Below, one piece after another: positions 1 through 64,000 of a stretch of DNA of 64,000 bases. Under the pieces are notes generated by a model that worked only from the letters and a program-made list of their open reading frames with translations, was not told the DNA's origin and did no database searches. The position numbers and the translations under genes were made by a program. The stretch is from positions 20,708,001-20,772,000 of the forward strand of contig OX597837.1 of the NCBI GenBank assembly GCA_951406725.2, read 5' to 3'. This DNA comes from Octopus vulgaris (taxonomy: Eukaryota). Positions within the stretch are counted from its first letter, which is position 1. Every line of letters starts with the position of its first letter.

Positions 1-141
1 AATTACAAGGTAGAGCTTTTCTTTTGGAGGTAAAAAAAATAATTTTAAAAAAAAAAAAAATTTTTTTTTTTAAATAAATAAATAAAAAAAAAATTTTTTT
101 TTAAATAAATAAATAAAAAAAAAGGGGGGTCGATCAAAAGG

Positions 142-144
<3 letters not shown>
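1..144 (-). mobile_element. Tx1-like LINE, very short 5'-truncated 3'-end copy (copy C; runs off the window start)
   Basis: aattacaaggtagagcttttcttttg...tcgatcaaaagggat matches the 3' UTR of the copies at 331-1672 and 1732-2024; its 5' junction runs into (GATA)n. Confidence 0.8.
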
Positions 145-330
<186 letters not shown>

Positions 331-1672
331 TGTTTCTTTATTAGCCACACAGGGCTGCACACAGATAGAACAAATTACAAGGTAGAGCTTTTCTTTTGAA
401 GGTTTAAAAAAAAAAAAAAAAAAAAAAAGGAAGGGGAAGTTTCGATCAAAAGGGATCGTAAAAGGAGAGAAAGAGGACAAAAAAAAGGGGGTTAAAAAAA
501 AAGGGGGAGAGGAAAAAAAAATTGATCAATAGGGATCGTTATCACAGAAATGTCAATATGAAGTGTAAAGGGGAGGACAGGTGAGGTTTACCCGTGGAAA
601 GAAAAGCCTACGGAAAAGACCACGGTAACCTCGGTCAATGAATCACATTTTATATTTTTTTTTTTTTTTTTTTTGCAAATAAGCAACTCTCTGTTTTCGA
701 TTTCTGGGTTCATAGGACTATGCTCAAGGTGGCTTCGTCATTCATACGTGCCATTCTTGCTACATTCACCCATCTTTTTTAAAACATTCGCTAGACAAAA
801 CTTGCCTCTCTACTCTCACTTTCCTTTTCAAGTGGTACTTGAAGAAGTTGATGAGAGATTGACCAGAGAGGAAAGTGTTTGTCTCCAATCCTTTCAGACG
901 CGTCCACCAGATACATTCTTTCGCCATAGCCACAAGGATGATGAAAATAGCTCTTCCTTCCCGTTTGAAGGAAGGAGGCGTGACAATATTGACGATAGAC
1001 TCAGCTGATAAACCGACTCGTCCCACACGTGACAGCAGTTGTTCGACATAAGCCCACAGGTCGAAAATTGTTGGACACTGAACGAGTGCGTACAGAACGG
1101 TTTCGTCGCTCTGACCGCATCTTGGGCAGGTCGGCCCCGTGTTTCTCGAGCCGTGTCTGTAGAGCTTATCCCGAACGGGTAGCGCTTCTCGGTAGCACTG
1201 CCAGGCCAGGGATCTCTGGAAGTTGTCCATGGGCCCTGGCCCGAAAGTCGTCCTGAACAGGCGGGTCAGGTACTCCTCGTCGACGTCCAGGTTCGCCCCG
1301 AGCTCGTCGTCGTACCTCCCCTCCACTAAACCCCTATAGAATGCTTTGGTTGTGTTGAAGTCACTCAAGGTCGACCCAGGACGGCAGAGTTGCTTGAGAG
1401 CAACGCGACACTCGCGGTGCCATTCGCCCTTCCTCGGCCTCTTTTTGATAGATATCCACGACTGCAGTTCGGTCATGGAGACGAGCTGATAGATAGGAAA
1501 GCGTGCCTCACAAACGGCGACCACACCTGTTCACCGTCGTCTACATAGAGCCAGAGATGCCGCAGTCTCAGCGCGTGTCTGCGCATCATCAACCACGGCA
1601 TGCCCAGCCCTCCTTTTAACGGGTGTTGACAGCAAATGGATCGCCTGACCATCGGGATAGATAGCATCCTTT
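331..1672 (-). mobile_element. Tx1/L1-clade non-LTR retrotransposon, 5'-truncated (ORF2 C-terminus with zf-RVT, plus 3' UTR; copy A)
   Basis: ORFs 1473-1667 and 766-1524 give GGLGMP...WQCYREALPVRDKL...CPRCGQSDETVLY(H)ALVQC...IWWTR, the L1/Tx1 ORF2 C-terminal zinc-binding region; frameshifted; AATAAA near the 3' end followed by (TATC)n. Confidence 0.88.
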
Positions 1673-1731
1673 AGATAGATAGATAGATAGATAGACAGAC
1701 AGATAGATAGATAGATAGATTGATAGATAGA

Positions 1732-2023
1732 TTTCTTTATTAGCCACACAGGGCTGAACACAGACGGGACAAATTACAAAGTAGAGCTTTTCTTTTTGGG
1801 AGAAAAAAAAGTGGGGTAGGTTTTCGATCAAAAGGGATCGTAAAAAGGAAAGAAAAAAAGAAAAAAACGAAAAAAAAAACGATCAATTGGGATTGTGTAT
1901 CATAGAAATGCCATGATGTAAAGTGTAAAGGGGGAAGCAGATAAGGTTTATCCGTGGAAAGAAAAGCCTACGGAAAAGACCACGGTGACCTCGGTCAATA
2001 ATGTCACATGTTAACACATTTAT

Positions 2024-2024
<1 letters not shown>
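1732..2024 (-). mobile_element. Tx1-like LINE 3' UTR-only copy (copy B)
   Basis: Highly similar to 331-640 and to the reverse complement of 53282-53557; (GATA)n on both sides (1673-1731 and 2025-2079). Confidence 0.85.
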
Positions 2025-2081
<57 letters not shown>

Positions 2082-2570
2082 TACACATACATCCATACAT
2101 ACATACATACATACATACATACATACATACATACATACATACATCTTAAGTTATGGTAGGTTATTTCCAGAGACAGACGCAAGCCAAGTTCTGGGCTATC
2201 AATAGTGTCAGATTCTAGAGTCTAGACTAATACCGAAATTCTTCAAGTGTAGAAAAACCTGGTTTCGCGACTGCAAAACCGTGGAGGTAGTGTTGCGAAA
2301 AGTAAACTATAATCCAATTAATAAGGATACAAAGAAATCCTTTAATAAATCTTTGATGATTCATTACAATTGTTTCTGTACCAACTCTGCTTGAAACGCC
2401 AGTTTACGCAAAAATTCAAAGTGAAAAAGTGGCACAATATAAGAGCGCAATTCTGATGAAGTGCCACTCCAATGCCTAAAACCGCAAACATCAAGTAAAT
2501 TTTCACTCCGAATTTTTGCGTAAACGAATCATTAAAGGATTTATTTGTCTTATTGTTATTTGGATTATTA

Positions 2571-2631
<61 letters not shown>

Positions 2632-2895
2632 ATATATACACAACATACAAGAACATACAAGATAATTGGAGCAAGAGCATACATGCAGACGGAAAGTGTC
2701 GCTGAAGAGGTCACAGATGTGTGACAAGAGATTTCCGGACAATGGACGTGAGTTAGAATAAGAATAGTAATAAACGAGTGAAGAACGAATATATAGTGCG
2801 TGTGGTTATTTGGCAAAGAAAAAAAAATGACCATATAGCAACATATGTTTCAACACACGATGTTACATCAGAGATCTTGTAACACAAATCCGTAA

Positions 2896-2925
<30 letters not shown>

Positions 2926-2926
<1 letters not shown>

Positions 2927-3118
2927 ATTTTAATCCAAACAGGAAAACAAAAAAACAACAACAATGGAACAATTACAGTATTATTATTAATAGGCGCTCA
3001 GGAAATGGAAGCAGGAAGGTATGACGTTTCGAGCGGAGCTCTTCGTCGGAAACATAAAGAAGGAAGAGAGAGGAAAGAAAGATCCCAAAGCGGGCAACAG
3101 GGATAGAGAAAAAAAATA
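2926..3118 (-). mobile_element. Short Penelope pLTR-like element carrying a minimal hammerhead motif
   Basis: Flanked by (TA)n; related to 3855-4022 and 43885-44060; minus strand reads CCGACGA-a-GAGC-tcc-GCTC-GAAAC-GTC. Confidence 0.6.
3019..3053 (-). ncRNA. Minimal type-I hammerhead ribozyme motif
   Basis: gttt-CCGACGA-a-gagc(tcc)gctc-GAAAC-GTC-atac; stem III reduced to the palindrome ACGT; GUC cleavage triplet. Confidence 0.6.
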
Positions 3119-3125
3119 TATATAT

Positions 3126-3851
3126 ATTCTTTTACTTGTTTCAGTCATTTGACCGCAGTTGGGCTGGAGCACCGCTTCAAAGGGGTTTTTAGTCGAATAA
3201 ATTGACCCCAGGATCATTCTTTTTAAGCCTAATATTTATTCTATCGGTATCGTTTATCGAACCGCTAAGTTACTGGTACATCAACATCGGTTGTGAAGCC
3301 ATGGTGGGGGCGGGGAACAAACACAAACGCAAAGACACACACACACACTGACTCACACACATACACACACTCACACACACTGACTCACACACACACAGAT
3401 ATCTACATGAGGAGGCGCAATGGCGCAGTTGTTAGGGCAGCGGACTCGCGGTTTCGATTGCCAGACCGGGCGTTGTGAGTGTTTATTGAGCGAAAACACC
3501 TAAAAGCTCCACAAGGTTCCGGCAGGAGGTGGTGGCGATCCCTGCTGTACTCTTTCGCCCCAACTTTCTCCCATTCTTTCTTTTGTTGGCCTGCTCGCTT
3601 AGCCAGCGGAGTGGCGTCATTTGAAGGCTAAAACAACGCGAAGCGCATTGTGACCAGCAATGTGTAGCAACATCTGATAGCCTGGTCGGTGATCACGGTG
3701 ATATATATACGACAAGCTTCTTTCAGTTTCCATTTACCGAATCCACTCACAAGGCTTTGGTTGGCCCGAGGCTATAAGTAGACACGCAGTGGGACTGAAA
3801 CCGGAACCATGTGGTTGTAAAGCAAGCTTCTTACCACACAGCTACGCCTGC
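3126..3851 (-). mobile_element. tRNA-derived SINE family A, with a family C SINE nested at ~3409-3702 (+)
   Basis: Family A head ggc..agtggctgtgtggtaag...ggttcagtccc and tail atgactgaaacaagtaaaagag on the minus strand; the insert starts ggaggcgcaatggcgcagttgttagggcagcggactc. Confidence 0.85.
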
Positions 3852-3854
3852 CGT

Positions 3855-4022
3855 CTTCCTTTTCTCTTGGACTTTCCCCTGTCTTCTGTTTCTGAAGAAG
3901 AGTTTGCTCGAAGCATATCACACCCTTTCTTTCCTTCCCTGAGCGTCTTTTAATTCTTTGCATGTACCACGTCCTCGCGTCGTTGTTTTTTCTTGTTTTT
4001 TCTTCGTTTTTTTTTATTAATT
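3855..4022 (+). mobile_element. Short Penelope pLTR-like element with a degenerate hammerhead motif
   Basis: CTGAAGA-a-gagt(tt)gctc-GAAG at 3892-3913; same family as 2926-3118, opposite orientation. Confidence 0.5.
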
Positions 4023-4239
4023 ATATATGTGTGCCTGTGTGTGTGTGTACGTAAGTATGCATATATTTATGGATGTGTAGATAGCTATAGCAAAAGATAT
4101 ATAGATTGATGTATATGTGTGTGTTTGCGTTGCGTGTGCGTGTGTGTGCATGCATCTACACACTACATATATGAGCAGTTATCTATACCTTACTGTGTTT
4201 GTGAGTGTGTGTACAAGTGTTAATACTCACGTGCATATA

Positions 4240-4642
4240 TTCTTTTATTCTTTTATTTGTTTCAGTCACTTGACTGGGGCCATGCTGGAGCACCGCCTTT
4301 AGTCGAACAAGTCGACCCCCAGGACTTATTCTTTGTAAGCCTTGTACTTATTCTATTGGTTTTTTTTTTGCCGAACCGCTATGTTTCGATGATGTAAACA
4401 CCAACAAGCGATGGGAGGGGGGGGAACACACACACGCATACGCGCGCACTCACACAGACACACACATATATATATATACGACGGGCTTTTTTCAGTTTCC
4501 GTCTACCAAATCCACTCACAAGGCTTTGGTCGACCCGAAACTATAGCAGAAGACACTTGCCCAACGTGCCACGCAGTGGGATTGAACCTGGAATCATGTG
4601 GTTTGTAAGCAAGCTACTCACCACACAGCCACTCCTGCGCCT
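4240..4642 (-). mobile_element. SINE family A, full length
   Basis: Matches the copies at 35681-36225 and 41426-41871; internal (CA)/(TA) tract. Confidence 0.9.
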
Positions 4643-4768
4643 GTTATATTATATTATATATAATTAATTAATATGTTTTTGTATAAATGATTCATAGCGA
4701 CTGATTACGTGTGTGCGTACTGGCAATTGTATATCTATCAATCATTCTAGTACTGCAGACATATGGAA

Positions 4769-4814
<46 letters not shown>

Positions 4815-4853
4815 ATATATATATATATCTGTCTATCTATATATATATATATA

Positions 4854-4905
<52 letters not shown>

Positions 4906-4939
4906 ATTTTGGAATCTTTTTTTTTTCCTAGTTAATTTT

Positions 4940-5070
4940 AGTTAATTTCTGTTTATTTTCAGATCATTAAAATGGAATGTCAAGTTAAGAAAATCGAGCA
5001 TTTTCGATACCTCCTTCATTTTACTTTTAATCAAGTTCTAAGGCCGCAAAAACTGCTCGCGACAATTCGT
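4940..5070 (+). mobile_element. Mariner 5' fragment
   Basis: atggaatgtcaagttaagaaaatcgagcattttcga = MECQVKKIEHFR..., a mariner transposase N-terminus. Confidence 0.55.
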
Positions 5071-5593
5071 AACCAAGGTGTTTTTCAGTAAAAGAGAGAT
5101 AAATCAATAATTTTCAATATGAGTTTGTATTTTGTTCTGGTTTATATTTTGGGATAAATGAAACATCTTTAATTAGTCGCATTAAAGCAAACATACAAAC
5201 ATACAATTCACAATGGAACACAACCAAGTGGAATTCCCGTTCCTAGATATATTGGTTTAAAAAATTAAACAAAAATATAGAAACAGACATATATTACAAA
5301 ACTACAGACTCAGAACCAGTGTTTCTCAACCTCATTCTGGCTGTGGCCCCCTTTAATTCAACACGAAACCGTTATGGGCCCCTCTGCTAATTTAAGTTTT
5401 TATCCCTACTCTGTCCCTCAACTTAATGCTTCTAGAGAAGTAGAAAGCAACATTAAAATTTGTAGTTTTGCATCAAACATCCACCCCACTTGTAAATTTA
5501 AAAAAATATAATTGAATAAATATTTCATTTAAATAAATTTATTTACAGTTACAAAGCAAAAAATATGACAATTTCAGTTTATATTGCCTGATT

Positions 5594-6879
5594 TCAATGG
5601 GATCCCTGTAACCGATGCAGGGTTACCAACATGTCAATGTTTGGTTTCCAAGCTGTCTGTGAGAGGCGTAAATCTCCTCTTCTTTCTACGTCAAGGCGAT
5701 TTCGAGTCTTTGACAGTAGATACATCACCCGACTGAAACTTGACTCAACTAAATAAAATGTGGGAAAAGCGAGTAAAAGCAACTTAACGTTTCTCCAGAG
5801 TAATGGGTACTTTTTCGAGATTTCATTCATCCACAGCTTCTGGCATCCTCCATACTTGAATCTTGCAAGAGCTGCCGTGTTATTTTGAAGTTCAATGAAG
5901 CTTTCTTGCATGTCAATATTGACTTTAGATGGATCAACAACGAAGGGATCCACAAACCACTGCGGCACCATCATTTGGAGTAGATCAAGTTGACAGCTTT
6001 GATAACGTAAGTGCATCATTCAAATGTCCTGCTTTGTGTTTGGCAACCAGATTCTGTCAATGAAGAACACAGTGCACGCAATGCACTTTAGGAACAGCTT
6101 TTTTTTTTTAGTAAGCACTGAATCCCCGATATCTTCCGATCATAGCAGCAGCGCCATCTGTTGCACAAGCCACAGATGTTCTTCAATGGAATGTTGTTCT
6201 CTTCAAAATAGGCCTCAAGTTTTTTGAAGATAGATTCCCTTTTTGTGTCGGTCATTAATTTCAAAGCAAAAAGCAATTCTTGACATTAAGAAACCCCCAA
6301 AATGCCATTAAAAACGCAAAATTATCAGGAGGAGTTGATTCATCTATTTGAAGTGAGAACTCAGTTACCCTAAGTCTTGAAGCTAATTGGCTTTCAACAT
6401 CAGCTTCCATTTCATCAATCTGTCATGTTACTGATGAGTTGCTCAGAGGAATAACGCTAGTAGCCTCTTGTGGACTCTGATCCATGGCTGTTGAAAGCAC
6501 TACTGCCACTGCAGGCATGATCAAAGATGGTGTGAGGCTTATCAGCTTTTGCAATTAAATTTGCTATCTTGTAAGAAGCCAACATTCCTTTGTCTACTTT
6601 TGCTGCTTTTTGAGTGAACATTTGATCCAATGTCATCCTTCCTTGAAACTCATCACGTAAACTTTTGAAGAAATCTAGTGGTTTGTCTTTCTTATCTCTA
6701 TGTGCAGTCTCCAGATGTTTGTTTGTTTTTAGCTTGCAGCGACACAAACTTCCATTTGAGAATGAAGTCTTGCATAGCAGACACATAGGCATGGTAGAAT
6801 TTTGTGGAGATTTAATGAATCCATAAGCAAGATATTCAACAGAATATTGTCGACCCTGTTTTCAGATGCATTTGCCATG
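5594..6879 (-). pseudogene. hAT transposase pseudogene (ZBED8/SCAND3-like family)
   Basis: BED-like PMCLLCKTSFSN...KHLETAH; ASYKIANLIAKADKPHTI; C-terminal dimerisation motif LLAFPTFYLVESSFS...RNRLDVERRGDLRL; multiple frameshifts and deletions. Confidence 0.88.
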
Positions 6880-7281
6880 TATATCTGGAATAACAAACAG
6901 ATATTTTCAAAAAAGTTGAATAAACAAGAGGTTAGTTTCAAGCGTTTTCATCATGGGTGAATACAGAGTAAGGAAAAACTAATATGCCTTTTTAGCCAAG
7001 AATAAAATTAGATCTAAAACCAAGTTTATAAAGTTAATACATTACGCAGTTAACTAAATCAAAGGCTATATTAATCAGGAAAACAGATTAATATTTAAAA
7101 TGATAAAAATAACAAGGCAAAAATTCATCATTCTCTCTTCAGTTGACAGTCCAGAAAGAAAATTAATTTGATGGAAAGAAGCTAAGTTTTAAAAGTGATA
7201 GCTAAAGCGAGCGAGCTGGTAAAGTCATGGCTGATTAATTGTTGAATCAAACTTGAATTGCCAAAAAGAGTTTGCAAAGTA

Positions 7282-8282
7282 TCAGGTCATCCCATAAGTT
7301 CTGTCCGATTTTACCTTTTTTAAAATTGAATGAAATTTAATAGTATTTTAGAATGTCTAATAGAATTTAAAATTATTTGTGTACATTTAAACTAATTAAA
7401 TATTATTTTACAGGATAATAGAATTTAAATTTCTTTGATTAAAACCCTTTCTAACATGGAAATATCCAAAGAGCATTTGAGGAACATAATTGCTTTATGA
7501 GTACAAAAAAGGAAACTCTGCAGCTGAAGTGACTCGAAACATGCACTCAGTTTATGGGAAAGAATGCTTGAATGAAAGAACTTGCAGAATGGTTTGCAAA
7601 ATTCAAAAGTGGAGATTTCAGCCTTGAAGATGATTGAACAGGACGTCCAGTTGAGTTTGATGATAAGCTCCTTGAGGCATTACTTGAAGAAAATCCTGCA
7701 TTATCAGTTGAAGAATTGGCAATAAAGCTTAGTTCAAACCATACAACTGTTCATCGTCATCTTCAATAATTTGGTGGGATTGCAAAGGAGTAATTCACTT
7801 TGAATTGTTACCACCTAATGCAACAATCAATGCTCAAGTCTACTGTCAGAAAGCTTTAAAAAGAAAAAGACCCGCTTTAGTGAATCGAAAAAGAGTGATG
7901 TTTCATCAGGACAATGCGCGACCCCTCACTGCAAAGATCACATCACAGAAGATCGAAGAGCTTGGTTGGGAAAAAAATTCCTCATCCACCTTATTCTTCC
8001 GACCTTGCTCATTCAGGCTACCATTTGTATCGTAGTTTACAGAATCTTTTGGCGGACATAACTTTCGCAAGCCAGGAGGAGGTCGAAACTGACATTTCGG
8101 AGTTCTTCGCTTTGAAACCAAAAGAGTTTTACATTGATGGGATTAAAAAGCTTGTAAATAGATGGAAGGAAGTCATAGATAATCAAGGAAAGAACATTGA
8201 TGATTACATTTCAATTAAATATAACATTTGATCACTTGTTTTCTTTACTCAAAATTCGGACAGAACTTATGGGATGACCTAA
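7282..8282 (+). mobile_element. Mariner (Mos1-like) element, internally deleted
   Basis: TIRs tcaggtcatcccataagttctgtccga / tcggacagaacttatgggatgacctaa with TA on both sides; motifs FHQDNARP and HPPYSSDLAHSGYHLYRSL. Confidence 0.95.
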
Positions 8283-8873
8283 TATATTGAAAATGTATTT
8301 TCTTTTTTAAAGAAAAATGATTTTATAATATATTTTGTTATATTCTATTAAATATAGTTCAATATTAAATTTTACTCTAATTAAATTAAGTATATAATAC
8401 TTTTTCAGTAGTCAATTATTGAATTATTAAATTGATTAATAATTTAATAGTTGTATAAAAGTGCATATAAGAATGAGTTTATCTAATTTTCTAATGAATT
8501 GTTTGTTTGTTTTCAGGGTACCCTCAGCCTCCCACCTCACTTTTGATTCCCCATCTTAATTTGAATACTTCTCAAAGCTCTCATCAATTATAGGTTTATT
8601 GAAAATAAATCCTATACTCGTATGTAAAGAAACAGTTTTCCTGATGGCCTGGGTTCAGTTTGAATGATTGATCAATGATTTAACTTGGTGGATCGACCTT
8701 TCCACCCTCGCCTCTGACGCTATGGACCTAGACGGAATATTTATGATAATTAAAGTAACTTATAAAATCTTAGGTAAAATGAAGTAAAAAGAAGTAGATA
8801 CTTACTAACGATGCAGAAAAATATAATTAAACAAGAAAGTACGGAATCAAGAGGCAGAAGTAGGATGAGATAA

Positions 8874-8933
<60 letters not shown>

Positions 8934-9519
8934 GAAGTGGTATAATTTGAAAAAGCAAAAAAGAAAAATGAATCTTAAAGAGATTTGTGCGGATGTTAAC
9001 CAGTTAGCATGGACGTTGTTGATTGGATGGATTTCCATGTCGTCAATAATGTTGAAGTGGAGGTTTGATTAATAACCGTCACTTTGCCTTCTGCGCTGTC
9101 CATTATATATGTATATTTTGCAGCTTTAAAATTTTAGAGCAATTTGGTACGATGCAATGATATACATAGCTGTTCATCTTACGAACCAGACAACACTCAA
9201 AATCTAATATTCTAACACGTGTTCTTTAGGTACATATATGAGTGTAATAGAAAATTAGTACATAAGGATGATCAATAATAATAATAAACGCATATACACG
9301 TGTTTCTCATATATATGTGTGTAATGTGCATTTTACAAATAAAAATACATACCTACGTGTTAATATTTTATGATTCCCAAATTTTCTGCCCCCCCCCCCC
9401 TCCCGTAGTCCTCTGTTGCTCCCTATTTTTCAAACTTAGCTTTGTGGCCCCCAAGAAATGTTTCATGACCCCTAAGGGGCCATATGGCTCCCGTTGAGAA
9501 ATCCTGCCCTAAATAACAC

Positions 9520-10262
9520 TTACTATATAGCTCATGCAACCCGAGACATATCAAAACAAATATCCCCTTCAAACTTGCAAGAAGAAATTGCACCATAGTG
9601 TCCGAAAAAATACCAGAAAACTGAGACTGCAAAAGCTTAAAAACGTACTCATTGACAGATGCTACTCAACAGACGATGGGATTAAACGTGCAAAATCAAT
9701 TGACATACAAACATTATGAAAAGTCGAATACAATAACACACCTATTCTGGAAACACTACTTTATGTTTCCACATACAACCTCAGAAACAACGATGCATTT
9801 AACATCATTGTCCAAAATCTCCCAATACTCCATAAGGACCCCAAACTAAAGGAAATTCTACATACCCATCAAATCATTAAAAGCAGTAAACAGCCAAAGA
9901 TATTAAAGAAGATTCTCACAAATGTTAAATTATTCTCAAGAATAACAGACGCAAGAGTAAAATAATATGGTCGACCTAACTCTTTACTCTCTTTTACTCT
10001 TTTACTTGTTTCAGTCATTTGACTGCGGCCATGCTGGAGCACCGGCCATGCTGGAACATGTCTCAATCTTTTGGGACGATCAGAATTCCATTTTAAACAA
10101 AGATAAAAACCTCATTTATCTCATAAGATGCTCGGGCTGTCATAAAAACTATATGGATTCCACAGGAATGTCCCTTAGACGAAGATGTATAGTTCACAGA
10201 CAACAGATCTCTTCCCTATAATATCGCCAGATACATCTCAGTGAACACATTGACAGATTTGC
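9520..10262 (+). mobile_element. Penelope-like element fragment (RT thumb/linker plus GIY-YIG endonuclease), interrupted by a SINE A tail at ~9983-10057
   Basis: NLIYLIRCSGCHKNYMDSTGMSLRRRCIVHRQQI fits the PLE GIY-YIG pattern (LIY-x-C-x2-C-x3-YIG-x-T-x3-L-x2-R-x3-H). Confidence 0.8.
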
Positions 10263-10603
10263 AAGAGTGGGTGGTACCACTCTCAGTGTAGACCTGTGAG
10301 TCGGAAGAAAGGAGTTGGAGAGGGCTTTCGTCCTCAGTATTCATGGTAATCTTGGATGGTGGTGTTCTTTGATCATCCCTAGAGGTCTTCCTGTATCGGG
10401 GGGACCCAAACACTATCACTTATTTCCCTCTTCTAGTGTCCTATACTATGTATACTTCCCTTCTGCTAGGGTATACCATGTATACTTTTTTTGCCTTTTT
10501 TATCATTCCATTATATGTAAACTCCCCCCACACACACACACTTTATGTCTGTCTTTGTATTCACCCCCTCATCCTTCACCTTGGTGGCAAATAAAAGAGA
10601 TCA
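10262..10603 (+). mobile_element. Tx1-like LINE 3' end (diverged subfamily) followed by (ATT)/(ATC)n
   Basis: RVGGTTLSVDL* resembles the ORF2 end of the other copies; terminus cttggtggcaaataaaagagatc. Confidence 0.55.
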
Positions 10604-10614
10604 CTATTATTATT

Positions 10615-10662
<48 letters not shown>

Positions 10663-10714
10663 GTCGTCGTCGTCATCATCATCATCACCATCATCATCAT
10701 CATCGTTATTATTA

Positions 10715-11350
10715 TTTTGGTTTGGCTCAGGTTCAGTCTTATTCCTGGTAGGCTTTTCCTGGTTAGCGAGTTACTGCATCTAACCTTGGGTATCACAAGT
10801 TTTCAGCAGTCATTCAAGTGCTTAGAACCCTCCTGGTAATCCATGCTGTCCCTAAAAGACAAACGTTCTGTAGGATCCCTACCGGGCATTCTATTCTAAT
10901 CTCCTTCAGCCATTTGTCTATATCTTTGTTTATTATTCCCAGCGCACAAATTATTACAGGCACAACATTTACTGTTCTCATGCTCCAAATTCTTCCTATT
11001 TCAAGTTTTAAGGGATTGTATTCCCCCACCCCCGTTTTTCGTCCTCTTTCTTTACGATCCTAGAATCAAACGGGCATGATGGGTCGATCAGTAAGCAACT
11101 TCGCTTTTCCTTATCTATAACTGTTATGTCCAGCCTATTACTTTCCAACTTCTTGCCCTTTTGAATAGGAAAGTCCCACAAAATCTTACATTTCTTCGAA
11201 TCCAGGACTCTTTCGATTCGGTGATTGTACCATGTGTTTCCAACTCCATATTCCCATTTCTGGCACAGTTTCCAATGTAAAACTTTTACAACTTGGTCGT
11301 GCCTCCATTTCTTATAACCTTTCTGTGCCAATTTGGTGCATTTAAGAGAT
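10715..11350 (-). mobile_element. Dong/R4-clade LINE 3' fragment (restriction-like endonuclease)
   Basis: RHDQVVKVLHW...KILWDFPIQ...NRLDITVIDK...LLIDPSCPFD...VPVIICALG; 3' end abuts (TAA)/(TGA)n. Confidence 0.88.
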
Positions 11351-11399
11351 CCTTGAAGCATAGCTTCGTTCGTCGACTTGTTATCCAGGTATCTTATTA

Positions 11400-13080
11400 T
11401 GCATCGTTGAGCGTTGGACGGACGGACCGGTTAAATTGACCGGAGTCTGGTTCGGTCCGGACCTCCAGATGGACAAACACTGGGACGAGATAACGAGCAG
11501 AGTGCCTACTCTCACCCAGAAAGGGGTCTAGAGAAAGCTATCCCTGAAAGGTCGGGCAGAGGTGTCTAACGCGTATATCGCGTCTGTCATTCCCTATCGC
11601 TTGACCGTCGTGTCTTGTCCTGGCCACCCTCTGATTACGCTGGAGCTTCTTGTGGAAGGGACGCGTCCCGATATTCCGGCGGTCTGTCTGCTGTCAACAC
11701 CCGCTGAGTGGTGGCCTGGGAATGCCGTGGTTGATGATGCGCAGACATGCGGTGAGGCTACGACATCTGCAGTACTTCTTTGACAGTGGACAGGTGTGGT
11801 CGCCGTTCACCATACACGTATTTCCGCAGCTAGTTTCTCTAACGGAGCTGCAGTCCAGGGTATGACAGAGACCGACGGGAACAACTGGAAAGGGAAATGT
11901 CTTCAAGCGCTCACAGCCCACAGCCAATCGGACACTTTAGCTTTTGTAGAGGATTAGTGGAGGAAAAGTGCGACGACGTTCTTGGGAAGATTTTCGGCGT
12001 CGAAGATCTACTAGCCGCTCATTTTTGGAGCACTTTCGACCCGGGACCGATGGATAATTTCCCAAAATCTCTCGCCTAGCAGTGCTACCGGAGAGCTTTG
12101 CCTGTTCGAGATAAACTTTACATGCACGGAAGTGCCATCAGCCGAGCATGTCCAAGATGCGCGTAGGATGACGAGACAATCCTGCATGTACTCATCCAGT
12201 GCCCGAGCATTGCTGACCTGTGGATTTACGTCGAACACCTGCTGTCGCGTGCGGGACGGATTCAGCTTTCAACTGAATCCATCGTGAAGATCGCTCCGCC
12301 GTCTTCCTTTAACCGAGAAGGAAAAGTTGTTTTATATGCCTGGTGGCCATAGCGAAAGAGGTTGTCTGGTGGGCGAGATTGAAGGGGCTGAAGACAAACA
12401 CTTTTCTCTTTGACCAATCCCTGATGAACTTCTTCAAGTTTCAATTGAAAAGGAAAATAAGGGTAGAGAGGGAAGTGTTGTCCTCTAGCCAATTTGCTGA
12501 AAGGTGGATGAAAGTGGAGAAAAGGTGGCGAGCTGGGAGAAACGTTAGCGCGCCGGATGAAATGCTTAGCAGTATTTCGTCTGCCGCTACGTTCTGAGTT
12601 CAAATTCCGCCGAGATCGACTTTGCCTTTCATCCTTTCGGGGTCGATAAATTAAGTACCAGTTGCATACTGGGGTCGATCTAATCGACTTAATCCGTTTG
12701 CCTGTCCTTGGTTGTCCTCTCTGTGTTTAGCCTCTTGTGGGTAGTAAAGATATAGAAAGTGGAGAAAATGGTACGAGTGGACGGGCCTGCCCTCAGCGTA
12801 TGCCTGTTGTTGAAAACAAGGAAAGGAAAAAAGGCACCTGCCCCAAAAGTCAACGTACCCATGGCTTTTCTATGGGGTCTTTCTATGAGCAGCCCTCGAA
12901 CATTTCCTCCCTATTGAGGATCACACATTGTTGATTTTTAAAAATTTTCTTGGTCTTGTTTACACGCAAAATCCTCACAACACCGCCACACACACACACA
13001 CACACACACATTCTTTGTTTTGTTCTGTACAGTCCATAATGTTTTTCTTGATGTAAACCCTTATGGTTAATAAAGAAATC
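11400..13080 (+). mobile_element. Older Tx1-like LINE, 5'-truncated, with a SINE B insertion
   Basis: RKLSLKGRAEV..., WKGRVPIFRRSVCCQHPLSGGLGMPWL, CPRC...HVLIQC; ends ggttaataaagaaatc then (ATT)n. Confidence 0.85.
12524..12754 (+). mobile_element. tRNA-derived SINE family B with a 14-bp TSD
   Basis: TSD gaaagtggagaaaa at 12510-12523 and 12755-12768; B-box-like gagttcaaattcc. Confidence 0.92.
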
Positions 13081-13242
13081 ATCATTATTATTATTATTGC
13101 ATTTCATCCGTCTTTACGTCCAAAGATCAATTCCCGCCTAGACCGGATTTGTCTTTGACCCTCTCGGGTTCGATAAAATAAAATACTGGTTGAACACTAG
13201 AGTCGATGTAATCGATTTAACTCATCCCTCGAAATTTGAAAC

Positions 13243-13308
<66 letters not shown>

Positions 13309-13889
13309 CATCATCATCATCATCATTATTTCTATTATCATTACTATATTCAGCTTGTTCCTGCTTTACTTCCTGATTCACCCATGTCACCACATCATCA
13401 AGGGAGGCAATATCTCGAAATTAAAATTATATATACAGGGGAGAATGGGGAGAAAGAACAGAAACGAAACGAAACGGGCATAACTGAATCAGTGAATAGA
13501 AAGGGAAAACATGCAAGAGAGAGAGAGGGAGGAGTTCCATTTTACCAGAGAGAGTGAGGGAAAGGGAGAAGATCTATATTATTCTGCATTTGCGTGTTAA
13601 AATCGCCGGCACAATGGAAATATTGACATAATGAAACAATGTCATGAAGATATATAACTTTACACTTTAACAGATATATCGATGGATAGGTGAATTAAAA
13701 TAAAATAACCTTAGCAAATAGCTTTGGAAGTTACACTCTTATCTTTTACGTCAACCAGAGCAAAATCTGTGGCCATTCAAGGGCACTGCCAATATTAATT
13801 CTTTTTGTTTTGCTTTGTTATGCGCTTGTCGGTAGTATTAAAGTAAAAACATCGGCAAAAAGGAAAGTAGATATGATATTTAGAAAGAC

Positions 13890-14552
13890 AGACAAACAGT
13901 CAGGCAGGCAAAAGGCAGGCTGGCAGGAAAGCAGGCTAGCGGGCAGGCAGGCTGACAGTCAGGCAAGCAAGCAGATAGTCAGGCTACCAGGCGGGCAGGT
14001 ACTCTGATAGGCGGGCAGGCAAGCAAGCAAGCAGACTGACAGGCAAGCGGGCTGGCAAGCAAGCAAGCAGGTAAGAAGTTAGGCAGGCAGGTAAGCAGGT
14101 AGGCAGGCAGGCTGGCAGGCAAGCAGGTAGGCAGGCTGGCAGGCAAGCAAGCATGCAAGAAGGCAGGCAGGCAGGTAGGCAAGCAGGGAAGCAGGCAAAC
14201 AGATAGGCAGGCAAGCAGACAGGCAGGCAGGCTGGCTTGGCAAGCAAGCAAGCAGGTAAGAGGTTAGGCAGGCAGGCTTGCAGGCAGGCTAGCAGGCAAG
14301 CGGGCTGGCAGACAGGCAAGCTGACAATCAGGCTGGATGTCAGGCTGTAAGGCAGGCAGTCAAGCAGGTAAGTAGGCAGGCTGGCAGGCAAGCAAGCCAA
14401 CATGCAAACAGGCAGGCCGGCAGGCAAGCAGGCAGGCTGGCAGGCTTGCAGGCAAGCAAGCAAACATGCAAACAGGCAGGCCGGCAGGCAAGCAGGCAAG
14501 CAGGCAAGCAGGCAAGCAGGCAAGCAGGCAAGAAGACAGACAGGCAGGCATG
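13890..14552. repeat. Degenerate (GGCA/GCAA)n tetranucleotide satellite
   Basis: ~660 bp of caggcaggcaagcaag-type units; source of the PACL/LPAC ORFs. Confidence 0.95.
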
Positions 14553-15129
14553 TAGATGCATGTCATTTATATTACCTTTAGTTCATGCTGTTTGTAAATT
14601 ACATTCTATGATCACATACAATGCCTGTTTCATACACGTTTAAATTAGTTCGTGTTTTGTATTTCTGCTTCTATATGTATGTCGCATACATCTTCTATAG
14701 TCCCGTTTGTAATGTAGAATGTTTGCATCTTATTCAGTGGGTATGATGTTTTTGTTTTATGTACATATCATAATCATATAAAATATAGTTTGTATTTATT
14801 TACGTTGTAAATATGTAATAAAGATTGTAAATAACAAACATTTAATCAACATATGTGAATAAGTTTTATTTTTTTAATTTGTCTTTTCTTTCCTTAAACT
14901 GTAAAGTACATCGTATCTGTCGAATGTATTTCAAGGAGGTAAGTAAGAAATACCTTCAAAATTCATTTCAATTAGGTTTTAAAGTAGTGTTTTTATTAAA
15001 TGGCAGGATGTCAAAAGCAGTTTTTGGAACTCCTTGCTTGCGCTTAATATGCTAATATGATATTTTCACATGTGCTAACTTTTACCGTGAAATTTCCAAA
15101 CGTCCTGCTAGTTATTTATATTATTATCA

Positions 15130-15642
15130 TTATCCTCTTCTTTTGATTTTGCTTCCATTTCTTGCTGAGTGTCTTCCCAACACCCAGGACAAAGAAACTC
15201 ACTGTATACATTGGTAGGCTATTAGCATAAATACACCAGATTGTTCATTTACAAAATCATGCGATAGAAAAGGGGGAAGAAATAAAGAAACAAAAAGGAA
15301 AGAAAAATGTTTAAACTAGGGAAAAAATGAAAAAAACAACAAAGAAAACAAAGAAAAGAAAGGAAAGAAAATTCACAGCAACACCGTTCTTCTCAATGCG
15401 TGTGATGTACCAGTTAGAACACATTTTGCACTTCTTGCATGGATGGTAAGCCAGAGATCATCCTCAAATAATTTTCAGTTTCTTTTTCGACCATTCCAAG
15501 TGCTTCTACAATCACTGGCATCGTAACCGTTTTGATGCCACATTGTTTCTATTTCAATCAGCAAATCTTTATATTTTCTGAGCTTACCAAATTCTTTTGC
15601 TGAAGTATTATGATCACAAGGTATGCTCTATCAATCAATAAA
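15130..15642 (-). mobile_element. Dong/R4-clade LINE 3' fragment
   Basis: Minus strand SIPCDHNTSAKEFGKLRKYKDLLIEIETMW...PVIVEALG; ends in ataatgataata. Confidence 0.8.
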
Positions 15643-15679
15643 TTATAATAGTGAACATGTAAATAATTACTCAGAATGA

Positions 15680-18600
15680 TTAATAAGTGGCGTTATGAAA
15701 CCGTCGAGTCGTCAGCGACTAAACCGGAAAACCCACTAAGCTTGCTTGGTAAGGGGCTGGATTTTCGACACCCTGCGGGATTAAAAACAAAACCCGGCAA
15801 AGGGCAGAGGAACTCAGAAGAGTTAATGGCCATTCCAAAAACTGGTAGACGGAACTCGTGAGCCTTGGTTGGCAGTCTCTTTTGGAGAAGGAACACTCTG
15901 ACTTAAAACTGGAGCAGATAGGACTCCTTAGTCACAGTGGTGACAGCCTGTCAGTGTCCAACGGCTCCATGCTTGAGATGAAGATGAATTAACCGCGAAT
16001 CAGGACTTAATTCTGGAGCAATATTTGGCTGACGATACGGGACCAACTGATGCTCACCTGCCTCCCAGTGAGAATCATGATCATGGACCCCAACACAAAG
16101 AAATGCGGAGGAAAAAGGCCTAACTTATGGGTAGTAAGAGCTCTGCAGTCTTGGTTGACAATCTTACTAGAGATGGTGTCTCGATAAAAATACCGGTTGG
16201 TGGCTAACCTTAAAACACAAACCTCATTGTTGAATGAAAATGTCTAACACAAATGTATCAAATAACGGTGTTAATGAGGCTGGAACCAAAGGTGAAAACC
16301 TTTCGCCAGCAAGTGTCTCGTGGTAGAGCAGTGCAGTCCCGGTCGTCATCCAGGGACTGGTTGTACATAAAGCCAGAACCAAAGAAGAAGGTGAGATAAG
16401 GAGGCAAACCGAACGGTAATTGAATGTGGGATCAGGAGGGATCCCAGTAGAAGGAGATTCCGACAACGAATGAAAGTAAAATAGAATGGAATGGGACACT
16501 CCGAAATAAGTGCGCAACGGTTAGTTGACCAGGCAAGAGCAATAAGAGCAAAAGGGTGGTTAACAGACATGGAAATTGAAGAGATAAAGATGAAAGTAGA
16601 AAATCGAAATAATACTTCACCAACCGATTACGTGCCCAGTGAGAACAAAGAAATGAATGGTGGCAGGGAAGATGTAGAACAAAGTGTAAATGTAAATGTA
16701 TTCTCAGTAAATGAAGCAGAAGTAATAATATGATGACAAGATAACCAACAAGATTTAGTGAGGATGCTGAGCCGACATATTATAGAAGACCAGGATCAAG
16801 CAAACCCCATCACACACACACACACAATCAGAGGTATATTGATCAATGCATTGATTCGGTCCTTGGACTATTCCAGGGTAGAAATATAACCGAAACTAAT
16901 AAGATTATTTGGGATGCAGTAACGGTTGCTGCAGACAGAGTTGGATACAAAAGAAGAGAAAAAAGAGAACGTAAAAAACCATTCTGGTGTAGACGAATTT
17001 GTGAGAGACAAAGTTAAGAAGATATTTAGGACAAGTTGATATGCTAAGAAGAGGGCAATTGCAGGAGGAAAGCATAAGAATAATGCTGGAAAGAACACAT
17101 AGAATAAGAGATAAAAGGGTATGATGTGATATTGGAAGAATTGAAACAGGGTAGTAGCAATCAAAGCAAAACTGGAAAGACGTGAAAATAGAACAAAATA
17201 ATTCAGGCAAAACAGATTGTTTGAAGCAATTCAGAAGGAAGGGTTTCAGGAACTAGATGGGCAATTACACGTAGCAGAGGGAAGCAGGGCATTCTGGAGA
17301 TGGATCTGGGACCAATCCGTAGAGCATAATGACGAAGCGGAGTGGCTGCATGATATCCAAGATAGGTTAAGAAAAATAGAAGTCCGAGAAGACATACAAA
17401 TAACTACAGAAATGATTAAAAAAAAAAGCAATTAAAAAATTCCCAAATTGGAAGAACCCAGGACTGTATGGAGTCCAAGGTTATTGGATGAAGAAGCTGA
17501 GAGGGCTCCATGAAAAGGTAGCGCAACAGCGAGCTGAGTGCTTGCAGAAAGACGAAATAACCAGCTGGATGATAAAGGGAAAGACATTGCTGTGTGCCAA
17601 GGGTCCTGAAAAGGGAAATGTTGCATCCAACTTTAGACCAATAACGTGCCTTCCGCTAACGTGGAAACTAATGTCAGGTGCATTGGACGGTGAACTGTAT
17701 AGATACCTGGGAAACAGTGGACTGCTACTTACTGAACAGAAAGCGTGCCGAAAGAGGAGCCGGGGAACGAAGGATCAGTTCTTAAGTGGTAATCTAATTA
17801 TCAGGAACTGCAAGAGAAGACACAAACTTGAGCATGACATGGGTTGACTATCGTAAAGCATACGCTATGATACCATACTCCTGAATAATAAAAAAACAAT
17901 GGAAATATATGGAGTAGCAGAAAATATGAGAAGCCTTATATGGAATAGCATGAAATGCTGAAGAACGGAATTGACAGCAGGGAATCAAGTATTGGAGAGG
18001 TGAAAATCAAGAGAGGTATCTTCAAGTTGGGGTATTATCTGGGAAGAGATAAGGGAAAACTGAACCACTTGCTATTCATGGACGACCTGAAGCTGTTCAG
18101 AAAAACTGAGGCAGAACTGGACAGTCTGTGCGAATGATATTAAGATGGAGCTTGGACTCTCAAAATGTTCTGCGATGGTGATGAGACGAGGAAAACTTTT
18201 CAGAACAGATGGCATATGGTTGCTAAGTGGTGAAATGATGAATGCAATTCAACCTCAATCCAGCTATAAATACCAGGGAATACTTGAGGCAGATGGAATA
18301 AGATACAATGACATGAAGGAAAAGACAAAACGAGAATATTTGCGGCGAGTGAGAAAAATATTGGGTTCAAATCTAAATACCAGAAACCTAATTTCCAAAA
18401 TAAACTCGTGCGCAGTCACGGTAGTTCGGTATGGTGCTGGAATCCTAAAGTGAACAGAGGAGGAACTAAAGGAGATGGACAGGAAGTCAATAAAGCTTCT
18501 AACGATGCATAGTAGCCAACATCCACGCATGGACATTGATCGTCTACACATGAAGAGAGCAAATGGAGGAAGCGGACTGATAAGTGTAGAAGACTGCGTG

Positions 18601-19345
18601 CGTTTCGAACTCGAAAGCTTACTGAGATACCTAACCCAAAGTAAGGAACCCCTTCTAGTTATAGTTAGGAACGAGGGAGTATTGAAAGCAGAGGAAACAG
18701 GAAAAACAAAGGAAGAATTACAAACAGGAGATGAAGAAGAATTACGCAAGAAGGGACTATACAATCAATGCAATGTAGCCACAGCAGAAGTTGCTGGAAA
18801 AAATAGGTGGGATTGGCTGATAAAAGGAACCCTAAAAAAAGAGACCGAGGGCACTATACTGGCAGCGCAGGACCAAGCTTTGGCCACGAACTGGAGGGTC
18901 AACCTTAGGAATGAGCAAGTGTCTCAGCTGTGCCGCATCTGCAATAGAATGGATGAAATCATTGGCCATATCATGAACGAATTCCCTAGACTTACCGAAA
19001 ACCACTACAAGTTGTGGCAACACGATCAGGTAGCGAAAGTGCTACATTAGAAACTATGCCAAAAGTGGAGGCTAGAAAGAGGCAGGACGTGGTATGAGTA
19101 CAAACCGGAGAGAGTGGCGGAGTCGGAGACTAGCAAAATCCTCTGGGATCTTCCAATCTGCTCTCCTGGGGACAGCTAGGATTTTGAGATTGGTACATTA
19201 AATGTTGACTGTCTCCCACGACAATTAACAATCAAATATCAAGGCTTATAACGTGTAGTTGACCTCTGACAGGAGGCTGATGTCCGCTCTCCCAGAATTT
19301 ACCAGAACAGGCAAGACCGAACGTTTTGAGAAATAAAACAATAAT
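15680..19345 (+). mobile_element. Dong/R4-clade LINE, near full-length but decayed
   Basis: RT motifs NFRPITCLP, GTKDQ, LNHLLFMDDLKLF and GLSKC; later ETEGTILAAQDQAL, CRIC...HIMNE and HDQVAKVLH; many stops and frameshifts; endonuclease partly deleted. Confidence 0.92.
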
Positions 19346-19352
19346 ATTGATA

Positions 19353-19800
19353 AGGCGAGCTGGCCGAATCGTTAGCACGTCGGGCAAAATGCTTAGCGGC
19401 ATTTCGTTCGTCTTGAAGTTCTGAGTTCAAATTCTGCCGATGTCGATCTTGCCTTGCACTATTTCCGGGTCGATAAAAGAAGTACCAGTTGAACACTGGG
19501 GTCGATTTTGATGTCTTTGCGCTAAAGTTTGAAACTATTATCGTTATGACTATTATTCATTTTATTCTCTATCTTAAGGCGATAAACTGGCAGAATCGTT
19601 AGCACACCGGGTGAACTGCTTTGCGGCATTTCGTCTGCCGCTGCGTTTTGAGTTCAAATTCCGCCGAAGTCGACTTTGCCTGTCATCCTTTCGAGGTCGA
19701 TAAATTAAGTACCAGAGACACACTGGGGTCGACGTAATCGACTCATCCTCGCCCTCTCTCACACACACAAATTGCTGCCCTTGTGGCAAAATTTGAAACC
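19353..19800 (+). mobile_element. Two adjacent SINE B copies (alternative tail ...aaaatttgaaacc)
   Basis: Heads ggcgagctggccgaatcgttagcac (~19353) and ggcgataaactggcagaatcgttagcac (~19578). Confidence 0.88.
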
Positions 19801-20157
19801 AGGATTGCCCCGCCGACTTCCTTTAACAAAGAGGGAAAGGCCGGTTTCCTGTGTCTAGTGGCTGTAGTGAAAGAGGTGGTATGGTGGACCCGTTTGAAAG
19901 AGCTAAGGTCAGACACTTTCCTCTTTGGCCAAGGCCTCATCAACTTTTCAAGTTTCACTTTTATGAGTTTTTCCACGAGTAACCTTTCGAAGCGCCTCCC
20001 CCTATCGGGAATTTCATTTGTTATATTTTCGTTGTTATCTCTGGAATTTTTACACGTTTTTTTTGCAAACGGACAAAACCCTTTGTAACTTTTGTCCTGT
20101 GTTTTGTCCCTTTATGTTTTAATTAATTTTTGTCAGCCCTTGTGGCCAATAAACGAA
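19801..20157 (+). mobile_element. Tx1-like LINE 3' fragment fused directly to a SINE B tail, followed by (ATT)n
   Basis: IAPPTSFNKEGKAGFLCLVAVVKEVVWWTRLK; ends cagcccttgtggccaataaacg. Confidence 0.8.
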
Positions 20158-20160
20158 TTA

Positions 20161-20252
<92 letters not shown>

Positions 20253-20299
20253 GAGGAGGAGGAGGAGGAGGAGGAAGAAGAAGCGGCGGCAGCAATAGT

Positions 20300-20960
20300 T
20301 GTTATTGCGTGCTTTCACCGTTCTACTGGACACTGCTTTGTGTACCATGGTCACATGCAGGGATTCCTTTCGTTGTTTTCTATTGTATCATATATGGATG
20401 CAGTTCTCAGTTGCGTCATCTTCCGTGTATTGTATATATTTGTCAGTCCTTTGGGTTTTAGTAGTATATTTGTTAACTTCTTGCTTTGGCTGTTTTTTTC
20501 CTTTTTAATTATTCCCAAGGAACCTGTTATCAAATAGCGCTTATATCAAACGTCCATTATCCACATTCTTGCCATTTATATCTCCATATTGTTAGATTCG
20601 AAAATTTCTCAGTTGCTTTCAACTTATTTTAATCGCTATTGAGATTGATACTTCGATCAAAACTCACTGCCTTCTTATATACTCCTTAAGAACAATATCC
20701 AGCCATTTAGTCTTAACATCTATTTGTATCGATTGGTAGGTATATCCCAGAGAATTGTCGTTTTGTCATTTTCCGAGTCATTTTCTCCTGGTATTTCATA
20801 AATCTAGCATAACGAAACCTATGGTAGCATGCTAGACGAAATGGAGCTTTCATTTACATCATTTTTTAATTTTTTCTTTTAGTCTGTTCAGATGAATTTC
20901 TCAACTTTGAATATATGTTGGATATTTTTAGCTAATTTCTTAAAAATCAACAACTCAACA
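20300..20960 (-). mobile_element. Dong/R4-clade LINE 3' fragment, decayed
   Basis: Terminus ...gtgaaagcacgc as at 60278-60289; minus-strand ITGSLGIIKK remnant. Confidence 0.7.
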
Positions 20961-21150
20961 CGTATATGCAAATTAGCTGACCTCGTGTGAAATAAAAATC
21001 GTTTCATGCATAATAACTATGAGTGGTACACTGAACGGCTTAATGTTTCAATGGTCACATGTTCGTGTTGCGTTAGTCTCTTAGTCATATATGTGTAAAC
21101 TCACACACACACATACTTCTATCACAGCAAATATATACATACATTTATAA

Positions 21151-21271
<121 letters not shown>

Positions 21272-21402
21272 GACGTAGTTCTCTTTTCTCTTTCGTTCTG
21301 CATACATGTTTATACACACACACGCGCCCACACACATGCACACACACACACACACACACACGCCCACACACATGCACACACACACACACGCCCACACACA
21401 TG

Positions 21403-21434
<32 letters not shown>

Positions 21435-22019
21435 GAGAGAGAGAGAGGGAGAGGGTGAGGGGGAGAGAAAGAGAGAGATTATGGAGATGAGTGTATTCTT
21501 CGTCACTTTGCATGTTACCAACCTCAAAAGGAAACACTTTGTACTCCCCACCTGATGGCTTTTAATTAAGAATGTAGCGCAAAAGAGTTTGGTAAATGTC
21601 TTTGAGAATTTCATTTCAATGAAGAATTTTCGTTTCTACCGCACTTCTTATTGAAATTCCACTCCAACCCGCTTCGTTCTTTTCAAAACGAAGACAATCC
21701 GAGTTAATTGCCAGAGTTACATAGAGAGACTTGGAATCTTAAAGTGTGGAACAACGCCAAACTTTTGATCTCCTAAACACACACACACACACATACACAC
21801 ACACATACACACACACACACACACACATGCACACACGCTCACCCATACACACACACACACGCTTACTCAAGTCACTCACTCACTCTCTGTCTCTCCCTCT
21901 GTCTGTCCCCCTCTCTCTCTCTCTCTCTCTCTCTCTCCCCTTTCTTTCATTCTTTCATTCTTTCCGTATCTTTCTTTCCAATGCTTTCATCTTCTTTGTT
22001 TCCATCCCTGTTACTCTCG

Positions 22020-22582
22020 TTCTCTCTGTCTCTCTGTCTCACTCTCTCTGTCTCATTCTCTCTATCTCTCTGTCTCACTCTCTCTGTCTCTCTGTCTCAT
22101 TCTCTCTGTCTCATTCTCTCTATCTCTCTGTCTCACTCTCTCTGTCTCTCTGTCTCATTCTCTCTATCTCTCGGTCTCACTCTCTCTGTCTCACTCTCTC
22201 TGTCTCTCTGTCTCATTCTCTCTATCTCTCTGTCTCATTCTCTCTATCTCTCTGTCTCATTCTCTCTATCTCTCTGTCTCACTCTCTCTGTCTCATTCTC
22301 TCTATCTCTCTGTCTCACTCTCTCTGTCTCACTCTCTCTGTCTCTCTGTCTCATTCTCTCTATCTCTCTGTCTCACTCTCTCTGTCTCTCTGTCTCATTC
22401 TCTCTATCTCTCTGTCTCATTCTCTCTATCTCTCTGTCTCATTCTCTCTATCTCTCTGTCTCACTCTCTCTGTCTCACTCTCTCTGTCTCACTCTCTCTG
22501 TCTCACTCTCTCTGTCTCACTCTCTCTGTCTCTGTCTCATTCTCTCTATCTCTCTGTCTCATTCTCTCTATCTCTCTGTCTC
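22020..22582. repeat. CT-rich compound minisatellite (tctctctgtctca[tc]tctctc units)
   Basis: Higher-order repetition of ~14-30 bp pyrimidine units. Confidence 0.92.
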
Positions 22583-23103
22583 CGCCTTTAGCTAGCAGAC
22601 ACGCACTACATGTCAGTCTGTTTCTGTCTCACCCTCTCTTTCTCTCACTCTCTCCCCTCTCTCTCTCTCTTTCTTTCTTTCTCTCTCATTCATTCCCTGA
22701 CTCTTTCGTCTCTGCTCCTTCAATCTCCCCTCTCTTTATTGACTATCCCCATCTCTCTCTCCTCACCCTCTCACTCTCACTCCCTCTCTTTTTCTCTCTA
22801 TCTCTTTCATGCCTACACACACACTGACAAAAAGCAACTCTCTGTCACATACACACACATATATTCAAACAGATAAATTCACACATAGATGTACACGCTA
22901 GATACACACATGCACACACACACACACACACACGCACGCACACACACGCGCTTATTCTGACGCTCATTCACGTACTCGCACTCGTTCTCTCTCTTTCTCT
23001 CTTTCGTTCTCTATCTTCTTTTTTTCTTTCTTTCCTTCTCTCTTTCTCTCTTACTCTCTCTTCCTGTTCGTCTGTCTGTTTCACTCACTCACTCTCTCAC
23101 TCA

Positions 23104-23147
<44 letters not shown>

Positions 23148-23174
23148 CTATCTGTCTATCTATCTATCTATCTG

Positions 23175-23230
<56 letters not shown>

Positions 23231-23237
23231 AGTATCA

Positions 23238-23274
<37 letters not shown>

Positions 23275-24255
23275 TCTCACACACACACACAACTAATACT
23301 CTTTTATTTTCTGTCTCTCTTCCATCCAAACAACACACTCCTTCTTCCCCGCCCTCTGTCTTTCTCTGTCTCTGATTTTCTCTCACTGTCTTTCTCTGCC
23401 CCATCTCTCTCTACCCCCTCTCTCTGTCTCTCAGTCTTTCTCTGTCCCTCTCTCCTTTTCACACTTATTTTTCCACACTTTCTCAAAATCTACTTTCATT
23501 TTTACTTTCCTTCTCTCTCTCTATGTCTCACTCACACACATACAAACGTATACGTACACAGCACACGCACACAGATGCACATACGCATACGTGCACATGC
23601 ACACATAGGCAACATAAAAACACACACACACACACACACACACACAGCACCAATGGTACAGGACCAATTCTGAATATTGCAATGCATTTATTAAAACCGG
23701 GTGATTAGCACGGATCACGGTTAAACACTACAGCAGTACCTTTAATCCGGCTTATGGTTGAGGACCTCGCTATGCAACCGCGGCACCTTGGGTGTGTCGT
23801 GTCTTCTATTGTTGCCCCGGACTTATCAATGGCTTGCGAGTGAACTCGGTAGATGGAAACTGTGCGGAAGCCTGCCGAGTGTACTGGTCCTAGATAAAGA
23901 TTAAGTAAATCTCCCCTTCGTATTAATCATTTGGAATACACTCAAAGTGCAACAAGGAATTCCTTACGTACATCCAGCGACGAAAGTGCACAACCCCGGA
24001 TGACGCCTGGTAGCCGCAAGCGGTGAACGTGCTCTGGAGGCACACTGCAAGGGACATTCCCATAATAAGGTTTGGATGCTACACCTTAAGATCTCCTACC
24101 TAAACTTTATCTTTAAATACAACATATGTGTGTGTGAGTACATATGTACATATATGTATATATCATACATACACACACACATATATATAATATAATATAA
24201 TATGATATAATATATATATATATATTATTCAAGATAAACAACAAGAATAACTTCG

Positions 24256-24350
24256 GTAATTTGGTACGATCGTTTCACACTACGTCATTTTATTAAATGT
24301 TGTAAGTATTACAACAGTTTTAAAATGTTGAGCAATCATCAGCCATTAAT
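24256..24350 (-). ncRNA. Type-I hammerhead motif with an extended stem II
   Basis: Minus strand: taatgg-CTGATGA-[long hairpin including tgttgtaa/ttacaaca and catttta/taaaatg]-GAA-ACGATCGT-A-ccaaatta; palindromic stem III, GUA triplet. Confidence 0.7.
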
Positions 24351-24404
24351 AGAAGTTTTCCATTAATACAAAATTTTCATATCATTCATATCATTCATGC
24401 TGAA

Positions 24405-24472
<68 letters not shown>

Positions 24473-24473
24473 T

Positions 24474-24655
24474 ATATAATATGTGACAAATATTCGGTTG
24501 CTATAATAAGAGTCCGAGTTTCGGATGTCGGGGCGGAAACTCGGAGTCTTATTATGGCAACCGAATAATTGTCACATATTATATTTACAGACAAATTCCT
24601 CTATTTACATAATATCGAGGTCTCATTCATTATCTTGTTGTCTTACCATTACTAT
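24474..24655 (+). mobile_element. Fold-back Penelope pLTR-like element in (TA)n (49-bp inverted arms)
   Basis: Arms 24474-24522 and 24536-24584; contains the hammerhead 3' half GAAACTCGGAGTC; same family as 25077-25394. Confidence 0.7.
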
Positions 24656-24679
24656 TAATATATATATATATATATATAT

Positions 24680-25005
24680 TGTTACGATCAGGCAAATTCT
24701 TATGTATGAAAGGGGTGAAGTTCTGAACGCAACAACAGAAATTGTACAACCATTGAATTAATATTCAAAGATGAAATTATGTAACAAAAGCTATAATACT
24801 CAAAGAATTTCACGCCCAGTCCGCGATTGTTCAAAGGTAGGTGGTAAACGGTCCGATCCGTATGCAGCTCTCTCCCGTATTTTGCACTATCCATCCAGGC
24901 AATGCTATTACTGTATTCTGAACTCCCCCCCCCCCAGTTCGATTTTCTGTTTCTCTTTTGAACAGGGAGTAAACTAGATTACCTGTCTCGTTCCTTGCTC
25001 ACTTC

Positions 25006-25010
<5 letters not shown>
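24680..25010 (-). mobile_element. Possible partial solo LTR
   Basis: Unique-complexity island between (TA)n tracts; one end is tgttacg (…taaca on the minus strand) as in gypsy LTR termini; the other end is not recognisable. Confidence 0.3.
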
Positions 25011-25076
<66 letters not shown>

Positions 25077-25079
<3 letters not shown>

Positions 25080-25394
25080 ATAAAACGGTAAGATAACAAA
25101 AGAAAGAAAGAGACCTCAATATTATGTAAATAGAGGAAATTTATCTATACAATAATATGTTACATTACTCGGTAGTCAAGATAAAACTCTGAGTTTCAGA
25201 TGCCGAAGTGGAAATCCACAACCCCATCTCTTCGGTTATCTGGCTATTTGAAAACGCTATGAAAAAATATTCATAGCGTTTTCAAATAGCCAGATAACCG
25301 AAGAGATGGGGTTGTGGATTTCCACTTCGGCATCTGAAACTCAGAGTTTTATCTTGACTACCGAGTAATGTAACATATTATTGTATAGATAAAT
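25077..25394. mobile_element. Fold-back element with a perfect 125-bp inverted repeat, each arm carrying a hammerhead-like motif
   Basis: 25139-25263 is the exact reverse complement of 25270-25394; flanked by (TA)n. Confidence 0.85.
25292..25354 (+). ncRNA. Type-I hammerhead-like motif (mirror copy on the minus strand at 25179-25241)
   Basis: agataa-CCGAAGA-gatg...catc-t-GAAA-CTC-a-GAG-TT-ttatct; stem I agataa/ttatct; GUU triplet (the sibling at 24536 has GUC). Confidence 0.65.
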
Positions 25395-25412
25395 ATATAT
25401 ATATATATACAC

Positions 25413-25569
<157 letters not shown>

Positions 25570-25728
25570 CCTACGTCATTTCAACTCTGCCAAAAAAGTC
25601 GTTATATATTTCTCATCAGAAACGCTTATCTCTGCTCATTCAGAAAACATTGTAAGTTCTCTTCCTTCATTATATTTTCTCGTTATTTGCACTGATTATA
25701 GATATATATAACAATACATACACATATG

Positions 25729-26160
25729 TGGAGGCACGTGCCGTAGTGGTTAGGGCTGTTGGAGAATCGTAAGATTGTGGTTTCGATTCCAGGACCGAGT
25801 TGCTCCAGTCCACTCAGCTGGCAATCATGAGTAACCCTGCCACAGACCAGCGTCCCGTCCAGGTGGGGAATATATACGCCATTGAAACTAGAAACCGGCC
25901 CTCATGAGCCTGGCATGGCCCGAGGAGACACATTTATATATGTGTGTGAAAGCACATGGCTTTGTGGTTAGAGCAGCGGACTCGCGGTCGAGGAATCACG
26001 GGTTCGAATCTCAAACTGGGTGTTGAATGTGTTTATAAGCCAAATACCTAAGCTCTACGCGGCTCCGGCAGAAGTGATAAGAAGTTTGTTATCTAACCAC
26101 GTGATTTCGGGTTCAGTCCCATAGCATGATCCAGCATGGCCACAGTCCAGTAAACAAGAA
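25729..26160 (+). mobile_element. Cluster of SINE heads and fragments (families D, C, A)
   Basis: tRNA-like heads gtggaggcacgtgccgtagtggttaggg and gcacatggctttgtggttagagcagcggactcgcgg. Confidence 0.7.
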
Positions 26161-26271
26161 TTAAATCTGTGTCATTAGGTGAATATATTGCCTAGAATCT
26201 CTTTATTTTAAATTAAGAGTGACAAATGCTTTCTCATCATGTGTGAGTCATTAAGCATTCGCATTTTGGTA

Positions 26272-26465
26272 CGAGGCCAGCAATTTCGGGAGATGGCTAA
26301 GTGGATTACATCGACCTCAATGTTCAACGGGTACTTATTTTATCGACTCCGAAAGGATAAAAGGTAAAGTCGACCTCGGATGAATTTGAACTCAGAACGT
26401 AAAATCGGACAAAGTGCCGCTAAGCATTTTGCCTGTCGTGCTAACGATTCTGCCAGTTCACAGCT
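26272..26465 (-). mobile_element. SINE family B
   Basis: Reverse complement of the family B body (gaatttgaactcagaacg, gctaagcattt). Confidence 0.85.
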
Positions 26466-26872
26466 TTCAGAGTCATTCTACACATTAAAAGATATTCGCA
26501 CTATTATATTCAACTTTAAAGCAAAGCAGCAGAATCCGTGATCCTCTGTGTCGATAAATAGTAAGGAAGTTGTGCCAAATCACCTGTTTCGCCAATCCGA
26601 AATATTAGACTTCTCTTTGTTTTGGTTATGTTATGTTATCTTTGTTCAGTCAAAAATCATCGGCGAAAAATATATGTCGTGAAAATGTCACATTCATTTT
26701 TGTCACGCACGTCACAGTTAAAGGAGAATTATGATCAGATATTTGTTGTCCAGGAAACTCATTAGAATTTTTTTTTTTTTTTCAATGCCAATGTAAATGA
26801 ATGCCATGAGGTGTTTTATGCAGCTCTGGAGAAATTCAAAGGAATTAGTATTTAATATTTTCCAGTGAAATA

Positions 26873-27325
26873 AAGGTGATGAGCTGGTTGAATCGTTAAC
26901 ACGCCGGAAAAAATGCTCAACGACACTTCATCCATCTTTACGTTCTGAGTTCAAATTTCGCCGAGGGTCGACTTTACATATCATCCTTTCTGGATCGATA
27001 AACTAAGTACTAGATAAGTACTGGGTTCGATGAAATCAACTAGCCCCCTCACCCACAAATTCCCCATAGTAGTAAGGATATTAACGTGCATATGACTGAG
27101 TACTCCACAGACACGTATACTCTTAACGCAGTTCGCAAGGAGATTCAGCGTGACACAGAGTGTGACAAGATTGGCCCTTTGAAATACAGGTACTACTCTT
27201 TTTTGCCAGCCGAGTGGATTGGAGCAATGTGAAATAAAGTGTCTTGCCCAAGGACATAACGCGACGCCAGAAACCGAACTCACGACCTTACCATTATGAG
27301 CCGAATACACTAAGCCACGAGCCTT
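26873..27325. mobile_element. SINE B (+, ~26873-27065) adjacent to SINE D (-, ~27080-27325)
   Basis: Family D carries the central gtgtccttgggcaagacacttta motif on the minus strand. Confidence 0.8.
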
Positions 27326-27412
27326 CATGGATTGTCATATTTATCCTTTCGATCGCTGAATACAAAACGTAGGTTGCGACACCTCCGTCCGGGTAATTTT
27401 CCAGAGTTACTA

Positions 27413-27953
27413 ATTTCTTTATTGCCCACAAAGGGCTAAACACAGAAGGGACAAACAAGGACAGACGAATGGATGAAGTCGATTATATCGACCCCAGTGC
27501 GTAACTGGTACTTAATTTATCGACCCCGAAAGGATGAAAGGCAAAGTCAACATCGGCGGAATTTGAACTCAGAACGTAACGGCAGACGAAATACCGCTAA
27601 GCATTTTGCCAGCTCACCGCTTAAGTCAATTATATCGACCCCAGTGCGTAACTGGTACTTAATTTATCGACCCCGAAAGATGAAAGACAAAGTCGACCTC
27701 AGCGGAATTTGTACTCAGAACGTAACGGTAGACGAAATACCTATTTCTTTATTGCCCACAAGGGGCTAAGCACAGAAGGGACAAACAAGGACAGACAAAC
27801 GGTTTAAGTCAATTATATCGACCCCAGTGCGTAACTGGTACTTACTTTATCGACCCCGAAAGATGAAAGACAAAGTCAACCTCGGCGGAATTTGAACTCA
27901 GAACGTAACGGCAGACGAAATATCGCTAAGCATTTTGCCAGCTCACCGCCTTC
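27413..27953 (-). mobile_element. Multimeric SINE B insertion with an 18-bp TSD
   Basis: TSD aattttcc[a/t]gagttacta at 27395-27412 and 27954-27971; three partial or complete units. Confidence 0.9.
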
Positions 27954-28149
27954 AATTTTCCTGAGTTACTATCTTACACTTGTACGCCAATCCGCCACAA
28001 AGTTACTCATTTACAGCGGACTGGAGCAACTTAAAATGAAGTGTTTTGCTCAAGAACATAACACACAGACGGTCTGGGGATCGAAACCACGATCTCGCGA
28101 TCGTGAGTACAACACTCTAACCATTAAACCACATACCTTCACTAATCCA

Positions 28150-28830
28150 CTACTAAACAGCAGTACACACCTTCACCTAATACTATATACACCATCACAC
28201 ACTTTACAACACGCTTTATTTTACATCATTTTGTGCTATCACATACGACCATACATCTGTACACACCGTCCACGGGACTACCAGTAACTACACGCTGCTA
28301 AACACTCACCATTAAACACTCACACCATTGTATACCACTACACACCATTGCATGCCACTACAAACTACTCTGACAAGCCGTCCCACCCCACTGGCTATCA
28401 CTATACGCTAACACATACCATCTCGTCAAACCATCGCGCAATATTTCGTCGAATCATTATACACCTCTACACACTATCTCAGCATACCATTACGCACCAT
28501 CACTCACTGTCACATACTATAACACTCTACTACACATCACTCACTATCACACACCGTCTAACACCATCATCACATACCATCTGACACCATCATTCACCAT
28601 CACACGCCATCGCTCTCGCCATACTCATCATTATATACCATCACTCACGATCAGTCACCATCACTCATCATCATACCACCACTCACCATCATACTATCAC
28701 TCACCATCAGACACCACCACTCACCATAACACATCATCACTCACCATCAGTCACCACCACTCACCATTACACACCATCAGTCATCATTACACACCATCAT
28801 CACTCACCATCACACACCATCTCGTCAAAC
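28150..28830. repeat. CAC/CAT-rich degenerate minisatellite (tcactcaccatca-type units)
   Basis: Repeated cactcaccat / cacaccat motifs. Confidence 0.8.
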
Positions 28831-29318
28831 CAATGTGCTAATTACATCAGTTCCAATCAAGATTATAGCCGCCGTGGAAGACACGGTTGTCATAGGCGAC
28901 AGCAGCTTTTCATATCTTCATTTGTGTAAATGGCTATCGTTGTCGTTGTTGATAATGGTTGTAGTAGTACTGGTGGTGGTGGTGGTGGTGGTGGTGGTGG
29001 TGGTGGTGATGGTGGGGGTGGTGATGGTGTAGGTGGTGGTGGCATGCTTGTGATGATGATGAACATAGTGGTTGCTATGATGAATTGCGTTGTTTATGTT
29101 GGTGATACTTGTTTTAGTAGCATTTATAGGCGCATTTGTCTGTTGGTGGTGTATGTGTGTGTGCGCGCGTGTGTGCGTGTGTGCGCGCGCGTGAGTGTGC
29201 ATGTGCGTGTGTGCATGTATGTGTGTGTGTGTGAGTATGTTATGTTTTCTATCGTTCTCTCTCTCTCTTTCTCTCTCACTCTCACTTCAGTCTCTATGTC
29301 TGTCATGTACGTATATGC

Positions 29319-29428
<110 letters not shown>

Positions 29429-29589
29429 CTTCAGTCTATTTCACTGCGGCCATACTGGAGCACTGCCTTTAGTCGAAGAAGTCAATCCCAGGACTAATTC
29501 TTTGTAAGCCGAGTACTTAGTCTATCGTCACTTTTTGTCGAACCGCTAAGTTTCGGGGACGTGGACTAAACCGACGTTTTGTCAACGTC

Positions 29590-30060
29590 GGTTGACAAAA
29601 CAATGTCCCAGACACGGAATTCCTCTCTCGAGCTGAGGAGAGAACAGGTCAAGTGGGCAGGCCAACTTGTTCGAATCCCTAACACACGGCAAACCAAAAG
29701 ACTATTTTACAGTGAATTGGCACAAGGCAAGCGCACACATTCAAAGACACACTGAAGTGCTTTCAGATCAACCCCGACATCTGCGAAATGCAAGCACACG
29801 ACCACCCTATCTGACGTAACTGCATCAACAGAGGTGCCACTTCCTACGAACAGAACTGAATTGCAGGAGCACAAAGAAAACCTGAGCTGCTCAGGTCAAG
29901 AGCCAACTCCTTGTTTTCATTTCCAGCAGACCGCCAGTGCGCGACCTACCGCAGAACCTCCGGAGCACGCATCGGCCTGATCAGCCACAGCCGTTGCACC
30001 TTGACCCATCTTCTCCCATGTGATGTCTTGATCATCGTCGATAACAACGGAAGAACATTT
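29590..30060 (+). mobile_element. RTE-clade LINE 3' fragment
   Basis: VPDTEFLSRA...QVKWAGQLVRIPNTRQTKRLFYSELAQGKR; terminal zinc-finger-like IGLISHSR; ends in (ATT)n. Confidence 0.8.
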
Positions 30061-30070
30061 ATTATTATTA

Positions 30071-30121
<51 letters not shown>

Positions 30122-30123
<2 letters not shown>

Positions 30124-30649
30124 GGGTTGTCCGGAATGTTCGTGCCGATTTATAGTAGCTTACCTTTCGACTTATTTTAGAACATGGTTGAGTCCATATA
30201 ATAGGATTTGACTACACCTACATTTAGAGCACAGTTTAAGCTATCTTTTCATGGAAGAAGGTTTATGTTCCTATAACCTGTGTTAATTCTGTAACCATTT
30301 AAAATGGAAGATAAGAAAGTTCATTTTCGGCACTTGATGCTTTGGAAACCAGACAAAAATTGCTGCAGCTCAGCTGGGATGTGTTACCCACCCTCTATAT
30401 TCACCAGATGTTGCTCCTTCGGATTTCCACTTATTCAGGTCTCTGCAGTATAGTCTTAATGGTAAAAATTTCAATTCCTTGGATGATGTAAAAAGATACT
30501 TTGATGAATTCTTTGCCAGGGTATTTTCAAGTTAAAGGAAAGATGGAGACGCATTGTGCAACAAAATGGTTCATATTTGGTTGATGGCAGGTATTTATTG
30601 ACCTTTTTCTTTCCTTTAAAAATCGGCACGAACTTTCCGGACAACCCAA
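30122..30649 (+). mobile_element. Mariner deletion derivative
   Basis: TIRs ttgggttgtccggaatgttcgtgccgattt / aaatcggcacgaactttccggacaacccaa with TA on both sides; HPLYSPDVAPSDFHLFRSL. Confidence 0.95.
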
Positions 30650-30658
30650 TAGAAAGGA

Positions 30659-30735
<77 letters not shown>

Positions 30736-30769
30736 CATGTATATGCGTGTGTGTGTGAGTGAGTACACA

Positions 30770-30811
<42 letters not shown>

Positions 30812-31682
30812 AGCCGACTGTGAAAATATCTGCTTTATAGCTCGACCTGCTAGAAATAATAACAACATCTCCCTCACTATCACACACTGACGTCTAAAAA
30901 CAAAATCTAGATTAAAAGAAAACTATGACAGTATGCTTTAGATCTCAGATCAGCCCGATCGCTCGATCATGCTTGTTGTAGAGTCAATCACGAATAGCAT
31001 TTTCACACATGTAATCATATTACGCGCATGCGCATGTTACATCTGCAAGAAATTCTTCATGAAAAGAATTATGTCAGACGCTGTCCGTATGTTTTTGAAC
31101 AGACTTCAACTGCGGACTCTCAAGTTGTCATCGATGCCAATAAAAGACCAGCAGGAGAAAGATGTCCGACAATTTAATGCTCCTGAATTTAATGAAGTAG
31201 CAATTATTCTGGTTGGAAAAGGACATGGCAAACGAGATATTGTTTTCAAGTATGATGACAGTAACAACCAGTTTAATAAATGAAATTTATTGTTCACACG
31301 ATGTCATATAATATCCTTCGCCTTTTGTTAAGGAAGAAATGGATATCACTTTGATACACCACGAGTTTAAGAAATCACTTCAAAGAAAAGAAAACGAAAA
31401 GATAAAGAAAAAAGGAAGGAAATGAAAACTGTATCCTGTATGGGTGAATCATTATGTTTCTCGATTGATTATTCAAAGTAATGCGTTTAATTCATTAGAC
31501 GAATTAATTCATTATTGCTAATCTCTTTTCCCTCCGTATATTGTTGATATTTGTGCCGAAATAAAACCAGAAAGGCTGTTTTACATAAAACAGAATCAAA
31601 GAGAATTGCGTAATGAATTGTATATGCAATTACAAAATGGCGTTAACAATGATATTGCTGGGACAGAGCCTGGACAACTTTG

Positions 31683-32068
31683 AGGTGGAAGCACTCCGTC
31701 GGTTACGACGACGAGGGTTCCGGCTGATCCGAATCAACGGAACAGCCTGCTCGTGAAATTAAAGTGTAAGTGGCTGAGCACTCCACAGACACGTGTACCC
31801 TTAACGTAGTTCTCGGGGATATTCAGCGTGACACAGAGAGTGACAAGGCAGGCCCTTTGAAATACAAGTACAACAGAAACAGGAAGTAAGAGTGAGAGAA
31901 AGTTGTGGGGAAAGAGTACAGCAGGGATCACCACCATCCCCTGCCGGAGCCTCGAGGAGCTTTAGGTGTTTTCGCTCAATAAACACTCACAACGCCCGGT
32001 CTGGGAATCGAAACCGCGATCCTATGACCGCGAGTCCGCTGCCCTAACCACTGGGCCATTGCGCCTCC
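31683..32068 (-). mobile_element. tRNA-derived SINE family C, full length, 11-bp TSD
   Basis: TSD ggacaactttg at 31672-31682 and 32069-32079; head ggaggcgcaatggcccagtggttagggcagcgg. Confidence 0.93.
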
Positions 32069-32262
32069 GGACAACTTTGTATTCTCCATCAAATTTTACG
32101 GGAAACCCAAGATATATGCATGAGAGGACGCATGATGCCATGACTTATCTACGAAATTATGAGCACCATGATCCTCTCATCACTTATTTACAATTCTAAA
32201 TCAAACGAAATCCACGCATAGATTTTTTCCAAAGCAATTATACACCGACAGATATGACCTAA

Positions 32263-32670
32263 AAGCCGGCGAGCTGGCAGAAACGTTAGCACGCCGGGTG
32301 AAATGCTTAGCGGTACTTCGTCTGCCGCTACGTTCTGAGTTCAAACTCCGCCAAGGTCGACTTTGCCTTTATCCTTTGATAAATAAGTACCAGTTACGCA
32401 CTGGGGTCGATGCAATCGAATTGATACGTAAGTCTGGCCTTGTTTTTCCCCTCTATGTTTAGCCCCTTGTGGGTAATAAAGAAATAGGTATTTCGTCTGC
32501 CGCTACGTTCTGAGTTCAAATTCCGCCGAGGTCGAATTTGCCTTTCATCCTTTCGAGGTCGATTAAATAAGTACCAGTTACGCACTGGGGTCGATATAAT
32601 CAACTTAATCCGTTTGTCTGTCCTTGTTTGTCCCCTCTGTGTTTAGCCCCTTGTGGGTAGTAAAGAAATA
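32263..32670 (+). mobile_element. Dimeric SINE B insertion with a 13-bp TSD
   Basis: TSD agatatgacctaa at 32250-32262 and 32671-32683. Confidence 0.92.
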
Positions 32671-32794
32671 AGATATGACCTAATTGCAAACGTTCTTCAT
32701 CTCAAAGTTTCCAAGGTTTGGACCAAATAACTAACCTTTACATATTTTGACCAACACGTTGCTACACGTAAATTATATATTTATCAAATTTTGA

Positions 32795-32992
32795 CACGAG
32801 GCCAGCAATTTGGAAGCGGCCGTAAGTCGATTACATCGACCCCCAGCGCTCGACTGGTACTTATTTTATCGACCTCGGAAGGATGAAAGACAAACTCAAC
32901 CTCAGTGGAATTTGAACTCAGAACGTAAAGACGACGGAATGCCGCTAAGCATTTTGCCCGGTGTGCTAGCGCTTCTACCAGCTTGTCACCTT
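32795..32992 (-). mobile_element. SINE family B
   Basis: Reverse complement of the family B body, adjacent to (TAA)n. Confidence 0.85.
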
Positions 32993-32996
32993 AATA

Positions 32997-33066
<70 letters not shown>

Positions 33067-33542
33067 CAACAATAACAACAACAAAGGACTTCATAAAATT
33101 AAAATGAAACTTGGTTCAGAGTTTATGTGATGACCTCGATCCAACAGCTCAATGGACAAATATTTCAGGAATTTCACTAAAGTAACGCAAACACATTATG
33201 ATGGATATCCATCGTACGAAAGAAGAACACAAAATGGAGATATTTGAAACAAAAATTGGTCAGCATATAATTGGTAAACAATAGGAGGCTCTGTTTCTTT
33301 ATTTTCACTCTTTTGACTGCCATAGTCAATGCTCACATAAGCGTAGAATACTGTAATTCCATGAAGTCAATGAACCGCATTCGCAAGTGTACTAACAAGG
33401 GTTCTGACGCGCAATGATCCCTCTCCAACACCAGATATTTCAAGATGAAGTCACACAGTTCCAGATGGTGTGGTATATTTGTAGCAAAGAGTTTTTCGGA
33501 GGATATTTGGCTTCTCCAATACAACTGGATGTTCATTTAGAG

Positions 33543-33784
33543 CAATGTCTCTCAGCCGGGGCCCATATGACCCGTGGGGCCCACATAAGGTTTTGTTCTT
33601 AAAATTTATGTGCAATAAATTACTTATACGTCTACAACAGAAAAAGTATTTTAATTTTTTTTATACAATTTCTATTTAATTATAAAAATGTATATTTTTT
33701 AATGCATCGATTGACTATGTGGGTCAAGTAAAGTAAAACAGGAATCAAAGTGATCCGTAGGCAATAAATGGCTGAGAACCACTG
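33543..33784. mobile_element. hAT-Charlie-type MITE (242 bp) with an 8-bp TSD
   Basis: Imperfect TIRs caatgtctctcagcc / ggctgagaaccactg; TSD atttagag at 33535-33542 and 33785-33792; excision restores the Helitron VHLE-NGQR motif. Confidence 0.93.
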
Positions 33785-34757
33785 ATTTAGAGAATGGACA
33801 AAGAATATATTTTACAAAAGAAATTACTGCTCAGCAGCTCCTAGCTTCAACAGAAATTGCATTAGCAATATTTTTCAGACTTTGCCAAACTCTTTCGCTA
33901 AAACCATGTTATAGTATCAAGTACGGTAATACACATGAATCAACAAATAATGGAAAAAGAGGCGCTGAAACTCAAGATTATCCTGATATCTGATTCGAAA
34001 ATGTTCTGGACAGGGATTATACTGTGCATCCAACTCTACAAGAATGCTTTTACTTTAGACTACTTCTTCATGAAATCCATACCACATGCTTTCTCAGCCT
34101 TTGAAACGTTTATGGCAATGCCTGTTCTTCCTATAAGGACGCTTCTTTCAGCGTAGGATTGCTACAGGACAATATGCATTTGATAGCAGCTATGTCAGAG
34201 ACTTCTATGTGTAGTATAAGAAGAATTTTGAGAACACTGTTTGCAATTCTACTTAAAAATCGTGATTTATCAATATGGCTAAAAGATAGTCATAATCTTG
34301 CAGAATACTACAAATACCAGATACAATGTCCCGGCAGGAAAATAGAATACAATGGTGAAACCTACAATGCAGAATTAATAGCTATAGAAATCATAGTTTC
34401 TATGACGGTGAACGAATTGCATGTGTATGGGTTTCCACAAACCAATCGTTCTGAAGTCGATAGTTTTAGAAAGCTATTAAAAGAAACTTCCAAAAGCACT
34501 GAAGATCTCTCAAGATGTGTTTGCGAAAATTAACCAAATTGCTGTCTGAACAAAAAGTAGTCTACGACGCTATTCTCGAATGGTTTTTATTTCTATCGAA
34601 GGGGCGGAGGGAATTTTTCTTAATGAAAAACTTTTGTCTCTAAGATCTTACTTGCCAAAACTGTGACAATTTTAAAAAAGCAGCTTTGGCCGCTGCTTCT
34701 TCAGTTATTGCTGCCACAGAGGAAGACCAATCCGCTCTAAATTGAACTTAACTAATT

Positions 34758-35078
34758 GGCACTCTGTCGCTTAAGATGACAGGGGTTCCAGCTGATCCGA
34801 TCAACAGAACAGCCTGCTCGTGAAAATTAACGTGCAAGTGGCTGAGCATTCCACATATACGTGTAGCCTTAACACAGCTCTCAGAGAGATTCAGCGTGAC
34901 ATAAGATGTGACAAGGCTGGCCCTTTGAAATACAGCTACTACCCATTTTTCCTGCCGAGTGAACTTGTGCACTGTAAAGTAAAGTGTTTTGCTCAAGGAC
35001 ACAACGCGCCGCCGGGTATCGAAATCAAGACTTTACGATTATGAGCCAAATACCCTAACAGCTAAACCACACGCCTTC
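34758..35078 (-). mobile_element. SINE family D
   Basis: tRNA-like head, central gtgtccttgagcaaaacacttta motif, and a 3' half shared with family C. Confidence 0.85.
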
Positions 35079-35389
35079 GTTTAGCTAATACCGTTTTATA
35101 GTATTTGTGAAACATCAGGGATAAGACAACTACCAAAGAGGTGTCATCTCATTACTTGGATGAGAGCACGACGACAAAGAAAAACTGTTTGGAAACCCTG
35201 AATTGAAGCTTGCAAGATTTTAGAAATTCTGGAGTATAAATGGATGGCGTTAGCACTGCACTATCAGATTTCACCAGACTTTGCTTGTAATTCCAAAAGG
35301 TATTAAAGCAGATGCGTTGATAGCTTGCTTGAAATCATCTTATTTGTGAAGACAAGCAACAAGAATGAACCTAAGAGCCTACGTGAAAA

Positions 35390-36790
<1,401 letters not shown>

Positions 36791-36809
36791 GTATTTTAGA
36801 TAATCGTAT

Positions 36810-36919
36810 CCTATTGCTTTTTTATAGTACTATGACCTGCAGTTCTGTATTGCTTCGAACTGATGTTTTATATTACTTTGTACTACTGCTTTATATTACC
36901 TTGGAACTGCACCTACGTG

Positions 36920-36997
<78 letters not shown>

Positions 36998-37150
36998 CAT
37001 TCATACATACATACATTGTTTTCAACTTGTATTACTTTCAACTACTGCTATGTATTTCCTCAGATTTCTGTCTCCTATTACTTTGAACCACTGTATTATC
37101 CTGCTTTGAACTGACGTTTTATATTTCTTTGAACCGCCTTTATATATAAT
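36810..37150. repeat. Degenerate ~22-25 bp tandem repeat (tatattactttgaactgctgttt-like); a second array lies at 38845-39170
   Basis: Recurring tattact/tgaactg motifs in both arrays. Confidence 0.7.
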
Positions 37151-37719
37151 TTGAAGCCTCTATCGCTGTCAGATCAGCGCAGAGGTCACTCACCTAACGA
37201 GTAACAGCTTTCTTAGAAGAGGACCAGCGACAGCAGTGTCTCGCTACTGCAAGACGTCACAGGGCAGCGTCCGCTATAATCTGGAGAACAGACTGTCGTT
37301 GGACTGCGTTGTCACATGCACTATCATCGCTGAGAACAATGACTCTGCCATCATCGGTCACCGGTGGACTACCAACACACACGCACACGCACACATACAC
37401 ACTACACATGGTGACGTATCACACCTGGAAAATATTCTAAGATGTGTTACGTGTAGAAGAGTAAGTTTTTGAAACCACGAACTTGCAAACTGTTAGATGC
37501 TAAGTTACATAATACACCTGTATTCATAAAAAAAATCCTACGGAGTAGGATGGTAATACTCAAACTACTCATTCGTTTTATTCTTATTATGGGCTCAGCT
37601 ATCAGTCAATTACAAAGTAGTGTAATGTCAAGTTTCCGTGTAACTGAAATTCCAGAAAACCCGAGCGATAAAATCATTCTCCGAAGACTACCGTTTCGAC
37701 ATTCGTCCCTTCTTCTGAA

Positions 37720-38000
37720 TTCTTTTTCCACTGGTAAAGTTTTCAAGTTATCTGAGTAAGAGGAGATCTTATGCTGTTAGGTCTGGTGAGAACAGAAGGT
37801 GAAGCAACGCTTATCAGCCTAATGAATTTATCTTGAGAAACCTTGTTGAATGCACTCCCTTATTGTCGGGGGACAGTTCATGAGGTACCCACTTCTCTTC
37901 TTCATACACTTTCTCATCTGTTTGAAATGATCTTGTACTGTGGAAAAAGGTTTATTAAGCCTTTGGGACAAGTCTCCGATAGTCTGACGCTGATCCCCTT
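37720..38000 (-). mobile_element. Mariner deletion-derivative fragment
   Basis: Reverse complement closely matches 39395-39650 (WVPHELSP motif). Confidence 0.8.
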
Positions 38001-39214
38001 CAGCCATGAATGACCTTACGATTGCACCTAGAAAGTTACCCTCCGAGGCACAAGTTTGGGCAAGGTTGTTTATGGTAGACCAGCAGTCACCCATGCATAC
38101 CAGCCTCTCTAAGCCACCAATTTTATCCAAGGGAGAGGCAAAGGCCGATACAGTTTGGAACCTGTGAGATCACAACACATTCCTACAGCTGAGTAAGTGG
38201 AATAACATGAAATAAAGTGTCTTGCTCAAGAACACAACACACAGCCCAGACCGGGAATCGAACTCACTACCTTATGATTGTGAGCCTGATGCTCTAACCA
38301 CTAAGCCATGTGCCTTATGTTTCTGCATACGAAAACATAAAGACAAAAGTTTTGAAGTTGAATGTACATTCATTTATTTATTTAACCACGTGACAGCCAT
38401 ATTAATTTTTGTTAATAATAATACAATATATCGTGACTAGGTTACTTATCTTTTACTGACAGAATCAAAGAAATTTTGTCTGATTCCGGACTTCTATTCA
38501 TTGTGTATATAAGGTGTGAATTTTGTGTGTACATTTAGAGTTGAATTATTTGTGTAACTATGATATTCCGGTGATCTGATGAGCGGGCTTTCTTTATTTG
38601 CATTAACTTGTGAATATACAATTGAATTGTATAATACTGAGCATACATGTTAACGCAAACATGTACGCATAATTTCTTGGACTCTGAAATTAATATTACA
38701 CGAAGAAACGGCTATAACACTGAAGAAATCACGTAGTTAAGTAAATATATATTCAACTCTAAAACCTCCTGACTTTATGTGTATGTGTGTGTACGCGCGC
38801 ATGCCTGTCTGTATGTGTGTGTGTGTCTGCGTGTGTGTCTATGTTGCTTTGAATTGCCATTTTGCATTACTCTGAACTGCTGTTCTATATTATTTCCTGG
38901 TGCTGTTTATATTACTTTAAACAATCGTTTTATATTACTTTTTAACTCATGCTTCATGTTATCTTGATTTGTACCATATTACTTTGAGCTGCTGTTTTTA
39001 TATTGCTTTGCACTGGGCTTTATATCAATCAGAACTTCTGCTGCATATAACACACGCAGTATATATTTGCACTATCTTTTTCTATTACTCTGCACTGCAG
39101 CTTTATATTTCATTGAACTGCCGTTTAATATTTCATTGAACCACTACTACATAATTTTCCAGTTGCCATCTCCGATTACTTTGGTGAGGGGATTTTAATG
39201 AACTGCAAATTTGG

Positions 39215-39830
39215 TATTATATGCTTTATTTTGTAAGAGCAGCCCTGAAACATGTGTACACAATATAGTGTGACTTCGAAAAGGCCAAAGATGATTTAAC
39301 GAATTCAAACATGGTGAATTCGACCTTCTGGATGCGTATCGGTCAAGGAGACTTATTGTTCTCAATAATGATGCAGTGAAAACAGCAATTGAAGGGGATC
39401 CGCCTCAGACTATCGGAGACTTGTCCCATTGGCTTAATAAAGTTTGTTCCACGGTACGAGATCATTTCAAATAGATTGGGGAAAGAGTATGAAGAAGAGA
39501 AGTGGGTCCCTCATGAACTGTCCCCCGACAATAAGGGAGTGCATTCAACAAGATATTTCAAGGAAAGATAAATTCATTAGGCTGATGAACTCTGCCTCAC
39601 CAGACCTGGCACCATCAGATTTCCCCTTATTCAAGTCACTTGAACACTCTACCAGTGGATAAACAATTTAGGGACGATGTCGAAACGGCAGTCCAAATAT
39701 TTTTCTATTCTAAAGAACCCGATTTTTTTTTTGTTTTGTTTTGGTTCCGAGAAACCAAAACAACTGGTTTCGAGGAGAAATAATATTGCTACCGATGACA
39801 ATTATACTTTGAGGGAATAAACAGATTTAC
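39215..39830 (+). mobile_element. Mariner deletion derivative
   Basis: KWVPHELSP joined almost directly to SPDLAPSDFPLFKSL. Confidence 0.82.
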
Positions 39831-40189
39831 GAATATGTTCTGTCTATGCACGTACATATATACATACTTATATACTCACACGGTTTTTTTTTTCTTTTTC
39901 TTGCTTTTACTTGTTTCAGACTGCGGTCATGCTGGGGCACTGCTTTAAAGGTGTATCGATCGCATTCTCACCTAGAATCGATTTTGTAATTTTTTCAAGA
40001 CTTATACACGCCCTGTTGCCGTCGGTATCTACAGATCAAATTCGAGCGCAATCGGATGGAGGATGCCCGAGATCCTAGAAGACACACATACACACACGCA
40101 GAACGGATTTTATATATAATATATATATGTATACACACAGACACAGACATATATATGTGTATATGTGTGTTTGCGTGTGTGTGTGTGGC

Positions 40190-40518
40190 CTGGTACTTTG
40201 TCGGTTACGACAAGACGTTTTCCTGTTGATTCGATCAACGGAACAGCCAGCTGGTGGAATTGACGCGCAAGTGGCTGAGCACTCCACAGACACACCTTCT
40301 CATGACTTAGTAGTTCTCAGGGAGATTCCGCGTGACACCCAGAATGTGGCAACGCCGGCCCCTTTTGTATTACAAGTACAATTCATTTTTACCGGCTGAA
40401 TTGACTGGAGAAACGTGAAATAAAGCGTCTTGCTTAAAAGACTCAACGCGCCGCCAGGAACCGAACTCACGACCTTACAATCCTGAACCGGATGCCCCTA
40501 ACCACTAAGCCACGCGCA
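40190..40518 (-). mobile_element. SINE family D
   Basis: Matches 34758-35078. Confidence 0.8.
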
Positions 40519-40822
40519 CCGTATAAGGCGTGTATTTGTGTCATCAGCCCGACTGACATTACTTTTCGCTTTCGGTAACCTTAATTGTGTTTTGTAATTA
40601 ACTTTTTCTCCCCCAGTTTGATTCCTAATGATGTCACGCTGAGACTCTATCTATTGATCTATCAGTTTTTTCCAATATAGGTCAGAGAAATATATTCATT
40701 TCGAATGTGTTCTTTCGCCTGCCCTACTTTCTGTTGTCTCTCCCTTCTCTCTCTCTCTCTCTCTCCTCTCTGTCTCCCTTCCTCTCTCTTTCTCTTCAGT
40801 CCCCCTCGCTTTCACACTTTAC

Positions 40823-40901
<79 letters not shown>

Positions 40902-40956
40902 TTCTCTTCAGTCCCCCTCGCTTTCACACTTTACTTCACACACACACACACACACA

Positions 40957-41016
<60 letters not shown>

Positions 41017-41425
41017 CTATCATTCGCCCTTACCTCGTACATTCAAGCACACACGCACACATGCATACATATACACACATACATATATATATACACATTC
41101 ACATGTACTTACACACATACATACATACATACAAACATACACACACACACACACACACACACGCAAAGCACATTTACAAGTAGCAGCACAGGTACACACA
41201 CACACACACACAGACACACACACACACACACATTATATAGATAAAAGCACAGCTGCGTATAAGACGTTCATGACTGTCCACACATATATACATGTAGCTA
41301 TGCACACACATACATACATATTTGCGTGCGTTTGTGCATGTATGTCTTTTTTTATACTTATACATACATACACAAACATATACATTCATGCATACATACA
41401 TAAATACATACATACATATATGCAT

Positions 41426-41871
41426 AGGCTGTGTGGTAAGTAGCTTGCTTACAAACCACATGGTTCCGGGTTCAGTCCCACTGCGTGGCACCTTGGGCAA
41501 GTGTCTTCTACTATAGCCTCGGGCCGACCAAAGCCTTGTGAGTGGATTTGGTAGACGGAAACTGAAAGAAGCCCGTCGTATATATGTTTATATATATGTG
41601 TGTGTATGTATGTATGTATGTATGTATGTATGTATGTATGTATGTTTGTGTATATGTTTGTGTGTCTGTCTTTGCCCCCCCCCCAACATCGCTTGACAAC
41701 CGATGCTGGTGTGTTTACGTCCCCGTAAATTAGCGGTTCGGCTAAAGAGAGCGATAGAATAAGTACTAGGCTTACCAAAGAATAATCCCTGAGGTCGATT
41801 TGCTCGACTAAAGGCAGTACTCCAGCATGGCCACAGTCAAATGACTGAAACAAGTAAAAGAGTAAAAAGAG
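41426..41871 (+). mobile_element. SINE family A (further copies at 42488-42880 +, 49145-49560 -, 54480-54935 -, 55388-55815 +)
   Basis: ggctgtgtggtaagtagcttgctta...gaagcccgtcg(TA/TATG)n...atgactgaaacaagtaaaagag. Confidence 0.92.
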
Positions 41872-41932
41872 TATATATACAAACATACAGACAGACATGT
41901 ATATATGTATATATATATATATATATACACAT

Positions 41933-41991
<59 letters not shown>

Positions 41992-41995
41992 ACAT

Positions 41996-42082
<87 letters not shown>

Positions 42083-42638
42083 TATTCACATTTATTAACG
42101 TATGCTGCTGCTGTTGTTACTGCTGCTGTGATCTCATGATTTTCATTTTCTCACCTGCAGCTTAATGAAACTCTCTCTCCTACAGGGCGGAGAAAGTCTA
42201 CCTTGGTGGGCAGAGCAGGCGGGGCAGGCAGAGCATGCCGGGCGGTTTAACACCAATATCTCACCCTTGGGTATCTTTGGTGTAGTTTACTCTGTTGCAA
42301 GCATTTGGATCAAGCCTCCGACAAGAGGATCTCCGTAACTTTTCCCTCAATGCTTCACCTCTTTCGTTTCTGTCAATGCATGGAAAAAAAAAAGAAAGAC
42401 AGAATTTGGTATACAATTATCATTTCCGGGAATTCTCCGAAACGAGATGGAAGCGTGAAATAGTTATTCAAATTTCTGACTACATCGTAGCTGTGTGGTA
42501 AGAAGCTTGCTTCTCAACCACATAGTTCCGGGTTCCGCCCACTGCGTGGCACCTTGGGCAAGTGTCTTCTTCTATAGCCTCGGACCAAACAAAGCATTGC
42601 GAGTGGATTTGGTAGACGGAAACTGAAAGAAGCTTGTC

Positions 42639-42688
<50 letters not shown>

Positions 42689-42969
42689 GTGTGTGTTAGT
42701 CCCCACCACCATCTTCGCTTGACAGCAGATGTCTTTACGTCCCCGTATCTTAGCAGTTCAGCAAAAGTAACCGATAGAATAAGTACTAGGCTTACAAAGA
42801 ATAAGTCCTGGGGTCGATTTGTTCGATTAAAGGCGCTGCTCCAGCATGGCCGTAGTCAAATGACTGAAACTGTTAAAAGAATAGTTTACTCTTCCGTTAA
42901 GAACAACAAAAATAAGTATGCCATCCAGTACGAAATAAATGCCATTTAATATGTACAGTATATATTGAC

Positions 42970-43177
42970 GGCGGCGAGCTGGCAGAAACGTTAGCACGCC
43001 GGGCGAAATGCGTGGCCGTATTTCGTCTGTCGTTACGTTCCGAGTTCAAATTCCGTCGAGGTCGACTTTGCCTTACAATAAATTAAGTACCAGTTACGCA
43101 CTGGGGTCGATATAATCGACTTAATCCCTTTGTTTGTCCCCTCTGTGTTTAGCCCCTTGTGGGTGGTAAAGAAATAA
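42970..43177 (+). mobile_element. SINE family B with an imperfect TSD
   Basis: aatatgtacagtata and aatatatacagtata flank the copy. Confidence 0.88.
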
Positions 43178-43203
43178 ATATATACAGTATAAAGATACGA
43201 ACT

Positions 43204-43487
43204 ACTATAGTTTCTGGCTTTTGAGACACGTGGTTAGGCAGATTTTTATAACATGCCTTCTGTCTGCAAGCAATCTGCGGGCTCTGAGCACATGGTTTGT
43301 TTTATTTAAAAATCAGGACGCTGGTACATGAGAAGCCACGAAAAAAAAAAGGGTGATTTCTCATGTACCAAATTCTTGATTTTAAAATGAGCAAACCATG
43401 TGCTTAGAGCCCGGAGATTACTTGTAGACACAAGGCATGTTATAATAACCTGCCTAACCACGTGTCTTAATGGCAAGAAACTATTGT
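43204..43487. mobile_element. Fold-back MITE with ~135-bp imperfect inverted arms
   Basis: actatagtttct...gacacgtggttaggcag...gagcacatggtttg...ggtacatgagaa is mirrored by ttctcatgtacc...caaaccatgtgct...ctgcctaaccacgtgtc...agaaactattgt. Confidence 0.85.
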
Positions 43488-43806
43488 TAGCTTATGAGTG
43501 TGTATGTGAGTATATGTTACAGAGAGTGCATGTATATATATATATATATATAGTACAAAGTAAGATAGGGGTTATGAGGGTAACCCACTATGGGATATCA
43601 GTTATCCAATATACTGCTGTTGAAGCACCCAAATGCCAAATACATAAATGCTTATAATTGCAATGCAATTAATTCATTTATTGTATTTATATTTATTGTA
43701 TTTATATGGATTTTGATGTTCCTATTTATATAGTTAATAAATAATATGAAATGGTAATATCTGTAAGTTGATGATTGAAATGAATTTGTTCCTCCATTTT
43801 CTTATT

Positions 43807-43837
<31 letters not shown>

Positions 43838-43884
43838 CATGACATGTATATACACATACGACACACACACATGTGTATATATAT

Positions 43885-44060
43885 GTTCTTGGACTATCTT
43901 TTCTTTCTCTCAGGACCTTTCCTCTTTCTGACGAAGAGCCATGCTCGAAACGTTACACACCCCTTCTTTTTTTCCATCTTAAACTGAGCGTCAACCTAAT
44001 ACATTTACTGTGTACGTCCTTTTGACCTTTATTGCTTTTGTTCCTAATTTCCATTTGCCT
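43885..44060 (+). mobile_element. Short Penelope pLTR-like element with a minimal hammerhead core (43928-43954)
   Basis: CTGACGA-a-gagc(cat)gctc-GAAAC-GTT; same family as 2926-3118; stem I degenerate. Confidence 0.55.
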
Positions 44061-44383
44061 CTCTCTCTCTCTTCATATATATATATATATGTATATGTGC
44101 AATGGATTTTTTGTAAGCAGTGTCAATTTTTACATATTTACTATAGTTAATATTTTATAAGCTTAAAGCTTATAAGCGATCACCGATTAATGGCTAAAGA
44201 AAATAGTCTAATATTGAGTAATATAAGCCCTCGACGAAAAAAAAGTAGGGTTTTCGTATACATACGACACGAACCCAGAACTCTTTATGCTTGCGACAAG
44301 TGTGTTACCATTGCACCAACGTACCCGCGGCTTCTTCCCCACAGATTTTAAGAACTATAATTAGTTCATAGTGTTGTTTTTGT

Positions 44384-44490
<107 letters not shown>

Positions 44491-45913
44491 CCCACATGAT
44501 TTCAACCGCGTTAGTTATTTGTCTTGTTTTGTTCATGCGCATGTTTGTGTATGAGAAAGGAAGAAAGTAAAATAGAGTGATTTTGTGTATTTTTGCGATT
44601 GTTGTCGTAGCTGTTGTTGTTGTGCAGCTCATCGTGGTAACGCTGTCTTTTCAATGGCAGCTGTAATCTATCGCTAGACTTGATCAAATGCACACTTTCC
44701 TTCTTTAGTAAGAAAGCAGGGTGAGATTTGCTGAAAAATTTGGCTGCTATTGTTAGCAGTCTCGCGATCGCGTAGATGTACCCTTATCAGTTTGCTATAT
44801 GCGTGTGTATGTGCGTGCGAGCGTGTGGTTAATTGTTGTTCATTTGAGATTGTATATGTATATGTGCGTCTGTGTACGCATGCACTCCTTTGTGCATCTG
44901 TATTTTCTATATGTACACTGACCTGCACTCCAACCACAGGAGAAAGACAGACCAACAGACAGACAGACAGACAGAAGAAAATGGAGGAATAACAGACAGC
45001 GTAAAGCAAGGTGTGAGAGAGTAAGAGAGAAATCATTGGAATACAAGTGTAATTTAAAGTGAATAAAAAGTGATACATGAAAAATGAATACAAAAAAATA
45101 GATACAGACCATGCTTGTGTAAATTGAAAGTGAATAAATTTTGAAAAATAGATTTAAAAGGTGACAGCCAACTCGAAATAGCTCTACCACAATGGCTTCT
45201 TCTCAAGCAGAGAATGCTGAAAATAGCCAACCGGAAGCAGCTATGTATTATGTCGTAGCAAAATGGCGGCATGACAATATAATACTGTGGCTATTAAATG
45301 CGTTTAATATTTTATCTGTTGTTTATATATTTTTATTTTTATTTACGTTTTATTTGTTTCTTTGGATTTTCTTCGTCCATATTTGTTTTGTCTTTTTTGT
45401 TTTTTTGCTTTTGCTTTTGCTATTTTAAAATATATTTATCGATTTATATATTTATATATTTGCGAAACCCCATTTCAAATCATAACGATGATGAGGAGGA
45501 GGAAGAGGAGGAGGAGGAGGACGACGACGACGACGATAATAGCAGCAGCAGCAGCAACAACAACAACAACAACAACAGCAATAATGGTTTCATATTTTTG
45601 CGCAAGGCCAGTAATTTCAGGGACTGAATAAGTCGATTACATCGATCCTAATTTTCAACTGCTACTTATTTTATTGACCTCGAAAGGACGAAAAGCGAAG
45701 CCGACCTCGGTGGAATTTGAACTCAGAACGTAAAGACGGACGAAATGCCGTTAAGTATTTTGCCCGACGTGCTAGCAATTCTGCTAGTTTGCCGACTTAA
45801 TAATAATAATAATAATAGTAAAAACAATAACAATAAGAAGAAGAAGAACAACAACAATAACAACAATAATAATGATAATAATAATAATAATAATAATGAT
45901 GATGATAATAATG

Positions 45914-45989
<76 letters not shown>

Positions 45990-46018
45990 TAATAATAATA
46001 GTAATAATAATAATAATG

Positions 46019-46092
<74 letters not shown>

Positions 46093-46094
46093 AA

Positions 46095-47545
46095 ATACGT
46101 GTAATAATCATAAAAACGTCCCTTACTCATGGACTTTGAACATTTTAGACATCTTGAGAATTTTCCCAGTAATATCAAACTTCCTGTCATACATGTTTGT
46201 ATGGAATACAAACCCAACAACTGCCACATACTGATGAAACCATAAATTCCAGTAGCAAAAGCATTGATTATAGTATTTTTCAAGGTGATTCGTTTTCTCC
46301 CCTTTTATTTTGCATCGCTCTGAGTTCTGTAGCTTACAAAAATAAATATGGCTGCAAATTAGACGGCAAAAACCATAAATCATCTGCTTTTTATGGATGG
46401 CTTGAAACTGCATGATGAAAATGACAGCGATTTGGAAGGGTTGTTGAAGACAGTTGAGGTATTGAAGGCAGTTGAGATGTAGGGATGGACTAAATCAACA
46501 GTCACTGAGAAGGTTGCAGAAGCAAGGAAAAAGATGGAGTTTGGACTGAAAAAAATGCACGAAAAAACATTTAATAAATGCAAAATGACAAGTATAAATT
46601 TAATGGAAATAGATGCGGGTAATCAAGGAACGGGAACAAACCTGCTAGAATTTATGAGTCACTGAAAGCGAAGATATTCGTCACGTGAGCATACCATCTG
46701 ATCGTAACATCACTTGGAATGAGTTCTGAAAGCTCAGTAAAGATAAAGATCTGATAATTTTGTTGTGTCCAGAGAGAGTCATTACGCTAATATAATTAAC
46801 ACACACATTGATTCAATTCCACTCATTTATTAAATATCTGACTGTTTTGTTTTTGTTTGTCAAAGCTTTTTCCTTGCTTCTGCAACCTTCTCAGGGACTA
46901 TTGATTTAGTCTGTTATAGAGGCCGCGTTTGTTTCTTTGTTTGAGATTTTGCTGCGTACGTATGCGTGATAATTGAAATTAATAATTGAAATGTACCATC
47001 ATAAGACATGTACAATACCGGTGATAGCCAGTGCACTTGGAATGATAAAAAAGGGGAACAAGAGTTTTTGGACCAGATACCTGGAAAGCCATCCCTGCAA
47101 GAAACACAGGATGTAGTGTTGACTGGAATTGTTACAAGTCGTGAAGATAAAAATTACATGTTTTTTAGGATGTCTGAATAAAGCTGGCCATACTATTGAA
47201 GCAAGGAGACCAAATATGATTGTAGAGGACAAAAATGTAAGCTCATAGAATCTGCGATACCATATGTTAATACACCGGACACCAGAGAAATTGAGGAAAT
47301 TTGGAAATGTCAGGAGTATGCTAAAGAGATGTAGAAATCGTAGAAAACAAAGGCACCAATTATTCCTGTAATAATTGGAGCAGAGCACAAAACCCGAACT
47401 GCTACTCGAGAGACTGAAGGATATTAGGATTGAGACACGCATTAGCGATCTACAGAAAAGTGTCATCATGGATTCTGCAAGAATTCTATGAAAGAGTTTT
47501 GAAAATTGAAGAGACTTGTTACCAAACCTCAAGTCAACATTTGAC
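46095..47545 (+). mobile_element. Highly decayed Dong/R4-clade LINE fragments
   Basis: IFQGDSFSPLLFCIAL and an NHLLFMD-like RT motif at ~46270-46410; PVIASALG and PVIIGA endonuclease-end motifs; lies between (TAA)n and (GAA)n tracts. Confidence 0.65.
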
Positions 47546-47725
47546 GTACAATAACAACAACATCACCAATACGAACAAGACGAAGAAGAAGAAGAAGAAG
47601 AAGAAGAAGAAGAAGAAGAAGAAGAAGAAGAAGAAGAAGAAGAAGAAGAAGAAGAAGAAGAAGAAGAAGAAGAAGAAGAAGAAGAAGAAGAAGAAGAAGA
47701 AGAAGAAGAAGAAGAAGAAGAAGAA

Positions 47726-48097
47726 AACCACTACGGTCAGACAAAAGTACTGGGGACGATGCAGTACTCCAGGAAGTAGCAGACTGGGGTTACATAAAAG
47801 TTGTAAAAGGGTAAAATAACAGAAACAAAGATAAAAGTAAAAAAAAAAAATCTTCAGACAATAAATAATTGCCTCAAAGCAGGGAGAGCTACAAGGGCTG
47901 CTCCTGGTAATCCCACAAAACCACGGTCACCCTCACTGCTAACGCAAGTTCCATCTCTTAGTTGTTCTTCTCCAGTCTAGGGCCTCCACCCTCCCTTAAT
48001 TGGCCTCTTCACTTTCTCATCCACCTTTCAACAGTTTTGTTGGAAGGTCACGCTTCATTGAACTTCACTCTCCGCCCTCACTTTCCTTTCGAAGTGA
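47726..48097 (-). mobile_element. Tx1-like LINE 3' fragment ending at (TTC)n
   Basis: Minus strand atcacttcgaaaggaaagtgagggcggagag matches the HLKRKVRVER-coding segment of copies A and D. Confidence 0.6.
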
Positions 48098-49560
48098 TGA
48101 CGACGACGACGACGACGATGATGATGATGATGATGGTAATAACGACGGTGATGATGACGATGATGACGATGATGATGACGATGATGACGATGATGATGAC
48201 GATGATGACGATGATGACGACAACGACGACGACGATGACAACGACGACGATGATGACGACGACGACGATGATGATGATGACGACGATGACAATGAAGATG
48301 ATGACGACGACGGTGATGATGAAGATGATGATGATGATTTGTCCGATATCTACAAATCTATGACTTACCGTTTGCATAGGAAATGGTATCATGTCAAATT
48401 CTCCCATTCATCCCTCACACACCACCACCAATACCGCCACCGCCACCACCGCCACCACCACTGAGCTATCTCTTCTCTGAACATAATACTTACCATCATT
48501 GTCCTGAATTTTCAAACATCTGCATCATTTTATTTTATCATGTCAGCCTAGCTGAATGTCACTCTCCTTCCTTTGAAGATAGCAATACTATCTTGAATCA
48601 GAATTTGAAAAAAAAAAAATGGAAAAAAAAATGGGAAAAAAATGGAAAAAAGGGAGAAAATATCACAAAGTAGCCGAACATTCAATGATTGCGAAGAAGA
48701 GAATAACTAAGTTGTACTTAGATCAATATAGATCACGTGGAGATAAGCGACACGCTAATTGGATATTTTATCCGGGTTAGATTACAGTCAAGCAAGCGTG
48801 CGACAGATGGCGATTTGAATTGAGTCTACATAAATGTCACGTATATTATTACTTACGTAGGAGGACCTATATGATCACGAGACCTGCTAGAAATGACAGC
48901 CAAACACCCACTTGACTGGAAAACGTGAGCTACTCGTTGGATAATATATTAATAGTCAGAGATAAACTGTAGCCGCCAGAAAGGAAAGGTAGTCACGACA
49001 AGAATGTCTTTGATCGTAGGTCTTCTTAGTGCTGTTCCAGCTGACCTGGGGTTATAAACCAACGAGCAACTAGTGTTTCACATCTAAGCAAAACAAAAGG
49101 AAAATATCTTAAGTTTTTACAACTTACAAAGATATATATATACTCTTTACACTTTTTATTCTTTTACTTGTTTCAGTCATTTGACTACGGCCAAGCTGGA
49201 GCACCGCCTTTAGTCGAGCAAATCGACCCCAGGACTTATTCTTTGCAAGCCTAGGACTTATTGTATCGGATCCTTTTGCCGAACCGCTAAGTTACGGGGA
49301 CGTAAACACACCAGCATCGATTGTCAAGCGATGTTGGGGGGACAAACACAGACACACAAACATATACACACACATACACATACATACATATATATACGAC
49401 GGGCTTCTTTCAGTTTCCGTCTACCAAATCCCCTCACAAGGCTTTGGTCGGCCCGAGTCTTTAATAAAAGACACTTGCCAAAGGTGCCCCGCAATAAGAC
49501 TGAGCCTGGAACCATGTGGTTGGTAAGCAAGCTACTTACCACACAGTCACTCCTGCGCCT

Positions 49561-52500
49561 GGCTAATATGTCTTTTGTATTCAACATTTTTTCCTTTTAC
49601 CAGTAATATCATTCGTCCAATTTGTTCATTAATTACTCCGTCCTGCCAGCTTTCTTTACCATATTTATAGGTTTTTTTTAAGAAAAAAAACTTTGTCACC
49701 TAAATTAAAGAATTTTGAAGTATTTTTGTTATTCGCCATTTTTAATATTTTCACTCGATATCAGATTAACACAAACGGATCTGACCTTTCTAGCAAACAT
49801 CAATTCTGCGGGTGACAATTCCCGACGGTACTTTTTTCAGATTAGGTGTTACTCGGTACACTCTTAGAAATTGTTGAATTGCAAAATCGTCCATCACTCC
49901 ATTGTTCTCAATCAACGCCCTCTTGAAAGTGTCAACAAACGCACCGCTTGTCCATTTTACTTAGGATGATACGGCGGAGTGGTGACATGTTCGATGACGA
50001 ACATTTTACAAAGTTTCCTGAACTCGGCTGACGTAAATTGAGTTCAATTCAATTCAATTTTTGTTGGCTCAAAAAGCAAAAGCAAGGCCATGTAGGGGGG
50101 CAGGGAGTTATGTACAGAGAGGGTGGTCATACAAAGAGTTCAGGCCATTTCTGGTCAAGAGAGACTTTGAACCGAGCAGTCGTCGGCATCTTCACTATCT
50201 CGTCCGGCAGCTTATTCCACGGATCCGCAACCCGGACGGAGAAAGTCCCTCTCCTTCGATTGAGATGAAATCGTCGTAGATAGAGCTTTTCGGAGTGACC
50301 CCGCAGCCCACGCTCTGGCGCAGGAGTGAACAACAGCTCTTTCGAGAGGTTACACTTTCCGCTTATGATGTTGTGAGCGAGAATGAGATCACCACGGCGT
50401 CGTCGTTTTTCGAGAGAATAAAGGTCGAGCGTCTTCAGCCTTTCTTCATAAGACAAATGCTTGAGACCAAGAACCATGCAGGTAACCAGCTTCTGGACTC
50501 TTTCGAGATGTTGTTTGTCTTTGAGGAGATAAGGACAAGAGGCTTGAATCCCGTACTCCATTATGGGTCTCACCAGCGTGACATAGAGCGGTAGGAATAT
50601 GCTGTGGTGGAGGCATCGACAGAGATCATCTATATCACTGGAGAAGCGACCAGTTTAACATCGTCGGCAAATAGAAGGGTGTGTTGCGTAAGGTCGCTGG
50701 GCAAGTCATTGATGAAGACTAAAAACAATAACGGCCCAAGCACTGAACCTTGAGGTACGCCACTGCTCGCACTGGAGACGTCGGAGAGCGAACCATTAAT
50801 TTGGACTTGGAAGGAGCGATCTGAGAGGAAGGCACCAACCCATCGTATAATATCCGGATGGAAACGATATGCTTGAAGCTTGACAAGTAATAGGCGGTGG
50901 TTAACCAAGTCAAAAGCTTTGGCAAAGTCCAATAAAACGATGTCAACAGCATCACCATCATCCAGGATACGCATCACCAATTCTTCCATTACCAGTAAGT
51001 TGGTCAAGCATGATCTCTTCGGCACGAAGCCGTGTTGGGAATCAGAGATAGAGGCTGTATTTTGGAGGTGGAGCAACATATTTTTCTTGAGGATGGTTTC
51101 GAACATCTTGCTGATAATTGAAATAAGGGAAACCGGTCGGTAGTTAAGCGGGTCATCGCGGCTCCCTTTCTTGAAAATCGGGCAGATTATCGCTCTTCTC
51201 CAGTCCGCAGGTACAACACCCGTCGCCAATGACATATTGAATAGAAGTGTTAAAGGTTCGCAGATGACCGGAGCCAACGCTTTGATAACCTGTAGGTGTA
51301 TGCCGTCAGGGCCGTGACCCTTGTTGACTTCGAGGCCTTGAACAGTACCGAACAAATTTGTTAAGTTTTTTTCACAAAATGTAATGTTACTTATCAATTC
51401 GCTCTTAAAATGTTTTTTCCTGAAACACCACGGGTAATTTTCGAGGCTTCATTTAATTTAGGTCTCCCAATTTTTTTCCATGTATTTGTGTTAATTATTG
51501 AGATGTTGCTGCCTGTATCCAATTGTAACGTTACGTTTGTGCTATTAATTTTTACATACACAAATTTTCTTTGAGGCTCGATCGTATTTTTACTCACCGG
51601 TAATCCGTTTACCTTTTTTTTCTGTTTAACCGTTCTTTCGGTTCTGTCCTTCAGTGCGACTTTTTATGGCCTATTTTACAACACTTGAACCATTTTATAT
51701 ATATAAACGGAAATTTATTTTTAAAATGTAGACCACTACACCCATAACAGGATTCAGTCTTGATATTTTTTCTCTTGTTTCTTATTTGTTACCGGTCGAC
51801 ATGTCTGTATGTGAGAGCAATCTTTCTCTTCAATTTTATTTGCGTTATGTTGTAGGTTAATAATACTTTTCATTCTTCTACTACTGCCTGTACAGTTAAA
51901 TTTTGGTCCCGTTCTAATTTTGTTAATATCCGGGAACATATCTGTGCATCTTTGCTAATATCCGCATCTTTATTTGCAGTAAACCCTGGAACAAAAATTA
52001 AAGACTCGAACATCTCCAGGATCAACTCATTCAATCTTAATTCCTCACACTCTCTGTTAACCACTCCGGCGTAGGTGATGAAATCTTCATCAACTTTTTT
52101 GACCAAATTTAAACATTACCAGCGAGTATTGAACAGGGAAGTTCTTTCACTGAAATTTTCGATAAAAATATTGTTTCATCGAAACAAATCTTACCTGGCT
52201 TCTCCGGCAGAATATATTTACTATATCTTTCATGTTCGGCAGGTGATAACTTTCTTACAAGTAGTCGTACTTTTTTCTCGTCGGACCAACTTTTACACTC
52301 TTCTTTGAAAATATGCAGAGAAGATAATCCCTTCTTCTGGATTATAGCTGAATTCTTCAAGTGAGTTTACTATGCTGTCTGGTGAGTACGAAGCTAAAGT
52401 ATTATCAGACTCCTTCAACGTTAATTCCAGCAACTGTTCGTTTTATTGTTGTTGTTGCAGTTGCTGCTGCTGCTGTAGTTGCTGTTGCAACTGCACAGTG

Positions 52501-52760
52501 GAGGCCAATAAGTCTTCCATGTTAAAACGATTAATTTTCTTTGGCTTCGAACCAAAAAACACCCCCAAAATTAACGTCCCACGAACAACTCGTCGCCACT
52601 CTTATATCCTTCTATTGGATATATAATATAACGAAACGGGGGTGGGGAGAAAGTATATACACGACGCACTACTATTACTATTACGCGAGCCTCATCGCTC
52701 TATATCAACGGCTCACAGGGAACTGCTAACCAACACGAAGTGCCAATCGTTCACAATTAT
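49561..52760 (-). mobile_element. Ty3/gypsy LTR retrotransposon remnant (PBS, gag, protease, integrase; RT/RNase H absent)
   Basis: PBS tggcgacgag at 52589-52598; ATG at 52520 followed by a poly-Q stretch; Cys/His knuckles at ~51650-51750; protease LQLDTGSNISII; integrase QFTSAEFRKLCKMFVIEHVTTPPYHP at ~49960-50040; LTR boundary approximate. Confidence 0.85.
50044..51343 (-). mobile_element. CR1-clade LINE, 5'-truncated (RT domain and 3' end)
   Basis: GPDGIH...NYRPVSL...QHGF...LDFAKAFD...GVPQGSVLGPLLF...LFADDVK; LERVQK...YEERLK...RRRRGDLI; (ATTGA)n tail. Confidence 0.95.
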
Positions 52761-52820
52761 TTGTTTTATTACAATGAGTCAGTCCACTTTTTAGTAACTT
52801 GAGAGGTAGTCGGAATTTTA

Positions 52821-53557
52821 CGACCTGCCCGCGATGCGGTCAGAGCGACGAAACCGTTCTGCACGCACGCGTGCAGTGTCCAACCATTTGCGACTTGTGG
52901 GCTTATGTCGAACGACTACCGTCACGTGTGGGACGAGCCGGTTTATCAGGCGAGTCTATCGTCAATATCGTCACTCCTCCTTCCTTCAAATGGGAAGGAA
53001 GAGCTATTTTTATCATCCTTGTGGCTATGGCGAAAGAATGTATCTGGTGGACGCGTCTGAAAGGATTGGAAACAAACACTTTCCTCTCTGGTCAATCTCT
53101 CATCAACTTCTTCAAGTATCACTTGAAAAGGAAAGTGAGAGTAGAGAGGCAAGTTTTGTCTAGCGAATGTTTTAAAAAAGATGGGTGAATGTAGCAAGGA
53201 TGGCACATATGAATGACGAAGCCACCTTGAGCATAATCCTATGAACCCGGAAATTGAAAACAGAGGGTTACCTACTTGCAAATAAATGTGTTAACATGTG
53301 ACATTATTGACCGAGGTTACCGTGGTCTTTTCCGTAGGCTTTTCTTTCCACGGATAAACCTTATCTGCTTCCCCCTTTTACACTTTACATCAAGACATTT
53401 CTGTGATACACGATCCCTATTGATCATTTTTTCTTTCCTTTTTACGATCCCTTTTGATCGAAAACCTACCCCACTTTTGTTTTCTCCCCAAAAAGAAAAG
53501 CTCTACATTTTAATTTGTCCCGTCTGTGTGCAGCCCTGTGTGGCTAATTAAGAAACA
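52821..53557 (+). mobile_element. Tx1-like LINE, 5'-truncated (copy D), followed by (TATC)n at 53558-53627
   Basis: ORF 52799-53188 is almost identical to the C-terminal half of ORF 766-1524. Confidence 0.92.
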
Positions 53558-53627
<70 letters not shown>

Positions 53628-54079
53628 CCTGTCTGTCTGTCTGTCTGTCTGTTTCTCTGACCGTCTAAAAAATGAAATCAAATTTAAATTTTCTCCTTAA
53701 TGTTTTTCTCTCGGTCAGAATTTGTTATATGCTGACGATTATGGTCTTCTGAATCACTTGGGACAAGATATTCATAAAATAACGATCCCCTTCAGCGCCA
53801 GTGCTGCTTGCTTTTAGACTTAGAATAATTCTGAAAACTTAAGTGAGATCTACGCCTGCTTCAGGTCTGGCCCATGTAGAACCAAGTATATTTGTCCAAG
53901 GCACCAGCTTTCATGTCAGTAAGGATGCTCTAGAGATGGATTCCCAGATTTCGAAATCACCTTTCGGATTGAGAAGAATTTTGAGTTTGAGATATTTTTG
54001 GAAATGACGAATCTTGTTCGAAAGTGACTTAAACTGTCGACGAAACTTTGCATCAATGATATTTGCGTGGTAACATTTC

Positions 54080-54475
54080 TATTGGTGAATAGAAGATTGG
54101 TGAATGCAATTATCTTCCAAATAGCAACATATGGATGCGAGACCTGGACACTAAAGAAAGCTGACCAGAAGAGAATTAATGCATTCGAGCTTTGGTGTTG
54201 GAGAAGACTTTTTCGGATTCCATGGACAGCGAGGCTCACCAATGGAGAAGTTCTTAAGCAGATAAGGCCGAAAATGTCGCTAGAAGCTGGGATCACCAAG
54301 CGTAGATTGGCATATTTCGGTCATATTATGCGGAGAGAATCCCTGGAGAAGGACATCATGCTCGGAATGGTCAGTGGCAAGAGAGGAAGAGGCCGACCAA
54401 GAACACGCTGGCTTGACACCATCAGGAGTGATACTGGAATGGACATGGCCAGTCTGAAGGAAGCGGTATAGACGC
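54080..54475 (+). mobile_element. RTE-clade LINE 3' fragment (a separate LLYADD-containing RT scrap lies at ~53715-53910)
   Basis: YGCETWTL...INAFELWCWRRLFRIPW...YFGHIMR...GKRGRGRPRTRWLD. Confidence 0.9.
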
Positions 54476-56162
54476 CTTGAAGGGTATAGACGAGCAAATC
54501 GACTGCAATATTTTTTATATTTGAAGTCTGGTACTAATTTTGTTGATATCTTTTTGCCGCACCGTTAGGTTACGGAGACGAACTTGGTTTTGCAAATAAT
54601 TGTTGTAGCATAACTGATTAAGAGGTCATGAAATTTTGTATTTGCAAGAGTAATTTATCGCTGCTGGTTTGACTGGATTTCTTAATATTACGTTTTACAT
54701 GTCTGATGCTCAAGCAAACATCGGTTGTCAAGCGATGGTAGACACACACAAACACACACACACATACAAACAAACACACATACATACGACGGCCTTCTTT
54801 CAGTTTCTGTCTACAAAATCCACTCCAAAAGGTTTGATCGGCCCAGAGCTAAAGTAGAAGACATTTGCTCGGGACTGAACCTAGAACCATATGGCTGGGA
54901 AGTAAACTTCTTAGCACACAGGCACACCTGTGCCTGTAGAGAATTTGTTTTCACCAAGTATCTCCAGAACAAAGAAAAAAGGAAATTTACTGACCTTACG
55001 AAAGCCAATATTAAGTCTTTGAACATCAGCATTGTACATTGAGAATATTTCACAATGAGTAGAAGCGAATGGTGGTCCATTTTGAGGAACAACGATTTGT
55101 AGCTTGAGAAGATTCGAATTTCCAATAAATGGCAAAACATATTGTCCGAAACCTGCAAGAGGTAGAAACTTTCAAAACAGATCTTGTCTCCCGTAATGGT
55201 TAACATACCAGGAAAACAACAAGAGAGGTTTTATACGCATACAGCATCAAAAGCCTTCGCGGGGAAATGCTGTTCTTTACGACCAATGTTGTGCTTAACT
55301 GAAAATCCGTTTTCGATCAATGTAGAAGAGACGAGTGGCCGAGTAACGGCATAAATAAATAAATAAATAGAAATTGACAAAAGACACAGGCGTAGGTGTG
55401 AGGTAAGAAGCTTGCTTCCCAACAACATAGTTCCGGGTTCAGTCCCACTGCATGGCATCTTGGGAATGTGTCTTCTACTAGAGCTTCAGGTCAACCAAAG
55501 CCCTTTTGAGTGGATTGGGTAGAGGGAAATTAAAAGAAGCCTGTCGTATATATATATATATATATATACACACATCTTTGTTTGTGTCTTCCTGTCTGTG
55601 TTTGTCCCCACCAAAATCACCACTTGAGGATCGGTGTTAGTGTCTATATGTTTCCGTAACTTACCGGTTCGGCCTAAGACATCGGCAGAATAGGTATCAG
55701 GCTTAGCAAAATATAAGTACTTGGGTCGATTCATTCGACTAAAAATTCTTCAAGGCGGTGCCCTAGGATGGCCGCAGTCTAATGATTGAAGCAAGTAAAA
55801 GATAAAAGATAAAAGAAAATAAGGGCTCAGTGGAGGTTTTAAGGTTCGTAGTAGAAACGTTATCAAACATGTTATAGGCATATATTCGCAATGAGAAACT
55901 GTTTATGATCACAGCCGAGTTAACTACCATCTATATACCATTTGTGTATGTGTGTATGTGTTATATATATATATATATGTAGAATGGTTGTATACTGTCA
56001 ATCTAACAAGAACGTGACAGTAGGGGGTACACCACCGCTGTATAGCCCTAGGAAGCATCGAACGCCTCCTGATAGCTTTGACACATTTTTTTTTCTTTTT
56101 TTTTTCCCCTGTGTCCTTATATACATATACGAAGGGGAGACAAACACCCCCGACCGCCGGAA

Positions 56163-56220
56163 CTGCATCTAGGGACACCGTGTTTCAGGATCATTGTCCT
56201 TCATCGGCCTAGAGTAGCAG
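56163..56220 (-). ncRNA. Complete type-I hammerhead ribozyme (left-arm copy)
   Basis: Exact reverse complement of 56488-56545. Confidence 0.85.
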
Positions 56221-56487
56221 ACACCGGTCGGCTGGTGATATTTGCCTCGACTTCGTATCTGTATATATGTAAACTCAGTGAAGTTTATTCACTGATTATC
56301 AAAATAAGAAATATTGAATTTCTAAATCTCTCGTAGAGACATGTACGGTGGTGGGGCGATAGAATGGTTGTATACGAGAGATTTAGAAATTTAATATTTC
56401 TTATTTTGATAATCAGTGAATAAACTTCACTGAGTTTACATATATACAGATACGAAGTCGAGGCAAATATCACCAGCCGACCGGTGT

Positions 56488-56545
56488 CTGCTACTCTAGG
56501 CCGATGAAGGACAATGATCCTGAAACACGGTGTCCCTAGATGCAG
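56488..56545 (+). ncRNA. Complete type-I hammerhead ribozyme (right-arm copy)
   Basis: ctgc-tac-tctagg-CCGATGA-agga(caatga)tcct-GAAA-ca(cgg)tg-TC-cctaga-t-gcag: stem I tctagg/cctaga extended by ctgc/gcag, stem II agga/tcct, stem III ACA/TGT; predicted cleavage after C56534. Confidence 0.85.
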
Positions 56546-56756
56546 TTCCGGTGGTCGGGGGTGTTTGTCTCCCCTTCGTATATGTATATAAGGACACAGG
56601 GAAAAAAATGTGTCAAAGCTATCAGGAGGCGTTCGATGCTTCCTAGGGCTATACAGCGGTGGTGTACCCCTACTGTCACGTTCTTGTTAGATTGACAGTA
56701 TACAACCATTCTATCGCCCCACCACCGTACATGTCTCTACGAGAGATTAAGAAATT

Positions 56757-56796
<40 letters not shown>

Positions 56797-56824
56797 TGTG
56801 CTAAACCATTCTATTCGTTATCTA

Positions 56825-56898
<74 letters not shown>

Positions 56899-57074
56899 AT
56901 AAAACTTACTTGGAAATAGATGCATATATGCATATATATTATATATATATATTCCTGTTTTTTTTTAATTAAAAGCAATTGAACATATTCAGTTGAAGAT
57001 TTACTCGATGCCTATTTGTAGAATACATATGTTTATATGACTTTTACGACAAAAGCGGTGACAATGACTTCGAA

Positions 57075-57124
57075 GTGACAGTCTGACGAAGTCTAAAAGA
57101 CTGAAACTTCTAAGCCACTGTAAC
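57075..57124 (+). ncRNA. Type-I hammerhead motif, probably inactivated
   Basis: gtgacagt-CTGACGA-agtc(taaaa)gact-GAAA-cttctaag-CC-actgtaac; GCC where GUC is expected. Confidence 0.65.
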
Positions 57125-57185
57125 CCCTGCTCTTTTAAAAGCTTAACCTGTATACCTACCTACATGTCTGCCTACCTACCTACCT

Positions 57186-57264
<79 letters not shown>

Positions 57265-57577
57265 CACACAAGGTCACACACACACAAACTCATACAGAGC
57301 AAAGAATCACAGGTCTTTGCTCACAAAACAGAAGAAATGCATTTGTAAAGTTACAAACAGTGCTGCAAGTGCTGTAGACCGTTTAATTATAGATCAGATG
57401 AAACCATATCGTCCATGAGAAGACAACAAATACAAGAATACAGAATGGTGTATAATCAGTTGGAAAGGAAATCCTTTTGAAATAATTATTTTCTGTAAAA
57501 GACAAAGAATGGACAAGATTAACGACGTAACGTATATAAGCTTATAAAACATTATAGATTGAATGCAAGTATATAAC

Positions 57578-57639
<62 letters not shown>

Positions 57640-57733
57640 GTGTGTGTGTGTGTGTGTGCGTGTGTGTGTGTGTGTATATATATATACATATATATGTATG
57701 TGTATATACACGTATATATATACATATACATAC

Positions 57734-57785
<52 letters not shown>

Positions 57786-58016
57786 GCATGTGTGTGTATA
57801 CATACAATAAATATATACATAAATATATATGTATACATATATATGTGTGCATGTATATATATATACTTGTAGACATATATATATATGTGTGTGTGCATGT
57901 ATATTTATACTTGTGTACATATATACATACATTATATATATATACATGAATACATGAATATATATATACACATTTATATATATGTATACATATGTATATG
58001 TGTACATGTATGTATG

Positions 58017-58057
<41 letters not shown>

Positions 58058-58447
58058 TAACAAATACGCATGTATATACAGATACATACATTTGTGCGTT
58101 TATATACGCACAAACACAGAGGCGTATACATACACAATATATATATTGACAAAATGTGTGTAAAGAGTTTAGCTTTTACAGCTTCCATTTATTTATTTAT
58201 GAAATTTATTTTTAATGATTTTATAATTAACTTTGCGATTCGACGCTAACTATAAATACTACAACGAAAAAAAAAAAAACGAAATAGTAATAATAATAAT
58301 AATACTTATGAATGAAGTACAGCAACAACAAAACAACATTGAGACCAATCAACAACGAATGTCTCGTTCCTTCTACATAGTCAATAGTCAACAAACATGC
58401 AAGAAATAGCAGCTGATGCTCCTGTAAAATGCCATGCTCTCATGCCT

Positions 58448-58448
58448 C

Positions 58449-58494
<46 letters not shown>

Positions 58495-58548
58495 GTATTA
58501 ATAATAATAATAATGACAACAACAACAGCAACAATAATAGTAGTAGTA

Positions 58549-58605
<57 letters not shown>

Positions 58606-58698
58606 GTGATAATAACAACAATAACAGTAGTAGTAGTAATAATAATAATAGTAGTAGTAGTAATAATAATAATAACAACAACAATAATAGTAGTAGTA

Positions 58699-58753
<55 letters not shown>

Positions 58754-58755
58754 TG

Positions 58756-58842
<87 letters not shown>
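58448..58842. repeat. (TAA)n compound microsatellite
   Basis: Long trinucleotide array with TAG/CAA variants. Confidence 0.97.
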
Positions 58843-58934
58843 TTTTCTACTAAAGGCACAAGACCTGAAATTTGGGGTGAGGGAATAAGTCGATTACATA
58901 AGCCATACATACAAATACTTATGAATGAATTAAC

Positions 58935-60295
58935 TAGATATGATACAATACACACAAATGAAAGAGAAAATGAAGAAAGAATACTATAGACGAGTTAGAT
59001 CAATACTGAAAACAGAGCTCAATGCTAAAAACAAGATAATAGGTATTAACACTTTAGCCGTCCCAGTTACAAGTTGCAGCTACAATAGCCTTAACTGGAC
59101 ATTAAATGAATTAACCAAAATAGACAGGAAACAAGAAAAATAATGACAGGATCTAGGATGCACCACCCAAAATCTGACATAGAAAGGCTATATATACAAC
59201 GTATAGAAGGTGGTAGAGGTCTTATACAGCTAGAAAACTATCATAAAATAACCACCATAGGACTGCAAAAATACCTACTTCAGAAGCAAGGAAAACTGAT
59301 ACAAATAGCCATAAAAAACGAGCAAAACAAAAAACTGTTTTCAGTATTTACGGAAGCTGACAAATACAAACAAAAAATCATACTTCTTAACAAATATGAA
59401 GAAGAAAAAGCTATAAAACAAATGAAATCCAAACTAAAACTAGAACAGCAACGATCCATGATAAAACGATGGCAAGAAAAGCCCCTTCATGGCAAATACT
59501 GGGCTAAACTAAATGAAAAAAAAAATAGACAGAGAAAAATATCAGCAATAGTTGAGAAGCTCAGGACTCAAAGCAGAGACTGAAGGATTTTTAATTGCTC
59601 CACAAGATCAAAGCCTTCCCACCAGTAACTACCAAAAACATATAATGAAAAGAAACATAACAAGTAACTGCAGAATAAGTGGAGATGGACAAGAAACAAT
59701 AAATCATATTATCTCAGGCTGCCCAGTCCTGACTAAGAAGGAATACATTCACAGACACGACAGAGTTGGGACCTACATACACTGGAAGCTATGCCAACAC
59801 TATGGAATAACAACAGAAAATAGATGGTATAGGCACACGCCAGAAAAGGTCACAGAAAACGAGAAAGCAACCATACTCTGGGATATGCCAATACACACAG
59901 AGAAATTATGGCCAATTGGCCAGATATAGTTGTCTGAGATCATGAAGAAAAAAGTGCTTTCTGATTGATGTATCAATACCAGTAGATGACAACGTTTCTC
60001 CAAAAGAAATGGAGAAACTTTCAAAATACAAAGACCTGGAAATGTGGAATCTGAAAACAGAAACAATGCCTATCATAGTAGGCGCATTAGGTATGATATA
60101 AAAAAAATATTCAGACAAATACATAACAAAAACACCAGGACTTACAAATATATATAACATACAGAAAATTGCACTACTGGGCACTGCACACATCCGACAC
60201 AAAACACTTTCAATACAGTTACCATAAGATCATCACAGCACATACCCAAGGCTCACAGAGCTGCGCTCGGTAGTGAAGTGAAAGCACGCTATAAA
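58935..60295 (+). mobile_element. Dong/R4-clade LINE, 5'-truncated, ending in (TAA)n
   Basis: RLYIQRIEGGRGLIQLE; AETEGFLIAPQDQSLPT; HIISGCPVL...RHDRV...ILWDMPI; PIIVGALG; 3' end gtgaaagcacgc then (TAA)n at 60296-60425. Confidence 0.92.
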
Positions 60296-60306
60296 TGATA
60301 ATGATG

Positions 60307-60400
<94 letters not shown>

Positions 60401-62096
60401 TAATAAAAATAATAATAATAATAAAAAGATCGTAAAGAAAGAAGACGAAAAACAAAAAATACTATTCCTTAAAATTTGAAAATTACAAAAATTTAAAATA
60501 TGAAAATTGTAAGGTCTGCCTAGAATAATTGGTGCATTGGGAACTGTAAGCCTTTTTGCTTTTTAGGGACAGGAGAAGTTATTAGGAAGGTCTTGCATAC
60601 TGGCAAGACTATTGAAAGCTAGTGGATACCGAAGGTTATAGGTAGTAACCCGCTACCCACATAAATTGTGCCAGGAATAAGACCAAACCTGAGTCAAATC
60701 AACAATAATGATAATTATGATAATGATGATGATGATGATGATGATGATGATAACGATAATCCTTTCTACTACAGGCATAAGGCCTGAAATTTGAGTGACT
60801 ATAGTGACCCCAATATTCAACTGGTGCTTATTTTATCAACTCCAAAAGGATGAAAGGCAGAGTTGGCCTCGGCGGAATTTGAACTCAGCATTTTACGTGG
60901 CGTGCTAACGATTCTGCCAGCACACCGTCTCGACAACAACAACAACAACAACTACAACAACAACAATAATAATAGTAATAAATAAATAAATAAAATCCAA
61001 AAGTTGGGGAAGGACCCACTGGATTTCATAGTCCTAGATTAAGTGTCTGAAATAGGAGTGGTATGGACACGGCTGAGTTCAGCCGCTGATCGGTCATACG
61101 TCTGCTCATCCAGATCTTACTTGGACTTAAACCAAGACAATAACAACAACAACATCAAGGAAAATCACAACTATACTACTACTACTACTACTACTACTAC
61201 TGTAGGGAAGAAAGCAGGAGAAAATAAAGAATAATGACAAAGTAAAAGATTTCTACACACGGATTTGCAATTTTTCCATCGATATCTAGGTAAGAAAAAG
61301 AAATAGCTAAAACTGGCACCGTTGTCGGTCGTTATTGATTTTAGAAGCGCTTCATTTTTGGCACGAAATTAGTGTATTGATTGCAACAAGAACGAATATG
61401 TTGGCCATTTTGGAAAGAAGAAGAAGAAGAAGAAAAAGAAACACCAACAAAATAACACGAAAAAAGTAAAAAAATATTTAAAAAATAAAGAGCGAACGAA
61501 AATGTCGTCTGCTCAATTCAATAAAAGTAATGGCGACGGTGGCGGTGTTGATGGTAGCGTATGGAGGTGGCAGAAATGGTGGTGGTGGTGGTTATGATGG
61601 CGGTGATGGAGGTAGTGACGTCGGGTAAGATGACGAGGAGGAAGGGATTTCGGTGATGGTGACGACGGCGGAGATGCAGCGATGGAGGAAGAAACGGAAG
61701 TGAAAAAGGCATGGAAAAATGTCTGTGTGTGTGTGTGCGTGAGTATAAATTTATGCGTGTGAGTGTATATTTATGCATTTGTGTATATATGTATATATGT
61801 TCGTGTTTATGTGCGTGTATAGGTGCATATGTGTGCGCGTGTAAATTTATGCGTATGTATATGTGTATATATGCATGCGTGTATGTGCATGTATGTGTGT
61901 GTGTCTGTGTGTGTCTGTGTGTGTATGCGTGTATATGTGAGTGTGCGTGCCAGTGTGTGTATGTTTGTGTGAGTGTGCGCGCGCGTGTGTATAGATATGT
62001 ATGAATGTATGTATCTGTAAATACACCTATAGGTACATACATAAATACATACGTACGCGAACACACACACACATATATACACTCACTCACATATGT

Positions 62097-62160
<64 letters not shown>

Positions 62161-62609
62161 TTACAGAGAAGCTGGAAATTTGGTTGAGACGAGTATTGCA
62201 ATAGCGATATAATCTCTTCTCACTGACTTAATATTCGATTATATCGTAAGAAATGGCAGATTACTTACAGGATACAACATAGAGATATATGTCTCTGACA
62301 CTGACCCTTCCAATCGGTCACTTTATTTCCATTTATGATTTCTCCTCCAAATACACACACGCACACACAGGTATATACACACACACGCACGCACACACAT
62401 ACAGAAGCACACACACATACACAACCACACAGACACACATATATACGCCTACAGAATCATCCGTACATCTGTGTATATGTATGTACGAGTGTGCTGGTGT
62501 ATATGTGTTTGGGCTTTACATACTTTACGTACACACAAACAAAAACGCACACACTTCTATACATATATATACATATACACACATATGCACACGTACACAC
62601 ACACAAATC

Positions 62610-62693
<84 letters not shown>

Positions 62694-62778
62694 CATATAT
62701 ATATACATATATATATATATATTTATATCTATGTATTTAAATATATATATATATATGTATGTATATGTATATATATAT

Positions 62779-62829
<51 letters not shown>

Positions 62830-63082
62830 TAATAAATGAAATAAAACATATGCATATATATAAACATATATGTACGTACCTACCTCTACATGTACATATA
62901 CACGCATATATGAGTACAGAACACCAAAGGGACGTCGAACACAAAGAAAAACGAAAACATAGACACAAACCAAAGGAACTGGACATTTTTTTAAAAACAA
63001 CAAAAAAATGGAGTACAGGACAATTAACACAACGAAAAAACCCCTTCTTCAGTCACTAAGGTTTCATCTACTCTACGTTTCT

Positions 63083-63114
<32 letters not shown>

Positions 63115-63208
63115 GAAAAATACAAACTGGGACAAGAACTTGAAACATTTAGAAGACGATACAAAAAACACGGTCGGGACATTCGAAGCCTTCAATCTTC
63201 AGTCTATA

Positions 63209-64000
63209 CACAGGAGTTAGGACCAAATAATGAAAACACCTAGAATCATAATTTTGAATCATCTATAAAACCGCCAAAAGCTTGTTTATTTTTGTTTTTT
63301 TTATTTATTATTAGTGTTGCTTAATATGTTTTGCTAAAATTGCTGGGGTTTTTTTTTCAGATATCATCAGAAAAAGGTAATCAAAATTCATTAAAATAGC
63401 AGATCTATTGGACTTTCAAAGAGGTCAAATTGTTGGTGCTCGTCGAAACAAAACTCTGGAAGAAAACCAAAACTTTCAGATAGGAACCATCGGAATCTTA
63501 CGCGAATTGTTAGAAAGGATCACAAAAGTACAGCTCCCAAAATTACTGCAGAGCTTAATGACCACCTCGAGAACCCAGTTTCCACAAAAACAATTCACCA
63601 GGAACTGCACAAAGCCGGATATCACGGGAAGGTTGCAATTAAAAAACCACTACTTTCAAAAACAAACAAACGTTGCAAAGTGTTTACAGTGGAATAAAAA
63701 CCTACAGAATTGGTCCCTAGAGCAGTGGAAGAATGTTATTTTCTCGGACGAGTCATCCTTTTCCTTATTTCCGACCACCGGCCAAGTATACGTGTAATGA
63801 TAGCCAAAAGAAGCATTTGACCCAGATTGCTCTCTTCCAACTGTTAATCATAGAGGAGGATCTGTAATGATCTAGGGGGCTATATCTTGGAAATCCGCCG
63901 GCCCAATGGTTACCTTTCGTGGCAGAATTAATAGTCAAGACTATTTAAGCATTTTATCTGATTAAATTCATACTATGGCTACGGAACTGTTTCCGGAGGG
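63209..64000 (+). mobile_element. Tc1-like DNA transposon, decayed (continues beyond the window)
   Basis: TA then ca-caggagttaggacc terminus; DFQRGQIVGAR; WSLEQWKNVIFSDESSF. Confidence 0.88.

Follow-up and report, generated by a model that had tools for sequence, protein, structure and literature searches.

The closest described relatives of the locus reported here are the non-LTR retrozymes of metazoans. As in the octopus element, their unit is non-coding (150–450 nt, and 350–390 nt in mussels), carries a canonical type I hammerhead with a short helix III, adopts a stable fold, and occurs in genomes that also contain Penelope-like elements (PLEs) (PMC7229834). Circular RNAs have been demonstrated for the retrozymes of coral, mussel, and axolotl (PMC7229834), and a 2026 preprint describes retrozymes as non-autonomous derivatives of PLEs (bioRxiv 10.64898/2026.07.22.740005). 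PLE insertions are characterized by 5′-truncated partial tandems, an inverted truncated copy, a tail of 30–40 bp at one end, and a bias toward microsatellites (PMC8557442); the same paper regards the process that makes the tails and the inverted copies as undefined. A circular template has been proposed for PLEs (PMC4209133).

The locus lies in a window of 64,000 nt from Octopus vulgaris (contig OX597837.1, positions 20,708,001 to 20,772,000). It is a single insertion of a dispersed, non-coding hammerhead family of the non-LTR retrozyme kind, as the initial annotation had proposed, with a type I hammerhead, a unit of 365 nt, and no ORF of at least 150 aa. Our reading, held at a probability of about 0.7, is that this retrozyme is likely written into (TA)n by PLE enzymes, likely from a circular RNA, with one template serving both arms of an insertion.

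The inverted pair and its family

Unit numbering (1–365) starts at window position 56373. The left arm (55980..56375, minus strand) covers unit positions 326–365 and then 1–341, or 1.04 units, and is a short-end arm whose 3′ end meets (TA)n. The right arm (56373..56762, plus strand) covers 1–365 and then 1–25, or 1.07 units, and is a long-end arm that stops 7 nt short of the usual long end at unit 32. The two 5′-truncated ends meet at an inner junction (56373..56375) with a 3-nt overlap, tac; overlaps of 0–4 nt are found in 46 of 80 back-to-back pairs. The tail, which runs from the short end (342) to the long end (32), is present only at the outer end of the long arm (56715..56762, plus strand), and the (TA)n target flanks the element on the left (55961..55978) and on the right (56759..56895).

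The arms had been annotated as reverse-complementary copies of one unit that begin at different places in it, overlap by tac, encode no protein, hold one complete hammerhead each, and are bounded by (TA)n. All of this was recovered: no ORF of at least 150 aa overlaps the element, the two hammerheads are identical, the predicted cut falls after C56534 as claimed, and (TA)n is present on both sides. The short terminal repeats stressed at that stage are also there, one of 16 nt at a period of 380 in the 396-nt left arm and one of 25 nt at a period of 365 in the 390-nt right arm (copies 92% alike), but they are incidental, reflecting two truncations just past one unit in a family whose copies are mostly shorter than a unit. 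Finally, the 15-nt difference between the arms was placed entirely in homopolymer runs. More precisely, 14 nt lie in a G/A tract, which includes one interrupting G, and 1 nt is a C; besides run lengths, substitutions separate the arms as well, at 3 of the 365 positions compared.

The type I hammerhead motif (56488..56545, plus strand) has the core CCGAUGA/GAAA/GUC, a U4C variant, with a predicted cut after 56534, and lies at the tip of a long predicted stem (56441..56590, plus strand; z = −6.3); the identical motif of the left arm (56163..56220, minus strand) has its predicted cut between 56174 and 56173. An Rfam scan at the gathering score gave 0 matches to hammerhead, and the call is based on the motif match together with covariation. 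Among 20 sequences taken across subfamilies, with identity down to about 67%, both sides have changed in 11 of 17 pairs and 88% of cells are paired, a result equalled by 0 of 500 shuffles. Related sequences can beat such shuffles; when the alignment was slid, a control that retains relatedness, pairing dropped to 17–47%. Variability is 0.009 in the core versus 0.050 in the remainder of the unit.

U4C is fixed in the young subfamily; lower activity in vitro has been reported for this variant, with viroid infection still possible (PMC3088659). Helix III is absent from the predicted monomer fold, and because it is weak, self-cutting would probably proceed as a dimer ribozyme. The missing helix in the fold model fits dimer cleavage, but it would fit weak cleavage equally well; among frog retrozyme dimers, 8 of 9 remained uncleaved in vitro (bioRxiv 10.64898/2026.07.22.740005). 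Folded as a circle, the unit scores far better than shuffled versions (z = −7.2, 60 shuffles), and the priming sites at 342 and 32 are both predicted to be unpaired; the 3′ priming region shows weak covariation, in 1 of 18 pairs. A hairpin after TTGATAA (56405..56437, plus strand) resembles, and may be, a decayed PLE minimal hammerhead with GAGT replacing GAAA; it was rejected as a second minimal hammerhead, as it departs from the consensus. Beyond the element, an isolated minimal hammerhead-like match between (TA)n tracts (57075–57125, plus strand) has the core, a 4-bp helix II, a 5-bp helix I, and an imperfect cut site, and may be a relic or due to chance.

The window locus carries one hammerhead per strand, and the full cut-to-cut monomer is absent. 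It is thus a product and not a source, and no full monomer would come from it; it was also rejected as an "active" retrozyme locus, a class defined by two consecutive hammerheads.

At the level of the genome, a 21-mer close to the 3′ end of the unit has 1,924 exact matches against 0 for the reversed control, so the family is not a matter of chance. A 33-nt hammerhead pattern has 442 matches, and the two counts, obtained with different patterns, describe a gradient of 5′ truncation. A first look returned 2,113 candidates for the unit in the 2.8-Gb assembly, of which 40 were scored. Our full set contains 206 distinct arms at 114 loci, many picked by best score and hence biased toward long copies. 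The strict sample consists of the first 30 hits of the 21-mer pattern on contig C1 (25 loci, 41 arms) and, by requiring the 21-mer, favours arms that retain the 3′ part.

The initial annotation had predicted that start and end phases would be dispersed across the genome. In the strict sample this is true of the inner 5′ ends, scattered from unit 4 to 316, but not of the outer 3′ ends, 36 of 41 of which fall at one of two fixed phases separated by 55 nt: about unit 342 (18 short-end arms, at 336–343) and about unit 32 (18 long-end arms, at 25–43), with 5 arms ending elsewhere. Arms in this sample have a median length of 168 nt (longest 361), back-to-back pairs occupy 14 of the 25 loci, and 20 of 36 ends have (TA)4 or more no farther than 20 nt away (119 of 180 in the full set). 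The full set holds 80 back-to-back pairs: 61 combine a long with a short end, 1 has two long ends, 0 have two short ends, and 18 have an unclassable end. Where both ends could be classed, 61 of 62 pairs are therefore long+short. Convergent pairs were absent among the 114 loci.

This regularity bears on whether a fold-back DNA element, a satellite, or an assembly artefact could mimic a retro-copy. The inverted repeat does adjoin a long (TA)n, and public reads leave the window locus without confirmation: no contig built from them spans its junction with 31 nt to either side, and the left flank is partly uncovered. However, the strict long+short rule, inner junctions that differ among the 80 pairs, the truncation gradient, and a covarying ribozyme fold make such an origin scarcely credible.

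Multimers, also anticipated earlier, do occur: tandem copies with hammerheads in consecutive units exist (L015, L020, L028, L165) and reach 3.4 units in L020. No LTR-type arrangement was seen among the unit copies.

Besides the young subfamily, older subfamilies of the window unit (L121–L126, L203–L228) are 67–88% alike, and the most divergent retain the canonical U4 core, the younger ones having U4C. Further hammerhead retrozyme families have units of 351 nt (L276:2868-5062), about 330 nt (L183/L141/L208), and 459 nt (L278:1829-3462), and another lies in the L264 flank; their copies, tandem as well as inverted, lie in (TA)n, a U3-A8 core is present in some, and some are distantly alignable to the window unit. 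Among the papers listed for octopus with hammerhead or retrozyme, none describes such a family; the families may, however, already be recorded in Repbase/Dfam or in the supplements to PMC7229834 and to the 2026 preprint.

Probable insertion by PLE machinery and the nature of the template

The 365-nt family displays the PLE signature: 5′ truncation, partial tandems, an inverted copy, a one-sided tail, and microsatellite bias. Coding PLEs are plentiful in the same genome and include a Neptune-type family with intact 781-aa RT + GIY-YIG ORFs. Five candidate coding-PLE pairs and two full-length loci served as an in-genome control. A Neptune-type pair in (TA)n (L275) has one long and one short end with a tail of about 38 nt, and a second PLE family (L176, L272, and, by eye, L273) forms long+short pairs in (TA)n with a tail of about 150 nt; the control pairs L271 and L274 have one classed end only. 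Since coding PLEs share the long+short geometry, their machinery likely inserted the 365-nt element, and we consider mobilization by PLEs very probable.

The retrozyme tail measures 55 nt, so neither control family is shown to be the partner. No pseudo-LTR homologous to the unit was found in 91 PLE-holding loci, a small part of the thousands of candidates; BLAST searches with the unit, first in 60 and later in 91 of these loci, returned neighbouring retrozyme copies only. Two patterns taken from contig loose ends had no matches, and a third was rejected as a partner PLE, having matched a sister subfamily. Matches of a PLE query at residues 1–25 were set aside as an artefact, as the query began inside a retrozyme.

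These searches also address the proposal that there is no independent unit and that what is seen are pseudo-LTR ends, solo or truncated, belonging to a longer PLE with coding capacity. Fixed ends and a tail are indeed PLE features, and at one locus (L154/L232) a long arm is directly fused to a truncated Neptune-type ORF. Nevertheless, the unit continues head to tail into itself, a search for a shared ORF 5′ of the arms found none, homology to pseudo-LTRs is absent in the 91 PLE loci, and the fusion is equally explained by nested insertion. The proposal is thus very improbable and largely refuted already. The initial annotation had named as one refutation of its reading termini of a longer coding PLE without multimers, and the family, with multimers of up to 3.4 units, is a different case. 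The element was likewise rejected as an autonomous PLE, since it has no RT + GIY-YIG ORF.

Several PLE loci deserve mention in their own right. At the fusion locus (L232:4728-6899), the long arm is joined directly to a 5′-truncated Neptune-type ORF and the whole lies between (TA)n tracts, an arrangement that is ambiguous between a template switch and a nested insertion. The Neptune-type PLE at L173:906-5672 looks intact: its 781-aa RT/GIY-YIG ORF is preceded by one of 359 aa, its 456-nt pseudo-LTRs are 99% alike, and it has a minimal hammerhead-like motif of the U3-A8 kind. A very abundant PLE family (L061–L090, L175, L176; 16,655 first-look candidates) carries a hammerhead in its 3′ UTR and has a tail of about 150 nt, far above the published 30–40 bp. 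A weak, AT-rich match (71% over 59 nt, E 0.004) between L174:5425-5480, at a Neptune-type 3′ end, and the 459-nt retrozyme unit of L278 is a possible lead to the partner of that family.

As for the template, successive passes within an arm differ at 186 of 8,714 positions (0.021; 46 arms), and the two arms of one locus at 230 of 10,895 positions (0.021; 70 pairs). In the same columns, the median difference from arms of other loci is 0.036 and 0.046, and the own divergence is below the other-locus median for 37 of 46 arms with repeated passes and 67 of 70 arm pairs. In a sample that included 17 chosen loci, 9 of them chosen for paired hits, rare letters are shared by both passes in 18 of 170 cases and by both arms in 15 of 170, as against 28 of 6,533 between loci. 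The equal values within and between arms agree with a single RNA having been copied and the copies having aged since; local conversion between neighbouring arms could be an added cause of their likeness.

A linear cut monomer is expected to halt cDNAs at unit 163. In the strict sample, 10 of the 11 arms reaching this cut site pass it, in line with the earlier idea of a cDNA that runs through it. Stops at the cut site (2 of 19, in the same partly hand-picked sample) are not above those in neighbouring bins, and there is no excess of gaps at the cut site. Exact hammerhead-to-hammerhead pairs in the genome number only 28 at 26 places, with at most three hammerheads consecutive; a longer master array could be hidden by mismatches or assembly collapse. 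One template, a cut site that is crossed, arms of 3.4 units, and no array above three hammerheads together make a circular RNA template likely, as far as footprints in DNA can indicate. Most copies are shorter than one unit, so a circle is not needed for them. No data set recorded as RNA was found to hold the family. Contigs of presumed-RNA runs from three studies contain it, with greater depth 3′ of the cut site; ends, strand, and level are unreadable in them.

PLE-driven insertion could also have used a linear template, either a multimer transcript that was left uncut or a monomer that was cut, with the RT jumping from one of its ends to the other, in which case the hammerhead would be weak or dispensable. 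The fixed U4C core, the weak helix III, presumed-RNA contigs that span the cut site, and the many arms shorter than one unit all agree with this. Against it, arms of 2–3.4 units occur in several sequence variants with near-identical passes and no longer source array was found, scars or stops at the cut site are absent, and the hammerhead core is conserved while its helices covary across subfamilies. We regard a linear template as unlikely, if still to be reckoned with, and favour the circle.

The circular reading can be set out as follows. Rare source loci with two tandem hammerheads would be transcribed and the RNA would cut itself after GUC, probably as a dimer ribozyme; by analogy with the coral, mussel, and axolotl retrozymes, the monomer would then be ligated into a circle. 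A PLE enzyme would nick both strands of (TA)n, with one nicked end priming at unit 342 and the other at unit 32, in each case at a UAU whose loop is predicted to be single-stranded. As their footprints show, the two cDNAs extend over random lengths, cross the cut site unstopped, and join at their 5′-truncated ends via a few shared bases. The outcome is the long+short inverted pair that is seen, with a 55-nt tail on one side.

LINE insertions upstream of the hammerhead

The unit is itself a target. Unit positions 97–111 (56469..56483, plus strand; mirror copy at 56225-56239, minus strand) form a LINE target site that is empty in the window and duplicated around insertions in other copies. Several unit copies are split there by a 1.65-kb ORF1-only LINE derivative with a CCHC knuckle, a 5′ T run, and a 3′ AATAAA, which is inserted and stacked at 97–111 of many retrozyme subfamilies (L199:4735-8184, L179:368-8076, L178, L200, L202–L231). 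Its 3′ end has 42 exact matches; among the 30 examined, 23 lie at the target site and 20 have a hammerhead core 28–36 nt downstream (1% of random windows), 3 of these 20 loci having served to build the pattern. In the remaining 10, the target is followed by a stacked copy (3) or the end lies elsewhere (7).

A young 5.4-kb LINE (L233–L270) shares this preference. Pfam searches on ORF pieces of broken copies gave an ORF1 with a CCHC knuckle and an ORF2 with APE, RT, and zinc domains; from its motifs we take it to be of L1/Tx1 type, and homologue names for its RT gave no clade name. The search was seeded by an L126 fragment, and the best 30 of 605 candidates, one of them the seed, were examined. 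Within these best 30 of 605, 28 end just upstream of a retrozyme hammerhead (22 with hammerhead and downstream family motif, 4 with the motif and a damaged core, 2 with retrozyme flanks recognized by eye) and 2 are stacked there. All seven full-length copies are surrounded by target duplications of 9–16 bp. Similarity is 97% among the LINE ends and 53–99% among their flanks, which indicates independent insertions into different retrozyme families. A LINE counts as target-specific when more than 20% of its copies lie at one target type with duplication; here the figure is 30 of the best 30 of 605. The converse possibility, that the retrozyme is a 3′ transduction of the LINE, was rejected, as the duplications flank the LINE and the flanks vary while the LINE is constant. 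Other LINE fragments (RVT_1, zf-RVT) lie in the window at 50127-51448 (minus), 766-1530 (minus), and 18454-19050 (plus).

Literature searches found no Tx1 LINE targeting a hammerhead or retrozyme, and this class of target was not found in print; it raises the matter of how one position is recognized across diverged targets. Co-transcription of the LINE with flanking ribozymes that trim it is a guess. A three-tier stack, in which PLE enzymes use two fixed loops of one small RNA circle for twin-priming and the site just upstream of its hammerhead has become the specialty of a LINE lineage, is put forward tentatively, at somewhat less than even odds. If true, twin-priming on a circle would account for the tail and the inverted copy of PLEs generally, and the flanking ribozymes would excise or trim LINE transcripts, in the way that the HDV ribozyme processes those of R2.

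Comparison with known systems

A number of differences from the described systems can be noted. The metazoan non-LTR retrozymes are organized as tandem repeats, with circles shown and mobilization by PLEs only proposed (PMC7229834), whereas the 365-nt family is mostly dispersed and 5′-truncated, often in inverted pairs with two fixed ends, and its circle is putative. The 2026 preprint shares the conclusion that retrozymes depend on PLEs, with evidence from co-occurrence and pseudo-LTR homology, mainly in vertebrates; under its "active" rule of two consecutive hammerheads, the window locus is not active (bioRxiv 10.64898/2026.07.22.740005). For the 365-nt family, the evidence for PLEs is instead insertion geometry, pseudo-LTR homology being absent in the 91 PLE loci. 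Evidence for the mobilization of animal retrozymes has hitherto consisted of co-occurrence and homology, and the octopus family provides direct footprints, in that its pairs obey a strict long+short rule, each insertion has a single template, and the cDNAs read through the cut site.

EN+ PLEs and the non-autonomous Chlamys/MRC1 share partial tandems, an inverted 5′-truncated copy, a one-end tail, and microsatellite bias with the 365-nt family, which differs in having no ORF, a tail of 55 nt rather than 30–40, and a canonical rather than minimal hammerhead (PMC8557442). The circular-template model for PLEs, with self-cleavage, ligation, and more-than-unit reverse transcription, is a proposal (Cervera and de la Pena 2014, PMC4209133), and it is tested here on footprints only. 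A protein-free substrate of 365 nt is small enough for circular and linear RNA to be compared in vitro.

Among site-specific Tx1 LINEs, Tx1 inserts in Tx1D, Keno in U2, and Tx1-Mar in Mariner-N4 (Kojima 2015, PMC4494074). The octopus LINEs resemble them in using a fixed site in another repeat, in duplicating the target, and in forming stacked copies (PMC4494074); their target, 25–33 nt upstream of the hammerhead core, is kept across targets that are only 53–99% alike. Non-LTR retrozymes are already described, and to them the 365-nt family adds footprints from which the mechanism is unusually easy to read, along with a LINE target that looks new.
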